In this document: positions 1 through 64,000 of the stretch, one piece after another | How positions within the stretch are numbered: position 1 is the first letter of the stretch | Layout: each line of letters opens with the position of its first letter | Source of the DNA: an uncultured Ruminococcus sp. | GTDB taxonomy: Bacteria > Bacillota > Clostridia > Oscillospirales > Ruminococcaceae | Direction: 5' to 3' | Assembly: GCA_902788785.1 (NCBI GenBank) | Contig: CADALT010000001.1 | Coordinates: 325,238 to 389,237 of the forward strand | DNA: 64,000 nucleotides | Notes under the pieces: generated by a model | Seen by the model: the letters and a program-made list of their open reading frames with translations, nothing else | Database searches by the model: none | What the model was told of the DNA's origin: nothing | Program-made: the position numbers and the translations under genes

Positions 1-58
1 TATATAACTCGCAACAAGGCAGACAAGTGTCTTTTTGTCTGCCTTGAAAAACTCAATA

Positions 59-796
59 TTACTCTGCGTCCTGTGCTTCTTCGACCTTCTCAGCCTCTTC
101 AGCGGATGCATCCTCGCCCTGTCTGCCTTCGATGATAGCATTAGCCATGCAGCCTGCGATCAGCTTAACTGCTCTGATAGCATCATCGTTGCCGGGGATA
201 ACGTAATCAACGTCATCAGGGTCACAGTTGGTATCTACGATAGCTACTACGGGGATACCCAGCTTCTTAGCCTCTGCAACTGCGATCTTTTCCTTTCTGG
301 GGTCAACAACGAAGAGTGCGCCGGGCAGCTTCTTCATGTTCTTGATACCGCCCATGAACTTCTCGAGCTTTTCGATCTCGAGCTTCAGCTTTGTAACTTC
401 CTTCTTGGGGAGAAGCTCAAATGTGCCGTCTTCCTCCATAGCGTGGAGCTGCTCAAGTCTCTTGATCCTCTGTTCAATTGTCTTGAAATTAGTCATCATA
501 CCGCCGAGCCATCTAGCGTTTACATAGTGTGCATTAGCTCTCAGTGCTTCCTCCTTGATGGAGTCGCCTGCCTGCTTCTTGGTACCTACGAACAGTACCT
601 CCTGGCCGTTAGCGGAGATCTCTCTGATGAACATATAAGCCTCTTCCAGCTTCTTAACTGTCTTCTGGAGATCGATGATGTAGATGCCATTCCTCTCTGT
701 AAAGATATAGGGTGCCATCTTAGGGTTCCATCTTCTTGTCTGGTGACCAAAGTGTACACCGGCTTCAAGAAGCTGCTTCATTGATACTACTGCCAT
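59..796 (-). CDS. rpsB: 30S ribosomal protein S2
   Basis: ORF 59..838. [27 protein letters not shown] is the canonical S2 N-terminus. The ATG at 794..796 is preceded by GGAGG (caggaggttactacaATG), so the start is trimmed from 838 to 796. Confidence 0.95.
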
Positions 797-964
797 TGTA
801 GTAACCTCCTGTTTGGTTTGATAGATTTCCGTATTCACGGATAGTATAACCTCCGAGCTGCCTTGACTGCCTTAACCCGACCTGATGCCTTAGGCACATA
901 ACACCTTGCGGTGTCATTGCGGCAGGGACCATCGGCATAAGCCGCCCGTGCGAATTACCATAAT
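797..964 (-). promoter_or_regulatory. Long GC-rich 5' leader of rpsB (candidate structured ribosomal-protein leader)
   Basis: About 165 nt lie between the -10 box and the rpsB ATG. This stretch is visibly more GC-rich than other intergenic DNA here. It holds several short inverted repeats, e.g. acaccttgcggtgt, tgccttaggca, and gcggc...gccgc. Confidence 0.4.
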
Positions 965-993
965 ATTATAGCACATCTTTTTACAAAATGCAA
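965..993 (-). promoter_or_regulatory. sigmaA-type promoter for rpsB
   Basis: Minus strand reads TTGCAT (988..993), a 17-nt spacer, then TATAAT (965..970). Confidence 0.6.
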
Positions 994-999
994 GCATTT

Positions 1000-1308
1000 T
1001 CATCTTGATGTTTTTAACAAATTATCGACCACATACCTGGGTTCTTTTGAGGATCTTGCGAGATCGGCTGTTTCGACCAGTATGGTATCCTCGCCGATAA
1101 GCCTTATATCACTGCATTTTATCACCACATCATCATCTCTGCCCATAAGCCCCATCACCCGTGGTCTGCCATAGATGATGAGCGAAATGATCTTGCCCTC
1201 ATCCGTATCAAGTTCCACGTCATCGGCAAAACCGATCTTTTCTCCCGTCCTGATATCTACGACTTCCTTATTCCTAAGACAGGAAAAATTGCAAACCATA
1301 CGCTGCAC
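1000..1308 (-). CDS. YlmC/YmxH family sporulation protein (PRC-barrel)
   Basis: 102 aa. The pattern EVVDIRTGEKIGFADDVELDTDEGKIISLIIYG...IKCSDIRLIGEDTILV is typical of YlmC/YmxH. Confidence 0.8.
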   Translation of the reverse strand: MQRMVCNFSCLRNKEVVDIRTGEKIGFADDVELDTDEGKIISLIIYGRPRVMGLMGRDDDVVIKCSDIRLIGEDTILVETADLARSSKEPRYVVDNLLKTSR

Positions 1309-1378
1309 CTCCGCCTGACGTGAAAACCATCCGCATCTTTAAAGACACGAATGGTTCGGTATTATCCTTCACGGATAA

Positions 1379-2167
1379 TCATATGCGCAAGCTTTCCTTT
1401 TTATGCGCATCAGCCTCTATGCAGCTGAAATATCTGTAGAACTCATCTCTGTATTTGAAGAATATCCTGTCCGAAAACTCCAGTATGAAATCCTTATTCG
1501 TAGGCTTGCCAAGTTCGAGGAATGAGCCGAGAAAGAATTCGCTGTCCTTTTCGTTCTCGTATTTCTGATAAACATAATCGACATATCTTCTCACAGCATT
1601 GTCGATACTTGCCTGCGTCGAACCGTTTATCCTTGAAAGATACGGATAGATATCCTTTCTCAATGAAATGTATTTGCCTTCGGTGAAAAGTACATATTTA
1701 ACAGCTTCGACCACATAAAAAAGTCCCGATTTGCAATGTGATGATGAAAAACTGTTTGCCTTGTCGTATACCAGTTTGTTTATACGTTCTCTGAATACTT
1801 TCGCTTTGATCTTGGCGGCTTTGCAGAACATACGTATATACCTTTCCGCAGCTGTCTGATGCTCTGTCGTAAATGTAAAATGCTTTAATCCCAGGTCCTG
1901 CAGCTCCTTAACACTGCTGCTTCTTTCCGAAGGAAAAACAACGAGCATATCTTCCACCAAGCCGACTGCTTCACGCAATACATCCATATCACAATGTTCA
2001 AGAGAACATACCACGAGGTCGGGAGCGTAATTATCTGTATAAAACTGGACCGAAGCGCTGGTACAGCCACAGGTATGTATCGTAAAATCGTTCTTGAGTC
2101 TGTCGATAAGTTCATTGAAACTCTCATCAAGTGAACCTATGAACAATAGTGAGTGTTTAACTAACAT
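1379..2167 (-). CDS. Spo0A C-terminal-domain-like DNA-binding protein with degenerate receiver-like N-terminus
   Basis: 262 aa. The C-terminal HCKSGLFYVVEAVKYV...IYPYLSRINGSTQASIDNAVRRYVDYVY...GKPTNKDFILEFSDRI aligns by eye to Spo0A_C (HIKGYLYLREAI...[28 protein letters not shown]...KPTNSEFIAMVADKL). The N-terminus is REC-like, but the DLVVCSLEHCD segment has Ser where the phospho-acceptor Asp is expected. Confidence 0.6.
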   Translation of the reverse strand: MLVKHSLLFIGSLDESFNELIDRLKNDFTIHTCGCTSASVQFYTDNYAPDLVVCSLEHCDMDVLREAVGLVEDMLVVFPSERSSSVKELQDLGLKHFTFTTEHQTAAERYIRMFCKAAKIKAKVFRERINKLVYDKANSFSSSHCKSGLFYVVEAVKYVLFTEGKYISLRKDIYPYLSRINGSTQASIDNAVRRYVDYVYQKYENEKDSEFFLGSFLELGKPTNKDFILEFSDRIFFKYRDEFYRYFSCIEADAHKKESLRI

Positions 2168-2525
2168 ACTGCTCTCCTTTCAAAAATGATATGCCGTATC
2201 CATCAGATGTAATATCAGGCAAGGTGCTGCAGCCGACACCTGCATCCGATGAAGCAAAAGCTTTTGTCATATCTATCATGCAATGTATATTATATCAAAG
2301 AATTACGGATAAATCAAGTATTTCCATAAAAATTTAACTAAAGATAAACCCCACACCTTTGATGTCAATTATGTGAATTTATTATGCCGATATTATTAAC
2401 GTTATTGGCATTATTTGGGTATTAGATTGAATTGGCAACATATCTTACACTAAGTCGATCAAAATGAATAACTTAAAATGTTATCGGGAAAAATCTATTT
2501 GAAAATAAAAGACAGGAGTGTAAGG

Positions 2526-3296
2526 ATGCAATATAACAAAGTTGAAATAAGCGGTGTAAACACAGGTCAGCTAAAGGTGCTCAGCGAGAAAGAAAAGCAG
2601 GAACTTCTAAAACGTGCCCGAAACAACGACAAGACAGCCCGGGAAGAACTCATAAACGGCAATCTAAGGCTGGTACTCAGCGTACTGCAAAGGTTCTCAT
2701 CACAGAAAGAAAACCCCGACGACCTGTTTCAGGTGGGTGTCGTGGGGCTTATAAAGGCTATAGATAATTTCGATGTGGAGCTCAACGTGCGCTTTTCGAC
2801 TTATGCTGTGCCCATGATACTGGGCGAGATAAAGCGCTATATGCGTGATTACCGACCCATAAGAGTGAGCCGTTCGATGCGTGACCTGGCATACAAAGCC
2901 ATGCAGGCAAAGGAGACATTTACTGCCAAAAATCAGCGTGAACCCACGGTAGATGAGATAGCTGCCGACATAGGCGAGAAACGCAGTGACATCGTGACTG
3001 CACTGGAGTCGGTGGTGGACCCCATATCTATCTACGAACCTGTATACTCCGAGGGCGGAGATTCGCTTTATCTTGTTGACCAGATATGCGATAGTGCCGA
3101 TGACAGAAGCTGGCTGGAAGAACTCACCATGAAAGAAGCCATACACGACCTGAAAGACCGTGAGAAAAACATTCTCTATCTTCGCTTTTTCAAAGGTCAC
3201 ACACAGGTGGAGGTAGCAAGAGAGATAGGCATATCTCAGGCGCAGGTATCAAGACTGGAAAAAAGCGCACTGGATAAGATAAAATCTCAGCTTTAA
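2526..3296 (+). CDS. sigG: Sporulation sigma factor SigG (SigF/G family)
   Basis: MQYNKVEISGVNTGQLKVL...NGNLRLVLSVLQRF...DLFQVGVVGLIKAIDNFD...STYAVPMILGEIKRYMRD..PIRVSRS...ISQAQVSRLEK closely follows B. subtilis SigG. The ATG at 2526 is preceded by aggagtg. The upstream ATG at 2478 is rejected. Confidence 0.9.
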   Translation: MQYNKVEISGVNTGQLKVLSEKEKQELLKRARNNDKTAREELINGNLRLVLSVLQRFSSQKENPDDLFQVGVVGLIKAIDNFDVELNVRFSTYAVPMILGEIKRYMRDYRPIRVSRSMRDLAYKAMQAKETFTAKNQREPTVDEIAADIGEKRSDIVTALESVVDPISIYEPVYSEGGDSLYLVDQICDSADDRSWLEELTMKEAIHDLKDREKNILYLRFFKGHTQVEVAREIGISQAQVSRLEKSALDKIKSQL

Positions 3297-3311
3297 TTTT
3301 TTATCATAAAA

Positions 3312-3343
3312 ATACCGATGCAGACACGATACTGCATCGGTAT
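3312..3343. terminator. Bidirectional rho-independent terminator between sigG (+) and the NAD operon (-)
   Basis: 12-bp perfect stem ataccgatgcag / ctgcatcggtat, flanked by an A-run upstream and a T-run downstream. Confidence 0.8.
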
Positions 3344-3348
3344 CATCT

Positions 3349-4140
3349 TTATTTGAAAGCTTCGGCAAAGGCTTTATAGTTTTTGCCATCGGTGCTTCCG
3401 TATACAGCGAAGCATACCTCATCGAAAGCCCTGCCCAGCCCCTCATCTATCAGCACTTTGCGAAAACACTCTGCCACCTCATCGGGTTTATTGCCGAACG
3501 CACCGCAGCCCCATGCACCGAGTATCAGGTTTTTATGACCATGTTCCTCCGCAATGCGCAGAACTATCCTTATCCTTCGCAGGAAAGTTTCTTCTATAGT
3601 CTGTTTTGATGCGATGAAAGCTGCACCGTATCTGTTCGGGGCAGGTACGGTTATAACAGCTGCCTGAAAGGGTTCTTGCAGCAGTTCGAGATCTTTGCTG
3701 CGAAACACACAGACCTCGGGAGAATAGAGCATATAGTCTGATTCTACCGTACTGAGATGGGTGTTATTATAGCGGTACATCTCGGCAGCTTTATCGGAAT
3801 GTATCGAAGCATAGAGCGTACTGCATCTGCACAGTGACTCTTCCTGGGTATTTGCGCCCAACATAAATCCGCCGCCTGCTTTATGGGCATTGGCAAAGTT
3901 CATGACATACGGACGTTCATACCGTGAGGCTGCCAAAAACGAATCCTCATTGGTGACAATTATGCGGCACATATCGCCCTTCGGGACGGGACGCTTTATA
4001 AGCTCACCACCTTTTTCGGGAGTGCAGACCTCGACTTTATCAAAGGGCGCACCCTTCAGTTTTACTTCTTTGCCGGCGATGGTATACGAACCTTTCTCTG
4101 TTATCTTTATTGTCTCCTTGGCTGCCGAAATATTGTTCAT
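3349..4140 (-). CDS. Bacterial-type poly(ADP-ribose) glycohydrolase-like macrodomain protein (TIGR02452/DUF2263-like)
   Basis: 263 aa. NFANAHKAGGGFMLGANTQEESLCR matches the PARG signature GGG-X6-8-QEE. GGAGG lies 8 nt upstream of the ATG. Confidence 0.7.
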   Translation of the reverse strand: MNNISAAKETIKITEKGSYTIAGKEVKLKGAPFDKVEVCTPEKGGELIKRPVPKGDMCRIIVTNEDSFLAASRYERPYVMNFANAHKAGGGFMLGANTQEESLCRCSTLYASIHSDKAAEMYRYNNTHLSTVESDYMLYSPEVCVFRSKDLELLQEPFQAAVITVPAPNRYGAAFIASKQTIEETFLRRIRIVLRIAEEHGHKNLILGAWGCGAFGNKPDEVAECFRKVLIDEGLGRAFDEVCFAVYGSTDGKNYKAFAEAFK

Positions 4141-4155
4141 AGATCTGACCTCCGT

Positions 4156-5676
4156 TCAGAAAGTGCCGCCGTTCAGTCTGTTCCTGATATCCGCAAGCGT
4201 ATACTCCTTTATCAGCTTGCCGTCACGGAAAACGGGTTCAAGAAGATTTCCCTCGGGGATAGTACTGCCGACATACTCATCTTTATATGCAAGCTCACCG
4301 TCTTCATTGCGGTAAACATAGCACAGACCTTTCTGAGATTTTTTGAAGCCGCCTTCCTTCGGGTCTTTGAATATGGGGTACTCCTTGCCGCCTATCTCGG
4401 CATAGCAAGCCTTGATACAGCTGGAGAAAGTATCTCTTGTAAATGGTTTAAGGATAGTTGCTTTACCCTTGACCTCCCTGCCGTCCTCGGTCATCACCTT
4501 GATATCCTCATCTTCCTCTATGCAGTGCATCGAGAAAGAACCTACGCCCAGGGCAACGTTCGAGCAGGCAAAGCCGTTATTTTTCAGTATCTCATAGATC
4601 ATCTCGCAGCGCTGTACTGTGATGCTGTCACCGTAGATAGCTTTTACGTGAGGATCAAGCACCTTATAGCCCTTGCTGTTGACAGTTCCGCCGAACTGAT
4701 CCCAAAGCTTGAAGACTGTTTTTGTAACGACCTCAACGCAGTCGCCCGAATCGCCCCTCATCAGCATACAGCCGTTGTGCGCCATTATCTCATCGTGCAG
4801 ACGGGGCAGGATATTATCTATGACATTCCAGTAATCGTAGGAATCAAGCACTGCGGAAAAGCTTGTGTTGGGATAAAGCTCAGTGAGCATTTTTCTGAGG
4901 AAGGTCTCCTCATCGCCGTCAACTGCAAAATTCGAGCACATAACAAAGTGTTCTGTACTTACCGAGCCAAAGGCTACAGGTTCCTTTGTGCAGTCTGCGC
5001 CAAACATCTTTTCGAGGTAAGGTATAGCAGGTACGGTAGCGGTATTCTCGAAAGACATACACCAGCCTGCTGCCGCTTTCAGTGCCGCATCAAGCCCCTG
5101 ATCTCCTCTGAAATCGAAAGAGCCCAGTGCCTTGGAACGGGAGACCTCATCATCACAGGTAAGGTCGTAATACTTGTTGACTATCTCTCTGTAGGTCCTG
5201 CCCACGGTAGCTGTTATCTGGGGATACCAGAGTTCAGCGGAGATAAGGCTCTCCAGCGCCTGAGGCAGCCATGCAAAATCAGGGTGAGTATTGGTTATGC
5301 CGAACATAGGGACGTGTACGGGCACGAGTGTGCCTTCGGGCAGGGCAATTATCTCCAGAGGAAGATAACCAAGTCTGTGCAGAGCGACTACAGATGTCGT
5401 ATCGTATATTCCCTTTCCAAAGGAATTATCCAGCACACGCTTGTAATCTTCTACTATCTCATCCTCGGGCACCGAGAAGAAATTGTCATTGAAATAATCT
5501 ATGAGCCAGGTCTTGCAGAACATTTGCAGCCCGAACATTACCACCTTATCCCAGCGCCTGACACGGCTCATCCTGGGTGTATAATAAGACATGGACTTGG
5601 TCATCGCCTTATTTATCATATCCCTGTGGACTATCTTATAAAAATCGCACATAAACATTGGATTTATATTTTTCAT
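4156..5676 (-). CDS. Nicotinamide phosphoribosyltransferase family protein (NadV/NAMPT-like; Namat-type activity not excluded)
   Basis: 506 aa. N-terminal NPMFMCDFYKIVH and the overall length are typical of NAMPT/NadV. The start overlaps the upstream stop (ATGA). Confidence 0.85.
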   Translation of the reverse strand: MKNINPMFMCDFYKIVHRDMINKAMTKSMSYYTPRMSRVRRWDKVVMFGLQMFCKTWLIDYFNDNFFSVPEDEIVEDYKRVLDNSFGKGIYDTTSVVALHRLGYLPLEIIALPEGTLVPVHVPMFGITNTHPDFAWLPQALESLISAELWYPQITATVGRTYREIVNKYYDLTCDDEVSRSKALGSFDFRGDQGLDAALKAAAGWCMSFENTATVPAIPYLEKMFGADCTKEPVAFGSVSTEHFVMCSNFAVDGDEETFLRKMLTELYPNTSFSAVLDSYDYWNVIDNILPRLHDEIMAHNGCMLMRGDSGDCVEVVTKTVFKLWDQFGGTVNSKGYKVLDPHVKAIYGDSITVQRCEMIYEILKNNGFACSNVALGVGSFSMHCIEEDEDIKVMTEDGREVKGKATILKPFTRDTFSSCIKACYAEIGGKEYPIFKDPKEGGFKKSQKGLCYVYRNEDGELAYKDEYVGSTIPEGNLLEPVFRDGKLIKEYTLADIRNRLNGGTF

Positions 5677-6026
5677 GATCTTTCCTCCTCATTATAAGTG
5701 AAAATAACTTCTATAGTGCCGATGATATGCTCATTGAACTCATCGAGTTTCTCAGCCGGTATCCAGAGCTCCCGATGGTAGCTTCTGCCAACGACGTGTG
5801 TCTCATACTGTGAGCAATACTCATCATCGACCTCGAACCTGGTAACATGACCCTTGTGATCGGGAGTATCCTTTACATTCCATCTTTTAGCTATCTCACG
5901 GGCATATTTTTCATTAAGTACGGGATAGAAGATAGGCTGTTCGGGAAGTCTCGGCGGAAAAGCTTTATATCCGCTTTGTTTTATCAGATCAAGCTCTGCT
6001 GTACCCACAGGTCTGTACAAGATCAC
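5673..6026 (-). CDS. Conserved small protein of unknown function
   Basis: 117 aa (MILYRPVGTAELDLIKQSGYKAFPPRLPEQPIFYPVLNEKYA...). GTG start with AGGAGA 8 nt upstream. Its stop overlaps the NAMPT start. Confidence 0.6.
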   Translation of the reverse strand: MILYRPVGTAELDLIKQSGYKAFPPRLPEQPIFYPVLNEKYAREIAKRWNVKDTPDHKGHVTRFEVDDEYCSQYETHVVGRSYHRELWIPAEKLDEFNEHIIGTIEVIFTYNEEERS

Positions 6027-6048
6027 ATCATCATCTCCTTTTTACCTA

Positions 6049-6320
6049 TTATAAGCCGTAATCAAGCTTAGCTGCATATAAGATCGCTTCTGTTGTGAGG
6101 TCAACGCATTTTTCTATACCATAATGCGTTGATACCTGTCTCATACCTTTCTGTAAAGCCATGGAATAAAGTATCCGGAGTTCTTCCGGGGCTTTGCAAA
6201 ACTTGATACTGCGCTCGAAATTACTGTCCCAAATGGTTCTTACATCTTTTACGATGTGCTTTTCATCCGGCGCTCTAAAAAAGCTTTATCTATCAGTTCA
6301 TCACGTTTATTGTCTTCCAT
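6049..6320 (-). pseudogene. Small ORF (~90 aa if intact) split by a frameshift at a T6/A6 homopolymer
   Basis: The ATG at 6318..6320 has AAGGAG 8 nt upstream and gives MEDNKRDELIDKAFLERRMKSTS*. A second frame continues from the homopolymer at 6277..6282 as ...FFRAPDEKHIVKDVRTIWDSNFERSIKFCKAPEELRILYSMALQKGMRQVSTHYGIEKCVDLTTEAILYAAKLDYGL* and has no start codon of its own. Confidence 0.55.
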
Positions 6321-6339
6321 TTCAAACAATCTCCTTGCG

Positions 6340-7170
6340 CTACACTAAACAGTCTATGATATCAAGTATTGGATACTTTTCAGTATCAAGGGTACACAGC
6401 GAATTTGTTGTATATATTTTATTTATCATGCCGCATTCAAACAGCTTGCCCTCGCTGATGGAATTCTCGCAGTGGGTGAAGAACACGTTTATCTCGCCGC
6501 AGCCAAGCTCTTTAAGCTTTTGTGCGGAATAGAAAACTGTTCCGCCATAGGCACAAATATCATCTATGATGAATATACGCCTGCCCTTGGGATCATCACC
6601 GCTGACATCGAGACCAAGTATTTTTCCAGTTGCCCAGTCACGCTTTTTCATGCCAAAGCTCAGGTGTGCTGCTTTGAACATTCCTCCGTATCGTTTCATC
6701 GAGCCCTCATCGGGGAAGAAAAGCTGATCTTTTTCGGCATCGAATCCTGCACGCTCCATAGCCTTTTCGATATATGCCTTCGGAGAGATATTCTCGACCC
6801 TATCCAAAAGTGCAGCACCGACATTTGAATGTGCATCTATGACCTGCACCTTATCAAATCCCATGGAATTTATAAAGCGGCAGAAATATTTCAGTGTAAA
6901 CACCTCAGATGCTTCATGCACTCTGTCCATTCTTGCATTGGGGAGATAGGGCATGAACAGACCAAACTGTGCACACGGGAAACTCTCTTTAAGAGAAGAT
7001 ACCATATAATAAAGCTGCATCTGTTCGGTTTCATCGCCATATGTCCAGATAAAACCGATATGTTCGGGAGTATTGCCGGGCAGAGTCAGATCTATTTTGA
7101 AGGTACCATCTGGATATTTCGTCACAGCGGGGGTAATAATTTCGCCGCCGTCATATCTGTATCTAAGCAT
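6340..7170 (-). CDS. Ribose-phosphate pyrophosphokinase (Prs)-like protein, non-canonical N-terminus
   Basis: 276 aa. Prs-type motifs VQVIDAHSN and the PRPP loop RIFIIDDICAYGGT are present. The N-terminus MLRYRYDGGEIITPAVTKYPDG is unlike housekeeping Prs. The start shares a base with the upstream stop (TGATG). Confidence 0.7.
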   Translation of the reverse strand: MLRYRYDGGEIITPAVTKYPDGTFKIDLTLPGNTPEHIGFIWTYGDETEQMQLYYMVSSLKESFPCAQFGLFMPYLPNARMDRVHEASEVFTLKYFCRFINSMGFDKVQVIDAHSNVGAALLDRVENISPKAYIEKAMERAGFDAEKDQLFFPDEGSMKRYGGMFKAAHLSFGMKKRDWATGKILGLDVSGDDPKGRRIFIIDDICAYGGTVFYSAQKLKELGCGEINVFFTHCENSISEGKLFECGMINKIYTTNSLCTLDTEKYPILDIIDCLV

Positions 7171-7718
7171 CAGTCAACCTGCCTTTCTATCTTCATCTGG
7201 CAAACAGCCATGGCGCTGAGGGCATTTTCGTGGCTTTCGGGAGTTACACCTGCACAGCAAGCGCTGTTGATAACTATGGGCACCTCCGGGAACGCAGCCT
7301 TTGTCAGCATAGCGTTGGAAATAACGCAGATATCGGTGCAAACGCCAATAAATTCGATCTCATCTATACTGCGGCCTGCGGCAGCTGCCCTTATCTTTTC
7401 GGGAAGATCTATCGCACCAAAGGTGACTTTTTCCACCATGATATCCTTGTCATCCTTGACCGCTGCTATCCTCTCATCGAGCTGCCAGCCGTCGCTGCCT
7501 TTGATACAGTGTACGACAGGAAGATTTTTGCCCTCCTGAGTATCAAGATAGTTTTCGCTATGTGTATCAAGAGTAAAGATCACAGGGGTATCGGGATATT
7601 CCGCTTTATAAGCTTTTATCCTTTCGGCTGCCCTTGCTGCGGCAGCGTCACATTCGACATTGCCGAGAGCGCCTGTTGTAAAATCTTTCTGCAAATCGAT
7701 AACTGCAAGTATCTTCAT
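7170..7718 (-). CDS. Isochorismatase-family cysteine hydrolase (nicotinamidase PncA-like)
   Basis: MKILAVIDLQKDF...LDTH...FIGVCTDICV shows the catalytic D/K/C pattern. The start is set at ATG 7718 (aaaggatggtagtcATG) rather than 7727. Confidence 0.8.
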   Translation of the reverse strand: MKILAVIDLQKDFTTGALGNVECDAAAARAAERIKAYKAEYPDTPVIFTLDTHSENYLDTQEGKNLPVVHCIKGSDGWQLDERIAAVKDDKDIMVEKVTFGAIDLPEKIRAAAAGRSIDEIEFIGVCTDICVISNAMLTKAAFPEVPIVINSACCAGVTPESHENALSAMAVCQMKIERQVD

Positions 7719-7773
7719 GACTACCATCCTTTCAGTCTTTGTAACTTTTAGTTACTATCTTTTTGTTGCTATC

Positions 7774-7802
7774 ATTATAACACACCGCAGTACATATGTC
7801 AA
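7774..7802 (-). promoter_or_regulatory. Consensus sigmaA promoter of the NAD/ADPR operon
   Basis: Minus strand reads TTGACA (7797..7802), a 17-nt spacer, then TATAAT (7774..7779). Confidence 0.7.
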
Positions 7803-7850
7803 TATGTTGCATTTCACAAAGAGTACACAGCTATTTTACATTTAATTGTT

Positions 7851-7891
7851 TATAATAACAAAAGCAGCTATATATACAATACAGCTGCTTT
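7851..7891 (-). terminator. Rho-independent terminator after the PHP phosphatase gene
   Basis: Stem aaagcagct / agctgcttt, followed on the minus strand by UUUUGUUAUUAU. Confidence 0.7.
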
Positions 7892-7895
7892 AAAC

Positions 7896-8759
7896 CTATA
7901 TCTTAATGAATTCCGCCTGATGTTTTTTAAAAACTGCCGCATATCCGAAGCCTGCCGACTTTGCAAGTTCTACGCCATCGGTTATCCCTTTGCCAAGGTC
8001 GGAAGTGCGGTGGGCATCGGAACCGAATGTTATTATCTCGCCGCCAAGTTCACGGTAAAGCTTTACAAGCTCGAATGTCGGGAAAGTCTGCCCGTATTTC
8101 TGCCGCAGACCCGAGGTATTGACCTCAATGCCCTTTCCGTTTGAGATAAGTGTCTTGAAGATCGACCTTATCAACTCCTCATACTTTAAAATATCCACCG
8201 AAACATTATGTTCACCGCAGATATATCTTAAAGGATAAGTAAGGTGACCCAGCACATCGAATTTGCCCCATTTACACATATCCAGCATCTGCAAAAAGCA
8301 ATCCGTCAGCAGTTTATCCAACTGTTCGGCAGACATTTTGCTGTAATCGAGGTAGTAAAAATCATCACAGCCCGAATTCATATGATGAGAACCGATAATA
8401 AAGTCAAGCCTTGGATCGGCTGCCATCTTCTCTGCGCCCTCGGGATACTGCAGAGGCTGACCAAGTTCAACGCCTACTCTAAGATCAAGTCTGCCTGCAA
8501 ACTTTTCTTTCAGCCTTACCTGTTCGGCGATGCTGTTTTCCGCATACTCCCCTGCGCCGTACATCATAGCATCTGTAACATCCTGCTTATCTGTGAAATA
8601 ATGCTCGGTAGGATACCAGAAATTGCAGTCGCAATGATCGGTAAGTGCATAAACTTCAAGTCCGAGTTCTGCCGCTTTTTCGCACATAGCTTCCGCACTA
8701 TCCTCCGCATCGGGTGAATAGCTGCTGTGGGTGTGCATATCAAACAGTATCTTTTCCAT
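7896..8759 (-). CDS. PHP-domain phosphoesterase (histidinol-phosphatase HisJ family)
   Basis: 287 aa. DMHTHSSYSPDA...ALTDHCD...GSHH...FGSDAH are the PHP metal-binding motifs. Confidence 0.8.
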   Translation of the reverse strand: MEKILFDMHTHSSYSPDAEDSAEAMCEKAAELGLEVYALTDHCDCNFWYPTEHYFTDKQDVTDAMMYGAGEYAENSIAEQVRLKEKFAGRLDLRVGVELGQPLQYPEGAEKMAADPRLDFIIGSHHMNSGCDDFYYLDYSKMSAEQLDKLLTDCFLQMLDMCKWGKFDVLGHLTYPLRYICGEHNVSVDILKYEELIRSIFKTLISNGKGIEVNTSGLRQKYGQTFPTFELVKLYRELGGEIITFGSDAHRTSDLGKGITDGVELAKSAGFGYAAVFKKHQAEFIKI

Positions 8760-8812
8760 GGTTTATCCTTTCTATCAAAAATGGGAAGAGCCGCCGACTC
8801 TTCCCACAAAGA

Positions 8813-10168
8813 TCAGTTTTTCAGTGAATGCAGAGGTGCAGGTATCTGACCGCCACGGTTGATGAACTTGCTTGCAGACTCCTTCTTCAAAGGCATAACA
8901 GGTCCGCAGCCGAACAGGCCGCCCCAGTCAAGCTCCTCACCAACGTCCTTACCGATAGCAGGTATGACTCTTACTGCGGTAGTCTTATTATTTACCATGC
9001 CGATAGCAGCTTCATCTGCGATGATAGCCGAAAGTGTATCCGCAGGGGTATCACCGGGAACAACTATCATATCCAGACCGACAGAGCATACTGCCGTCAT
9101 AGCTTCGAGCTTTTCGATACACAGCGCACCGCTCTTTGCGGCAGCTATCATGCCTGCATCTTCGGATACAGGGATAAATGCGCCCGAGAGTCCGCCGATA
9201 CGTGAGCAAGCCATAACGCCGCCCTTCTTGACAGCATCGTTGAGCATTGCAAGGCACGCAGTTGTGCCGTGAGTACCGCACTTTTCAAGACCTATCTCCT
9301 CAAGGATATGAGCAACGGAGTCGCCCACAGCGGGAGTAGGTGCCAGAGAAAGGTCAACTATACCGAAAGGCACGCCGAGTCTCTCGGAAGCTATTGTGCC
9401 CACCAACTGACCAACTCTTGTGATCTTATAGGATATCTCTTTGATAACATCAGCAATACCTGTGATATCAGCATCGGGATATTTTTTGAGTGCAGCTCTC
9501 ACAACGCCGGGGCCCGAAACGCCGACATTTATCATGCAGTCAGGTTCGCCAACGCCGTGGAAAGCACCTGCCATAAATGGGTTATCCTCAACAGCATTGC
9601 AGAATACGACCAGCTTCGCTGCACCAAAGCAAGCGGAGTCGATGGTCTTTTCAGCGCACTCTCTTATGATGCCGCCCATGAGCTTAACAGCATCAAGGTT
9701 GATACCTGTTTTTGTTGAACCGATATTAACGGAAGAACATACTCTCTCCGTAGTAGCCAGTGCCTCGGGAATAGACTTGATAAGCTCTATATCACCTGCG
9801 GAGAAGCCCTTGGGAACAAGCGCAGTATATCCGCCGATGAGGTTAACGCCAACATCTTTTGCGGCTCTGTCCATAGCGTGCGCAAACTTAACAGGTGAAC
9901 CCTTGCAGGCTGCTGACACGATAGCTATGGGTGTTACGGAGATACGCTTATTGATGATCGGGATACCCAGTTCCTTCTCGATCTGCTCACCGACCTTAAC
10001 AAGATCCTTAGCCTTAGTAGTGATCTTAGTGTAGACTTTCTCGCAAGCCTTGTCGATATCGCTGTCGATACAATCGAGCAGAGAAATACCCATTGTTATA
10101 GTACGTATGTCAAGACAATCGTCCTGTATCATACGGATGGTTTCAAGAATATCATATACATTTATCAT
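8813..10168 (-). CDS. UPF0210 / PFL-like family protein (DUF711)
   Basis: 451 aa. [33 protein letters not shown] is the characteristic N-terminus. It is paired with the upstream ACT protein, as in other Firmicutes. Confidence 0.85.
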
Positions 10169-10186
10169 TTGTCAGAGATCCTCTCG

Positions 10187-10456
10187 TTAAATATGGTGCA
10201 TACAGTTGAAAATATCCTCATGCATAACGTGTACCTTTACGCCCAGTTCATCACCAAGGGCTGTAAGGCTGTCGGAAAGCGCAGCAAAATCTGTATTGAG
10301 CTTTGAGATATCCACTACCATTATCATAGCAAAAAGCTCCTGAAGTACAGACTGAGTTACCTCCTCAACGTTAGCGTTCATCTCTGCACACTTGGTGCTG
10401 ACCTTTGCAAGGATACCTACTGTGTCCTTACCGATAACAGTTACAACTGCTCTCAT
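10187..10456 (-). CDS. ACT domain protein (UPF0237)
   Basis: 89 aa, MRAVVTVIGKDTVGILAKVS... The pairing with UPF0210 is conserved. Confidence 0.85.
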   Translation of the reverse strand: MRAVVTVIGKDTVGILAKVSTKCAEMNANVEEVTQSVLQELFAMIMVVDISKLNTDFAALSDSLTALGDELGVKVHVMHEDIFNCMHHI

Positions 10457-10546
10457 ATATATAACCGCCTTTCAATATTTGTTATTAACCTATATATTAT
10501 ACCACATAATAACTCTTTTGCCAATAGGCTAAACTTTAACATTTTA

Positions 10547-11713
10547 TTAACGCAAGAGAACTATCTTTCTGGTGTAATCGCTTATAAACTCCGGTCTGCC
10601 CTTTACGGAAAGCTGCTGAAGACTAACGGCACTGCGTTCAAGCTCGGATATCCTTGCGGCTCTCGACGAGATCTTTTCGAGCTTTGAAAGTGATGTATCA
10701 TACACTACATTTGTATCAAGTGACGCTGCCAATATCTCCCTGCCACGGTCATTCAAGGCAAGTATCCTTCCATAGGGTACATCGAAAAGATCCCGTGATG
10801 TGACACCCAGCGCCAGATACATCAGCATCCTGCGTATCCTTGCAAAAGTAATGCTCTTATTCTTGAACAGCTTGGCGAAATCCTCGGGAGTGCGGATAAG
10901 ATCGCACCTGGTGTCCCTCGTGTTCATAAAGCGTCTTACAAGATGAGTAGTCATATCGGGCAGCCTCGAAAGCTCGCTGCTCTCGGCTGTCATTATTTTC
11001 AAAAGCAGCGCCTTATCGCTGTTTTCAAGCAAAAAAGGTTCGCCTGAAAGCTTTGCAGGCACAAAATCACCATAGTCCTCACCAGCTGCTATCAGCTCCC
11101 TGATATGGGAAGCACTGGCTATGGTTTCGGATGTGATACTGCTGTCATGGGCTGCATCACGGCGTCTGACAGGAACAGATATCATCCACGGAGAATATTT
11201 TTCGATCGCCTTGATATACTCCACCGCAAGCAGGTCATTTGGTGACTCAAAAACCTTGGATATGGCAGGTATGCCTGCGGCAGTCGCCATAGCAGCAGGA
11301 TAGGATACGCCCTTTTCAAGCTGGTCTCTCACTAACTGAGAATCCGAAAGCTCTTTTGAAAGTTCTGCACCCTTGTTCAGGACACGTATATCATCTATCT
11401 CACAGCCAAAGGACAGCAGAGTTACCACGCCCTCGCCCAGACCAGCCAGAAGCTGTATCGCCGCAGATGCAAAACGCTCGGCACTGGAACAGGAGTAGGG
11501 ACAAGGCAGCTCGACCACAAGGTCTGCACCGTTCTCGATGGCTGTACGGGCACGCTCAAACTTGTCTGCTACGGCAATATCACCACGCTGCACAGCCGCA
11601 CCGCTCATGACGGCAACGATATGCGTAGCCCCCATAAGGCGGGTCTGTTCAAGATGATATTTATGTCCGTTATGGAATGGGTTATATTCAGCTACAACTC
11701 CCGCTATCCTCAT
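10547..11713 (-). CDS. tmcAL: Nucleotidyltransferase, tRNA(Met) cytidine acetate ligase (TmcAL/YlbM-like)
   Basis: MRIAGVVAEYNPFHNGHKYHLEQTR is the family N-terminus. The start is trimmed to ATG 11713 (gcaggaggacaagctATG). Confidence 0.8.
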   Translation of the reverse strand: MRIAGVVAEYNPFHNGHKYHLEQTRLMGATHIVAVMSGAAVQRGDIAVADKFERARTAIENGADLVVELPCPYSCSSAERFASAAIQLLAGLGEGVVTLLSFGCEIDDIRVLNKGAELSKELSDSQLVRDQLEKGVSYPAAMATAAGIPAISKVFESPNDLLAVEYIKAIEKYSPWMISVPVRRRDAAHDSSITSETIASASHIRELIAAGEDYGDFVPAKLSGEPFLLENSDKALLLKIMTAESSELSRLPDMTTHLVRRFMNTRDTRCDLIRTPEDFAKLFKNKSITFARIRRMLMYLALGVTSRDLFDVPYGRILALNDRGREILAASLDTNVVYDTSLSKLEKISSRAARISELERSAVSLQQLSVKGRPEFISDYTRKIVLLR

Positions 11714-11896
11714 AGCTTGTCCTCCTGCATCATATCTGCAACTAAATCTGGCAAAAAAATTGTGCAATAAGTATATTTAAGCAAAACAGACTTGAAATTT
11801 ATCTCAATAATTGTTATACTATCATTATATGATATTAGAGCTGTATTGTCAAGCCCGATATCACATCTATCAAAATTCGAGAGGAGTATTTTTCCA

Positions 11897-13093
11897 ATGA
11901 AAATTCTGGTTGTTAATGCTGGTTCTTCCTCACTGAAGTATCAGCTGCTGAACATGGAGGACGAGAGCGTTATCGCTAAGGGCAACTGCGACCGTATAGG
12001 TATCGACGGTCACGTAAGCGCCAAGACAGGCGACGGCAGAAGCTTTGAGGCTGACTGCAACTTCCCTACACACACTGAGGCTTTTGAGAAGCTTGTCGAG
12101 GTACTGACAAGCGGCGAGACTAAGGTCATCGATTCTATGGACGAGATCTCCGCAGTTGGTCACAGAATAGTGCAGGGTGCTGAGATATTCAGAGAGACTT
12201 GCGCTGTTACCGATGAGGTAATCGACAAGATCGACAGCCTGGCTGAGCTGGCACCTGTACATAACCATCCTCATGCACTGGCTCTGAGAGCTTGTAAGGC
12301 TGTTCTGCCCGAGGGTACTCCTCAGGCTGTTGTATTCGATACAGCTTTCCACGCAACAATGCCCAGAAAGGCTTTCCTGTTCGGTCTGCCTTATGACTGC
12401 TACACCGAACTGCACGTAAGAAAGTACGGCTTCCATGGCACATCTCACAGATTTGTTTCCGGTGAGCTGGCAAGAGTTATGGGCAAGAAGCCCGAGGAAC
12501 TGAAGATAGTTTCATGTCACCTGGGCAACGGTTCTTCCATCACAGCTGTTGACGGCGGTAAGTCCGTAGATACATCCATGGGCTTTACTCCTCTGGACGG
12601 TCTGGTAATGGGTACACGCTGCGGTTCTGTTGACCCTTCCGCTGTTGAGTTCGTAGCTAAGAAGAAGGGCTTTACTCCTGATGAGATGACAGCTTACATG
12701 AACAAGCAGTCAGGCTTCCTGGGTGTTTCGGGCATAAGCTCCGACAACAGAGATATCCAGAAGGCTGCTGAAGAGGGCAACGAGCAGGCACAGGCTGTCA
12801 GCGAGATGCTCACATATCAGATCAAGAAGTACATCGGTTCTTATGCAGCTGCTATGGGCGGTGTTGACGCTGTTCTGTTCACAGGCGGTATCGGTGAGAA
12901 CGCTCCCGAGGTAAGAGCTGAGGCTTGCGAAGGTCTGGAGTTCATGGGCATCAAGATCGATGCTGAAAAGAACAATTGCAGAGGCAAGCTGCAGGAGATC
13001 TCCACAGCTGATTCCAAGGTCAAGGTATACGTTATACCCACAAACGAGGAACTGCTCATCGCAAGAGATACTCTGGCACTTATCTCCAAGTAA
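11897..13093 (+). CDS. ackA: Acetate kinase
   Basis: MKILVVNAGSSSLKYQL...GFHGTSH...SCHLGNGSS...EELLIARDT. ATG at 11897 with GAGGAG upstream. Confidence 0.95.
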   Translation: MKILVVNAGSSSLKYQLLNMEDESVIAKGNCDRIGIDGHVSAKTGDGRSFEADCNFPTHTEAFEKLVEVLTSGETKVIDSMDEISAVGHRIVQGAEIFRETCAVTDEVIDKIDSLAELAPVHNHPHALALRACKAVLPEGTPQAVVFDTAFHATMPRKAFLFGLPYDCYTELHVRKYGFHGTSHRFVSGELARVMGKKPEELKIVSCHLGNGSSITAVDGGKSVDTSMGFTPLDGLVMGTRCGSVDPSAVEFVAKKKGFTPDEMTAYMNKQSGFLGVSGISSDNRDIQKAAEEGNEQAQAVSEMLTYQIKKYIGSYAAAMGGVDAVLFTGGIGENAPEVRAEACEGLEFMGIKIDAEKNNCRGKLQEISTADSKVKVYVIPTNEELLIARDTLALISK

Positions 13094-13106
13094 TTCGGAT
13101 AATATC

Positions 13107-13143
13107 AGGCTCTCCCAAGTGATTAGGGAGAGCCTTTTATTAT
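13107..13143 (+). terminator. Rho-independent terminator of ackA
   Basis: Stem aggctctccc / gggagagcct, followed by TTTTATTAT. Confidence 0.85.
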
Positions 13144-13161
13144 AACACAGTTATTATACAG

Positions 13162-13199
13162 AATAAAAAGCGGAGATCTTTATCAATAAAGTTCTCCGC
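13162..13199 (-). terminator. Rho-independent terminator of the PPK2 gene
   Basis: Stem gcggaga / tctccgc, with UUUUUAUUC following on the minus strand. Confidence 0.7.
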
Positions 13200-13213
13200 C
13201 AAAATATCATATA

Positions 13214-14737
13214 TCAGATCTTATCCAGTTCCAGCAGTCTGTTTTCAAGACGCTTGCATATGGTCTTCAAAGCCTTGATACGGGCATACTTTTTATCGTT
13301 GCCCTCGACTATCGTCCAGGGAGCATAGTTCGTTGAAGTCAGCTCAACCATGCGGTCAACAGCACTTTCGTACTCGTCCCACTTTTCACGGTTGCGCCAG
13401 TCTTCGTCGGTTATCTTCCACTGTTTCGAGGGAGTGTTCTCACGTTCCTTGAAACGGCGGTACTGCTCGTCCTTATCTATATTTATCCAGAACTTTATAA
13501 CAACTGCACCCCATTCGGTCAGCTGATATTCAAACTCGTTTATCTCCTGATAAGCCATATCAGCTCGTTCTTTCGGGGTTATTTTTTCTATGGGCTCTAC
13601 CATGACTCTGCCGTACCAGGTGCGGTCGAATATGGTAAAATGTCCGTCATTTTCAAGCCTTGTCCAAAAACGCCACAGATAATGCCTTGCCAGTTCGGAA
13701 GGTTCGGGTGCAGCTATGGGCTTTACCTCATAACCTCTCGGGTCAAGGGCAGAAGCCACACGCTTGATATTACCGCCTTTTCCGCCTGCATCCCAGCCCT
13801 CATAGGCTATGATGACAGGTATCTTGCGCTGATAACAGCGGTTCTGAAGTTCAAAAAGTCTGGTCTGGTACTTTTCGAGCTTAGCTGCGTACTCCTCCTC
13901 TGACAATGACTTATCCATATCGACTTCGGAAAGCTTCTTGAACTTTGCCATTTTAAATTCAGGTCTGTTGTATTCTATCACAGGGAATTCAGGCTTATCA
14001 CGGAACATCTCGCCCTTTTCCTTAGCAGCACAAGCACCTTTTATCGCATTTGTAACGGTCATCATAATGGAAAACTGCGCTGTGACCTTATCATTTGCTG
14101 CAATGATATGCCATGGTGCAAAGTCGGTATTTGTGCGCATAAGGGTCTTGTCGTAGCGTTTGAAAAATTTCTCATAGTTCTCATTGTTGAGTATATCCTG
14201 TGCGTTCACCCTCCAGCGGGTTATCTCGGAACTGCTGAGTTTCTGCAAACGCTTTGTCTGTTCGTCCTTTGTGATGTGGAGGAAGAATTTGATGATGAGA
14301 TAACCATCGTCTGCCAGCTGACGTTCAAAGGTCTTGATGTCCTCGATACGCTCTTTATACTTAGCCTTGTTTATCTCGCCGAACATATAGGCATTGACCG
14401 TATCACGGTACCAGCTGCCGTCAAGTATCAAAAACTCGCCCTGCTTTGGCAGTCTCTGCCAGAAACGGTGCATCCAGGGCTTGCGCAGTTCGACCTCGTT
14501 CGGTGTACGTATGGACTCGACATTATAAAAACGTGGATCCATATACTTTATAAGCTTGGCTATCTGCGAGCCTTTACCTGCTGCCGACCAGCCGTCAATG
14601 GTGATGATGACAGGTATCTTTGCGTTCTTTGCAGCATTGGCAAGGTCGATGAGTTCATTCCGCATTGCGGTGAGTTCTCCCATCGCATCAGCCTTTTTGG
14701 TCTTTTTCTGCTCAATGGTCTCAAGCATCTTTTTCAC
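13214..14737 (-). CDS. Two-domain polyphosphate kinase 2 family protein (polyphosphate:AMP/nucleotide phosphotransferase)
   Basis: 507 aa with two PPK2 repeats. Each has a Walker-A-like motif: DGWSAAGKGS and EGWDAGGKGG. Confidence 0.85.
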   Translation of the reverse strand: MKKMLETIEQKKTKKADAMGELTAMRNELIDLANAAKNAKIPVIITIDGWSAAGKGSQIAKLIKYMDPRFYNVESIRTPNEVELRKPWMHRFWQRLPKQGEFLILDGSWYRDTVNAYMFGEINKAKYKERIEDIKTFERQLADDGYLIIKFFLHITKDEQTKRLQKLSSSEITRWRVNAQDILNNENYEKFFKRYDKTLMRTNTDFAPWHIIAANDKVTAQFSIMMTVTNAIKGACAAKEKGEMFRDKPEFPVIEYNRPEFKMAKFKKLSEVDMDKSLSEEEYAAKLEKYQTRLFELQNRCYQRKIPVIIAYEGWDAGGKGGNIKRVASALDPRGYEVKPIAAPEPSELARHYLWRFWTRLENDGHFTIFDRTWYGRVMVEPIEKITPKERADMAYQEINEFEYQLTEWGAVVIKFWINIDKDEQYRRFKERENTPSKQWKITDEDWRNREKWDEYESAVDRMVELTSTNYAPWTIVEGNDKKYARIKALKTICKRLENRLLELDKI

Positions 14738-14778
14738 TCCTTGTTTTCAAGATAAATTGCTGTATTATAGTAGTGAGA

Positions 14779-15012
14779 TCATGACTTGGCTCTCAGCAGT
14801 TTGCTGATGTCTCGGTCATAAACGTAGTCGGGTCTTACAAAAGTTTCGATCTTATCCCAGTCGAACATCCTGCACAGCAGGTCAACAAAGTTATCGTTCT
14901 TTCGGTCATAAAGCTTTTCGGCTTCATCCAGCTGCTTTTTAAGTTCGGAATACTCCCTGGGTCTGCCGATCAGCTGCGTATCCTCTTTGTAATACTCGAT
15001 CTCTAAAATCAT
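14779..15012 (-). CDS. Hypothetical small protein
   Basis: The ORF is 14779..15045, but ATG 15012 has AAGGAG 7 nt upstream. 77 aa, no recognisable motif. Confidence 0.45.
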   Translation of the reverse strand: MILEIEYYKEDTQLIGRPREYSELKKQLDEAEKLYDRKNDNFVDLLCRMFDWDKIETFVRPDYVYDRDISKLLRAKS

Positions 15013-15035
15013 AAGCAACTCCTTTTCTATTCTGT

Positions 15036-15494
15036 TTACAGCCACCTGATGAACGCAGTCTTATCGTGACTGTTGTAGCCTGCACGCTCGTAAAAACGCA
15101 GCGTACTCTCCTTTTTGGAACCTGTAAGCAGCATCATCTTATAACAGCCCTCCGCCTGTGCTATCTCGCAGGCTTTATCAAGGCAAGCAGTTGCAAGTCC
15201 CCTGCCACGGTGAGATACATCAGTTATAACGTTCTCCACGAATGCATAGGGACGCTGGGAATGGGTAAGATTAGGGATAATAACGCATACGCATGATGAA
15301 ACAATCTTTCCTTCTTCCTCAGCCACGATGATATGGTGATCCTTATCTTCAAGGATACGCTGCCATATCCCCAGCACACGCTCATCCTTTTCGGGAAAAG
15401 GGTTGTCGTGCAGCTGCATATAAAGTTCCATAAGACCGTCAAAATCATCCTCACTTATCTCCCTGATAAGCAAATTATCACCTCCGTTTGCCAT
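15036..15494 (-). CDS. GNAT family N-acetyltransferase
   Basis: 152 aa with an acetyl-CoA motif region VSHRGRGLATACLDKA. Confidence 0.8.
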   Translation of the reverse strand: MANGGDNLLIREISEDDFDGLMELYMQLHDNPFPEKDERVLGIWQRILEDKDHHIIVAEEEGKIVSSCVCVIIPNLTHSQRPYAFVENVITDVSHRGRGLATACLDKACEIAQAEGCYKMMLLTGSKKESTLRFYERAGYNSHDKTAFIRWL

Positions 15495-15757
15495 ATACCT
15501 CTATCTCATTAACACCACAGCAAAATACAGCTCCAAAAGCTCATACTATCTGCTGATGGATACTTTGCAGCCGGTGTTAGAGTATACATATTGTGCCTTA
15601 ATTTAAATCTACCTACTATATATTATAAACAATTATTTCCATAAAGTATATTGACAATTTTCATAAAAAAACTGCTTTCATTTTGTTAATTAGGAGTTCA
15701 TAAGAATGAGATATAATAGTTGAAACATTTATAATATTATTATTTCGGGAGAGTAAC

Positions 15758-16738
15758 ATGGCTGATAAGAAAAAAATAAACATAGAAAACATGAAGATCG
15801 ACGAGGATGATTACGAATACGAAAAAAAACTGGCAGAGCAAGAGCGTGAACGTCAGCGGCTGCTCGAAGAAAAGGCTGCACAGCGCAGGGCTGAGGCTAA
15901 AAAGAGAAAGCGTGACGCAGAAAAACAGCGTGAGGAACAGATACGACAGGAAAAGCTTGAGCTTTTAAAGCTAAAAAGCGGTATCGAGGACGAGGAGGAT
16001 TCTTCATTCACTAAGAGTGAAGAGGTTATCGAAAAGCCCACGGGCATGGCTGCGGTATCGAATTTCTGGTATCATTACAAAACGATAGTTATTGTATGCT
16101 CGGTGATATGCGCAATGGTCGGATATGCGGTTTATACACAAGTCACCAGAAAACGTGATGACCTGACCATAATACTGACTTCGACCTGCGGACTTGAAGA
16201 AAAGGGTGAAGAGCTTGAAAAGTTCTTTGAAAAATATACAGACGATGTGGACGGCAACGGATATGTCCATGTGGGCATAATCGATGTGCCCATGAACCCC
16301 ATAATGGACGAGAATATGCAGAACACTTATATGCAGAAGCTTTCAGCACAGTTGCAGATAGGTGAAGGCATGATAATGATAACCGACTCCTACACCAAGC
16401 CCGAATGTGTTGAACTTCTTAAAGACGACCTGGAAAAAGATTTCCCGGGAAACAAGTACATAGATGAAAAGGGATTCAGCTTTGACTCGAAGGTAATGGC
16501 TGAAGAACTTGATTTCGATATGCTGCCAAATGATGTGCATATGTCCATAAGAAAGCCGATTGAGACCATGTCTCTGGACGCTGATGAAGCTCAGGAGCTT
16601 TATGACCGGAGCTATGTGGTATTTGAGAGGATAGTTAATGACATCACTCAAAAGTGCGAAGAGACTAACGATCCCGGGCTTGAAATGGGTCCTGTGCAGT
16701 ACGTGACAGACAGTTCTGCCGAAATGACATTACAGTGA
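15758..16738 (+). CDS. Membrane-anchored protein of unknown function with highly charged N-terminal coiled-coil region
   Basis: 326 aa. Residues ~20-75 are K/E/R/Q rich (EQERERQRLLEEKAAQRRAEAKKRKRDAEKQREEQIRQEKLE). One TM segment (IVIVCSVICAMVGYAVY) is followed by a ~200-aa extracytoplasmic domain. Confidence 0.6.
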   Translation: MADKKKINIENMKIDEDDYEYEKKLAEQERERQRLLEEKAAQRRAEAKKRKRDAEKQREEQIRQEKLELLKLKSGIEDEEDSSFTKSEEVIEKPTGMAAVSNFWYHYKTIVIVCSVICAMVGYAVYTQVTRKRDDLTIILTSTCGLEEKGEELEKFFEKYTDDVDGNGYVHVGIIDVPMNPIMDENMQNTYMQKLSAQLQIGEGMIMITDSYTKPECVELLKDDLEKDFPGNKYIDEKGFSFDSKVMAEELDFDMLPNDVHMSIRKPIETMSLDADEAQELYDRSYVVFERIVNDITQKCEETNDPGLEMGPVQYVTDSSAEMTLQ

Positions 16739-16776
16739 TATCAAGGCAGTACGTTAAAAATCATTTTATAAAACAA

Positions 16777-16812
16777 AAGGTGAACCATCGCAAAGATAGT
16801 TCACCTTTTTAT
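16777..16812. terminator. Bidirectional terminator between convergent genes
   Basis: Stem aaaggtgaac / gttcaccttt, followed by TTTTAT. Confidence 0.75.
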
Positions 16813-16829
16813 ATGCTTTTTTGTATGTA

Positions 16830-17072
16830 TCACTGCTGACCTGCCGCATCTGAGAGCAGTTCTCTCAGGGCATTGAAAAGCTCTTTATCATCAGCATTGA
16901 TCTTCAGGCTTGCCTCTATCTTCTGACCTGCGGCATTAGTCACCTTTATGTCGATAGAGCCGCCTTCGTCGATACCCGTAGCTGCGGTGTGCAGAAACTG
17001 CGGGAATTTAGGGTGATTGTACCTGAATTTTTCGATCAGGGGTTTTAACTTCAACATTGCCATTGGGTTCAT
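16830..17072 (-). CDS. Hypothetical small protein
   Basis: 80-aa ORF with no motif I recognise. It is co-directional with the next gene. Confidence 0.45.
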   Translation of the reverse strand: MNPMAMLKLKPLIEKFRYNHPKFPQFLHTAATGIDEGGSIDIKVTNAAGQKIEASLKINADDKELFNALRELLSDAAGQQ

Positions 17073-17096
17073 TTTACTTACCTCCGAATTTTACAT

Positions 17097-17534
17097 TTAT
17101 TCAAATATGATCCTGAATTTACATTCTTTATCTCCCGATAGGACGGTTTCCAGCTGTTCAACCTTAATTTTAGAGCCTTGCCATATGCTTTCAGCCACAT
17201 ATATTATGCTCTGTCTTGAACATTCACACAACACAGGCGTATCCACTCCGAGATCATTATGGAGATCACAGCCGCACTCAGGGAAATACATATAGTATTC
17301 CGTCATTGAAGTAACAACTTCGCCTCTAACGCCGCCTAATTCGCTTAAACTTCGATAAAAAGCATCTCAGTCTCCGTTTACTTTTTTATATAACTTTTGA
17401 TAAGATATGAGTACGCCCGTATCTGCGCAGGCTTTGGCACATTGCTGCAAAAGACAGCTCCTGCTGTCTTTATCAAGCTCATTCAAGCCGTTTTCAAATC
17501 CCTTTGCCCAACTGCATAAGAATGATCTGTCCAT
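17097..17534 (-). pseudogene. Cys-rich small protein gene (145 codons) interrupted by an in-frame TGA
   Basis: My translation of the minus strand from ATG 17532..17534 gives MDRSFLCSWAKGFENGLNELDKDSRSCLLQQCAKACADTGVLISYQKLYKKVNGD-TGA(17367..17369)-DAFYRSLSELGGVRGEVVTS. This runs in frame into the listed 69-aa ORF (MTEYYMYFPECGCDLHND...LCECS...). The listed ORF has no convincing RBS of its own. Confidence 0.55.
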
Positions 17535-17538
17535 AGGT

Positions 17539-18870
17539 TTACAGACCTCTCTCTTTAAGTTCCTTGACTATGCCGACATAAAATTCTCTTACATCGAAAT
17601 CGTCGATATTCTCACGGAACAGGTCTATCATATCGCCGTGGGAAAGTCCACGGTTGCCTTTTTTAGTGATAAGATAGGTATTCTTACCTCGCAGAGCGCT
17701 CTCCTTTACCACAAGTCCATCGTTGCCCGTGCCGTCTTTACGGTTAAAGAAGTAGCCCACGTTCAGCGGAAAGCCTGCGGAAAAGATATTCTTCATATAC
17801 GACATGACCGACTTATAATATATCCCGGGTGCATCGGGAAGCTCGGTATCAAGCTTTGCACAGTTGGCATGAGTAAGCTCAGTAACGCCTTTTACGAAAT
17901 CGGGCTTTGTATCACCCAGCACGGTAAACAGCTTGTTATAGCGCTTTTCAACGAAATGCAGCAGTCCGTCGGGCACCTTCGCCATTATATTATCCACGAA
18001 ATTACAGCCGTAATGCGGTGTGTTTATGGTAACAAGGCTAGCCACATATTTATCCATGCCGAGCTTTGAGATAGCATAGCGTGAATCAAGTCCGCCCTTT
18101 GAATGTGCAATGATATTGACCTTTTCAGCGCCCGTTTCCTTGATGATCTCAACTATCCTGTCACGGAGTTCGGCGGCACTTATTGAGATAAGGTTAGCCG
18201 ACTGTTGATTGCCGTAGTATATCTCGGCACCGTTGCGCACCAGTTCTTTGGGAACTCTGCCCCAGTAGTTGAACTTCTGCCAGTCACGGAAGAAAATGCC
18301 ATGTACCATAAGTATAGGATAACGGGTCTTGCAGACCTCATTCTCCTTACGCATATCGTTGAGTTCGAGCTTTGCCTGTTCAAAGCGGAACTCTTTTTTG
18401 GCATCCTTGGAGATATTCTTCAGGACGATGAGATTTATTATTGGCATATACCAGGTGAAAAGCAGGATGATATACTTAATGATCTTTACCTGTCTTGAGG
18501 ATATGATGAGCCTTACTATGCCCACAAAAGCGCAGAAAGCTATGACACCGAAGCCCAGCAAAGCATTTCCCACCTGCCACCAGGGACCGAGTTTTGTTGC
18601 CAGAGCCAGCACCACGACCAGCACGGTCTGCAAAAAAACGCTTGTAACTGCGCCGTCTATCAGAAACGAGCCTTTGGCAATACGGCTGAGTTTTTTATCC
18701 TTATCGGGACTTCCGCCCGCAGTTATCAAATACACCAGAAAAACTATTGCACACAGCGCTATAATTCCGATCTTCAGCATCACAGGAAATGATGTGAGTT
18801 TACACATCGCAATGGAATTACCCAGCGCCAGCACTATCAGCTGATCAAGCAATGATCTTACCTTTCTCAT
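17539..18870 (-). CDS. Membrane-anchored alpha/beta-hydrolase (lipase/esterase family)
   Basis: 443 aa. The N-terminal ~150 aa hold multiple TM segments. The C-terminal domain has PILMVHGIFF and the nucleophile elbow AHSKGG. Confidence 0.75.
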   Translation of the reverse strand: MRKVRSLLDQLIVLALGNSIAMCKLTSFPVMLKIGIIALCAIVFLVYLITAGGSPDKDKKLSRIAKGSFLIDGAVTSVFLQTVLVVVLALATKLGPWWQVGNALLGFGVIAFCAFVGIVRLIISSRQVKIIKYIILLFTWYMPIINLIVLKNISKDAKKEFRFEQAKLELNDMRKENEVCKTRYPILMVHGIFFRDWQKFNYWGRVPKELVRNGAEIYYGNQQSANLISISAAELRDRIVEIIKETGAEKVNIIAHSKGGLDSRYAISKLGMDKYVASLVTINTPHYGCNFVDNIMAKVPDGLLHFVEKRYNKLFTVLGDTKPDFVKGVTELTHANCAKLDTELPDAPGIYYKSVMSYMKNIFSAGFPLNVGYFFNRKDGTGNDGLVVKESALRGKNTYLITKKGNRGLSHGDMIDLFRENIDDFDVREFYVGIVKELKERGL

Positions 18871-18904
18871 TTTATCGCTCCTTTTATTATCTATGTACGA
18901 TCGA

Positions 18905-19438
18905 TCACTTTATATTTTTCTGCATCCAGATCAGATCGTACCATTTGCCGAATTTTGTACCTACATTTTTAAAATGACCCGCTTTTTCAAAGCCCATGCT
19001 GCTATGGAATTTGAAACTCGCATCGGTCAGGTGTTCATCAGTTCTATCGACATATGCCGCACCTGCAAGGACATTTACTATCCCCTGAGCTTTTAATCTT
19101 TTGAACAAAGCATCATAAAGTGCGCTGCCTATACCCATTCTGCGATGATCTTTTTCGACGTAGATCGATGAAGCAACAGTAAAATCATAAGCTGCTCTGT
19201 CGCTGTACCTTCCTGCGTAGGCATAGCCTGCTACATTGCCATCCAGTTCACAAACTATATAGGGATAGCTGCGAGTTATCTTTTTGATACGCTCTCTAAA
19301 TTCATCAGCATCAGGTGCTTTATATTCAAAAGACACAGCTGTATTCTCAACATAGTGAGAATATATCTCAGCCAGTGCGTCTGCATCGTCAAGCGTTACA
19401 TCACGTATGTATAAACGATCGGGATCAATTTTTCTCAT
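18905..19438 (-). CDS. GNAT N-acetyltransferase (phosphinothricin/L-amino-acid acetyltransferase-like)
   Basis: 177 aa. IRDVTLDDADALAEIYSHYVENTAVSFE...RRMGIGSALYDAL is typical of the PAT subgroup. Confidence 0.8.
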   Translation of the reverse strand: MRKIDPDRLYIRDVTLDDADALAEIYSHYVENTAVSFEYKAPDADEFRERIKKITRSYPYIVCELDGNVAGYAYAGRYSDRAAYDFTVASSIYVEKDHRRMGIGSALYDALFKRLKAQGIVNVLAGAAYVDRTDEHLTDASFKFHSSMGFEKAGHFKNVGTKFGKWYDLIWMQKNIK

Positions 19439-19453
19439 AACAATCTCCTAAAA

Positions 19454-20449
19454 TCATAAAAGACTCAGCCTGCGTTTCTCTTGTCTAACATCGTTGCCTA
19501 TGAACATGACGGGCATGAAACAGCCTGTCAGCCTGGAAACTATTCTGTCATTATATTTCTTGTCCAGTTCCTTAGTGGTGAGATTTGTGGAGATTATGGT
19601 AGGTCTGCCTGTGTTTATGCGTTCATTCAGTATCTCATAGATGACCGAATCGGTAAACTGCTTCTGAAACTCGGACCCGAGATCATCGAGTATCACCAGT
19701 TCCGCATCACGCAGAATACTCATGGTATCTCCGTCACTGCGGTGGAAACGTTCGTCTTCTATCTGGGGAAGAAGTCTGACGAGCGAACTATAGACCACAT
19801 TATGTCCGTCCTCAATGAGTTTCTTGGCAATGCAGGACGAAAGAAAAGTCTTGCCGAGACCTGTTTTGCCAAAGAAGAACAGCGAGGGCGAATTTACGCT
19901 GAAATTCTCCGCATAGCTCTTGCAGTCATTAAATATGCCCGTCATCCTCTTACGGGGACTGATACCGTTCATCAGCTCCTCGCTGTAGACCTCGGGGACA
20001 AATTCGCTGAAATCATGAAGTTCTATCGAACAGCTGCGGTTGATATCCTCGGTGGTGTATTTTTCCAGTAGATTTTTCATACACTCGCAGCGGATACCGT
20101 CATGATAGCCCGTATCACTGCATTTTTCGCACTGATAGTGATATTGCAGATAATCCGTGGGATATCCGCAGGAATCGAGCATAACGTGCATGGCATCACG
20201 GAGCATTTTGCTTTTCTGACGGATCTCCTGGATACGCTGTCTTGCATCTTCCTTGCCTGCCTGCAAACCAATGCACTCCATAAGCTCATAATTCAGTGCC
20301 ACGGAATCATTATACATCCTGTATATCTCGGGGGCATTCCTTGCGACCTCTTCGAGATGTTCACTGCGTTCGGTCTGCGCCTTTTCACGCCTTTCTCTCA
20401 GGTCACTCTCGGCACGTTCAAAAGCACCCTTTGTGTATTTCACGTTCAC
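19454..20449 (-). CDS. DnaI/DnaC-type helicase loader ATPase
   Basis: 331 aa. Cys-rich N-terminal region (CEKCSDTGY..CEC), Walker A GKTGLGKTF, Walker B LVILDDLG. The start overlaps the upstream gene's stop. Confidence 0.8.
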   Translation of the reverse strand: MNVKYTKGAFERAESDLRERREKAQTERSEHLEEVARNAPEIYRMYNDSVALNYELMECIGLQAGKEDARQRIQEIRQKSKMLRDAMHVMLDSCGYPTDYLQYHYQCEKCSDTGYHDGIRCECMKNLLEKYTTEDINRSCSIELHDFSEFVPEVYSEELMNGISPRKRMTGIFNDCKSYAENFSVNSPSLFFFGKTGLGKTFLSSCIAKKLIEDGHNVVYSSLVRLLPQIEDERFHRSDGDTMSILRDAELVILDDLGSEFQKQFTDSVIYEILNERINTGRPTIISTNLTTKELDKKYNDRIVSRLTGCFMPVMFIGNDVRQEKRRLSLL

Positions 20450-21453
20450 TCACCCCTTCCGCTGCTGCGCACCTGATCTCCGAAACCGTAGTTAAGTGCA
20501 AAATTCTCAAATTCATCAAGATCGTAAGATGCGCCCGAAAGCTCGGCTGATGCGGCACGCTTGCTCTTGAACTGCTCATCATTCTCAGCCACCTGCTCGG
20601 AGGTGGTTATACCGCCGTTTGCCCAGTTTTTCAGTATACCGTCTATGTAGCTGAAACTGAGCTTGGTCTTGATATCCATACATTTATTATAGGCTATCTC
20701 GATAAGCTCGGTATTATATCCCAGCTTGCTCCATTCACGGATATATTCACGCTGTTTTTTGGAGGGCTTGTTCTCCATACCGAAGATACGCATTATCTTA
20801 TTCTCGAAACTTTTTACCTCAGCCGCCTTTATCATAGCCTCTTCAACATCGGCATAGGTATTTATGCCCTCTTTATACCAATTGACCATGATGGTATACA
20901 GATATGCCACGCTGCATTTGCCTGCTGAACGGCAATAGTCCGCCGCAAGCAGTATCGAAGGTGCATCAAATTTATAATACTCGTAAAGCTCGATGATCTT
21001 TGCAAATTCAGTGCCGTTTATGGAAAATTGCAGGGACTGTATCTCATTTATAAGATTTTTTAGTGTAGCATCTTTCTCGGCTTTTTCGCTCATCTCACGC
21101 TGGGAGTAGCGGACGGTCACTTTCTTCTCGACTGCTGCAGCTTGGGTCGGCTTAACAGACTCCACCAGAGAAACAGGTTCGTTCTTACCCGAAAAACGGT
21201 GAACATCTTCACGGACGCCTTCAGCACAAAGGACTCCCCTTTCAAGCCAATAATTTACTGCTGCCATAGCATCAGCCTCGCTGCAGCCTGCGGCATCTGC
21301 CAGCACAGCGGAAGTGGTATACCTTGCGCCTGCAAGGGCACAAATTAGCACTTTAAGCTGTATCTCGCTGCACTCCTTAATAAACGGTGCTGCCGCAGCC
21401 CACGGGAAGCTGAATGCTGCGCCCCAGCTGTCGGACACGAATTTATATTCCAT
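20446..21453 (-). CDS. DnaD-domain replication initiation / membrane attachment protein (DnaB/DnaD-like)
   Basis: DnaD-like repeat region (YEYYKFDAPSILLAADYC...; REYIREWSKLGYNTELIEIAYNKC...SFSYIDGILKNW). The start is set at ATG 21453 (gaggagagatctgATG). Confidence 0.7.
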   Translation of the reverse strand: MEYKFVSDSWGAAFSFPWAAAAPFIKECSEIQLKVLICALAGARYTTSAVLADAAGCSEADAMAAVNYWLERGVLCAEGVREDVHRFSGKNEPVSLVESVKPTQAAAVEKKVTVRYSQREMSEKAEKDATLKNLINEIQSLQFSINGTEFAKIIELYEYYKFDAPSILLAADYCRSAGKCSVAYLYTIMVNWYKEGINTYADVEEAMIKAAEVKSFENKIMRIFGMENKPSKKQREYIREWSKLGYNTELIEIAYNKCMDIKTKLSFSYIDGILKNWANGGITTSEQVAENDEQFKSKRAASAELSGASYDLDEFENFALNYGFGDQVRSSGRGE

Positions 21454-21563
21454 CAGATCTCTCCTCAAAATAATCGATATATATTTATTATAACACATTT
21501 GCCTGCAAAAGTAAAGACGCAGTTTTCGGGTTATCTACATATCGGTAAAAGCTGAAAAAGAGT

Positions 21564-21595
21564 ATAAATAAAGCCACCCGTTAAACAGGTGGCTT
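21564..21595 (-). terminator. Rho-independent terminator after spoVM
   Basis: Stem aagccacc / ggtggctt, followed by UUAUUUAU on the minus strand. Confidence 0.7.
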
Positions 21596-21599
21596 CGAT

Positions 21600-21680
21600 T
21601 CAATCCTCTCTTTTTATCCCGAATATCATTCTAAGCAGCCCCGAAAGCGCTCTGGGACTTTTTACAACAACTACTTTCAT
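21600..21680 (-). CDS. spoVM: Stage V sporulation protein M (26-aa micro-protein)
   Basis: Absent from the ORF track because it is under 60 aa. The minus strand encodes MKVVVVKSPRALSGLLRMIFGIKRED with GGGAGG 8 nt upstream. It resembles B. subtilis SpoVM (MKFYTIKLPKFLGGIVRAMLGSFRKD) in length and amphipathic pattern. Confidence 0.75.
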   Translation of the reverse strand: MKVVVVKSPRALSGLLRMIFGIKRED

Positions 21681-21736
21681 AAGTAAGACCTCCCTTTGCT
21701 AGTGCTACATTATAATATTCACGGGAAAAGATTTGG

Positions 21737-22363
21737 TTACAGTTTTGACCTTACTGCCAGCAGTATGCCGTCACTGAAGCTTACTTTTGCACAGGGAGAA
21801 TTTATCTCGTTGGAGACTCCCAGGGTCGATGCATTTTTCAGAGTGACGTTATCTGCGGTGTACTTGGTACCGCTGATGCAAAGGTCTGTGACTTTTTCGG
21901 AATGGGCAAAAAACGAAAGCGAAAAGCCTTCCTCATAGGGGAAAGTGTACTCTCCTGCCCGATGCAGCGAGACACGCTCGGTATCGCCTATTATAATGCC
22001 CTGTGCGCCATTTTCAAGCAGCAGTGCAAGGCAGCGGATATTGCCGACCATATGGTCGAGCCTTCCTCCGCAGGCTCCGAATATGTAAAAATCTTTGTGA
22101 CCTCTTGCCAGACCCTCGTTAACAGCCAGCATGAGGTCTGTATCGTCTTTTTCCACGGGATAGCTAAGCACGCTGTCGCCCTGCGGACGGTATCCCAGGG
22201 AATCAAAATCTCCCAATATCAGGTCAGCTTCAATGCCCAGCGACTTTGCCAGTGCGACACCTTTATCTGCTGCGATAACATAAGCATTATCCGGTCTGAA
22301 TTTATGAAAAGTCTCGCTTGATACAGGGTCGCCGCCTGCAAAAATAATACAATGCTCAGTCAT
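21737..22363 (-). CDS. thiN: Thiamine diphosphokinase
   Basis: MTEHCIIFAGGD...VIAADKG...LILGDFDS...EKDDTD...GGRLDH. The start at ATG 22363 overlaps the rsgA stop. Confidence 0.85.
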   Translation of the reverse strand: MTEHCIIFAGGDPVSSETFHKFRPDNAYVIAADKGVALAKSLGIEADLILGDFDSLGYRPQGDSVLSYPVEKDDTDLMLAVNEGLARGHKDFYIFGACGGRLDHMVGNIRCLALLLENGAQGIIIGDTERVSLHRAGEYTFPYEEGFSLSFFAHSEKVTDLCISGTKYTADNVTLKNASTLGVSNEINSPCAKVSFSDGILLAVRSKL

Positions 22364-23240
22364 TTTTATACTCCCATTCTTTAAGCTGTTTTGCTTCCTC
22401 ATACATCTGAACATAGCTGTCGAAGCGAGACTGAGGTATTATGCCATCTTTCACGGCTTCGATGACAGCACAGCCTTTCTCCTTGGTATGGCTGCAATCG
22501 GGGAAGCGGCAATCGCCTGTGAATTGTGCAAATTCAGTGAAACAGTCAGCCAGTTCGTCCTTGAAAATTATGTCGTACCTGTTAGTCTCAAAGGACGAAA
22601 ATCCCGGGGTATCAGCGATATATCCGCCGCCTTCGAGCTTATAGAGCTGCACATGACGGGTAGTATGCCTGCCTCTGCCGAGCTTTCGGCTTATCTCGCC
22701 TGTGGCAAGCTCAAGTTCGGGGTACATATTATTGAGCAGCGAAGATTTTCCAACGCCTGTATTACCTGTGAATGCTGAGAGCTTACCTTGCAGAAGTTCT
22801 TTGACCTCTGCACTGCCCTCGCCTGTGGTGTTATCACATTCAAACACATCTATGCCGACCTTGCGGTAGATGTCTGCCAGCTCATCACCCGGCTGCTTAT
22901 CGACCTTAGTGAACACCACAACGGGCTTGATCTTCTTATAGACTGCGATGGCTATGAATTTATCCAGCAGCAGAGTGTTCGGTCGGGGCTCAACTGTCGA
23001 GGACACGAACACCAGCAGATCGAGATTTGCCAGCGGCGGACGTATCAGCTGGGAACGTCTCGGTAGGATCTCCTCGATGACACAGCTGCCGTCACTATCC
23101 TGCGAGATGACAACATCATCACCGCACATTGGGGCTATCTTACGCTTACGGAAGATACCTCTTGCTTTACATTCAAATATGCCTTCGGAGGCTTCTACAG
23201 TGTAGAGGCCTCCGATAGCTTTAATTATTATACCGTTCAT
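22356..23240 (-). CDS. rsgA: Ribosome small-subunit-dependent GTPase A
   Basis: 294 aa with GNTGVGKSSLLN and the zinc motif CRFPDCSHTKEKGCAV. Confidence 0.95.
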   Translation of the reverse strand: MNGIIIKAIGGLYTVEASEGIFECKARGIFRKRKIAPMCGDDVVISQDSDGSCVIEEILPRRSQLIRPPLANLDLLVFVSSTVEPRPNTLLLDKFIAIAVYKKIKPVVVFTKVDKQPGDELADIYRKVGIDVFECDNTTGEGSAEVKELLQGKLSAFTGNTGVGKSSLLNNMYPELELATGEISRKLGRGRHTTRHVQLYKLEGGGYIADTPGFSSFETNRYDIIFKDELADCFTEFAQFTGDCRFPDCSHTKEKGCAVIEAVKDGIIPQSRFDSYVQMYEEAKQLKEWEYKND

Positions 23241-23248
23241 GCTGTTAC

Positions 23249-25489
23249 TTATGCAGGAGCCTGAGTATCAGTTGGTGCCTGAGTATCAGTAGGTGCATCT
23301 GTCTGAGGTGCATCTGTCTGAGGAGGCTCTGTAGGCTGCTCGGTAGTTGTTGTAGCTTCGGTCGTGGTAGTTGTCTCAGTCTCGGAAGAATCATCCTTCT
23401 TAGGAGTGATAGCTATCAGACCGTCCTTATTCAGCGAGCCGCTGAGTTCAGCTGTCTGCTTATCGTAATCGACATTGAATACTGCATAGTTTACAGACTT
23501 GCCTGTTTCATCATTTCTGATGGAAACTGTAAGTGTCTGCTTCTTCTTACCCTCGATATCCAGAGCGATACTGCCGCCCGCAACCGTTTCACCGCTTGCT
23601 ATGGTCTGTGTCCACTTAACATTACCGTTCTCATAGATCTGGATCGAGTACGAACCGTGGAGACCCTCGGGCATAGGAACGCTTACAGTGAGCTTGGTAG
23701 GATCTGTCTCACCTGTGGAAACGTAGATGGTGACCTCTGTATCCTTTTCAACTCTCATATCGGGATCGTGGCTCTGGTCGATGACCTTGCCCTTATCGCC
23801 ATCGTGAGGCAGATCCTCAACGACAGGAACAAGCTTGTTATCCTTCAGGATGGTAATAGCCTTCTCCTTTGTCAGACCTACAACATTAGGTACCTTGACC
23901 TGAGTATCCAGAGGACCCTTGCTGACATACAGTGTAACTGCGCCGTCGATAGCAAACTCAGTACCTGCCGCAGGCTCGGTGCCTATTGCGATACCCTCGG
24001 GGATATTATCATCATACTTGCTTCGCATAACGACTGTGAACTTAGCAGCTCGCAGCTCGCTCTCTGCGACCTCTGACTCGGAGCCCGAAACATCGGGGAT
24101 AACAGCCATCTGCTTACCCTTACTTACTTTCAGAGTAAGTGTGTAGCCTTCCTTAACGGACTTTCCGGGTGACTGGCTCTGCCAGAAGATAACGCCCTCT
24201 TCGTACTCGATATTGTACTCATTCACTTCCTCAAACTTCAGCTTATCGCCCCAGTCGGACTTGACCTGAGTGATATTTTTGCCAACGAAGTTCGGCAGAG
24301 TGATGGTGTTTGTATGCATACCGATAGTACCGTCTTCAGGCTGTATAGCCTTGATAACGGTCCAGCCGATGATGAATGCTGCAACGATAACGACAGCCAC
24401 TGTAACAGCCAGCAGTATGGGGACCACGTAGGAACGCTTCTTTACCTCGTAATCCTCATCGTCCTCGTCATCTTCGTCTTCATCGTCGTAATCATCATCA
24501 TAATCGTCATCGTAATCATCCTCGTACTCGTCTTCATAATCATCTATGAGAGACTTTCTGGGAGCGACATCGTTATTATTGTTATTGAGCGGATAGAAGC
24601 CTGTATTCTCGGCGATCGGTGCTGAACCGTCCTTATAGCCGAAAACAACGGACTGATTGAGTTTGAATGTATCTATATCCCTTATCATCTCGGCAGCCGA
24701 CTGATAACGCTGTGCGGGCTGCTTTTCCATAGCGTGGATAACTATTTCTTCGAGAGCCTCGGGGATGGATGGCATGATCTCTCTCGGAGGGATCGCATTC
24801 TCCTGCATATGCTTGAGAGCAACGTTCACGGCATTATCGCCGTCGAAGGGCTTTCTGCCTGTGAGCATCTCATAGAGCATTATACCGACAGAGTAGATAT
24901 CCGAACGCTCGTCGGTCATCTCGCCCTGTGCCTGCTCGGGAGAAATATAGTGAACAGATCCGATAGTCTTATCGGAAAGTGTCTTGCCGTCGATCCTTGA
25001 AAATCTTGCGATACCGAAGTCCATGACCTTTATGGTACCGTCTGTAAAGAGCATTATGTTCTGGGGCTTGATATCCCTGTGAACAATGCCCTTGTCATGT
25101 GCGTGCTGCAGCGCCCTGAGTATCTGGGTTATGAAGTGCAGCGCATCCTTCCATTTGAGCACGCCCTGCTGCTCGATAAACTCCTTGAGGGTAATACCGT
25201 CGATATACTCCATGACGATGAACTGTATCTCATCAGTGAAACCCACATCAAATATCTTTACGATATTAGGGTGAGAAAGCACTGCTATAGCCTTACTCTC
25301 ATTCCTGAACCTTCTCAGGAACTCCTCATCCCGTGAAAACTCGGGCTTGAGGATCTTCACTGCCACAGGACGGTTCTCCATAACATCCTGTGCCTTATAG
25401 ACATCAGCCATTCCGCCGACTCCTATAAGCTCGGTAATTTCATATCTGCCATCCAGCTTCTTACCGATGTTAGAATCCATTACATTCAA
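23249..25489 (-). CDS. prkC: Ser/Thr protein kinase with PASTA repeats (PrkC/Stk1-like)
   Basis: 746 aa. Hanks kinase motifs (GVGGMADVYKA, HRDIKPQN, DFGIA), a TM segment and three PASTA-like repeats. An unusual D/E/Y tract and a C-terminal T/P/Q repeat tail are also present. Confidence 0.9.
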   Translation of the reverse strand: MNVMDSNIGKKLDGRYEITELIGVGGMADVYKAQDVMENRPVAVKILKPEFSRDEEFLRRFRNESKAIAVLSHPNIVKIFDVGFTDEIQFIVMEYIDGITLKEFIEQQGVLKWKDALHFITQILRALQHAHDKGIVHRDIKPQNIMLFTDGTIKVMDFGIARFSRIDGKTLSDKTIGSVHYISPEQAQGEMTDERSDIYSVGIMLYEMLTGRKPFDGDNAVNVALKHMQENAIPPREIMPSIPEALEEIVIHAMEKQPAQRYQSAAEMIRDIDTFKLNQSVVFGYKDGSAPIAENTGFYPLNNNNNDVAPRKSLIDDYEDEYEDDYDDDYDDDYDDEDEDDEDDEDYEVKKRSYVVPILLAVTVAVVIVAAFIIGWTVIKAIQPEDGTIGMHTNTITLPNFVGKNITQVKSDWGDKLKFEEVNEYNIEYEEGVIFWQSQSPGKSVKEGYTLTLKVSKGKQMAVIPDVSGSESEVAESELRAAKFTVVMRSKYDDNIPEGIAIGTEPAAGTEFAIDGAVTLYVSKGPLDTQVKVPNVVGLTKEKAITILKDNKLVPVVEDLPHDGDKGKVIDQSHDPDMRVEKDTEVTIYVSTGETDPTKLTVSVPMPEGLHGSYSIQIYENGNVKWTQTIASGETVAGGSIALDIEGKKKQTLTVSIRNDETGKSVNYAVFNVDYDKQTAELSGSLNKDGLIAITPKKDDSSETETTTTTEATTTTEQPTEPPQTDAPQTDAPTDTQAPTDTQAPA

Positions 25490-25519
25490 CTCCTATTTCT
25501 TTTTATAATATTCTTTTAT

Positions 25520-26266
25520 TCAGTTTGCTACGATAGCCACGGTTATATTATCTTTTCCGCCGCTTTCATTGGAATGGTCGATGAGTTTTCTTACTGCCTC
25601 ATCGAGATTGTTCCCGAATACTGTACAGTATATAAACTCCTCGCTGCAATATCCCGACAGACCGTCCGAACACAGCACCAATGCAAAGTTGCCAGTATCG
25701 TAGCATTCAAACTCAAAGTAATCGACATCGACATCAGGTTCAACGCCGACCGCCTTGGTGATAACATTCCTGTAAGGGTGATTTTTCGCTTCTTCATCAG
25801 TGATCTGACCCTGTTGACGAAGCGCTTCGACATAGGTATGGTCGGTGGTGATCTGCTTTATGCCGTCACCTGTGAGCAGATATCCTCTGCTGTCGCCCAC
25901 ATTTACCACGTAAATACTCTTGTTGCGCACAAGTGCAGCCACGCAGGTAGTGCCCATACCGTTTTTATCCATATCCTCTATACTCGTTTCATACACTGCA
26001 TTATTTGCACGGTGTACAGCAATAAGCAAAAGATTTCTGATGGAATTCTCATTCATGTCGGGTCTGTAATTTTCCGTTACGCTTTTTAAAAATTCATCCA
26101 TAGCAAGCTGACTTGCCTCGCCGCCCGAAGCAGCTCCGCCCATTCCATCGCATACTATCGCTATACAGGTATTGTCGCCTTCGAGCTCCTTGATCATCAC
26201 CCTGTCCTGATTTTCTTCTCTTTTTTGACCGATATCAGAACCTGATGCAGAAAACATACAGCTCAC
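25520..26266 (-). CDS. stp: PP2C-family Ser/Thr phosphatase (Stp/PrpC)
   Basis: GQKREENQDR...VCDGMGG...SDG...GGKDNITV. The start is ambiguous between GTG 26266 and ATG 26257. Confidence 0.9.
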   Translation of the reverse strand: MSCMFSASGSDIGQKREENQDRVMIKELEGDNTCIAIVCDGMGGAASGGEASQLAMDEFLKSVTENYRPDMNENSIRNLLLIAVHRANNAVYETSIEDMDKNGMGTTCVAALVRNKSIYVVNVGDSRGYLLTGDGIKQITTDHTYVEALRQQGQITDEEAKNHPYRNVITKAVGVEPDVDVDYFEFECYDTGNFALVLCSDGLSGYCSEEFIYCTVFGNNLDEAVRKLIDHSNESGGKDNITVAIVAN

Positions 26267-26275
26267 CGCCTTTCC

Positions 26276-27322
26276 TTAGATCTCATATTCCCGTCGCAGC
26301 TGTCCGCAGGCAGCATCTATATCTGAGCCGAGGGTACGTCTGACAGTAGCATTGAGTCCCAGGGCTTCAAGCCGTTTGCGGAACCTTTCAGCCGCTTTTC
26401 TGTCAGAACGGTAATCTCGTTCCTTTATCTTATTCACGGGAATTATATTCACATGACACACAAAACCGCCAAGCAGCTTTGCAAGTTCCTGCGCATCTGC
26501 CCGGGAATCGTTATGTCCGTCAATAAGTGCATATTCAAACGAAATCCTCCTGCCCGTTACCTTAAAATAGTATCGGCACGCTTCAAGAAGTTCGTTTATA
26601 TCATACCTGTCGTTGACAGGCATTATCTCGCTCCTCGCCTTATTATTTGATGAATGGAGCGATATAGACAACGTAAGCCCCAGCTTCAGTTCAGCCAGGT
26701 CATATATCCTCGGCACCAGACCGCAGGTCGAAAGAGAAACGTGTCTCAGCGACATATTCATCCCCTTCGGGTGTGATACCAGACCAAGGAAATTTACCAC
26801 ATTGTCGTAATTATCCAGCGGCTCACCGATGCCCATGAGGACAGCGCCCGTTATCTTACGTCCGCTGTCTCTGGCGGCAGTATAGATCTGCTGGAGTATC
26901 TCGGAGGAAGCCAGGTCACGCTTATAACCTGCGATAGTTGAGGCACAGAATCTGCACCCCATCTTACAGCCCACCTGAGTAGATACACACACGGTATTTC
27001 CGTAATTATACTCCATTATGACAGTCTCGATATGGTTGCCGTCAGAAAGCCTATAAAGATATTTTACAGTATTATCGGTACTAGATTCAAGTCTTTTCAC
27101 GATAAATAGTGATTTTAAACAAAATATTTCTTTTAGCTTATCACGCAATTGTATAGATAGATTAGTCATTTCATCGAAACTACCCACACGCTTAACATGA
27201 AGCCATTCAAATATCTGTCCGGCACGGAATTTCTTCTCGCCCATCAGGAGGATCTGCTCTTCAAGTTCCTCGGGAAGAAGCCCCAGGATGTCTATAAGAC
27301 CGTTTTCGTCATAAGTCAGCAT
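26276..27322 (-). CDS. rlmN: 23S rRNA/tRNA (adenine-C2)-methyltransferase RlmN (radical SAM)
   Basis: 348 aa with CVSTQVGCKMGCRFCAST and the C-terminal CGQL. Confidence 0.95.
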   Translation of the reverse strand: MLTYDENGLIDILGLLPEELEEQILLMGEKKFRAGQIFEWLHVKRVGSFDEMTNLSIQLRDKLKEIFCLKSLFIVKRLESSTDNTVKYLYRLSDGNHIETVIMEYNYGNTVCVSTQVGCKMGCRFCASTIAGYKRDLASSEILQQIYTAARDSGRKITGAVLMGIGEPLDNYDNVVNFLGLVSHPKGMNMSLRHVSLSTCGLVPRIYDLAELKLGLTLSISLHSSNNKARSEIMPVNDRYDINELLEACRYYFKVTGRRISFEYALIDGHNDSRADAQELAKLLGGFVCHVNIIPVNKIKERDYRSDRKAAERFRKRLEALGLNATVRRTLGSDIDAACGQLRREYEI

Positions 27323-27326
27323 CCTG

Positions 27327-28634
27327 TCACCTCCGCCTTACGAATTTAGCAATAAAAAAACCGTCAGAACCGAACATATCAGGTGTAATGGTCATTCTCG
27401 GCGAATCGCCCAATGCTCCGCCAAGAGCACAAGGCTCAAATTCGGCATGAGCTTTCAGGAAGCGCTCGACAACTTCATCATTCTCCGCCCTTGATACTGT
27501 ACAGGTCGAATAGACCAGCGTACCGCCGACTTTGACATATCTGCATGAGGTGTCAAGTATTTCATACTGCACCTGCGGAAGCCGTTCAAAATCCTTGGGA
27601 TCTTTATACTTGATCTCGGGCTTGCGTCTTATAACACCCAGACCCGAACAAGGTGCATCTACCAGAACTCTGTCAGCCTGCGGCAGGTCTTCTCTGAACA
27701 GCTTTGCGTTGTTCTCGTTAGCTTTGACACAGGTAAGTCCCAGCCTCTCTGCGCCGGACTGAATCAGCTTTACACGGTTTTTATGCAGGTCAAAAGCCAT
27801 GACCTTACCCACATTGCCCATCATTTCGGCTATAGTAAAAGTCTTGCCGCCGGGAGCTGAGCAAAGATCCAGCACCGTATCACCGGGCTGTGCATCAAGT
27901 GCGGCACAGCACAGCTGACTTGCCATATCCTGCACATGGAACCTGCCCTGCTTATAAGCTTTTGACTTCTCTATAGCACCTGATGCAGCCACATCTGCTG
28001 CATATTCAAATATCTTGCTGCGCTCAAAGGTCATGCCCTCCGAGGCGAGCATATCTAAAGTATCCTCCGCTGTGCCCGACAAGTTATTAAGCCTTACAGT
28101 TGTAGGCGCACGCCCTACCGACGCCTCAAGCATTGTCAAGCAGACTTCCTTGCCATACTCTTTCTGCCATTTTTCGACCAGCCACAAGGGGCATGAGTAT
28201 TCCAGAGAGAGCCTTTCCTGCTCAGTCTTAGCCTTTGGCAGAGCTTTATCCCTTCGGATAAACTCTCTGAGCATACCGTTGACAAAACCGGGGGCTGCGG
28301 TGTTGCGGCATTTCTTTGCCAGCTCCACCGACTCATCCACCGCTGCATTATCAGGCACGGAGTCCATATATTTCAGCTGATACAGTCCTGTCCTCAGGAT
28401 ATTGCGGACAGTATAGTTCAGCTTGTTTTTCGGATTTTTGGAAAGGTCTGCTATTATTGCATCCAGCGTGAGCTGACGTTCGAGCACGCCGTAAAACAGC
28501 GCAGAAATGAACTTCTTATCACGCCTGTCAAAATCGCTTCTGCTCAAAGCTTCGTCAAGAAGTATATTTGAGTAGGACGAATTTTCATCCAGCTTAGTCA
28601 GCAGCCTGACCGTAAATTTTCTTGTGTTTCCCAA
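27327..28634 (-). CDS. rsmB: 16S rRNA (cytosine967-C5)-methyltransferase
   Basis: 435 aa. NusB-like N-terminus plus DLCSAPGGKT and DAPCSG motifs. Confidence 0.9.
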   Translation of the reverse strand: MGNTRKFTVRLLTKLDENSSYSNILLDEALSRSDFDRRDKKFISALFYGVLERQLTLDAIIADLSKNPKNKLNYTVRNILRTGLYQLKYMDSVPDNAAVDESVELAKKCRNTAAPGFVNGMLREFIRRDKALPKAKTEQERLSLEYSCPLWLVEKWQKEYGKEVCLTMLEASVGRAPTTVRLNNLSGTAEDTLDMLASEGMTFERSKIFEYAADVAASGAIEKSKAYKQGRFHVQDMASQLCCAALDAQPGDTVLDLCSAPGGKTFTIAEMMGNVGKVMAFDLHKNRVKLIQSGAERLGLTCVKANENNAKLFREDLPQADRVLVDAPCSGLGVIRRKPEIKYKDPKDFERLPQVQYEILDTSCRYVKVGGTLVYSTCTVSRAENDEVVERFLKAHAEFEPCALGGALGDSPRMTITPDMFGSDGFFIAKFVRRR

Positions 28635-28669
28635 ATTTTGCTCCTCCAGCCGACAAGTTTATCGTCTTG

Positions 28670-29602
28670 TCATTTCCCAAGCACAGTACCTTCTTTAACA
28701 GGCTTGCCACGCAGGTAATCCGCAGTTTTCATACGCTTTGAACCCTCTGCCTGAATCTCGGTAAATCTTACCAGACCATCACCGCAGGCAACTGTAAAGT
28801 CTTTAGCCTTGACTATCGTACCAGGTACTGCATTCGACTTTCCATCAACGATCTCGGATCTGTAGACTTTCAAACGCTTGCCCTCAACGGTAGTTGTTGC
28901 GCAGGGCCAGTCGGAAAGACCGCATATCTGCTTATGGACCTGACGAGCAGTCTTGGTGAAATCTATGGGACAAAGTTCCTTTGAGAGCATGGGCGCATAG
29001 CTAGCCTCGTCCTCATTCTGGGGAACAGGTGTTACCTCGCCTTTTTCAAGCTTTTCAAGGGTAGTTAGCAGAAGTTCTGCGCCCATGTCAGCCAATCTGT
29101 CGAAAAGTTCCGCAGCTGTTTCATTCTCACCGATCTCGGTCTCGCATTTGAGCAGCATATCACCTGTATCAAGACCTTCGCCCATGAGCATGGTAGTGAT
29201 GCCCGTGGTCTTTTCATCGTTGAGAACAGCCCACTGTATGGGACCTGCGCCCCTGTATTTCGGAAGGAGCGAGCCGTGCACGTTCACACAGCCGTACTTA
29301 GGTATATCGAGCACAGCCTTCGGGAGTATCTTGCCGTATGCTGCGACCACGATACAATCGGGTGCAAGATCACGCAGGATCTCTATGAACTCCTCGCCGC
29401 CGTTTTTAAGGCTGACAGGCTGGTATACAGGCACATTTTTCTCCGCAGCTGCGACCTTTACAGGCGGAGGAGTTATCTTGTTGCCCCTGCCCTTGGGCTT
29501 ATCGGGCTGACAGAAGACTGCCTGCACCTCATGACCTGCACCAAACAGGGCATTAAGAGAAGGTACAGCGAAATCGGGAGTACCCATAAAAACTATCTTC
29601 AT
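28670..29602 (-). CDS. fmt: Methionyl-tRNA formyltransferase
   Basis: MKIVFMGTPDFAVPSL...NVHGSLLPKYRGAGPIQ. Confidence 0.95.
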   Translation of the reverse strand: MKIVFMGTPDFAVPSLNALFGAGHEVQAVFCQPDKPKGRGNKITPPPVKVAAAEKNVPVYQPVSLKNGGEEFIEILRDLAPDCIVVAAYGKILPKAVLDIPKYGCVNVHGSLLPKYRGAGPIQWAVLNDEKTTGITTMLMGEGLDTGDMLLKCETEIGENETAAELFDRLADMGAELLLTTLEKLEKGEVTPVPQNEDEASYAPMLSKELCPIDFTKTARQVHKQICGLSDWPCATTTVEGKRLKVYRSEIVDGKSNAVPGTIVKAKDFTVACGDGLVRFTEIQAEGSKRMKTADYLRGKPVKEGTVLGK

Positions 29603-30066
29603 TGTTCATCTACCTCAACATATTCCTCAACGATCTCTGTGAACAGATGACCGTCAAGATGAGCCAGTTCGTGGCAAACAGCCTGAGCAAAGAGTTCTGT
29701 TACCTCCATCTCATACCACTCGCCGTTTCTGTCCTGGGCTTTGAATTTAACGCTCATGGGTCTTGTAACATATCCCCACTCACCGGGGCAGGACAGACAA
29801 CCCTCGACAACACGCTGAGTTTCCTCAGACTGCCATGTGATCTCGGGATTTATCAGCTCATAAACATTTCCGTCGCCAACGTCTATAATACAAAATCTAC
29901 GCAGGATAGCCACCTGAGGCGCAGCAAGACCCACACCGTTCGCCTGGGCAAGGGTCTCTTTCATATCATCTAGCCATGTCCACAGCTTCTGATCGAATTT
30001 TTCCACGGGGCGGCATACCTTATGCAGAGTTTCATCGCTTTTATTAAGAATATTCCTGACTGCCAT
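29599..30066 (-). CDS. def: Peptide deformylase
   Basis: GVGLAAPQV, EGCLS and HELAHLDG motifs. Overlaps the fmt start by 4 nt. Confidence 0.95.
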   Translation of the reverse strand: MAVRNILNKSDETLHKVCRPVEKFDQKLWTWLDDMKETLAQANGVGLAAPQVAILRRFCIIDVGDGNVYELINPEITWQSEETQRVVEGCLSCPGEWGYVTRPMSVKFKAQDRNGEWYEMEVTELFAQAVCHELAHLDGHLFTEIVEEYVEVDEQ

Positions 30067-30083
30067 TTTTGCACTTTCCTTTC

Positions 30084-32534
30084 CTAAAGTCCGATATCTC
30101 CGTTAATATCGGCATATATATGTACATCCTTCAGTTCCCTGTTATCATTGAGACTTTTGAGCACAGCTCTTATCATCCTGCGGAAACATCCGGTGTTTCT
30201 TATCTTGAGTATCAGCCTGTACCTGAATTTGCCGTTGATTGTCTCCAGAGTACATGGTGCGGGACCGATCGCCCTCATGGGGAAATCGACCTTGTTTGAA
30301 CGTATATATTCGGCTATGAGTTTTTCGGTCATTTCAGCCGCCTTGATAGCTCGGCTTTCCATCGGTGCGGAAAAACCTATTACACATATATCGCAGTAAG
30401 GCGGATAGATCAGCGACTGCCGCAGTGCTATCTCTTCCTCATAGAACTCATCATAGTTCTGCTGTGCTGCAAGATTCAGCACATAATGGTCGGGCACAAA
30501 GGTCTGTATATATGCAACTCCGGGCTTGCTGCCTCTGCCGCTTCTGCCTGCCACCTGAGTAAGCAGCGAGAATGTGCGCTCATAACTTCTGTAATCACCC
30601 GTAAACAGCGCTTTATCAAGGGAAATCACACCTACCAGAGTAACGTCGGGAAAATTAAGTCCCTTAGCTATCATCTGGGTACCCAGCATGATATCATACT
30701 CATGGTTCTCGAATGCCTTGAAGTTTTCCTCATAAGCATAGCGTGAGGTCGTGGTATCCGCATCCATACGGAGTATCCTCGCCTCGGGATATATCCTTGC
30801 GACCTCATCTTCAACACGCTGTGTACCAACACCGCTCGACCTCAGTTTAGGTGATCCGCATGATGGGCAAACCGCGTTATTATCCATGGTGAAACCACAG
30901 TAATGACACATGAAACGGTCATTTTTTCTATGATATGTCAACGGGATATTGCACTTGGGACAAACCACAGGCTGTCGGCATTCGGCACAGCTGATATAGG
31001 TGGTGAAACCTCGTCTGTTGAGCAGAAGTATCGCCTGTTCACCTCTTGAAAGCGTATCTGTCAGCCTGTCTGCCAGAGTACGGCTCAGCAGGCTGTCATT
31101 GCCCTGGGCTGCCTCAGTCTGCATATCGACTATCTCCACATCAGGCAGGGCCGCATCCTTATAGCGATGTTTAAGAGTAAACAGGTGGAAACGCCCTTGT
31201 TTTGCATGGTAAAAAGTTTCCAGTGATGGTGTGGCAGATGCTAGCAGCAGCAATGCGCCGTTATGACCGCAGCGCTGTATAGCCACATCTCTGGCATGGT
31301 ATCTGGGATTTGAGTCCGATTTATAGGACTGTTCACCCTCCTCATCCATGATTATGACACCTATATCCTGTGCAGGTGCGAACACTGCGCTCCTCGTACC
31401 GATTATTATTTTAGCTTCGCCACGCTTTATGCGCTTGAACTCATCCATACGCTGTCCCAATGACAGTGAGGAATGCAGCAAAGCTATCTTCTCGCCGAAA
31501 AGCACCTTGAACTTAGCAACCATCTGTGGAGTAAGGGATATCTCAGGAACGAGCATAACAGCGGTCTTGCCCATATTCACAACAGAGTCGATGACCCTGA
31601 TAAAGACAGATGTTTTTCCGCTGCCGGTGACACCGTAAAGCAATGCACCTGCGGGTCTGCCCGCACGTATAAGCTCCATGATGCCGTCATAGGCTTTTGA
31701 CTGCTCGGCATTGAGCCTGATATCCTCGGGATCCTGTCTTTCGGTAACTGCCCCCACCGCATCACGCATGACCTCGTGTTCAAAGATACGCACCACGTTC
31801 TTCTCACTGAGTCGCTTTACAATGGTAGCTGTACAGCCCGTCATATAGCAAAGTTCCTTAACGGAAGCCGCACCGCTTTCTTCCAGCAGGCTGACGACTT
31901 TTTTCTGCTTTGGAGTAAGGTCTGCGTCCTCATATCCCGGCACCAGCTCAGCCATCTTAACGCTGTCGTCACCGACTTTACGCTTAAAGTCCTGAGTTTC
32001 CTCCACATAGCCCTTATCTATCAGCATTTCCAGCGGCTTTTTGCGTTTTGGAAATTCTTTGAGATCAAAAAACTTATCTATCTCCTGCTGATCTTCACAG
32101 CCTTCAAGAAAATCGACTATCTCAATTTCCTCATCGCTGAGTTTTTCCCTTTCTATAAGGGTATTTACCAGCCCGTAGTGAAGATCGACCTTATAGGAGT
32201 AGCCTGTGGGAACAACACTCTTAAAAGCATCATAATAGGTACAAAATGTATTTTCTTTCAGCCAGAAGATGATCTTCATCATCTCATCTGTCACAAGGCT
32301 TTCGCTGTCGATGACAGCAAGCACAGGTTTAAGTCCCTGTGTCTCGCCCGTTTCGACCTTAGTCACAAGCCCTATAACACGCTTATTGCCCTTGCCGAAA
32401 GATACCAGTACCCTCATGCCTGCTTTGAGCTTTGATGCAAACTTTTCGGGCACAAGGTAGCTGTATTCAGCATCAAAGCTGTAAGCTGCGTGACTGAGTG
32501 CCACACCTGCAACAGTTCCCTCACTGCCCATCAT
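30084..32534 (-). CDS. priA: Primosomal protein N' (replication restart helicase)
   Basis: 816 aa. Walker A GVTGSGKT, DEEH-type box (IIMDEEGE) and a Cys-rich zinc region (CAECRQPVVCPKC...CHYCG...CPSCG). Confidence 0.95.
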   Translation of the reverse strand: MMGSEGTVAGVALSHAAYSFDAEYSYLVPEKFASKLKAGMRVLVSFGKGNKRVIGLVTKVETGETQGLKPVLAVIDSESLVTDEMMKIIFWLKENTFCTYYDAFKSVVPTGYSYKVDLHYGLVNTLIEREKLSDEEIEIVDFLEGCEDQQEIDKFFDLKEFPKRKKPLEMLIDKGYVEETQDFKRKVGDDSVKMAELVPGYEDADLTPKQKKVVSLLEESGAASVKELCYMTGCTATIVKRLSEKNVVRIFEHEVMRDAVGAVTERQDPEDIRLNAEQSKAYDGIMELIRAGRPAGALLYGVTGSGKTSVFIRVIDSVVNMGKTAVMLVPEISLTPQMVAKFKVLFGEKIALLHSSLSLGQRMDEFKRIKRGEAKIIIGTRSAVFAPAQDIGVIIMDEEGEQSYKSDSNPRYHARDVAIQRCGHNGALLLLASATPSLETFYHAKQGRFHLFTLKHRYKDAALPDVEIVDMQTEAAQGNDSLLSRTLADRLTDTLSRGEQAILLLNRRGFTTYISCAECRQPVVCPKCNIPLTYHRKNDRFMCHYCGFTMDNNAVCPSCGSPKLRSSGVGTQRVEDEVARIYPEARILRMDADTTTSRYAYEENFKAFENHEYDIMLGTQMIAKGLNFPDVTLVGVISLDKALFTGDYRSYERTFSLLTQVAGRSGRGSKPGVAYIQTFVPDHYVLNLAAQQNYDEFYEEEIALRQSLIYPPYCDICVIGFSAPMESRAIKAAEMTEKLIAEYIRSNKVDFPMRAIGPAPCTLETINGKFRYRLILKIRNTGCFRRMIRAVLKSLNDNRELKDVHIYADINGDIGL

Positions 32535-32551
32535 CAGTTCCTCCGCTCAGA

Positions 32552-32764
32552 TCAATTTTTCAGGGATGCGTCCTCGATTATTTTATACTCGCCTGCTGCG
32601 AACTCGTCAACAGCGGTCTTTACAGGCTTTTCTTCAAGAACGCTCTCGTTCTCGCAAGCCTCGTCAGTGATCTCTCTTGCACGTTTTGCAACGGCGATCA
32701 CCAGTGAATAATAGCTCTCATTATTTTTCAGTATCTGACAAACTGCAGGTCTAAGCATTTTCAA
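32552..32764 (-). CDS. rpoZ: DNA-directed RNA polymerase subunit omega
   Basis: 70 aa. NESYYSLVIAVAKRAREI fits RpoZ, and the position between gmk and priA is conserved. Confidence 0.85.
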   Translation of the reverse strand: MKMLRPAVCQILKNNESYYSLVIAVAKRAREITDEACENESVLEEKPVKTAVDEFAAGEYKIIEDASLKN

Positions 32765-33395
32765 GCACCTCTCTGATCATATTCTTTATATCTTCATTAA
32801 CGGGACTGAACTTCACTGCCTCGGGAGCATCTCCACGTATACCGTCGATAACGGCACGGAAATCTGCCAGAGCATCGTCCAGCTCGTCATTCATTATCAC
32901 GTAATCGTATTTATCTGCCTTTTCGATCTCACCGGCAGCCTGAGCGACCCTTTTCTTTATGGTCTCCTCATCCTCTGTACCTCTCTTGCGAAGCCTTCTT
33001 TCAAGCTCCTTTATAGAGGGCGGCAGGATAAATATGGAGTGAGCATCGGGTCTTATGTTCATTACCTTGAACGCACCCTGGGTCTCTATCTCAAGGATAA
33101 CGTCCTTACCTGCTGCAAGATTATCCAGCACGGGTCTTTTGGGGGTACCGTAGTATTTATCCGAATACCTTGCATATTCCAGGAAACCGTCTTCTGATAT
33201 CATTTGCTTGAACTCATCTATAGTCAGAAAATGATATGTCACACCCGGTTTATCCTCAGATGGTCTTGGGTCTCTTGTGGTACATGATACTGAGTAGAAC
33301 ACCTCATTATCATTGAACACTCTATGCATTATAGTACCCTTGCCGCAGCCCGATGGTGCGGACACGATTATAAGCTTGGGTTCTCTTTTATCCAT
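32751..33395 (-). CDS. gmk: Guanylate kinase
   Basis: [14 protein letters not shown]...SCTTR...E..G..YGT. The start is trimmed to ATG 33395 (gaggaggaagttgaggATG). Confidence 0.95.
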
Positions 33396-33639
33396 CCTCA
33401 ACTTCCTCCTCTGCTGCCCTGCCGCAGACTGTTTCGGTCGCAACGGCTGACAGCACCACATGATCGCTGTCCATTATTATGACTGTTCTTGTCTTTCTGC
33501 CGTAGGTCGCATCAATGAGCGTACCCTTATCTCTCGACTCCTGTATCAGTCTTTTGACGGGTGCGGAATCGGGAGCTATCACAGCAATGACTCTTGCGGC
33601 AGACACCATGTTGCCGTAGCCTATATTTATCATCTGCAT
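33388..33639 (-). CDS. remA: RemA / DUF370 family regulator
   Basis: [63 protein letters not shown] is near-identical in pattern to B. subtilis RemA. The exact start is uncertain (33639 or 33633). Confidence 0.9.
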
Positions 33640-33651
33640 AAAACAGATCAC

Positions 33652-34539
33652 CTACTCGATATTCTGTATCTGCTCTCTGATCTTTTCGATCTCGGCTTTA
33701 AGATCAACTACCATTCTGGCGATGGTCAGATCATTAGCCTTGGAGCCGATGGTATTGACTTCCCTATTGACCTCCTGCACCAGAAAATCCAGCTTTCTGC
33801 CCACAGGTTCATCGGACTTGATAAGGTCACGGAACTGGGAGATATGGCTGCGCAGCCTTACTGTCTCCTCATCGATAGCGACCTTATCCGCAAAGATAGC
33901 AACTTCTGTCAGCACACGCTGATGGTCGATCTTATCGATATCCAGCGACTTCAATGTTTCACTGATCTTCTCATAAAGTCTGTCGCTGTAGCTTTTTGCC
34001 ACTGATGGCTGATACTCTTCGATCTTGCCAACGGTCTCTTCGATAAAATCAAGGCGTGAGCTTACGTCCTCATACATCTTGACACCTTCGGTCTCACGCA
34101 TCTGCACAAATCTTTCAAGAGCAGTCTGTGCAACGCCCTTTACCTGATTCCAGATGACTTCCTCATCTTCGGTCTTCTTGACAACTGTGAAAACATCGGG
34201 CATACGCATTATATTGGAAAGTGCCAGATCGTCCCTCAGATCAAGTTCGTTTGAAGCTGCTCTGAGTGCATCGAGATAGCCCTTTGCCACAGGCAGGTTC
34301 AGCTCGATCTCGGCATCTGTGCCCTCCTGATTATAAATGCTTACTGCGACCTCTACCTTACCTCGTGAGATACCGCCTTTGAGGAAAGATTTCAGCTTTT
34401 CATCAAGATAGCCGTATGTTCGGGGAGTTCTTGCTGTAAATTCAAAGTATCTGTGGTTGACCGATCTGATCTCCACGATGATCTCTCTGCCCTCGGCAAT
34501 AACGTGTTCCCTGCCGAAGCCTGTCATACTCTTAATCAT
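33652..34539 (-). CDS. yicC: YicC family stress-induced protein
   Basis: MIKSMTGFGRE...RSVNHRY...LVQEVNREVNTIGSK. The start is trimmed to ATG 34539. Confidence 0.9.
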   Translation of the reverse strand: MIKSMTGFGREHVIAEGREIIVEIRSVNHRYFEFTARTPRTYGYLDEKLKSFLKGGISRGKVEVAVSIYNQEGTDAEIELNLPVAKGYLDALRAASNELDLRDDLALSNIMRMPDVFTVVKKTEDEEVIWNQVKGVAQTALERFVQMRETEGVKMYEDVSSRLDFIEETVGKIEEYQPSVAKSYSDRLYEKISETLKSLDIDKIDHQRVLTEVAIFADKVAIDEETVRLRSHISQFRDLIKSDEPVGRKLDFLVQEVNREVNTIGSKANDLTIARMVVDLKAEIEKIREQIQNIE

Positions 34540-34657
34540 ATATCTGCTTTCCTTTCGAGTTAATTTCAAAGCACAATATTCAAATTATATTATAGCATTT
34601 TTCCCTCAATAAAGCAAGGTTTTTTCACAATATTTTATGATTGTTTTTACATTTAAT

Positions 34658-35305
34658 TCATATATCACCAAGAGCTTCGGAAAGTGATGCACCGACAGCC
34701 TTATTTGGATATTTTTCAAAGGTCATTTTATCAGTTGAGCCTGTGGTGACAGCGGCAAAATCAACACCTGCGTTAACGGCAGTTTCGGCATCTATAAAGC
34801 TGTCTCCGATGTAAAGTACCTCTTCTCTGCCTACTCCCAGGAGTTCCATAGCCTTATTCAGCCCCTGCGGATCGGGCTTGGGCGCAGAGACATCTTCAAG
34901 CCCCACTATGAGATCATAGGGATGCACGCCCAGCTGCATCTCGAAAGACTCGACTATCCTATAGCGCATCTTTGTTGAGACTATACCGACCTTAGCGCCT
35001 TGTTCACGGAGTTTTGTGAGCATCGGCAGAGTATCCTCATAAAAGAAAGTATTTGCAGACATGACCTCATTTGCTTTTTCCACATATATCTTACGCATCT
35101 CTTCACGCAGAGGATGCATGGGAGTATCTGTGAGGATATCAAAAGAATCCTGCAAAGTATGCCCGATGGTATCATATATCTTCTTATCATCGGGAACTTT
35201 CAGACCGAAATGCCGCAGGGTATGCTTAAAGCAAAGCAGTATGCCCTTCGATGAATCTGCAAGGGTCAGATCAAAGTCAAATATATAAGCCTTATAGTCA
35301 GCCAT
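34658..35305 (-). CDS. HAD-superfamily hydrolase (phosphoglycolate phosphatase-like)
   Basis: YIFDFDLTLADS (DxD motif), VSTK and GDSFIDAETA. The start is set at MADYKAY (ATG 35305). Confidence 0.8.
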   Translation of the reverse strand: MADYKAYIFDFDLTLADSSKGILLCFKHTLRHFGLKVPDDKKIYDTIGHTLQDSFDILTDTPMHPLREEMRKIYVEKANEVMSANTFFYEDTLPMLTKLREQGAKVGIVSTKMRYRIVESFEMQLGVHPYDLIVGLEDVSAPKPDPQGLNKAMELLGVGREEVLYIGDSFIDAETAVNAGVDFAAVTTGSTDKMTFEKYPNKAVGASLSEALGDI

Positions 35306-35359
35306 ATCGCACCTCACAAAAGGACAGCCAAGGGGCAATGCTCCATGGCTGTCATGATA

Positions 35360-37180
35360 TTATTCTACTGTTACGGACTTAGCCAGGTTCCTGGGCTTAT
35401 CCACATCGTTGCCCCTGAGTACCGATGTATAATATGCTATGAGCTGCAGAGGCACTACAGCTGTCATAGGCATCAAGAGGTCATCAATAGAGGGCACTGT
35501 GATAACACAGTCAGCCGCATCGGGGTCAACGTCCTTACCCTCATGCGTAACAAGGACAACATAGGCACCTCTTGCCTTGACTTCCTTGACATTGCTGATA
35601 GTCTTATCGAAAAGCTCTCTCTGGGTAGCCACAGCGATAACGGGCATTTCCTCTGTTACCAGTGAGATAGTGCCGTGCTTGAGTTCGCCTGCGGCATATG
35701 ACTCGGAATGGATATATGATATCTCTTTGAGTTTCAGCGAACCTTCCATCGAAAGGGCATAATCAAGGCCTCTGCCTATATAAAGCAGATTTTCTGTATT
35801 AACAAGCTTTGATGCCACATACTGGCAGTCATCGGGCTTAGCTACTATAGCCTCTATCTGGTCGGGAACTTCCTGAAGCTGTGCAACGAGTCTTCTGCAC
35901 TCATCCTCGGTTATCTTCTCATTAGCATATGCAAGGGCAAATGCTATGAGGTAGAACACTGAAAGCTGCACCATATATGCCTTTGTAGATGCCACGGAGA
36001 TCTCGGGACCTGCATGGGTATACAGCACCATATCGGACTCTCTTGCTATGGACGAACCCTTTACGTTTACGATGGAAAGAGTATCGGCACCATTGCGCTT
36101 TGCAAGTCTGAGTGCTTCAAGAGTATCGGCAGTCTCGCCTGACTGAGATACCAGTATAACAAGATCCTTCTCAGAGAGGATAGGATCTCTGTATCTGAAT
36201 TCGGAAGCCACATCAACAGTTACCTTGATACGTGCGGTCTTCTCGATGACGTACTTGCCCACCAGACCTGCGTGCATAGCTGTACCGCAGGCAACCACGA
36301 AGATATTCTCATAGCTTTTAAGTCTGTCATAGGTCATGCCGCACTCGGTAAGATCGGGCATACCGTTGGTTATCCTGGGTGTGATGGTGGTCTTTACGGC
36401 AGAAGGCTGATCGTGTATCTCCTTGATCATGTAGTGAGGGAAATTGCCCTTCTTGGCAGCTTCCTCATCGAAATCAGCGATATGCATCTGCTTCTTGATA
36501 CGCGTGCCGTGATCGTCGTAGAACTCTACTCCATCGGGCTTGAGGATAGCTATCTCATCCTGATCCAGCAGATAGTAGTTCTTGGTATATTTGAGTATAG
36601 CAGGAACGTCAGATGCGATGAAAGACTCGCCCTCGCCAACTGCAACGATCAGCGGAGAGTCCTTTCTTACTGCGTATATCCTGTCGGGATAGTCCTTGAA
36701 CATGATACCCAGTGCATATGAACCCTCGACCTCATCGATAACTCTCTGAATAGCCTGAAGAGGGTTGCCCTCATAGAAACAGTCAAGCAGCTTGGCTACT
36801 GTCTCGGTATCGGTCTCGCTCTCGAAAGTATAGCCCTTTCTTACAAGGAACTCCTTGATCTTTTTATAGTTCTCGATAATGCCGTTATGCACGATGGTGA
36901 CATTGGCATTGCCGTGAGGGTGCGAATTTACGTCGGAGGGTTCGCCATGGGTAGCCCATCTGGTATGGCCTATGCCGCAGTGACCTGACAAAGTGCCCTC
37001 TTTTTCCATCTTATTCACAAGATCGGCGATCTTGCCCTTTGCCTTACGGGTCTTGATCTCACCATTCTCGAAAACGGCGATACCAGCGGAATCGTAACCT
37101 CTGTATTCCAGCTTTGAAAGGGAGTTCAGCAGTACCTCTGTACACTCCTTAGAACCAACATAACCAACTATGCCGCACAT
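35360..37180 (-). CDS. glmS: Glutamine--fructose-6-phosphate aminotransferase
   Basis: 606 aa. MCGIVGY N-terminal nucleophile, two SIS domains, and C-terminal NLAKSVTVE. Confidence 0.97.
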   Translation of the reverse strand: MCGIVGYVGSKECTEVLLNSLSKLEYRGYDSAGIAVFENGEIKTRKAKGKIADLVNKMEKEGTLSGHCGIGHTRWATHGEPSDVNSHPHGNANVTIVHNGIIENYKKIKEFLVRKGYTFESETDTETVAKLLDCFYEGNPLQAIQRVIDEVEGSYALGIMFKDYPDRIYAVRKDSPLIVAVGEGESFIASDVPAILKYTKNYYLLDQDEIAILKPDGVEFYDDHGTRIKKQMHIADFDEEAAKKGNFPHYMIKEIHDQPSAVKTTITPRITNGMPDLTECGMTYDRLKSYENIFVVACGTAMHAGLVGKYVIEKTARIKVTVDVASEFRYRDPILSEKDLVILVSQSGETADTLEALRLAKRNGADTLSIVNVKGSSIARESDMVLYTHAGPEISVASTKAYMVQLSVFYLIAFALAYANEKITEDECRRLVAQLQEVPDQIEAIVAKPDDCQYVASKLVNTENLLYIGRGLDYALSMEGSLKLKEISYIHSESYAAGELKHGTISLVTEEMPVIAVATQRELFDKTISNVKEVKARGAYVVLVTHEGKDVDPDAADCVITVPSIDDLLMPMTAVVPLQLIAYYTSVLRGNDVDKPRNLAKSVTVE

Positions 37181-37406
37181 TAAAACGACACTCCTTTCGG
37201 AAAATAAATTATCTTCACCTTATTATTTTTATGTAAACCTATCAAGTTTGCACATTCAATACAATAACACTCATATATCATATCACATCAGTAAAATAAA
37301 ATCAATAGATTTCATCAATATTTCAGAAAAAGGGGTTTTCATATGTAAAAAAATATGATATAATATATGTGAAAAATTGTAGATATTATACTAATGGAGG
37401 TAAATA

Positions 37407-38012
37407 ATGTCAACACTCAATGAAAACAAAGAAAGATTTGTGCAGATATACCGTGAGAACATAACTCGTCCCGGGGCTGACAAGCTGCTGAACTATCTGC
37501 TGAGCGAGAGCAGCGACTTTTTCACGGCACCTGCTTCAACACGCTATCACTGTGCTTATGAAGGCGGACTTTGCGATCACAGCCTGCACGTTTACGACTG
37601 CCTGAAAGCTTATCTGGAAAGAGAACGTGTGACTGACGAATACGGGCTGTCTTACCCTGATGAGAGCATAGCGGTGGTGGCACTTTTGCATGATATATGC
37701 AAGGTGAATCTCTACCGTGTAAGTATGCGCAACCGCAAGAACGATGAGACAGGTCAGTGGGAGAAAGTCCCGTTCTACGAGTTCCACGATACGCTCCCCT
37801 ACGGACACGGCGAGAAATCGGTATACATAGTCAGCAGCTATATGCGCCTGACCCGTGAGGAAGCCATGGCTATAAGATGGCACATGGGTTTTTCGGGTGA
37901 GGAGAACACCAACACCATCGGCAGGGCGCTGGGTATGTATCCGCTGGCGCTCGCAACTCATATTGCGGATATGGAAGCTACTTTCTACATCGAGGGAGAG
38001 GAAGATAACTGA
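37407..38012 (+). CDS. HD-domain phosphohydrolase (YhaM C-terminal-like)
   Basis: 201 aa with TAPASTRYHCAYEGGLCDHSLHV and LLHDICK motifs. Confidence 0.7.
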   Translation: MSTLNENKERFVQIYRENITRPGADKLLNYLLSESSDFFTAPASTRYHCAYEGGLCDHSLHVYDCLKAYLERERVTDEYGLSYPDESIAVVALLHDICKVNLYRVSMRNRKNDETGQWEKVPFYEFHDTLPYGHGEKSVYIVSSYMRLTREEAMAIRWHMGFSGEENTNTIGRALGMYPLALATHIADMEATFYIEGEEDN

Positions 38013-38455
38013 TGCGCATATTCGTTGATGCGGACGGCTGCCCTGTGGTCGGTCTGACAATAAAATGCGCTGATAACTTCGGTGTGGCTGTGACGCTTGT
38101 CTGCGATACGGCACACGACTTCTCAAAACGAGGTGTTGAAGTCATCACGGCTGACAAGGGCGCTGACAGCGCAGATTTCGTGCTGGTGAACCTTATCTCC
38201 AAAGGAGATATAGTTGTAACGCAGGACTACGGACTTGCTGCCATGTGCCTGGCAAAAAAAGCAAATGTTATAGATCAGAACGGCATGATATACGATGACG
38301 ACAACATCGACTCGCTGCTGTTGAGCAGACATATCAGCAAGAAACTAAGGCGCAGCGGTCAGCGCATGAAAGGTCCCCACAAGAGAACAGCCGACAATGA
38401 TGAGCGCTTTCGTGAGACTCTTGAAAAGCTGCTCAGAAACTTAACGGAGGTCTGA
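38012..38455 (+). CDS. YaiI/YqxD family protein (UPF0178, DUF188)
   Basis: MRIFVDADGCPV...DSADFVLVN...GDIVVTQDYGLA is the family signature. The start shares a base with the upstream stop (TGATG). Confidence 0.85.
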   Translation: MRIFVDADGCPVVGLTIKCADNFGVAVTLVCDTAHDFSKRGVEVITADKGADSADFVLVNLISKGDIVVTQDYGLAAMCLAKKANVIDQNGMIYDDDNIDSLLLSRHISKKLRRSGQRMKGPHKRTADNDERFRETLEKLLRNLTEV

Positions 38456-38456
38456 A

Positions 38457-38945
38457 ATGGTAATAGGTGACCCGTACAAATTCGGTATTATCATTGAACG
38501 TATGGAAAAATGGGAAAGTGACAGCTTTAAAAACGGGATAATGTTTTTGCTGATAAACGGTGAAGTATATCCTAAAGATGTGCGCACGACTACCTTTAAC
38601 TGCGAACTTGCCGAACTGCTCGATGAAAATTCTGCCATGCGCTCACCTGTTAAGGACAAAGAACTGTACGTGCTCAAAAGCACCGAACTCTTTGAAAAAC
38701 TTGCGGACTTTACTTACGGAAAAGACAGAGATGCGCTTTATGATACTGCCTACCTGCTGCCTTTTCATGAGATAAACGATACGGGATACAGTATATTCAT
38801 CATATCCGATGGAGAGAATATCAGACTGATGGTCGGCAGATGGCAGGACAATGAAATAATACTTGATAACGAGATCGAGATGACATCGCAGGAATACTTT
38901 GAAGTCATCGATGGATTAGACATATTCTACACAAAACTTAAATGA
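38457..38945 (+). CDS. Hypothetical protein; N-terminus reminiscent of polymorphic-toxin immunity proteins (Imm42-like, from memory only)
   Basis: 162 aa, MVIGDPYKFGIIIERMEKWESDSFKNGIMFLLINGEVYP... GGAGG inside the 3' end of the previous gene gives a 1-nt intergenic gap. Confidence 0.35.
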   Translation: MVIGDPYKFGIIIERMEKWESDSFKNGIMFLLINGEVYPKDVRTTTFNCELAELLDENSAMRSPVKDKELYVLKSTELFEKLADFTYGKDRDALYDTAYLLPFHEINDTGYSIFIISDGENIRLMVGRWQDNEIILDNEIEMTSQEYFEVIDGLDIFYTKLK

Positions 38946-38954
38946 ACGGAGGTC

Positions 38955-41225
38955 TTGAAATTGAACATCAAAAAAATACTCAAAGAACTGACACTTGAAG
39001 AAAAAGCGAGCCTTTGCTCGGGTGCGGATTTCTGGCACACAAAGTCGGTGGACAGGCTGGCTATACCGCAGATAATGGTATCGGACGGTCCTCACGGACT
39101 GAGAAAGAACGACGAAACAGCCGAGACACCAAACACGGCGATCAAGGCAGTATGCTTCCCCTCTGCCTGTGCGCTGGCTTGCTCCTTTGACAGAAATTTG
39201 CTGACTACCATGGGCAAGGCATTGGGCGAAGAATGTCAGGCGGAAAATGTGGCTGTGATACTGGGACCCGGCTGCAATATAAAGCGCTCTCCGCTTTGCG
39301 GCAGAAACTTTGAGTATTTTTCGGAGGATCCTTATCTTTCCTCGGAAATCGCTGCGGCGCACATCAAGGGCGTACAAAGCAGAGGTGTGGGCAGCTCGCT
39401 GAAACATTTCGCAGCTAACAATCAGGAGACAAGGCGGCTTTCCGTCAATGCAAAAATAGACGAGAGGGCGCTGCGTGAGATATATCTTGCATCTTTCGAG
39501 GGGGCTGTCAAGAACGCTTCGCCCTGGACTGTAATGTGCTCATATAACAGGGTCAACGGACACCATTCATCACAGAACAAAAAGCTGCTGACCGATGTGC
39601 TTCGCAAGGAATGGGGCTATGAGGATCTTGTGGTCAGCGACTGGGGCGCTGTGGACGACAGAGTCGAGGGCATAAAGGCAGGGCTTGATCTTGAAATGCC
39701 TGCAAGCTTCGGCAAGAACGATAAGCTGATAGTCGATGCGGTGAACAAGGGAAAGCTCAGCATGAAACAGCTTGACAAGTGTGTAGAGCGAGTGCTCAGA
39801 CTGGTGGACAAAGCCGAAGAGAGCCGTACAGAGGGCAAATGGGACAAAGATGCGCACCACGAACTGGCTGCAAAGATAGCTTCGCAGTGCTCGGTGCTTT
39901 TGAAAAACGATGACGGCATACTTCCGCTGGACGCAAAGAAAAAGATCTGCTTTATTGGCAAATTCGCAGACAAGCCACGTTATCAGGGCGGAGGAAGTTC
40001 ACATATAAATTCATTCAAGGTCGTTTCGGCTATGGATGCGGTAAAGGACTACTGCAATGTAGATTATGCGCAGGGCTACATCACCGAAAAGGACGAGACC
40101 GACAAAAAGCTTTTGAATGAAGCGGTGAGCTGTGCCAAGAAAAACGACATCGCTGTTATATTCGCAGGTCTGCCCGATGCTTTTGAGTCCGAGGCATACG
40201 ACAGAAAGCATATGCGTATGCCCGAATGCCAGCTGGAGCTTATACGAGAAGTGGCAAAGGTGAACAAGAACATCGTGGTTGTACTGCACAACGGTTCGCC
40301 TGTGGAAGTGCCTTTCATGGACGACATAAAAGGTCTGCTGGAGGTATATCTGGGCGGACAGGCTGTGGGAAAAGCCACCTGTAATCTACTTTTCGGAAAG
40401 GTGAACCCCAGCGGAAAACTGGCGGAGAGCTGGCCTTTGAAGCTGGAAGACAACCCGTCTTACCTGAGTTTCCCCGGGGTAGGCGACGATCTTGAGTACA
40501 CCGAGGGCATTTTCGTGGGATACAGATATTACGACACAAAGAAAATGGCAGTGCGCTTCCCCTTCGGGTATGGACTTTCTTACACGACATTCGAGTACAG
40601 CGACATGCATATCTCCGCCAGCGAGATAAACGATGATGATACGCTGACAGTCAGCTGCACCATCAAGAACACAGGCAGCTGCGAGGGTATGGAGATAGTC
40701 GAGCTTTATGTGCGTGACAAGGAAAGCTCTGTTGTAAGACCTTTCAAGGAGCTCAAAGGCTTTGAAAAAGTAAGCCTGAGACCCGGCGAATCGAAGAAGA
40801 TAGCATTCAATCTGGATAAGAGAGCTTTTGCATACTATGAAACAGCTATAAATGACTGGTTCGTGGAATACGGTGAGTTCGAGATAATGATAGGCGCATC
40901 TTCAAGGGATATAAGACTGACAGGTTCGGTATATGTAAACACCGACAAAAAGCTGCCTGTACAGTTCACATTCAACAGCACTTTGCAGGATATTATGTCC
41001 TGTCCCGAGGGCAAGGAAATGTTCGCAGACCTCTTTGACAGATACTGCAAGACCATGGACTGGGCTAACGGTGATGGTCTCGGTGAGGGCTCGAAGGAAC
41101 TGGTAATGGCAATGATAAAGGACACACCAATAAGAGGCTTGCTCTGTTATGATGACAGACCCGAGATAAACAGAGTATGGCTGGGAGAGATGCTGGAAAG
41201 GCTCAATTCTATGCTGGAGGGATGA
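38955..41225 (+). CDS. Glycoside hydrolase family 3 beta-glucosidase
   Basis: 756 aa with GH3 motifs (GPHGLR, KHF..NNQE, SDWGA) and a C-terminal Fn3-like domain. TTG start at 38955 or 38961; the latter has better spacing to GGAGG 38948..38952. Confidence 0.9.
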   Translation: MKLNIKKILKELTLEEKASLCSGADFWHTKSVDRLAIPQIMVSDGPHGLRKNDETAETPNTAIKAVCFPSACALACSFDRNLLTTMGKALGEECQAENVAVILGPGCNIKRSPLCGRNFEYFSEDPYLSSEIAAAHIKGVQSRGVGSSLKHFAANNQETRRLSVNAKIDERALREIYLASFEGAVKNASPWTVMCSYNRVNGHHSSQNKKLLTDVLRKEWGYEDLVVSDWGAVDDRVEGIKAGLDLEMPASFGKNDKLIVDAVNKGKLSMKQLDKCVERVLRLVDKAEESRTEGKWDKDAHHELAAKIASQCSVLLKNDDGILPLDAKKKICFIGKFADKPRYQGGGSSHINSFKVVSAMDAVKDYCNVDYAQGYITEKDETDKKLLNEAVSCAKKNDIAVIFAGLPDAFESEAYDRKHMRMPECQLELIREVAKVNKNIVVVLHNGSPVEVPFMDDIKGLLEVYLGGQAVGKATCNLLFGKVNPSGKLAESWPLKLEDNPSYLSFPGVGDDLEYTEGIFVGYRYYDTKKMAVRFPFGYGLSYTTFEYSDMHISASEINDDDTLTVSCTIKNTGSCEGMEIVELYVRDKESSVVRPFKELKGFEKVSLRPGESKKIAFNLDKRAFAYYETAINDWFVEYGEFEIMIGASSRDIRLTGSVYVNTDKKLPVQFTFNSTLQDIMSCPEGKEMFADLFDRYCKTMDWANGDGLGEGSKELVMAMIKDTPIRGLLCYDDRPEINRVWLGEMLERLNSMLEG

Positions 41226-41228
41226 TAT

Positions 41229-42167
41229 GTGAGACCTGTTCTCAAAAAACCTCTTGGCAGCCTGGTGCTGTACGGACTGCTGGCTGCCGCTGTGATAATT
41301 TCGGCGGCAGTAACGGCTGCACTACAAAGAACAAAAGAACGGTCAGTAGTGGTATACTCCGCTTCTTCTCCCGATGAGGACGAATTTGAGGAAGAAGGAA
41401 AGGACGACAGTTCATCAAAAAGAGAAAAGTCTGCTAAAAAGAACAGCAGTAAGGCTCAAAAGACGACCACTGCGCCGACAAAATCAGTCACGGAAAAGAA
41501 GACCAAAGCTACAACAAAGGTCACTAAAAAAACCACCGCTGCAAAATCTGCCACAGAAAAGACAGCTAAAGAGACCACGGTCATCGAGGTGGATTTTCCG
41601 CTGGATATAAATCTTGCTTCAATGGAAGAACTTATGGCGATAGACGGTGTCGGCGAGTCAACGGCGGCGGATATAATAGCTTTCAGGGAAAGTAGAGGCG
41701 TGGTACACAACATGGACGAACTGCTGGAGATAAGCGGCATCGGCAACGCCAAGCTGGCTAAGCTGAAGCAATATCTTTATGTGGATGCGGCTGACTATGA
41801 GGACATCACGACCACCGCAAAAGAAACTTCCACGAAAGAGACTACGACCACGACTGTAACGACGCAGACCAAGACTGTTACGACCACAACAGTCCCCGAG
41901 GAACCGGAAACAGAGACCATAACCACAGAAGACGTACAGGAGATCACCGAGCCCGAGATACCCGAAAGGCAGCCTGTGAATATAAATTCTGCCGATGCAG
42001 AAACGATAGCGGAATGTCTGCTGGTGGACATGGAAACGGCTGAAAAGATACTATCCGTCCGTGATGAGTTGGGCGGAGAATACGAAAACTATCTGCAGCT
42101 TCTGTACGTGGACGGCATCAGCAAGGATCTGCTGCGTGAATTGCGAGATTACATACTTCTTGAATAA
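41229..42167 (+). CDS. ComEA-like protein with two helix-hairpin-helix modules and T/K-rich linkers
   Basis: GTG start 7 nt after GGAGGG. N-terminal TM segment. Two HhH units (INLASMEELMAIDGVGESTAADIIAFRE...ISGIGNAKLAKL; VNINSADAETIAECL...VDGISKDLLRELRDYI). Confidence 0.7.
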   Translation: MRPVLKKPLGSLVLYGLLAAAVIISAAVTAALQRTKERSVVVYSASSPDEDEFEEEGKDDSSSKREKSAKKNSSKAQKTTTAPTKSVTEKKTKATTKVTKKTTAAKSATEKTAKETTVIEVDFPLDINLASMEELMAIDGVGESTAADIIAFRESRGVVHNMDELLEISGIGNAKLAKLKQYLYVDAADYEDITTTAKETSTKETTTTTVTTQTKTVTTTTVPEEPETETITTEDVQEITEPEIPERQPVNINSADAETIAECLLVDMETAEKILSVRDELGGEYENYLQLLYVDGISKDLLRELRDYILLE

Positions 42168-42172
42168 CAGAA

Positions 42173-42208
42173 AAAGGACAAAGCGATGTGCTTTGTCCTT
42201 TATTTTTT
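42173..42208. terminator. Bidirectional rho-independent terminator
   Basis: Stem aaaggacaaagc / gctttgtccttt, followed by TATTTTTT, between convergent genes. Confidence 0.85.
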
Positions 42209-43091
42209 AGCCCCAGTAGCTTCTCCAGATGGAGAAATATCCCCAAGGGATCCTGAAAGAATATGCTATCTTACTGCTGGAAGTATAGTAGCTTCTGTTG
42301 CACCAGTAATAAACATCGTAGTCGTTCTTGATGCCCTTATAGCAGTTATCGCCGTAAACAGCGCCCCAGACAGCTTTCTTCACCTTATCGGGAACGTTGT
42401 AATAATTGCAGCCGTCTCTGGAAAGACCGTAGTCAGACATAAATCCGCCGCTGGTGTAGATTATGCTCTGGATATTGTAATAATTCTTGTAGAAAGGTGC
42501 CCACAGCGGATCATTCTCATACTTTGCAGCCACAAAACGGTTAGCAACGCAGTCGGATACGTAAACGATGGGCTTATCCCACATACTGTCATTTATCCTG
42601 CCGACCTCATGATATACGATACGGCACATAGCCTCCCAGCCTGCCTTATCATAATTCATTCTTGCGGTCATGATAGACTGTTCTGCTGAAAAACGAGAAT
42701 AAGTGTTGCCGGGATATATCGCCCTGACCTTGAACTTATAGGTGGTCGCACGATCAAGCTTTTTTACCGAAACGGTATTGTTGGTGGTCGTGCAGTAATT
42801 TGACCAGGATTTATACTTGCCGCCCTTGATGTAGACCTGATACCTGTTGGCGTTCTTCGTCTTGTTCCAGTGAAGTACGATGGTATCTATCTGCTTGTTG
42901 TAGGGGTGAGTATACGAACTCTCGTAAGTTTTTTCCTTGTTCATGGAAGGTACTGCTGCCGAACCCGATACAGTTGCCGCAGAAGCCTTTATCCCGCCGA
43001 TAAAGGTCAGTGCGAGCATCGCTAAAAGAGATGCAAGCAGTACAGCCATCTTCTTCAAAGTTGCAGGTATCCTGACTTTGTTTAAACTCAT
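42207..43091 (-). CDS. Secreted protein with Fn3-like domain and SleB/CwlJ-type cell-wall hydrolase-like domain
   Basis: 294 aa. Signal peptide (LASLLAMLALTFIGGIKASA). An Fn3-like segment (IVLHWNKTKNANRYQVYIKGG...YKFKVRAIY). The C-terminal CRIVYHEVGRI...CVANRF...VKKAVWGAV resembles Hydrolase_2. Confidence 0.5.
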   Translation of the reverse strand: MSLNKVRIPATLKKMAVLLASLLAMLALTFIGGIKASAATVSGSAAVPSMNKEKTYESSYTHPYNKQIDTIVLHWNKTKNANRYQVYIKGGKYKSWSNYCTTTNNTVSVKKLDRATTYKFKVRAIYPGNTYSRFSAEQSIMTARMNYDKAGWEAMCRIVYHEVGRINDSMWDKPIVYVSDCVANRFVAAKYENDPLWAPFYKNYYNIQSIIYTSGGFMSDYGLSRDGCNYYNVPDKVKKAVWGAVYGDNCYKGIKNDYDVYYWCNRSYYTSSSKIAYSFRIPWGYFSIWRSYWG

Positions 43092-43492
43092 AATTTATCA
43101 TGACATCAGTCTTTGAGCATTATTTTTTCTGTACGATCAAAGCCTTTGTCCGTTCACGTCCTTTCGTTGAATGCTTTTGTGTCTCCGCATCATCCAAATG
43201 GTTACTTTTTGTAATCGCAAAAGCTATTATATATAACAAAATATTACAAACTGATTACAAACAACATTAGGTAGTTTAACACATTGTCAAGGATTTGTCA
43301 AGCGTGTTAGTTAATTTTTAACATTTTTTCAGAAATTATGCACAAAAGTTCAGCATACCTGCAAGCTATCTTGCATAATTATATTATCGGAAACGTTTTC
43401 GGTTAATTTAACCTTTAACAATTTCCACAAATTCTGTAAAAAAATAAACAAAAAAGTCGAAATGAAGGACTTTATGCAGAAAGAGGTGCAAG

Positions 43493-44410
43493 ATGAAAAA
43501 ATATCTACCCGAAGGAAAAATCTTCAATTCCCCCGAGAACGGCTACTACCTGCGCAGCCCCGAAGCTATGATGGAGGCACAGCGCAATGGTATCATTCTG
43601 GAAGGACACGCCGTAATGTGTACCACAGACCACGACCTGGTGGTGGAACTGCCCTTTGGCAGGGGGATAATCCCACGTATCGAGGGTGCTGTGGGCATAG
43701 CCGAGGGGACCACCCGTGATATTGCGCTGCTGTCTAGGGTGAACAAGACCGTATGCTTCAAAGTGACGGATATACTGCATCACGATGGGAATATCACGGC
43801 AGTGCTTTCAAGAAGACTGGCGCAGGAAGAATGCATAAGCGAGTACATAAGCCGACTGCACTGCGGCGATGTGATACCGGCAAAGGTAACGCATCTTGAA
43901 CCATTTGGGGCATTTGTGGACATTGGCTGCGGAGTACCGTCACTGATACCCATTGATGCCATATCCGTATCAAGGATATCTCACCCGAATGACAGATTTT
44001 TCAACGGGCAGGATATTTTTGCGGTAGTGAAGAATATCGAGGACGGCAGGATATGCCTTTCACACAAGGAACTGCTTGGCACATGGGAACAGAATGCGGC
44101 GCTGTTCTCCCCCGGCGAAACTGTGGGCGGAGTGATACGTTCCACCGAGCCCTACGGTATTTTTATCGAGCTTGCGCCAAATCTGGCAGGGCTTGCCGAA
44201 CCCAGGAACGATGTCAGCGCAGGGCAGGCTGCAAGCGTTTATATCAAGGCGCTCATACCCGAGAAGATGAAAGTCAAGCTGATAATAGTCGATGTTTTCG
44301 AGAACCTTTGCTTTCCCTCGAAGATAAACTATTTCATAGATTCAGGCAGGATAGACAGGTGGGAATACTCCACGAAGTCAAGCAAGAAGACAATAGTTTC
44401 GGTTTTCTGA
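43493..44410 (+). CDS. S1 RNA-binding domain protein
   Basis: 305 aa with two S1-like repeats (GDVIPAKVTHLEPFGAFVDIG; GETVGGVIRSTEPYGIFIELA). RBS aaagaggtg. Confidence 0.75.
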   Translation: MKKYLPEGKIFNSPENGYYLRSPEAMMEAQRNGIILEGHAVMCTTDHDLVVELPFGRGIIPRIEGAVGIAEGTTRDIALLSRVNKTVCFKVTDILHHDGNITAVLSRRLAQEECISEYISRLHCGDVIPAKVTHLEPFGAFVDIGCGVPSLIPIDAISVSRISHPNDRFFNGQDIFAVVKNIEDGRICLSHKELLGTWEQNAALFSPGETVGGVIRSTEPYGIFIELAPNLAGLAEPRNDVSAGQAASVYIKALIPEKMKVKLIIVDVFENLCFPSKINYFIDSGRIDRWEYSTKSSKKTIVSVF

Positions 44411-44417
44411 ACAAAAA

Positions 44418-44457
44418 ACAGCGGAGAGATGCATATGATCTCTCCGCTGTTTGTTTG
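44418..44457. terminator. Bidirectional rho-independent terminator
   Basis: Stem cagcggagagat / atctctccgctg, followed by TTTGTTTG, with an A-run upstream. Confidence 0.8.
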
Positions 44458-45573
44458 TCAATAGTTTTCCTTGATATATTCCGTTACCTTCAATTCCTGT
44501 CTGCATTCACCCTCGCAAATATAATCTTTAGCCATAGACTGTATCAAGTTATAATACTTGTCGGCTTGCGCATTATCTTTCTTATATATATAATAGTATG
44601 CGTACATGAGTCTGGGTCTGGTTATCATGAATTTTTCGGTAATATGTATGTATTTTTTCAGGTCGTTATCGTAAAGCTCATCTATCTTACTGTCGCTCTC
44701 ACCTGTCATTATATAACAGAACATGAGTTCGCACTTACACTCGTTGATAAAGAGCGATGGTATCTTCTCGTTCGATAAAACGGACTCGTATATTTTGCTT
44801 GCCGCTGTAAAGTCGAAACGTTCACAGCACCTCGATGCCTCGACCATAGCCAGCTGGACTTTGCCGATCTCGCCTGCGGGGTCAGCACCCTCGAAAAGCT
44901 TATCGGGCATCTCGTCAAGTGTTTTGCCTTGATAGTTTTCACCGGTTATTATAAGTGTATTTAGCAGATATTTTCTCTCCTCGGCAGAACGGTACTGTGC
45001 CAATATGTTTGCGCCGTCATTGGGAACACCTCCGACTTGCATGGGTATGAGGTTAGAAAATGCCATAAATAAAGACACTGCCGCAAGTATCCCAAAGAAG
45101 TGAGCTGCATATTTTGAGCTTACGATCAGTAAAACTGAACCGCATATCACAGCAGTTAAAAGATTGAACAAACCTCCGCCTGCATGATACCAGAAGTAGG
45201 GCACCTTTTCGGGTTCATCTACAATATCATGGGTCATAAGGCACTGACCCGCTGTTCCCGGTATAGAGTATTTGCCTATTTTGAACTTACCGTTTTTCCT
45301 GATAATGACGATACTGCCTATACGGAAAGACACAAATCTGTAGCCTGTCAGCAAGCCCATCACAAGATGACCGCCTTCGTGTATGATAAGTCCCAGGAAG
45401 TACGAAGCAAAAACACTGACCAGAATTACCCCAATAGTTATGAGCTTTGTCTTTTTATCATCTTCGCCGCTTCCGCCTAAATATTTGACCATTATAAAAC
45501 CTACCAGCGCCCCGAAAACACCGCCCATTATCATGCCGCTGAGGTTTTGCTGTTTCTTTTTCTTCTTATCCAT
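44458..45573 (-). CDS. M50-family (site-2 protease-like) membrane metallopeptidase with helical-repeat C-terminal domain
   Basis: 371 aa with an HEGGH zinc motif in a TM helix and an NLIPMQVGGVPNDG motif (cf. NxxPxxxLDG). Confidence 0.6.
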   Translation of the reverse strand: MDKKKKKQQNLSGMIMGGVFGALVGFIMVKYLGGSGEDDKKTKLITIGVILVSVFASYFLGLIIHEGGHLVMGLLTGYRFVSFRIGSIVIIRKNGKFKIGKYSIPGTAGQCLMTHDIVDEPEKVPYFWYHAGGGLFNLLTAVICGSVLLIVSSKYAAHFFGILAAVSLFMAFSNLIPMQVGGVPNDGANILAQYRSAEERKYLLNTLIITGENYQGKTLDEMPDKLFEGADPAGEIGKVQLAMVEASRCCERFDFTAASKIYESVLSNEKIPSLFINECKCELMFCYIMTGESDSKIDELYDNDLKKYIHITEKFMITRPRLMYAYYYIYKKDNAQADKYYNLIQSMAKDYICEGECRQELKVTEYIKENY

Positions 45574-45574
45574 A

Positions 45575-46840
45575 TCACTTCACCTTTATCTTTTCCCAGT
45601 AAGCTTTAGCTGCCTGTTCAGCCTTGTTCTCACCGTAATTATAGTAGACTCTGTCTTTGAGCGCATCTGGAAGATACTGCTGTTTTACCCAGTGATTAGG
45701 ATAATTATGGGGATACAGATAATGCTGTCCTTTGACCTTTGCTTCTTCGCCGTCAAAATGCTTGTTCTGCAAATGTCTGGGAAAATCCAGCGCACCGCAG
45801 GTTTTTACATCTGCAAGTGCTGCGTCAATGGCGGATTCAGCACTGTTGGACTTTGGTGAAGTCGCAAGCATTATGACAGCCTCTGCCAGAGGTATCCTAG
45901 CCTCGGGGAGTCCAAGCTGCAAGGCTGAGTCCACGCAGGATTTGGTTATGACCGCAGCCATAGGGTATGCAAGCCCCACATCTTCGCTGGCTATCACGAG
46001 CAGTCTTCTGCACAGTGAAATTATATCGCCTGCTTCGATAAGCCTTGCGGCATAGTGCAGCGCAGCATTCTCATCAGAGCCACGTATGGACTTCTGTAAG
46101 GCTGAAAGTATATCATAATGTTCATCGCCCTGACGGTCATAGCGCATATTGCTGCGCTGTGTCAGCTGTTTTACCGTATCGAGCTTAACTTTAAGAGTTG
46201 TCCCGTCATTGTCAGCCGAGAGCATACAGAGTTCCACGGTATTTATGGACTTGCGGACATCTCCTCCGCAGCCACGGGCGATATGTTCGCAAACGCCGTC
46301 TTCAAGCTCGGTCGCAACGCCCATATCTTCGCCCATTATACGGAAAGCTCTCTCGATGGCAGGCTTTATCTGTTCGGGAGTTACGGGCTTGAACTCAAAT
46401 ACCGTCGAACGGCTGATTATAGCATTATAGACGTAAAAGTACGGGTTCTCCGTGGTGGAAGAGATAAGCGTTATCTTGCCGTTCTCGATATATTCCAGCA
46501 AAGACTGCTGCTGTTTTTTGTTAAGGTACTGTATCTCGTCAAGGTAGAGCAGTATACCGTTCATGCCGCCCAGCATTTCGGTCTCAGCGATTATGGACTT
46601 TATATCCGCCACCGAAGCCGATGTACCGTTTAATTTGTACATGGTCATATTGGCGTGCTCTGCGATGAAACGGGCAATGGTAGTCTTGCCAACACCCGAA
46701 GGACCATAGAAGATAAGATTTGGTATAGTGCCGCTTTCAATGATGCGGCGCAGAGGTCTGCCCTCGCCCAGCAGCTGTGGCTGACCTACTATCTCCTCCA
46801 GAGTATTGGGTCTTATCCTTTCTGCAAGTGGGATGCTCAT
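45575..46840 (-). CDS. rarA: Replication-associated recombination protein A (AAA+)
   Basis: 421 aa. GPSGVGKTT, LYLDEIQ, and C-terminal MgsA motifs (YDILSALQKSIRGSD; HLQNKHFDG). Confidence 0.93.
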   Translation of the reverse strand: MSIPLAERIRPNTLEEIVGQPQLLGEGRPLRRIIESGTIPNLIFYGPSGVGKTTIARFIAEHANMTMYKLNGTSASVADIKSIIAETEMLGGMNGILLYLDEIQYLNKKQQQSLLEYIENGKITLISSTTENPYFYVYNAIISRSTVFEFKPVTPEQIKPAIERAFRIMGEDMGVATELEDGVCEHIARGCGGDVRKSINTVELCMLSADNDGTTLKVKLDTVKQLTQRSNMRYDRQGDEHYDILSALQKSIRGSDENAALHYAARLIEAGDIISLCRRLLVIASEDVGLAYPMAAVITKSCVDSALQLGLPEARIPLAEAVIMLATSPKSNSAESAIDAALADVKTCGALDFPRHLQNKHFDGEEAKVKGQHYLYPHNYPNHWVKQQYLPDALKDRVYYNYGENKAEQAAKAYWEKIKVK

Positions 46841-46851
46841 ATCACACTCTC

Positions 46852-47142
46852 CTAATCAAATATATTCCGTATCTGCGGCAGCTTCAGCTCGTATGCCCTG
46901 CTGTTTATCTTTTTGAGCAGATAATTTTTAGCAATGACCACCGCAGGCTGATACTTGGTATTCTCCACACCGATACTCAGGCGGTATATCACAAACTGCC
47001 CGGAGGATATTTTCATTATCATATGACGCTGACCTTCAAAAGAACCTCTGACCACCGAGTTTGATCTGACAAAATTCCAGAGATCCTCATAAGTCAGGTC
47101 GCTCACCTCATCAAGTATGAACTGCCTTATGAATTCTTCCAT
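46852..47142 (-). CDS. Hypothetical protein
   Basis: 96-aa ORF with GGAGG upstream (aaaggaggcagcgtcATG) and no recognisable motif. Confidence 0.5.
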   Translation of the reverse strand: MEEFIRQFILDEVSDLTYEDLWNFVRSNSVVRGSFEGQRHMIMKISSGQFVIYRLSIGVENTKYQPAVVIAKNYLLKKINSRAYELKLPQIRNIFD

Positions 47143-47229
47143 GACGCTGCCTCCTTTATATACTATTATATATAATAGTATAGCATGATTTCAATAAAAT
47201 GTAAAGTGACGTTTTTGCTGTGCTTAGAA

Positions 47230-47265
47230 TAAAAAAACTCCCGACACCATCGCTGATATCGGGAG
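47230..47265 (-). terminator. Rho-independent terminator after the amidase gene
   Basis: Stem ctcccga / tcgggag, followed by UUUUUUUAUUC on the minus strand. Confidence 0.8.
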
Positions 47266-47279
47266 ATCATAAAATCATA

Positions 47280-48455
47280 TTATTCTGTCATCATGGGGTC
47301 GGTGGAATAGCCGGTGACAACACCGTAATCCTCATAGTTTTCATCATTCTGCTCATAGCCCTGATCTTCCTGCCACTGTTCATCGTAGCCCTGCTGAGTC
47401 TCGCCCTCGTAATCATAGCTTGGCTCTGTTTCGGTCTGTGAGGAAGTATCCTCTGCCTGCGAGCTTTCAGCCTGACTGCTCGTATCTGCCGCAGGTTCGG
47501 CAGGTGCAGGGGCAGCAGGTGCAGGCTTATCGGAAAGCAGCTGGTCAGCCGCAAGCCTTGTGCCGCTTGCATCTATGACCCCGAGCTCGGTAGCTGTTTC
47601 GATGATTGCATTGCCTATGGCACTCGAATAAGCATCGATATTCGCATCGAGCAGCTGATTATCTATGGAACTTGTCAAGAAGCCCATATCCAGCAGAACG
47701 CTCGGCATTTTAACATTCTGATTGATGGGATAATTCACCGTGTTATCATAGGGGTATCCTGCATGAACACCCTTATTCTCGGAAATGCCGACCTCTTCAA
47801 GCTTCGACATTATCTTCTCTGCGAAGGCTTTATCTGCCGCAGGTACCGAGGTATGGACATAAGCTTCAAATCCGTGGATATCGCTGCTGGATATCTCAGT
47901 GCTGCTGCGGTGTATGGATATGGTCACATCAGCTTTCTGCTCGTTTGCGGTATTGCATCTTTGATCCATATCAATAAAGTTATCATCTGTTCTGGTCATT
48001 ACGACCTTGACTCCGCAGCTTTCAAGATAAGCTTTTATGCTCTGGGCTATCCTGAGGGTATCGTCCTTCTCACATCTGCCCTCATCATTCTGAGTACCTT
48101 TATCGAAACCTCCGTGGGCAGCGTCGATGCACACTGTCAGCCCGATGCTCTTTTCAGCCGCAGCAGACTCATTATTGCCCGCATCGGCACTCTGCTCATT
48201 TGCAGCATTTGCAGCATTAGCAGCTGTCTTATCCACCGCCGATGACGTTACAGATGGTTCTTCACCGCCTTTTTTCTTACCGGCGATGAATTTGACCAGC
48301 TTCACTATACCAAGTATCATCAGCAGCAGGACTATCAGCGCAGCGATTATCCTGCCCCAGTATACCTTGACCTTCTTCTTTTTCTTTTTAGGATCGCTCC
48401 GTCGGGGCATCCTGCCATAGAACTCGTAAAACTCCTGATCTGTCATTCTTTGCAT
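47280..48455 (-). CDS. N-acetylmuramoyl-L-alanine amidase (Amidase_3) with TM anchor and acidic low-complexity tail
   Basis: 391 aa. Basic N-terminus plus a TM segment, then the amidase_3 core (CIDAAHGGFDKG...SIHRSS...LLDMGFL). The C-terminus is rich in P/A/S/Q/E/Y. Confidence 0.8.
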   Translation of the reverse strand: MQRMTDQEFYEFYGRMPRRSDPKKKKKKVKVYWGRIIAALIVLLLMILGIVKLVKFIAGKKKGGEEPSVTSSAVDKTAANAANAANEQSADAGNNESAAAEKSIGLTVCIDAAHGGFDKGTQNDEGRCEKDDTLRIAQSIKAYLESCGVKVVMTRTDDNFIDMDQRCNTANEQKADVTISIHRSSTEISSSDIHGFEAYVHTSVPAADKAFAEKIMSKLEEVGISENKGVHAGYPYDNTVNYPINQNVKMPSVLLDMGFLTSSIDNQLLDANIDAYSSAIGNAIIETATELGVIDASGTRLAADQLLSDKPAPAAPAPAEPAADTSSQAESSQAEDTSSQTETEPSYDYEGETQQGYDEQWQEDQGYEQNDENYEDYGVVTGYSTDPMMTE

Positions 48456-48530
48456 AGTGCTCTCCAGTATTCCTATGGCAACAAATGGTTATATAATGTT
48501 GCCTTAATGTTCTTTATCAAAGGCTCACTG

Positions 48531-49622
48531 TCAGTCAGCAAGCGTTCTTTCATCACAATATTCACATTCCAGCATGGTGCTTTCACCTCTGAAATAGTGA
48601 GGCAGATAGGTCTCCTTATGTGTTATGCACAGAGGGTTAGAGCATTTCTGATGCTTATGCTCTTTACCTGTGATGAGGGGTATCTTCATATCCTTATTAT
48701 CCTCAAGCATTGTGAGTATCAGCGCCATTCTGATATACATACCGTACTTAGCCTGCTTGAAATACATAGCTCTCGGGTCATCATCGACCTCTATAGCTAT
48801 CTCATCCACCCTCGGCAGAGGATGAAGAACTATCATATCCTTTTTGGCGTTAGCCATTTTCTTCTTATCCAGTATATAGAAGCCTTTCTGCTTCTCATAT
48901 TCTTCCTTGCTGGCAAATCTCTCCTGCTGTATCCTGGTCATGTAGAGTACATCCAGCATACCCACAGCATCATCGAGGCTGGATACTTCTTTATAGGGAT
49001 GACCGCCTGCATTGAGAACTTCCTTGATATATGCGGGAAGTGCCAGCTCGGGCGTTGAGATAAGTACGAAGCTCGTACCCTTGAAGCAGGACATGGCTTT
49101 GATAAGAGAATGTACTGTTCTGCCGTTTTTCAGATCTCCGCAAAGACCGATGCACAGTCCTTCCAACGTACCCTTTTCTTCTTTGAGGGTGAGCAGGTCG
49201 GTAAGGGTCTGGGTGGGATGGAGGTGTCCGCCGTCGCCTGCATTTATAACAGGACAGTCAGCTGTAAGTGCAGCCGCCTTGACAGAACCTGCCACAGGAT
49301 GTCTCATGACCATTATATCCGCATAGCCCGAAACGATCTTAGTGGTATCCTTAATGTTTTCGCCCTTAGCCACAGAGGAAGTCGCAGGATTATCAAAACC
49401 GATGATGGTGCCGCCAAGTCTGAGCATAGCGGTCTGGAAAGACATCTGCGTCCTTGTGGACGGTTCGTAAAACAGTGTACCCATTATCTTGCCCTTGCAG
49501 CTTTCTGCATAAGCGGCAGGATCAGCCTTTATGTCATGGGCACGATCGAGCAGTTTTTCCCACCAGCTGACAGGAAAATCGTTAAGATCGATAAGATCGA
49601 GATTGTTATAGATATTTGCCAT
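48531..49622 (-). CDS. pyrB: Aspartate carbamoyltransferase catalytic chain with fused C-terminal PyrI-type zinc domain
   Basis: Catalytic motifs STRTQMSF, HPTQ, HPLPRV. The last ~45 aa, KCSNPLCITHKETYLPHYFRGESTMLECEYCDE, match the PyrI Zn domain pattern CxNxxCIxH...CxYC. The start is trimmed to ATG 49622. Confidence 0.85.
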   Translation of the reverse strand: MANIYNNLDLIDLNDFPVSWWEKLLDRAHDIKADPAAYAESCKGKIMGTLFYEPSTRTQMSFQTAMLRLGGTIIGFDNPATSSVAKGENIKDTTKIVSGYADIMVMRHPVAGSVKAAALTADCPVINAGDGGHLHPTQTLTDLLTLKEEKGTLEGLCIGLCGDLKNGRTVHSLIKAMSCFKGTSFVLISTPELALPAYIKEVLNAGGHPYKEVSSLDDAVGMLDVLYMTRIQQERFASKEEYEKQKGFYILDKKKMANAKKDMIVLHPLPRVDEIAIEVDDDPRAMYFKQAKYGMYIRMALILTMLEDNKDMKIPLITGKEHKHQKCSNPLCITHKETYLPHYFRGESTMLECEYCDERTLAD

Positions 49623-49736
49623 ATAAAACATCCTTTCAAAAAACCGTACTGTTTTATTATAGCATATTTTTCGACAAATGTAAAGACACGCATCAACAAA
49701 AGTAACGCATATTCCGTACAAAAAATGTGCATACGG

Positions 49737-50840
49737 TCATTTAAGGAAAGTAAGTGAATCCGAGGTCGAAAAGCTGTCTATATCGTACAGCACCAATATC
49801 CTGTCATACTCATCGGGATCGACAACTTCGGACAGATCCTTGCCCTCTGCTTTAAGACCGTCGGGATCCACCATAGTTATCTTGCGGTAATGGGCTGTAT
49901 AGTAAGGCACTATAGTATTTGCGAAGCTGCCCTTTATGATAAGCAGCGTCGGGCTGCCCGGAAGATCGTTATAGATATCGCATTTAGTATAGTGGTCGCC
50001 CATAAGGAAGATGTCGGTTTTTGAAGAGGTCTTCAGTGCTGATTTGAAGTAGACCGAATCCGCCTCCTTAACATCATTGCCTTTGGTGAGGACGACACTT
50101 TTCACGGGGCTGTGTACTTTTGAGCGGAATATATTTATCCTGTCGGGATCAAGTCCGCTGACCATTGCACGGCTGTACATATCGCCGTAAAAAGCAGTGA
50201 GAGCATATTCCTGATCGTAGTTTTCAAGGGTTTTGGGTGATTCGCCCAGGGTCTTGATGGATTCGCAGTAGGCATAATATGCACCGAAGCTGGTCCAGAG
50301 ATCCTCTGTGCGGTAGTAAACGTACTCATCCTTTGCGGAGTACAGCGGATAAAAAGCGTCTATGGAAGCTATCCTGCGGTCAAGCTGCATATAGGCATCG
50401 TTTATCATCTCACGCTGGCTTTTGCCCATAAGCGCCTCGGGGATATTATCGCCGTACACACCGGCTGCGGTGGGCACAAGCATCATATATATGGGGCTTT
50501 CGGTATTGGCTGCAAGCTCGTTGACATAGGCGATGTTCATTATCATCTTATCCTCGCTGACCGAGTTATCCACCCTGACCAGCCTGTCATCGGTAAGATA
50601 AATATCGCCGAACAGCCTTCTGCCCGTAAACAGCATAATGTCATCGTGCATGGAATGCCAGTTATTTTTAAGAGGAAAGCTGCGCTCGATCTGATGAGTC
50701 ACAGCAGAACGCATATCGGGTTCATCAGCTACTATCTGCTTGATAGATCCGTTATCACGGAAGAATATGACGCTGACTGCGAACATGGCAAGTATGGCAA
50801 AAAATGCAGCCACTGTTATGCCGTCCGAAAATCTTTTCAA
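49737..50840 (-). CDS. DHHW-family (AlgJ/AlgX-like SGNH) protein with degenerate DHHW motif
   Basis: 367 aa with an N-terminal TM anchor. YYRTEDLWTSFGAYYAY aligns to the family motif YYKTDHHWT..GAY.AY, so DHHW reads EDLW here (50295..50306). Confidence 0.65.
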   Translation of the reverse strand: MKRFSDGITVAAFFAILAMFAVSVIFFRDNGSIKQIVADEPDMRSAVTHQIERSFPLKNNWHSMHDDIMLFTGRRLFGDIYLTDDRLVRVDNSVSEDKMIMNIAYVNELAANTESPIYMMLVPTAAGVYGDNIPEALMGKSQREMINDAYMQLDRRIASIDAFYPLYSAKDEYVYYRTEDLWTSFGAYYAYCESIKTLGESPKTLENYDQEYALTAFYGDMYSRAMVSGLDPDRINIFRSKVHSPVKSVVLTKGNDVKEADSVYFKSALKTSSKTDIFLMGDHYTKCDIYNDLPGSPTLLIIKGSFANTIVPYYTAHYRKITMVDPDGLKAEGKDLSEVVDPDEYDRILVLYDIDSFSTSDSLTFLK

Positions 50841-50853
50841 TGCAACTCACCTC

Positions 50854-52239
50854 CTAGAACATATATGTGAACAGCCTTGTATCCCCTGCGACCAGAAATG
50901 CTGTACAGATCATCAGCAGGGCTATCACCCAGACAGGCTGGATTATCGTATGAAGATATTCGTTCATGAACACCTTTTTCCTAAAGAAATAACCGAAAAT
51001 TCCGCCCGAGATAAAAATACACACCACAAAGAACAAAAGATATGTGCCCAGCAGATATTCCGATACATTATCCACCGCTATCATGCTCGAACCAAACATT
51101 GCCATAAGATACGAGAACGCATCGTTGATGTTAGTAAAGGCCATAAACGGCAGTATCATCATAAGCACAGCCACGAATATAAGTGTCCTTGCAAGCTTAG
51201 GCAGCTTTCTCAGCGGCTTTGACAGCAGCATCTCAAGGCTCATCATAAATATCAGCATCGCCGCAAATACCAGTGAGCGCATTGATGTACCGTACCAGAA
51301 AGTTCCTGCTGATACAGCCAGCACAAATGCAAAGAAACGTCCCATGATGCCGCTTGTATGCGATCTTACAGAGCGATAGATATAGCTGTGGCACCAGCGG
51401 TAAAGGGAACGGTTGAACCTTCTTAGGAAATCCATGAAGCTTACAGAACGATAGGGCTCATGGAAGTTTTTAGGCAGTACGATGCCCAGCATCTGCGCCA
51501 GACCTCTTGCCATATCCGAAAAGCCTCTGACTTCGAAATACATGAAAAAGCCGAATGCCATTATACCTATCCAGCCTGTAAGTGCAGGCAGAGACTCTAT
51601 GGGTATATCACGGACGTGTTCCCAGAGTTCATACATGGTATTGGCTATTACCAGTTTGCTGAACATACCCAGCATCAGAAGCCGTATGCCTGCCGCACAG
51701 TTCGAAAAGCTTAAATCGTGCTTTTCAAGCCCTTTGCTCACTTCACCGTAGCCTATCAGCGGTCCTGCAAAAAATATGGGAAAAAACAAAAGATACTCCG
51801 CCAGCATCATGAACCTGTGCTCACATTTGTACTTTTTTCTGTACACGTCAACACAGTAGGATATGGCATTCATAGGTATCACCGCCATACCGACGAATGT
51901 GGCTTTTTTCAAAAATGATGCTGCACCGAACAATGTCAATATATCAGACCTGTCATAGACAGTTCTGTGGAACAGCAGAAATGCCGCAGCATTTATTATT
52001 ACAGATGCCGCCAGCACCGCCTTTGCGGACGGTCTGCCGCTGAGATTATTTATAAATATGCCGCCCAGATAGGCTGTGATAACACACACTGCCACAGGTA
52101 TCAGGGCAACGGGTTCTATCCACGCTATGATGCCTGCACCTGTCAGTGCGACAAATTTCCCCCTTAAAGCCCCGGGCAGTACGGCATATGCCGCCATGAA
52201 CAGGGGCAGGAAAAAATACAGGAATGCCAGACTTATCAT
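50854..52239 (-). CDS. MBOAT-family membrane O-acyltransferase homologue (AlgI/DltB-like) lacking signature histidines
   Basis: 461 aa, polytopic. ISYCVDVYRKKY...FFPIFFAGPL and YFEVRGFSDMARGLAQMLGIVLPKNFHEPY match the AlgI pattern. The expected FWRRWHISL reads FLRRFNRSL, and GGLWHGA reads GTFWYGT. Confidence 0.75.
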   Translation of the reverse strand: MISLAFLYFFLPLFMAAYAVLPGALRGKFVALTGAGIIAWIEPVALIPVAVCVITAYLGGIFINNLSGRPSAKAVLAASVIINAAAFLLFHRTVYDRSDILTLFGAASFLKKATFVGMAVIPMNAISYCVDVYRKKYKCEHRFMMLAEYLLFFPIFFAGPLIGYGEVSKGLEKHDLSFSNCAAGIRLLMLGMFSKLVIANTMYELWEHVRDIPIESLPALTGWIGIMAFGFFMYFEVRGFSDMARGLAQMLGIVLPKNFHEPYRSVSFMDFLRRFNRSLYRWCHSYIYRSVRSHTSGIMGRFFAFVLAVSAGTFWYGTSMRSLVFAAMLIFMMSLEMLLSKPLRKLPKLARTLIFVAVLMMILPFMAFTNINDAFSYLMAMFGSSMIAVDNVSEYLLGTYLLFFVVCIFISGGIFGYFFRKKVFMNEYLHTIIQPVWVIALLMICTAFLVAGDTRLFTYMF

Positions 52240-52838
52240 TTATCCTCCCCCTCAATGAGTTCTGTGATATAGTTTATGAAGGCTTCTCTGCCCATGAGGG
52301 TGCTTACAGCGTCCCTGAGTGCGTTAGATGACATTTTCGCAGGCAGCCCCAGTGACTGCGCAACTTTCTCACGCAGCTGCGAACTGTTGGCTGAACCATT
52401 GAGTCCCAAAGCTATCATATCCTGCTTTGTGACCTTTTCTCTCACGGGTACTTCTTCCCCCACAAGACCTGCTTTCTCGAAGGCTTCACGGAGCACCTGC
52501 GCACTCATGCCCTCGACCCCAAGCTTGCCTTCCTTTGAAGCCTTGACTTTACGCTTTTCCTTACCGAATATGACGGGGCAATATACATTTATTATCTCGC
52601 CATCGCCAACTATGCTTTTTATCTTCCCTCTTATCTGCTGACCTGCTGTATCCGAGTCCGTCAGGATAACTATACCCACAGACTGTGCATACATACGTAT
52701 CAGCTTGACGGTCTCCTCATTGGAATATATCCCGAAACCGTCCGTCTTGATTATAACAGCGTCTATCACTTCCGACAGCGCTATCTTATCGTACTTTCCT
52801 TCCACAACAACTGCCTGACGCAGTCTTATCTTCTCCAT
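52236..52838 (-). CDS. Toprim-domain protein (RNase M5/YusF-like, DUF4093)
   Basis: 200 aa with VVVEGKYDKIAL and ILTDSDTAGQQIR Toprim motifs. The stop overlaps the MBOAT start (ATGA). Confidence 0.7.
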   Translation of the reverse strand: MEKIRLRQAVVVEGKYDKIALSEVIDAVIIKTDGFGIYSNEETVKLIRMYAQSVGIVILTDSDTAGQQIRGKIKSIVGDGEIINVYCPVIFGKEKRKVKASKEGKLGVEGMSAQVLREAFEKAGLVGEEVPVREKVTKQDMIALGLNGSANSSQLREKVAQSLGLPAKMSSNALRDAVSTLMGREAFINYITELIEGEDK

Positions 52839-52841
52839 ATA

Positions 52842-53909
52842 CTAACCTCTGCCGTTTCCTGACATAAAGCATTCAGCCACACGCTGTTCAAGCACGAGCA
52901 TGGCTGCCTTTTTATCAAGTGATGTGGTCTTCATGGTAAGGTCGGTCTTAGCCATTATACCGAGGACTGCCTTTATCTTTGGGAGAGGGATGCTTCCGCA
53001 GATCTGATAGGCTTTCTTTATGGCAAATTCACGGTTTCTCGGATAGCCGAAATCCTCCGCTGCGTCCTTATAGCTAAGCCCCGAAGAACGAGCGAGCTTC
53101 GCACGGTAGATATCGGTCAATGAGAAACCGATGATGCTTACTATCTCATAAGCATCATAGTCCTGCTTTGCCAGTTCGGTAAGGCGGTTATAGACATATT
53201 TCGCATTATTGTTCAGTATATTCACTGCAAGTTCGTATCCATCGGATTCGATGTGCTTTATGCACAGTACGTCGATGTCCTCACGGGTTATCTGCCTGCC
53301 CATGGCGTAGGAGGTAAGCTTGCCCAGCTCCTGCTTGATGTATGCCGAGTCACAGCCGCAGACCTCTGCCAGATATTCAGCGGTACGCTTATCTATGCCG
53401 CAGCCGCTTTTCTGCACCGATGCAGCGATAGATCTTCCCAGTTCGGATATCGTCTTATAGGCAAAATCGCAGACCTCGCCGTATTTTGCACAATGGTCGC
53501 AGAAGCGCTTATTCTTATCCGTAAGACTGCGCTTGTTCTTATAAAGATCAACGCCTGTGGCATAGATGATGACCGTGGTCGTCTCCGAAAGCCCGGAGAG
53601 GATCTTTCTCAGGTCAGTGGCGTCCTCTTTGCCAAGATCTTCCATACGCAGATCATTGATGGTGACGACCACTCTTTCCGCAAACATGGGCAAGGCTTCG
53701 CAGGCATCGAGAAGTGCTGCGATATCAAGGCTTTTGCCCTCAAATTTATGCAGGTTCATGAACTGCGCATCCTTCGGACAAAGCTTAGCCACCATCCAGT
53801 TTACAAAACTTTCTATAGCAGCCACATCATGCCCGTAGAAATAGTACAGGCTTGCAGGCGTATTTTCTTTAATGGCTTTAGTCATTGCCGTCGTATTAGT
53901 TTCGGGCAT
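52842..53909 (-). CDS. holA: DNA polymerase III subunit delta
   Basis: 355 aa. Its position immediately downstream of comEC and the N-terminal LYYFYGHD...pattern are typical of HolA. Confidence 0.8.
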   Translation of the reverse strand: MPETNTTAMTKAIKENTPASLYYFYGHDVAAIESFVNWMVAKLCPKDAQFMNLHKFEGKSLDIAALLDACEALPMFAERVVVTINDLRMEDLGKEDATDLRKILSGLSETTTVIIYATGVDLYKNKRSLTDKNKRFCDHCAKYGEVCDFAYKTISELGRSIAASVQKSGCGIDKRTAEYLAEVCGCDSAYIKQELGKLTSYAMGRQITREDIDVLCIKHIESDGYELAVNILNNNAKYVYNRLTELAKQDYDAYEIVSIIGFSLTDIYRAKLARSSGLSYKDAAEDFGYPRNREFAIKKAYQICGSIPLPKIKAVLGIMAKTDLTMKTTSLDKKAAMLVLEQRVAECFMSGNGRG

Positions 53910-53910
53910 T

Positions 53911-55911
53911 CTACAGCCTCCTTAATTCACCTTTATTATATTCGAGCACATTTTTCTCGTGGGAGATATCAATGGTCTCGCCGTTTATGGCAAGCTTTTT
54001 CTTGCCAAGCACCAGTGTCACATCACCGTCGTCAAGTTCATAGCCTTTATCCGTCAGTGTAAATACCATACCGTCCAGTTCTACAGAACTGCCCTCATCG
54101 AGCGTATAGAGCTTTTTTAAAAGCGTGTCGGTGAGTTCGGTATGTATATCGTCCTCTATGAAGATAAGCTGCGGCTGCAAGAACAGTTCATACCTGAATG
54201 AAGCTGCGCTGCCCACCCCGTTTTCCGAGATGAAAGCACCGCTGAGTTCTCTTGCGCCAAGCTTATCCAGCCTGTGCTGCAAAGCACTGTTCATTCGGCC
54301 TCTGCACCCTGCATCAATAAGTATAGCACTGTCACCTTTTGTCAGTATATAAACTGTACCTCTGTAATTCGGCAGCACGGTGATATGCAGAGTATCATCG
54401 GAAAGATAGGCTATCCCTGCGGCGGAATACCAGCAAAGCACCGCTGTTATCACCGATACGAGCAGCTTTTTCACGTCCTTTATATACAGACATGATGCAA
54501 GCATACCAAGTGAGGTCAGTATCACTATTATCCTGACAGCATTATTCACTGTAAAAATATAGCCGAAACTCAGCTGCGAGATATGGTCTGATGCCCACAG
54601 CACTGCCCTTACAGGCAAGGCTGCAAGCTTGACGATGAGAGCCGCCGCTGTATAGGAACCTCCCGTGAAAAGCACGAGGAAGCAAAGCTGAAGCGACAAG
54701 GCACAAAATGGCACCAGCAGGATATTCGTGACCACCGACATAACTGAAACTCCGCCGAAAAATATTGCTGATGCAGGGGCAGTACCAAACATTACCGCTG
54801 ACGACAGCCTGAATGACATCTGTGCTTTATCATCCCCATTATCACGCTGTCTGAGACTTACCAGTTCAAGCACAGCCACCGCAGTGAATGACAGCACAAA
54901 GCTTGGAGATATGGCGGTATAGGGCTTATCAAGATTTAACAGTATTGCACTTATGCCCAGAGAATTCAGCCCATCGCTCTTTCTGCCGAAGAGAAAACCG
55001 CTGCGTGTGAGGGTGAGCATTATCGCTGCCCTGACCACACTGACCGACATTCCCGAGAACAGTGCAAAGCCCCATATCTCCGCCATGGTCAGTGCAAATA
55101 CGGCTTTCTTTGAGGGAACGAGCTTTTGAATAATGAACGAGAATATTATCACCGCATACATCAGGTGCATACCCGATACTGCGAAGATATGTCCCATGCC
55201 GCTGCGGTAAAGCTCGCTTTTCATGGCAGGGCTCATCTCGCTCTTATCACCGCATAGCATTGCGCCCAAAAACGCACCCGTCCTGTCGGGACAGACCTGC
55301 GTTATCACCGTATACATGGTATCACGGTATTTTCTTATCTCACGCAGCAGCAGATGTGCCGAGCCGCCTGTCAGCCTGACACTGCCCTTGCCGTAGCTGC
55401 CCTGCATGAACACGCTGTGAGAATAATTGTAGCTGCCGCTCTCAAACTTCACACCGTCGCTGATAAGACTTATCTCATCGGTGATGCTGATATTATCGTA
55501 ATATGTATGATATTCCGCAGGGATAACATAGCTTATCTGCGCAGGCAGCCTGCCTATCCTGCCCACCACCGTTACCCTGTCATAATCGTCATCGACGATG
55601 GAAATATCGCTGATATAGCCCTCTATAGTGACTGTTTCGCCGTCAAGGGCAGTGAGCTTATCATAGACAAGATGGGTGTACAGCGTATTATGCATTATGC
55701 CCGCCGTGAAGAACAATAGGCAAACCGCCGTATGCACACGGAACTTTTTAAAGGCAGAAAAGGCTATTACCGCCAGCCCGAAAGCAGCTGCCAGCAACAC
55801 ACTGTTCAGTTCGCTCCTGAAAGCGGCAGACAACATCAGTGCAGCCCAGAAGGATATACCTGCCCATGCACATTTTCTAGTCATAATATCACCACCGTAA
55901 ACAGCGGTCAT
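53911..55911 (-). CDS. comEC: ComEC/Rec2 family competence channel protein
   Basis: 666 aa. Polytopic competence domain (GMGHIFAVSGMHL...). The C-terminal beta-lactamase-like region lacks an obvious HxHxDH motif. Confidence 0.8.
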   Translation of the reverse strand: MTAVYGGDIMTRKCAWAGISFWAALMLSAAFRSELNSVLLAAAFGLAVIAFSAFKKFRVHTAVCLLFFTAGIMHNTLYTHLVYDKLTALDGETVTIEGYISDISIVDDDYDRVTVVGRIGRLPAQISYVIPAEYHTYYDNISITDEISLISDGVKFESGSYNYSHSVFMQGSYGKGSVRLTGGSAHLLLREIRKYRDTMYTVITQVCPDRTGAFLGAMLCGDKSEMSPAMKSELYRSGMGHIFAVSGMHLMYAVIIFSFIIQKLVPSKKAVFALTMAEIWGFALFSGMSVSVVRAAIMLTLTRSGFLFGRKSDGLNSLGISAILLNLDKPYTAISPSFVLSFTAVAVLELVSLRQRDNGDDKAQMSFRLSSAVMFGTAPASAIFFGGVSVMSVVTNILLVPFCALSLQLCFLVLFTGGSYTAAALIVKLAALPVRAVLWASDHISQLSFGYIFTVNNAVRIIVILTSLGMLASCLYIKDVKKLLVSVITAVLCWYSAAGIAYLSDDTLHITVLPNYRGTVYILTKGDSAILIDAGCRGRMNSALQHRLDKLGARELSGAFISENGVGSAASFRYELFLQPQLIFIEDDIHTELTDTLLKKLYTLDEGSSVELDGMVFTLTDKGYELDDGDVTLVLGKKKLAINGETIDISHEKNVLEYNKGELRRL

Positions 55912-55921
55912 CGAACGGTCG

Positions 55922-56707
55922 TTATTTCTTTTTGAGTTCCGCTATCGCTCCGTAATGCAGTATCTCGAATTTTTCGGGAGCAATATCCGAAAGCATTTTC
56001 ATATGCTCTTTTTCAAACAAATAAACTTCTTCTGCCGAAAGTGATGCACCGACACCACGGCACGCTTTCATTCTGCCGTTCCAGCTTTCCCGTGTAAAGG
56101 GCACTTTAAGTTTGTACTCATCATGATAAACAAGCTCAAACTTATCATTATAACATTCGGGTATGTTTATAGGGTGCATAGTCTCCCCTGCGCCGCTCCA
56201 TTTCGGGCTGAATTTAAGCACAAGCTCCTCACTTGCACCTGCTATCTTATCCTCATAAGGCAGCCACGCCATGTACAGCACCAATATCCTGCCATCGGGT
56301 TTGAGCATACGGTAAAGGTTCGGCATGATAATCTCATGGTCAAAGTACCAGAAGCACTGGCAGGCTGTTATCACATCGAAGCTTTCATCGGGAAAGTCGA
56401 TGTTCTCAGCGGAGAGTGCATAATACTCTATATCCATGCCTTCGGAGAGCAGTTTTGCCTGTTCTGTCTGTTCAGAGGATATATCAGTGCCTATCCATTT
56501 TGCACCATAGGGGTACATATTCCTTGGCAGCACACCTGTACCCGTACCCATATCGAGCACGGTCTGACCTGCTTTGCACAGACCTCTTTGCAGTATCTTG
56601 TCATAAAACTCTTTGGGATAAATGTCTCTGTATTTTGCATAATCCTGCGAAGTCCTGCCCCAGTCAAAGGCTTTTCCGCCGTCAAGCTTTTTATCTGTGA
56701 TATCCAT
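55922..56707 (-). CDS. Class I SAM-dependent methyltransferase
   Basis: VLDMGTGTGVL motif I. The start is trimmed to ATG 56707 (ggtgaggaggcggcgcATG). Confidence 0.8.
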   Translation of the reverse strand: MDITDKKLDGGKAFDWGRTSQDYAKYRDIYPKEFYDKILQRGLCKAGQTVLDMGTGTGVLPRNMYPYGAKWIGTDISSEQTEQAKLLSEGMDIEYYALSAENIDFPDESFDVITACQCFWYFDHEIIMPNLYRMLKPDGRILVLYMAWLPYEDKIAGASEELVLKFSPKWSGAGETMHPINIPECYNDKFELVYHDEYKLKVPFTRESWNGRMKACRGVGASLSAEEVYLFEKEHMKMLSDIAPEKFEILHYGAIAELKKK

Positions 56708-56775
56708 GCGCCGCCTCCTCACCTTAAACATCGGGCTGCCGCAAACCCAGTTACGGCAGCCTTATTATTCTTATA

Positions 56776-57120
56776 TCAGCCTGCGGGCCAGGTCAGGGGT
56801 CTGCCTGCCAGCAGATGGAAATGAATGTGGAACACGCTCTGTCCTGCGCTTTCGCCGCAGTTGGAAACCACTCTGAAACCGTCCTTCATCGCATCTACTT
56901 CCTTGGAAAGCTTAGCGATGACTTCATATATATGAGCGATAACAGCGCTGTTATCTGCATTCACCTCATCCAGTCTTGAGATATGGGTCTTAGGTATCAG
57001 AAGATAATGTACAGGTGCAGTCGGGTTTATATCCTCGAAAACATACACCAGATCATCCTCATAGATCTTCTTTGAGGGTATCTCTCCTGCTACGATCTTA
57101 CAAAACAAACAATCAGCCAT
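56776..57120 (-). CDS. HIT family (histidine triad) protein
   Basis: 114 aa, CLFCKI...HIHFHLL. Confidence 0.9.
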   Translation of the reverse strand: MADCLFCKIVAGEIPSKKIYEDDLVYVFEDINPTAPVHYLLIPKTHISRLDEVNADNSAVIAHIYEVIAKLSKEVDAMKDGFRVVSNCGESAGQSVFHIHFHLLAGRPLTWPAG

Positions 57121-57178
57121 GATTATCCTCCTTTTATTTCTTTTTTATGATATGCAAGTCACGTATCGACCGCACAAA

Positions 57179-59836
57179 TTACTTTATGAACTCACCTGCG
57201 ATCTCGGCAGCCTTTTCAAGCGCTGCACCGATGAGGGAAATGTCGCCCACACCTGCCATTGCAGAATCGGGACGTCCGCCGCCCTTGCCGTTGGTCAGTG
57301 CTGCTATCTTGCCTGCTATCTTACCTGCGTGTGCGCCCTTAGCTACAGCATTCTTGCCGCAGGCTACGACGATGTTGCCCTTTTCGCCATTGACAGCAGT
57401 CATAACTACCACTGCATCATCGTTGGATGCTTTGAGTTCATCAGCCATCTTTCTGAGGACATCGGGCTTTACGCCGTCCATCTGTGCAGTCGCAACAGCT
57501 GCACCGTTCACATCGACTGCGTTATCCAGTACGGACTTAGCTCTCATATTAGCCATTGCAGTCTCCAGAGAATCTCTCTCCTTCTCCAGACTCTTTATCT
57601 CCTGCATAACAGCGCCGCAGCGGTTTACAAGTTCCAAAGGATTACCGAGTTTGAGTGTCTCGGCTGCCTTATTGATAGTCTCGGCATTGTTGTTGAGCAG
57701 TTCAAGCACGCCTGTACCTGTTACAGCTTCAACTCTTCTTACGCCCGAAGCTACGGAGTTCTCGGAAATTATCTTGAACAGACCTATCTTCGAGGTATTA
57801 TCCAGGTGTGTACCGCCGCAGAACTCGATGGATGCAGCGTTATCCTTAGCACCCATGGTAACTACTCTTACAGTCTCACCGTACTTCTCACCGAACAGTG
57901 CCATAGCACCCAGCTTCTGTGCCTCAGCAATGGGCATTTCTTCCATGGTGATATCCAGTGCATCGAAGATATACTGATTTACCAGTGCCTCTACCTGTGC
58001 CTTTTCTTCAGCTGTCATAGCCTCGAAGTGTGAGAAGTCAAATCTCAGTCTCTGGCTGTCTACCAGCTGACCTGCCTGATGTACGTGGTCGCCCAGTACA
58101 GTTCTCAGTGCAGACTGCAGCAGGTGTGCGCAGCTGTGGTTTCTCATGGTAGCGAGACGCTTAGCCTTATCGACCTTAAATGTCACCTGCTGACCCTTTG
58201 TCAGCGCACCCTCTGTTACCCTGACCTTCAGTGCGAACTTGCCGCCCACAGCCTTCTGGGTATCGAGCACTTCTGCCTTGCCTGTAGCTGTCTCGATGAC
58301 ACCTGTATCACCTGTCTGTCCGCCGCTCTCAGCATAGAAACAGGTTTGGTCGGGCACGATGTAAACAACGTCCTCAACACCTGCATTCTCGATGAGGTCC
58401 TCATCATTTGCAAGGTAAGCTATAACGCCTGTATCCTCGGTCTTATCATAACCTGTGAACTTAGTGGAGACATTCTTATCTATCTTATGGAATACAGTTT
58501 CCTCAGCGCCCATATAGCCCTGGGATTCTCTTGCACCACGGGCAGTTTCTCTCTGCTTCTCCATGCAGGCAGCATAGCCTTCTTCATCAGCAGAAAGTCC
58601 CTTTTCCTCCAGTATCTCTCTGGTCAGGTCAAGCGGGAAACCGTAGGTATCGGAAAGCTTGAAGCAGCTTTCACCGTCGAGCACCTTTTCGCCCTTTTTG
58701 CTAAGATCGTCAATATACTCATCAAGTATCTTCATACCTCTGTCGATGGTCGCATTGAAGTTCTGCTCTTCGGTGGTCAGCACCTTAACGATGTAATCAT
58801 ACTTCTCTTCAAGCTCGTTATACTCGCACTTGTTGCAGTCAACTACAGTCTTGACGATATCCTTGAGGAACAGACCGTTGATACCCAGAAGCTTGCCGTG
58901 ACGTACAGCACGTCTTAACAGTCTTCTCATTACATAGCCTCTGCCCTCGTTGGAAGGAAGTATACCGTCGGAAGCCATGAATGTTACCGCACGAATATGG
59001 TCGGTGATAACACGTATGGAAACGTCCTTCTTATACTCCTTGCCGTACTCACAGCCTGCTATCTTGCAGATGTGGTCACGGATAGCCTTAACTGTATCAA
59101 CATCGAAGATGGAGTCAACGCCCTGCATGAGTGCAGCAAGTCTTTCAAGACCCATACCTGTGTCGATATTCTTCTGTGCAAGAGGTGTATATGTGCCGTC
59201 CTCATGTCTCTCGAACTGTGTGAACACCAGGTTCCAGAACTCCATATACCTGTCGCAGTCACAGCCTACGCCGCAGGTAGGCTTGCCGCAGCCGTACTTT
59301 TCGCCACGGTCAAAATATATCTCGGAGCAAGGACCGCAGGGACCGTCTGTACCTGCCTCCCAGAAATTATCTTCCTTACCCATACGAACGATATGATCCA
59401 TAGGTACGCCGATATCCTCGTGCCAGATCTTTTCAGCCTCATCGTCGTCCTCGTATACGGAAACGTGCAGTCTGTCAACAGGCAGCTTGAGGACTTCCGT
59501 AACATATTCCCAAGCCCAAGCGATAGCTTCCTTCTTGAAATAGTCACCGAAGGAGAAGTTACCCAGCATCTCGAAGTATGTACCGTGTCTTGCGGTCTTG
59601 CCCACGTTCTCGATATCGCCTGTTCTGATACACTTCTGGCAGGTGGTCATCCTTGCTCTGGGCGGTACCTCCTGACCTGTGAAATAGGGCTTCAGGGGAG
59701 CCATACCTGCAACTATCAGCAGAAGGCTCTTATCATTCTGCGGAACAAGAGGATAGCTCTTATGTCTGAGACATCCCTTGCTCTCAAAAAATTTCAGATA
59801 CGACTCTCTGAGGTCGTTAAGACTTGTCCACTCCAT
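57179..59836 (-). CDS. alaS: Alanine--tRNA ligase
   Basis: 885 aa with class II motifs, the editing-domain HSCAHLL...CGGTH, and a C-terminal DHHA1-like domain. Only 25 nt separate it from the upstream vWA gene. Confidence 0.97.
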   Translation of the reverse strand: MEWTSLNDLRESYLKFFESKGCLRHKSYPLVPQNDKSLLLIVAGMAPLKPYFTGQEVPPRARMTTCQKCIRTGDIENVGKTARHGTYFEMLGNFSFGDYFKKEAIAWAWEYVTEVLKLPVDRLHVSVYEDDDEAEKIWHEDIGVPMDHIVRMGKEDNFWEAGTDGPCGPCSEIYFDRGEKYGCGKPTCGVGCDCDRYMEFWNLVFTQFERHEDGTYTPLAQKNIDTGMGLERLAALMQGVDSIFDVDTVKAIRDHICKIAGCEYGKEYKKDVSIRVITDHIRAVTFMASDGILPSNEGRGYVMRRLLRRAVRHGKLLGINGLFLKDIVKTVVDCNKCEYNELEEKYDYIVKVLTTEEQNFNATIDRGMKILDEYIDDLSKKGEKVLDGESCFKLSDTYGFPLDLTREILEEKGLSADEEGYAACMEKQRETARGARESQGYMGAEETVFHKIDKNVSTKFTGYDKTEDTGVIAYLANDEDLIENAGVEDVVYIVPDQTCFYAESGGQTGDTGVIETATGKAEVLDTQKAVGGKFALKVRVTEGALTKGQQVTFKVDKAKRLATMRNHSCAHLLQSALRTVLGDHVHQAGQLVDSQRLRFDFSHFEAMTAEEKAQVEALVNQYIFDALDITMEEMPIAEAQKLGAMALFGEKYGETVRVVTMGAKDNAASIEFCGGTHLDNTSKIGLFKIISENSVASGVRRVEAVTGTGVLELLNNNAETINKAAETLKLGNPLELVNRCGAVMQEIKSLEKERDSLETAMANMRAKSVLDNAVDVNGAAVATAQMDGVKPDVLRKMADELKASNDDAVVVMTAVNGEKGNIVVACGKNAVAKGAHAGKIAGKIAALTNGKGGGRPDSAMAGVGDISLIGAALEKAAEIAGEFIK

Positions 59837-59861
59837 TATTTATCTTTCCTTTCAAAATAAA

Positions 59862-60728
59862 TTATTCCAATATATCCAATATAACATCAAGCACTTCGCC
59901 CACTGCACCGGCAAAGCGTGAAAACTTAGCATATCCGCTGTTCTCGATAGGATCGTTATCAGCAAGTTCGCCAAGCTTTTTAAGATGTTTCTTGTTAAGC
60001 TTTTTAAGTTTATCGGGATCGGCTATCATTTCCTTGACCTGCGGATAGCTTAGCCATTTGGGGTATTCGTCCAGCAGCTTTGCATAAAGCTCTGCATCGT
60101 CCATGATATTTGCATCAGCCAGATCTTCGATAGCAAAGAAATTTGCGTTATCCACATATCTGCCCTTCATCTCATCAAGCTTGCGCAGATAAGAAAAAGC
60201 ATTTTTCCTTGTATTGCCTATGCCCACGAACTGGAAGAATATGGGCAGATAAGAGATATGCTTTATGGCTTCGTCAGTGGCGTTAACATCAGCATTATCA
60301 CCATCGGTAATAAATATAACATATGTAGGCAGCCGGGCAGGTTCTTCCTCTGCAAAATACCGCCCCACATCACCGATAACAGGCGAATAATACGTACCGC
60401 CGTTGGCTTCTATCTTATTATCCTTTATGTAGTTATAGAAATTGACCCTCGTCATCGGCGGATACCGCTTGAACTTATGGTCAAAAGTCCATACCTCCAT
60501 CGAACCGTCATCATCAAATGCCATCGCAAGAGGCAAAAGCCTTTCAAGAGTCGCCTGAACGGCACCCGAATCAAAGGCTTTCTTCATCGACCCCGAAACA
60601 TCGAGCACCACCGCCACACGGGATACCGGACCGCTCATATTATTTTTGGTCAGGCACACCTTTTTGATAGTTTCTTTGCGCAGGTCAAGACGTTCTTCCG
60701 ACTCGGCTTTCGTAAGTCTGACACTCAT
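59862..60728 (-). CDS. von Willebrand factor type A (vWA) domain protein
   Basis: MIDAS motif VVLDVSGSM and later ITDGDN. The start is set at ATG 60728 (gacggaggtgagctgATG), just after the T-box terminator. Confidence 0.75.
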   Translation of the reverse strand: MSVRLTKAESEERLDLRKETIKKVCLTKNNMSGPVSRVAVVLDVSGSMKKAFDSGAVQATLERLLPLAMAFDDDGSMEVWTFDHKFKRYPPMTRVNFYNYIKDNKIEANGGTYYSPVIGDVGRYFAEEEPARLPTYVIFITDGDNADVNATDEAIKHISYLPIFFQFVGIGNTRKNAFSYLRKLDEMKGRYVDNANFFAIEDLADANIMDDAELYAKLLDEYPKWLSYPQVKEMIADPDKLKKLNKKHLKKLGELADNDPIENSGYAKFSRFAGAVGEVLDVILDILE

Positions 60729-60743
60729 CAGCTCACCTCCGTC

Positions 60744-60993
60744 AAACAAAAACAGCCCCGCCCCTTAATATGGGACGAAGCTGATGACTCCGTGATACCA
60801 CCCAAATTGACCGTGTAATACTCTAAGCACAACACAGCCCACTCGACATCTTTAACGCAGACATACGTCACTGTTTTCACAGTGCAAGCTCAGGTCAGCC
60901 ACCGCTGCTCAGACAGGAGCTTTCACCGACCGCTCCCTCTCTGTTAGTCCTCACCCTGCGGATAATTCCGTCACAGCATTTACATATACATTT
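60744..60993 (-). ncRNA. T-box riboswitch leader, probable alanine (GCU) specifier
   Basis: The minus strand carries AGAGAGGGAGCGGUCGGUGAAAGCUCC (stem I distal region). A candidate specifier GCU lies at 60897..60899 in ..GGUGGCUGACCUG.. The T-box sequence AAUUUGGGUGGUAUCACGG is at 60790..60808. A 12-bp terminator CAGCUUCGUCCC/GGGGCGGGGCUG plus UUUUUGUUU spans 60744..60783. Confidence 0.8.
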
Positions 60994-61022
60994 ATTATAT
61001 ACGAAAATGCCATATTTGTCAA
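60994..61022 (-). promoter_or_regulatory. Consensus sigmaA promoter driving the T-box leader
   Basis: Minus strand reads TTGACA (61017..61022), a 17-nt spacer, then TATAAT (60994..60999). Confidence 0.75.
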
Positions 61023-61061
61023 GGGTCGGCGAGCATATTTTTAGGATGTTGATCTATGAGA

Positions 61062-61373
61062 TCACCACTCCTCGATCAGCGGCGAGCCAAGGCACTTTTC
61101 AAGAGACGCAAGTATATTTCTGACAAGGTCATCGTTATCGCTCAGGTCGGAAGTGACCACAGGGATATAATTTGTCTTGTCGGGTAAGATATCCCTCTCG
61201 GAATTAAAACTGTTCCTGTCTTTGACCATAAGCAGGGATATACTTATGAAAGGCTGCTCAACTGCAAAATCATGACCGTTCTCGGAACTAAGCCCGTGAC
61301 TTTCAAGCAGCTGACGCACAGGTGCTATATCCCAATAACTGTCAGTCTCAAAGTGATAATAGTTATACATCAC
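61062..61373 (-). CDS. Hypothetical protein translationally coupled to cysK
   Basis: 103 aa. The start overlaps the cysK stop (ATGA). No recognisable motif. Confidence 0.5.
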   Translation of the reverse strand: MMYNYYHFETDSYWDIAPVRQLLESHGLSSENGHDFAVEQPFISISLLMVKDRNSFNSERDILPDKTNYIPVVTSDLSDNDDLVRNILASLEKCLGSPLIEEW

Positions 61374-62296
61374 TCAAAAAGCGGAGTGGAGAAATATCTC
61401 TCTGCGGTATCGGGAAGAATTGTAACAACGGTCTTGCCCTCGCCCAGCTTTTCAGCCAGTTTGAGTGCCGCAGCCACATTCGTACCGCTGGAGATGCCGC
61501 ACATTATCCCCTCTTTCGAGGCGAGATCTTTAGCGGTCTGTATAGCCTCCTCATCGGTGACGATATAGATCTCATCATAGATATTCTGATTAAGTATATC
61601 GGGAATGATGCCGTCGCCAATGCCCATCTGCAAATGAGTACCTATCGTTCCGCCTGCGAGTATAGCCGCATTTTCAGGCTCTACCGCCCATATCTCCAGA
61701 TCGGGATACTGCGCACGGAGAGCTTCGCCTATACCTGTGATAGTTCCGCCTGTACCGATACCCGAGCAGAAACCGTCTATCTTGCCTGCGGTCTGCTCCA
61801 TTATTTCAAGGGCAGTGTGGTACTTGTGGGCATACACGTTATTAGGATTGGCAAACTGCTGTGGAACAAAAACGTTCTTGTCCTGTTCAGCCATACGCAG
61901 GGCTGTATCAAGGCACTCCTGAATGCAGGCACCGATATCGCCGTCATCATGTATCAGCTTGACTGTTGCACCGTAGTGCTCCACCAGCTTGCGCCTTTCC
62001 TCGCTGACCGAGTCGGGCATGATGATGACAGTCTTATAGCCACGCACAGCGCCCACCAGTGCAAGGCCTATGCCCTGATTGCCGCTGGTAGGTTCAACGA
62101 TGATGGTATCCTTGTTTATCAGACCCTGCTTCTCGGCATTTTTTATCATGTTATAAGCAGTCCTGGTCTTGATAGAACCGCCCACGTTCAAGCCCTCAAA
62201 TTTCACAAGCACTTCGGCATTGCCGGGCTTGTTCATACGGTTCAGTCTTATCATCGGGGTATGCCCGAGGGCTTCAAGCACGTTGTTGTAAATCAT
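61370..62296 (-). CDS. cysK: Cysteine synthase A (O-acetylserine sulfhydrylase)
   Basis: 308 aa. GHTPMIRLN, PLP-lysine region NVGGSIKTR, TSGNQGIGLA, GIGTGGTITG. Confidence 0.95.
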   Translation of the reverse strand: MIYNNVLEALGHTPMIRLNRMNKPGNAEVLVKFEGLNVGGSIKTRTAYNMIKNAEKQGLINKDTIIVEPTSGNQGIGLALVGAVRGYKTVIIMPDSVSEERRKLVEHYGATVKLIHDDGDIGACIQECLDTALRMAEQDKNVFVPQQFANPNNVYAHKYHTALEIMEQTAGKIDGFCSGIGTGGTITGIGEALRAQYPDLEIWAVEPENAAILAGGTIGTHLQMGIGDGIIPDILNQNIYDEIYIVTDEEAIQTAKDLASKEGIMCGISSGTNVAAALKLAEKLGEGKTVVTILPDTAERYFSTPLFE

Positions 62297-62328
62297 AGTA
62301 TTTCGCTCTACTTTCTATGTTTCCTCTT

Positions 62329-62359
62329 AAAAACCAAAAACCTCACGCTAAGGTGAGGT
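62329..62359 (-). terminator. Intrinsic terminator inside the cysK 5' leader (attenuator candidate)
   Basis: The minus strand reads ACCUCAC-CUUAGC-GUGAGGU, then UUUUUGGUUUUU. It lies ~35 nt upstream of the cysK ATG and ~45 nt downstream of the promoter. Confidence 0.6.
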
Positions 62360-62402
62360 ATCATTGTTTCAGAGAGTATTCCGCCGCACACACGGCTTAT
62401 AT

Positions 62403-62431
62403 ATTATACTACATTTATAGATTTTTGTCAA
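62403..62431 (-). promoter_or_regulatory. Consensus sigmaA promoter of cysK
   Basis: Minus strand reads TTGACA (62426..62431), a 17-nt spacer, then TATAAT (62403..62408). Confidence 0.75.
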
Positions 62432-62460
62432 ATAGAAACAGAGCCCCCGAAGGAGCTCTG
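62430..62460 (-). terminator. Rho-independent terminator after the DUF4230-like gene
   Basis: Minus strand reads CAGAGCUCC-UUCG-GGGGCUCUG, followed by UUUCUAUUU. Confidence 0.75.
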
Positions 62461-62476
62461 TCTTCAGCTAAGTACA

Positions 62477-63121
62477 TCATTTAAATACTACTGTATAGTC
62501 CTTTGTTTTATCTGACACTGTCAGAAAATCCTTCAATACATTTTGCGTATTTTCGGTAACAGAATCAAAGAACTCTTCATCTTCCGATAATTGCTTTTCT
62601 TTTTGTTCTTTCAATTCGCCCATCAGATCCGAATAATCTTCAAGGTTGGTCTCTGTAAAAATTGAGTTTTTAACATCAAAAAACTTAAAATCTTTTTCAT
62701 TCATTTGATGTGATAATATTTTAGGTTCAGGCAAAGTTATTGTAATTCTTTTATCTGTATCATCTATTTGATATTTGACCTCAGAAATATCAATACCTGC
62801 ACTGATAATGCCGCTATATGTAAAAACAACTTTATCAGTTGTAAAAGGTACTTTAACACCAAATGCAGATTTGCTCTGTTCATAGATATCAGCATCCGTG
62901 TAGCAATATTTCATAGATACAAGTTCACTTGCAGGTTTTAAAATTTCCTCTAAAGTTATCATGGTCAGTGCTTCATCTGCTTTTATTGCAGCTTTGTCCG
63001 CAGACTTCTTTCTGTTCAAAGCACCAAACAGTATTCCAAATAAACCGAATAGCAACGCAATTACTACTACAACAATGGTTAATTTGTTTGTCCTTCTTAC
63101 TTGTACTGATTCTTTTTTCAT
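62477..63121 (-). CDS. Membrane-anchored protein, DUF4230-like
   Basis: 214 aa. N-terminal TM (LTIVVVVIALLFGLFGILFGAL) followed by a soluble domain. The family assignment is from memory of DUF4230 architecture. Confidence 0.5.
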   Translation of the reverse strand: MKKESVQVRRTNKLTIVVVVIALLFGLFGILFGALNRKKSADKAAIKADEALTMITLEEILKPASELVSMKYCYTDADIYEQSKSAFGVKVPFTTDKVVFTYSGIISAGIDISEVKYQIDDTDKRITITLPEPKILSHQMNEKDFKFFDVKNSIFTETNLEDYSDLMGELKEQKEKQLSEDEEFFDSVTENTQNVLKDFLTVSDKTKDYTVVFK

Positions 63122-63341
63122 GGCTTGATCCTCCTTAATATAAAAAAATTAGCATAACATACCAGAGCCGCATGGCTAAGATATATTACGCTTTATTAAC
63201 ATATTTAATTATTGAAGATATGCACACTAAACAAAGGCTTATATTAAAAAGCCCCCCCCGTTTACAAATCGTTAACATATGAGTTGTGTACATATTTCTC
63301 ACCTCAGCCACATTATACCACAGGTTTCACAAAAAGTCAAC

Positions 63342-63371
63342 AAAAAACTCCGCAGGCAAAAACCTACGGAG
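63342..63371 (-). terminator. Rho-independent terminator after tRNA-Ser
   Basis: Minus strand reads CUCCGUAGG-UUUUUG-CCUGCGGAG, followed by UUUUUU. Confidence 0.8.
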
Positions 63372-63382
63372 TCTAAAAACAG

Positions 63383-63471
63383 CGCAGATGGAGAGATTTG
63401 AACTCTCGCGACGGTATTCCCGCCCTACCGCATTTCGAGTGCGGACCCTTCAGCCACTTGGGTACATCTGC
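63383..63471 (-). tRNA. tRNA-Ser (anticodon CGA)
   Basis: Folded by hand into an 89-nt cloverleaf. Acceptor GCAGAUG/CAUCUGC. 3-bp D stem CCC/GGG. Anticodon stem CCGCA/UGCGG with loop CU-CGA-AA. Long variable arm. T arm GAGAG-UUCAAAU-CUCUC. Discriminator G. CCA is not encoded. Confidence 0.9.
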
Positions 63472-63542
63472 GTACTGTTTAAAACAGCTTATATATTATA
63501 TCACACTTTACAGAAAAAATCAAGCCCTTTTCAGGAATTTTT

Positions 63543-63896
63543 TTATTCTATAACAAGCTCATCATTCTCGCCGATATAAACGTGCTTGCCGACGATCTCT
63601 CTCAGTGCCTTGATCTTGTCCATGCTGTCCGCTGCGAATTCGAGATAACTTTCCGCAGAACCTATCAAGGAATAATCTTCATAATAGTCCTGCACGTAAA
63701 CATCATATTTACGCAGTATATCTTCCAGAGGACGCTGTGAGATATCGCTCGAATCCTCATGTTCACCGAACTCGGGCTCCTGCTCAAAAGAAAGGCTGGT
63801 AAAGAATATGCCCTCATATTCGTATATACCGTTTGCGACACACTTTACGCCCTCGGTGCAATATTTATCGGGATAATAGTCACGGATGTTCTTCAT
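63543..63896 (-). CDS. Hypothetical protein
   Basis: The ORF is 63543..63914. ATG 63896 (MKNIRDYY...) has GGAGG upstream (ggtcaggaggactattATG). Acidic, no recognisable motif. Confidence 0.5.
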   Translation of the reverse strand: MKNIRDYYPDKYCTEGVKCVANGIYEYEGIFFTSLSFEQEPEFGEHEDSSDISQRPLEDILRKYDVYVQDYYEDYSLIGSAESYLEFAADSMDKIKALREIVGKHVYIGENDELVIE

Positions 63897-63923
63897 AATA
63901 GTCCTCCTGACCAAATTTTTGTA

Positions 63924-64000
63924 CTATTCAGCAGAATCCATCAGCTGTACAGCCTTCATGAGTATGGCAACTTCAAGGCGCTTCTTCTGGATCTGGCAGG
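63924..64000 (-). CDS. 3' end of an unidentified gene running off the window
   Basis: The minus frame reads ...CQIQKKRLEVAILMKAVQLMDSAE* with its stop at 63924..63926. Too short to identify. Confidence 0.3.
   Translation of the reverse strand, partial: CQIQKKRLEVAILMKAVQLMDSAE

Follow-up and report, generated by a model that had tools for sequence, protein, structure and literature searches.

In phages such as SPbetaL1, Bas63 and ICP1, and in Paenibacillus foliorum, the NARP1 core consists of a Prs-fold ADP-ribose (ADPR) pyrophosphokinase, Adps, adjoining a NAMPT-fold transferase, Namat. SPbetaL1 Adps has been validated biochemically. NARP1 has been reported before on chromosomes outside prophages, and activity has been demonstrated for one bacterial system. 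Here we describe a homologous core within a 64,000-nucleotide stretch of DNA from an uncultured Ruminococcus sp. (the window), which has in common with these systems the catalytic residues, the clamp-loop stacking Arg and the GSF...TRD elements. On balance, we think it probable that this operon is a chromosomal relative of phage NARP1, most likely working through the deamidated (nicotinate) branch. Homology, conserved catalytic residues, pocket substitutions and gene linkage are what was observed here, and from these we infer every substrate and product named below.

Operon architecture and flanking signals

The operon lies on the minus strand and comprises five intact genes and one frameshifted gene, flanked by a consensus promoter and a strong hairpin:

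3311..3344, both strands: bidirectional intrinsic terminator, 13-bp stem with 6 G-C pairs
3349..4140, minus: bacterial-type poly(ADP-ribose) glycohydrolase (PARG) macrodomain, PARG_cat_microb (PF10021/TIGR02452), 263 aa
4156..5676, minus: Namat-like transferase, NAMPT fold with remodelled pyridine pocket, 506 aa
5673..6026, minus: p117, predicted minimal ADP-ribosyltransferase-fold protein, 117 aa; GTG start; stop overlaps the next start (ATGA)
6049..6320, minus: frameshifted orphan ORF of ~90 aa, read as a pseudogene, with its own AAGGAG ribosome-binding site
6340..7170, minus: Adps-like enzyme, predicted ADP-ribose pyrophosphokinase, Prs fold, 276 aa; start overlaps the upstream stop (TGATG)
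7170..7727, minus: PncA-type nicotinamidase, isochorismatase fold (PF00857, E 1.8e-24), 185 aa
7728..7773, minus: conserved 5' leader with inverted repeat GTAACTAAAAGTTAC at 7755-7741
7774..7802, minus: sigma-70 promoter TTGACA-17-(TG)TATAAT, 12/12 match plus TG extension

A preliminary description of this DNA had reported the operon, promoter, hairpin, gene junctions and protein motifs, and all were borne out when re-read from the sequence. TTGACA-17-TATAAT at 7802-7774 was the sole 12/12 promoter match in a scan of positions 2500-9000, and both hexamers were invariant in five Ruminococcus relatives. The leader was near-invariant among Ruminococcus species that share only ~70% identity in their coding regions, and in the same comparison conservation was absent upstream of the -35 element. 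Its inverted repeat is a possible operator; an Rfam search of the leader matched no family. The nicotinamidase and Prs-like genes meet at GACTGATGCTT (TGATG at 7170), the 117-aa and NAMPT-like genes at GATCATGAAA (ATGA at 5676-5673), and the NAMPT-like and PARG genes are separated by a 15-nt gap containing GGAGG (TGA-ACGGAGGTCAGATCT-ATG). On the minus strand the terminator stem (3344-3311) leads into a T run, TTTTTATGA; the plus strand was also scored as a terminator, and the element separates the operon from a convergent sporulation-type sigma factor gene. The same gene order was found in at least seven independent metagenome contigs of the same species, so the arrangement is not an assembly artefact.

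The ~90-aa ORF and p117 had been put forward as accessory parts. For the ORF, the reported frameshift was confirmed as a -1 shift in a T run (T6 at 6282-6277, where T7 keeps the frame), and an intact form was seen in the metagenome homologue P0272. Another allele carries a 58-nt deletion between TTT[A/C]GAGCGC repeats. A search of 5.8 billion proteins gave only two homologues, of which one shares this operon arrangement and the other is from a 959-bp contig. Judged by its alleles and these two homologues, the ORF is not a functional accessory; it is a decaying, species-specific orphan pseudogene.

The Adps-like and Namat-like pair and their gene partners

The Adps-like protein scored 212.7 bits against the phage family phrog_619 and 82.6 bits against TIGR01251 (cut-off 113), and fell below the cut-off of every Prs model. 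Identity is 41-45% with SPbetaL1 Adps (E 2e-42) and 22% with E. coli Prs. IIDDICAYGGT is present, and R80, H114, D154, the catalytic-loop Lys (GMKKRD) and D203/D204 are conserved. Relative to E. coli Prs, it lacks the N-terminal ~20 residues and the C-terminal extension. Loss of the Prs C-terminal alpha11-alpha12 region is a stated feature of Adps (PMC13586617), and the protein matches this feature.

The best PDB match of the Namat-like protein was SPbetaL1 Namat (9W5X, E 4e-109), compared to 1e-45 for mammalian NAMPT. It conserves D11, Y13, R38, F187, R190, H243, R307, D309, G379-S380-F381 and T413-R414-D415, in which R38 and F381 correspond to the SPbetaL1 adenine-clamp residues R40 and F392. 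N211, A213 and S240 stand in place of SPbetaL1 G213, D215 and A242, which are first-shell residues of the nicotinamide pocket. In SPbetaL1 Namat, Asp215 hydrogen-bonds nicotinamide, and the D215A substitution reduces NAD+ formation 8.1-fold (PMC12774641). The equivalent residue of human NAMPT, Asp219, sets substrate specificity, and D219S switches substrate affinity (PMC7096376, PMC4919578); human G217 and A244, at the matching pocket positions, are listed where mutation blocks inhibitor binding. The substitutions covary: among 127 distinct sequences, D215 is replaced by Ala (96) or Ser (7), A242 by Ser in 103/103 and G213 by Asn or Lys, while F189, R192, R306, D13 and Y15 do not vary and all sequences displayed retain the catalytic His. 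Some activity on nicotinamide remains in SPbetaL1 D215A, and nicotinamide could thus still serve as substrate for an Ala enzyme. In addition, the spacing from GSF to TRD is 29 residues rather than 5 as in SPbetaL1, and the sequence departs from the selectivity-helix motif as published, GS[FY]xxx[FY]xTRD (Y396 is replaced by Pro, with Phe one position on). Recognition of ADPR-PP by this enzyme is thus not assured.

The preliminary description had favoured the Adps/Namat type for the pair over housekeeping Prs/NadV, and the structure match to SPbetaL1 Namat and the higher phrog_619 score agree with this. The chemistry it had drawn from NARP1 needs revision: as the amide-binding Asp is lost, the likely reaction is nicotinate + ADPR-PP to nicotinic acid adenine dinucleotide (NaAD), followed by NAD synthetase (NadE), rather than nicotinamide directly to NAD+. 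The three pocket residues, taken with gene linkage, suggest that nicotinate is the substrate.

The same description had found the nicotinamidase gene puzzling, as a competitor for nicotinamide. This was not borne out: among the partners of this Adps/Namat clade, the nicotinamidase is the most conserved. Its likely start codon is the second ATG (7718), which makes a protein of 182 aa. Its six best solved-structure matches were a 183-aa chain deposited as an isochorismatase and known or putative nicotinamidase/pyrazinamidases, and alignment with P. horikoshii PncA showed that catalytic D11/K100/C134 and metal-binding D54/H56/H73 are kept. The nicotinamidase-Adps-Namat trio is a recurring arrangement, seen in Ruminococcus, Lachnospiraceae, Paludibacteraceae, Mogibacterium and numerous phage contigs from the gut. 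Among loci gathered from two query proteins, a biased sample, those with D215 replaced by Ala or Ser (A/S-type, n=114) encoded Adps in 114/114, a nicotinamidase in 105/114 and NadE in 102/114, whereas D/E-type loci, which include the canonical Asp (n=38), had neither nicotinamidase (0/38) nor NadE (0/38). In nine of the 114 the nicotinamidase was missing from the available flank, at least three of these (L062, L074, L075) having full 6-kb flanks. The linkage holds whether the genes are ordered Iso-Adps-Namat, as in bacteria and Phass-1, or Adps-Namat-Macro-NadE-Iso, as in locus L001, and it recurs in Phass-1, on a separate long branch of the tree. The A and S types group in a single clade, so these loci do not count as phylogenetically independent evidence for the linkage, which comes down to about two events, that clade and Phass-1. 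Loci L001-L163 were searched with one query protein and one motif for a NadD-like adenylyltransferase, and none was detected, although such a search has limited sensitivity; as far as this goes, the gene set is complete for a route through ADPR-PP and incomplete for one through PRPP.

In the route we propose, the nicotinamidase would convert nicotinamide to nicotinate, and the Adps-like enzyme would use ATP to pyrophosphorylate ADP-ribose to ADPR-PP. The Namat-like enzyme would then join nicotinate and ADPR-PP to give NaAD directly, which NadE would amidate to NAD+; an adenylyltransferase would not be required. NadE is cassette-encoded in phages and presumably a housekeeping gene here. No nadE was found within the window, so the amidation step would depend on a gene outside it.

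The PARG macrodomain and p117

The PARG gene matched PF10021 (E 7e-33) and TIGR02452 (190.9 bits, cut-off 50). Its product has full-length homology to the PARGs of T. curvata (3SIG, E 9e-44) and Deinococcus radiodurans (5ZDA, E 4e-36), with which it shares the catalytic GGG-X-QEE signature and the diphosphate-binding loop. GGGF..GA..QEE and GAWGCGAFGN are conserved with 3SIG, and GGGFMLGANTQEE aligns with the T. curvata signature. It differs from both in context, lying in a predicted NAD-recycling operon of a bacterium with no known PARP. The enzyme probably frees ADP-ribose from ADP-ribose conjugates or ribose-ribose linked derivatives.

No match to p117 was found in Pfam, NCBIfam or PHROG. 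Foldseek of its structure model (pLDDT 92) retrieved Tpt1/KptA, the RhsP2 toxin, CC0527 and DarT, although the matches were weak (best PDB E 3.5e-3; query-normalised TM-score 0.42-0.60). The predicted fold corresponds to the NAD+-binding lobe of Tpt1/KptA, CC0527 (DUF952-like), DarT and Rhs toxin domains. Unlike Tpt1/KptA, p117 has only ~115 residues, lacks the RNA-binding lobe and has no identified Tpt1 catalytic residues, and unlike the small proteins of this fold listed it has no sequence-level match to curated families. The p117 family is large (2159 representative clusters), with invariant R5, T62 and E86 in three regions predicted as different strands. Its domain is fused to or adjoins ARH, Macro, PARG, Nudix and NadD; a second NARP1 operon also contains it. 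The probable role of p117 in the proposed cycle is to bind or convert a further molecule derived from NAD+ or ADPR.

PARG and p117 would probably feed ADP-ribose into the pathway. An ADPR-releasing macrodomain enzyme in such an operon, as the preliminary description had suggested, has published precedents in Adpp and RyDEP, but by the test which that description had itself set, the macrodomain linkage is lineage-specific: R. albus, among the closest relatives, has nicotinamidase-Adps-Namat without the PARG and 117-aa genes, and in the set of relatives compared these two additions were seen in this species alone. What they do in the pathway is therefore the weakest part of our explanation. A different macrodomain (PF01661) accompanies 55/114 of the related loci.

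Alternative readings and relation to known systems

Membership of the Adps/Namat lineage is clear, and the chromosomal NARP1 of P. foliorum is active on nicotinamide (PMC12774641). The Namat-like enzyme might therefore join nicotinamide and ADPR-PP to NAD+ as in canonical NARP1, a reading also compatible with the residual activity of SPbetaL1 D215A. The nicotinamidase would then have a side role, for example supplying the host Preiss-Handler pathway, or clearing surplus nicotinamide, an inhibitor of NAD+-consuming enzymes. We regard this as unlikely: the amide-binding Asp is replaced in 103/103 distinct clade sequences together with two further pocket residues, the operon's own nicotinamidase would break down the substrate, and NadE (102/114 loci against 0/38 canonical ones) would have no role if NAD+ were the direct product. 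Less probable still is classical PRPP-dependent salvage, in which the Prs-like enzyme would supply PRPP, the NAMPT-like enzyme would make NaMN or NMN, and host NadD and NadE would finish. PncA and NadE are indeed the outer Preiss-Handler steps, Namat enzymes can use PRPP in vitro, and NCBIfam NF006629 ('nicotinate phosphoribosyltransferase') is barely reached (410 bits, cut-off 405). Against this, the Prs-like protein groups with phage Adps, scores below all Prs cut-offs and lacks the Prs C-terminal regulatory region; the adenine clamp (R38 and F381) is retained; the single query and motif found no adenylyltransferase in any A/S-type cassette despite the presence of NadE; and in a published survey Namat neighbours 97% of Adps-clade genes but not bacterial prs genes.

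A further reading concerns p117 and PARG, which could form primarily an ADP-ribosylation writer/eraser module, regulatory or toxin-antitoxin-like, with the host operon rebuilding the NAD+ consumed. The predicted fold of p117 with its three invariant residues, and its fusion to or proximity to three classes of eraser (ARH, Macro and PARG), are in keeping with this. We nevertheless consider it improbable, since any probed partner was nearby in only 13 of 104 p117 loci, the Namat-like gene sits between the two genes in the window, and the fold matches are weak. In four contexts inspected by hand p117 stood alone among housekeeping genes, which makes toxicity unlikely.

The nicotinate branch of NARP1, which we prefer, can be set against three known systems. 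Compared to NARP1 itself, the Namat-like enzyme has Asp215 replaced by Ala, Ala242 by Ser and Gly213 by Asn, with a 24-residue insertion in the selectivity helix; a nicotinamidase is a fixed partner, NadE is a partner in most relatives, and the predicted product is NaAD rather than NAD+. An ADP-ribose-handling accessory gene in or beside the operon is found here as in NARP1-AP (Adps, the macrodomain phosphatase Adpp and Namat; Vibrio phage Gary) and in RyDEP-assisted NARP1 (mycobacteriophage DyoEdafos), where Adpp and the glycosidase RyDEP convert an ADPR derivative to free ADPR usable by Adps. Adpp is a Poa1p-like phosphatase, whereas the operon described here has a PARG-type macrodomain bearing the QEE signature of glycohydrolases; PF10021 is not among the Pfam families of the published survey, and p117 as a second accessory has no published counterpart in the literature searched. 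Chromosomal NARP1 and NARP1 with a macrodomain enzyme are already published. The new part is the nicotinamidase; a nicotinic acid route for NARP1-type rebuilding of NAD+ was not found in the literature searched. Finally, the proposed route would begin with PncA deamidation and end with NadE amidation of NaAD, as does the Preiss-Handler pathway of the pyridine nucleotide cycle (PncA, PncB, NadD, NadE). Between these steps, Adps and a single transfer of nicotinate onto ADPR-PP would take the place of PncB (with PRPP) and NadD (with ATP), so that the ADP-ribose moiety would be reused rather than built anew.

Layout, control and history of the operon

The whole region is made up of one minus-strand operon, as the preliminary description had it, and the junctions between its genes are as reported there: two stop/start overlaps (TGATG at 7170, ATGA at 5676-5673) and, ahead of the last gene, a spacer of 15 nt that contains GGAGG. 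A small open reading frame (ORF) lies between the Adps-like gene and the p117 gene. The features are:

7802-7774, minus strand: promoter, TTGACA-17-TGTTATAAT, the sole 12/12 match in 6.5 kb of scanned sequence
7728-7773: 5' leader of 45 nt between the -10 element and the ribosome-binding site, nearly invariant across Ruminococcus species
7755-7741: inverted repeat GTAACTAAAAGTTAC, inside the 5' leader
7727-7170, minus strand: nicotinamidase-like gene
7170-6340, minus strand: Adps-like gene (276 aa)
6026-5673, minus strand: p117 gene (117 aa)
5676-4156, minus strand: Namat-like gene (506 aa)
4140-3349, minus strand: PARG-type macrodomain gene
3344-3311: terminator hairpin of 13 bp, common to the operon and a convergent sporulation-type sigma factor gene

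Among Ruminococcus species the promoter and leader are much better conserved than the surrounding non-coding DNA, which suggests a conserved regulatory site. The leader, with its inverted repeat, could be an operator for some regulator. A riboswitch or other RNA element was also considered and rejected: the leader had no Rfam match, and a search of 3000-8200 at a permissive threshold gave a chance snoRNA match only. Over the whole window Rfam returned only a T-box leader (98.3 bits, 60768-60983) and a tRNA-Ser(CGA) (63382-63471, minus strand), both ordinary, far from the operon and unrelated to it.

The flanking genes are housekeeping in nature (rpsB, a Spo0A_C protein, the sigma factor, a PHP phosphatase, DUF711, an ACT protein and ackA). 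The Spo0A_C protein (262 aa, 1379-2167, minus strand) carries the Spo0A C-terminal DNA-binding domain (PF08769), with no receiver domain detected in its N-terminal 140 residues. Base composition gave no signal of horizontal transfer, the GC content of the operon (0.42-0.49) being that of its flanks. A tblastn search of the 64-kb window found no canonical prs or nadE, and PADLOC defence and anti-defence labels returned nothing meaningful for the operon's five proteins.

At least seven metagenome contigs of the window species show the identical gene arrangement. The genomes nearest to this species come from Ruminococcus albus and related Ruminococcus species. R. albus and its kin carry just the trio of nicotinamidase, Adps and Namat; within the set of relatives examined, the PARG gene, the p117 gene and the small ORF are confined to the window species. 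The sigma factor gene (2478-3296 in the window, where it is intact) is interrupted at its YAVP codons in R. albus by an insert of 6.1 to 8.6 kb that carries this trio (fetched loci L009, L010, L011, L025 and L012, the last being KH2T6, 6633-13548). The KH2T6 insert, the only one inspected in detail, also has genes for a large serine recombinase and an MFS transporter, and both of its ends bear an imperfect copy of ~25 bp of the target. The NAD module therefore travels on integrative elements and phages. The R. albus insert resembles a skin-like intervening element. In the window species the sigma gene is whole, and the module next to it lacks a recombinase.

Adps-like, Namat-like and nicotinamidase-like enzymes

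Profile scores and sequence identities place the predicted Adps-like protein with the phage Adps clade, apart from cellular Prs. It scored 212.7 bits against the phage family phrog_619 and 82.6 bits against TIGR01251, under the cut-off of 113, while the Prs equivalog models gave 32-66 bits against cut-offs of ~300-540. It is 41-45% identical to the Adps of SPbetaL1, which has been shown to make ADPR-PP, compared to 22% for E. coli Prs. The N-terminal ~20 residues and the C-terminal extension of housekeeping Prs are absent, and every cut-off for that family was missed. The protein stops soon after its TTNSL motif, E. coli Prs being ~25 residues longer, so that the Prs C-terminal alpha11-alpha12 module is missing; loss of this module is a stated feature of Adps (PMC13586617).

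We also considered whether published contact residues separate Adps from Prs by acceptor. The catalytic-loop Lys (ICP1 K185, SPbetaL1 K162) aligns with the Lys of GMKKRD, and the acceptor residues R87, H121, D161, D212 and D213 align with R80, H114, D154 and D203/D204. These residues are also found in Prs, and therefore do not discriminate between substrates. ICP1 F92, a published Adps contact residue, is not conserved even in the validated SPbetaL1 Adps.

For the Namat-like protein, the best match among all solved structures was SPbetaL1 Namat (9W5X/9W5W, E 4e-109), compared to 1e-45 for mammalian NAMPT. It is thus closer to Namat than to Nampt, and its gene shares an operon with an Adps gene. 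Its nicotinamide pocket is changed. Asp215 of SPbetaL1 Namat, which hydrogen-bonds the nicotinamide amide, is replaced by Ala213 in the window protein, and all 103 distinct sequences of its clade have Ala or Ser at this position. In SPbetaL1 Namat, D215A reduces NAD+ formation 8.1-fold (PMC12774641); in human NAMPT the equivalent Asp219 is described as setting substrate specificity and D219S as switching substrate affinity (PMC7096376, PMC4919578). Comparison of 127 distinct Namat homologues from 150 loci showed that three pocket positions co-vary (D215 to A or S, A242 to S, and G213 to N or K), while the remaining pocket and catalytic residues examined are invariant.

The loop and helix of the selectivity clamp fared differently. 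The stacking residue of the loop, R40, corresponds to R38 in the window protein, and is Arg in 95 of 96 A-type sequences (those with Ala at SPbetaL1 position 215). The helix motif GS[FY]xxx[FY]xTRD is lacking in the window protein: GSF and TRD are retained but are 29 residues apart, versus 5 in SPbetaL1, and the position of Y396 is Pro, with Phe one position later. In Ruminococcus Namat-like proteins an extra acidic stretch of ~14-19 residues (EEDEDIKVMTEDGREVKG...; window 4444-4533, codons 382-411) lies in the selectivity helix, adding to a 9-residue insertion common to the whole Ala-type clade.

The nicotinamidase-like protein is, by its sequence, a divergent PncA-type member. Its six best solved-structure matches were a 183-aa chain deposited as an isochorismatase and known or putative nicotinamidase/pyrazinamidases. 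Both the catalytic residues (D11/K100/C134) and the metal ligands (D54/H56/H73) align with those of P. horikoshii PncA (D10/K94/C133 and D52/H54/H71). It matched PF00857 at the level of the fold only, scoring 27.6 bits against the curated PncA equivalog NF008623, where the cut-off is 174.

Apart from an incomplete two-contig fragment pair and a Mogibacterium locus in which Adps matched in two overlapping pieces, all the related bacterial loci that were fetched have an isochorismatase-fold homologue immediately upstream of Adps and Namat. The trio was found in Ruminococcus, Lachnospiraceae, Acetatifactor, Paludibacteraceae and Mogibacterium. In the gut phage Phass-1 the order is nicotinamidase, Adps, Namat-like, one unknown gene and NadE; in a phage contig from human faeces it runs Adps, Namat-like, Macro, NadE, nicotinamidase, all on one strand. 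Among the loci fetched for the Namat-like cassette, 95 are from IMG/VR (gut and rumen phage contigs).

Gene content of Namat-like loci, by residue at SPbetaL1 position 215 (loci collected with two queries)
A/S at position 215: 114 loci; nicotinamidase 105; Adps 114; NadE 102; PF01661-type macrodomain 55
D/E at position 215: 38 loci; nicotinamidase 0; Adps 35; NadE 0; PF01661-type macrodomain 5

The A and S types group in a single clade, with Phass-1 on a branch of its own, so this linkage represents about two evolutionary events, not 114 independent ones. It persists over wide divergence and altered gene order. A search of limited sensitivity detected no NadD-like adenylyltransferase in any of the surveyed A/S or D/E loci. 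We conclude that the nicotinamidase is a core part of the operon.

p117, the small ORF and the PARG-type macrodomain

The p117 protein matched nothing in Pfam, NCBIfam, PHROGs or PADLOC. Its family is large (2159 representative clusters at E <= 0.001), and the protein is highly conserved: 38 positions do not vary across 38 sequences. The predicted structure (pLDDT 92) resembles the NAD+-binding fold of ADP-ribosyltransferases (ARTs; Tpt1/KptA, Rhs toxin, CC0527, DarT). The top matches were consistently of the ART fold, with probability 0.9-1.0, but were weak (E 3.5e-3 to 7e-2, query-normalised TM-score 0.38-0.60), and a viral structure library gave a similar picture. The invariant residues R5, T62 and E86 are placed in regions predicted as three separate strands. 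A mini-ORF, ATG-ATG-ATG-TGA (6023-6034), overlaps the GTG start of p117 just past that gene's AAGGAG ribosome-binding site; it may be there by chance or may affect p117 initiation.

Members of the family are fused to ADP-ribosylglycohydrolase (ARH), Macro, Nudix, ATP-grasp, GNAT, glyoxalase and TPR domains. In 104 loci the neighbours of p117 included PARG (3), ARH (3, two adjacent and one ~2 kb off), Macro (1) and NadD (3). Four contexts inspected by hand showed p117 alone among housekeeping genes, one of them beside nadD. In one Ruminococcus genome (L170, 5001-6592) a p117 homologue lies directly upstream of nadD-yqeK, in the conserved yhbY-nadD-rsfS cluster, the yqeK part being an HD domain fused to the NaMN adenylyltransferase.

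A 537 kb metagenome contig (L252, MDTC01206728.1, 1664-5724) holds a second, independent NARP1 operon with the p117 family. It encodes Adps, a canonical Asp-type Namat, p117, NrtR and a 2OG-Fe(II) oxygenase, and the p117 start codon begins with the final base of the Namat stop. NrtR, here a Nudix domain plus a winged helix, regulates NAD genes in response to ADPR. The operon has a large serine recombinase nearby. We conclude that p117 is a predicted ADP-ribose- or NAD+-handling protein, and that its family has entered NARP1-type operons at least twice.

The small ORF, for which an accessory role had been proposed in its frameshifted form of ~90 aa, does not bear this out. Intact, it would encode about 90 aa. 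In the window a T run (6282-6277) is one base short, and in another strain of the species (locus L003, 8885-8900) a 58-nt deletion relative to window 6271-6330 has removed the DNA between the direct repeats TTTAGAGCGC and TTTCGAGCGC. Both alleles are thus disrupted, each in its own way. A collection of 5.8 billion proteins yielded only two homologues: one belongs to an operon of the same arrangement, the other comes from a 959-bp contig. We rejected a functional accessory; the small ORF is a decaying orphan.

The last gene encodes a macrodomain protein of the poly(ADP-ribose) glycohydrolase (PARG) type. Homology to the T. curvata PARG (3SIG) is full-length (residues 6-262 of 263), and the protein scored 190.9 bits against TIGR02452, well over the cut-off of 50. 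It has the catalytic signature GGG-X6-8-QEE, as GGGFMLGANTQEE, and the diphosphate-binding loop GAWGCGAFGN. A pattern scan of viral contigs found no PARG homologues near NARP1; PARG beside p117 surfaced only through the p117 search. In three viral-collection contigs of 267-481 kb a PARG homologue lies within ~0.5 kb upstream of p117 (L179, 5169-6567; L180; L183). In L179 (267 kb), the one contig of the three that was examined closely, p117 forms a fusion with a GIY-YIG nuclease domain and has a Ro60/TROVE-vWA protein nearby, a context that may point to a connection with nucleic-acid repair or modification.

A candidate deamidated pathway and its relation to known systems

NAD+ depletion and reconstitution form a central front of bacteria-phage conflict, and work since 2024 has described three pathways of reconstitution (NARP1 to NARP3) together with two add-ons to NARP1. 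The 2012 survey of NAD-utilising systems by de Souza and Aravind may cover operons such as this one. The preliminary description was right to read the operon as NARP1-like: structure match, profile scores and identities all point to the Adps/Namat lineage. The simplest reading of the gene content and pocket residues is a deamidated version of NARP1. The nicotinamidase would convert nicotinamide to nicotinate, the Namat-like enzyme would join nicotinate and ADPR-PP to give nicotinic acid adenine dinucleotide (NaAD), and NadE would convert NaAD to NAD+. This reading removes the earlier puzzle of a nicotinamidase competing for nicotinamide.

Taken together, the linkage to the nicotinamidase, the altered pocket and the presence of NadE as a partner point to an undescribed, nicotinate-based variant, a reading that we hold with moderate confidence. 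We put forward a wider proposal more tentatively. The A/S-type Namat-like enzymes may be a new class of nicotinate:ADPR-PP transferases that form NaAD in one step; with PncA, Adps and NadE they may constitute a fourth route of NAD+ reconstitution, a deamidated one. This route would be common among phage contigs of the gut and rumen and would have passed into the chromosomes of Ruminococcus and of other anaerobes, and the p117 family would plug into such pathways as a general factor of ADP-ribose metabolism. The parts of PARG and p117 in the pathway are hypothetical.

If nicotinate is the substrate, the operon would add another pathway, and with it a new enzymatic reaction, to those described, and would account for the nicotinamidase and NAD synthetase in some NARP1-like cassettes. 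A three-residue rule (SPbetaL1 213, 215 and 242) would then split genes that are now all annotated 'nicotinamide phosphoribosyltransferase'. A chromosomal module with a strong, conserved promoter, carried on a recombinase-bearing element in a sister species, bears on the use of NARP1 to bacteria, and a large unannotated protein family, p117, is tied to ADP-ribose metabolism.

In the literature searched we found no description of the reaction of nicotinate and ADPR-PP to NaAD, and no paper linking NARP1 to PncA, NadE or nicotinate. As a kind, the NARP1-like module is already known, chromosomal NARP1 outside prophages included; such systems have been noted before, and one bacterial system has been shown to be active (PMC12774641). 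The macrodomain sets the operon apart from NARP1-AP, the form of NARP1 with the macrodomain phosphatase Adpp. NARP1-AP has a Poa1p-like macrodomain (PF14519, PF01661 or PF20016), whereas that of the window belongs to PF10021 and matched none of those families; the published NARP1 survey screened Pfam families without PF10021. Adpp acts on ADPR-1''-phosphate and RyDEP, the other add-on, on 2'/3'-cADPR, both converting ADPR derivatives to ADPR, and by analogy the PARG-type enzyme probably releases ADPR from conjugates or ribose-ribose linked molecules.
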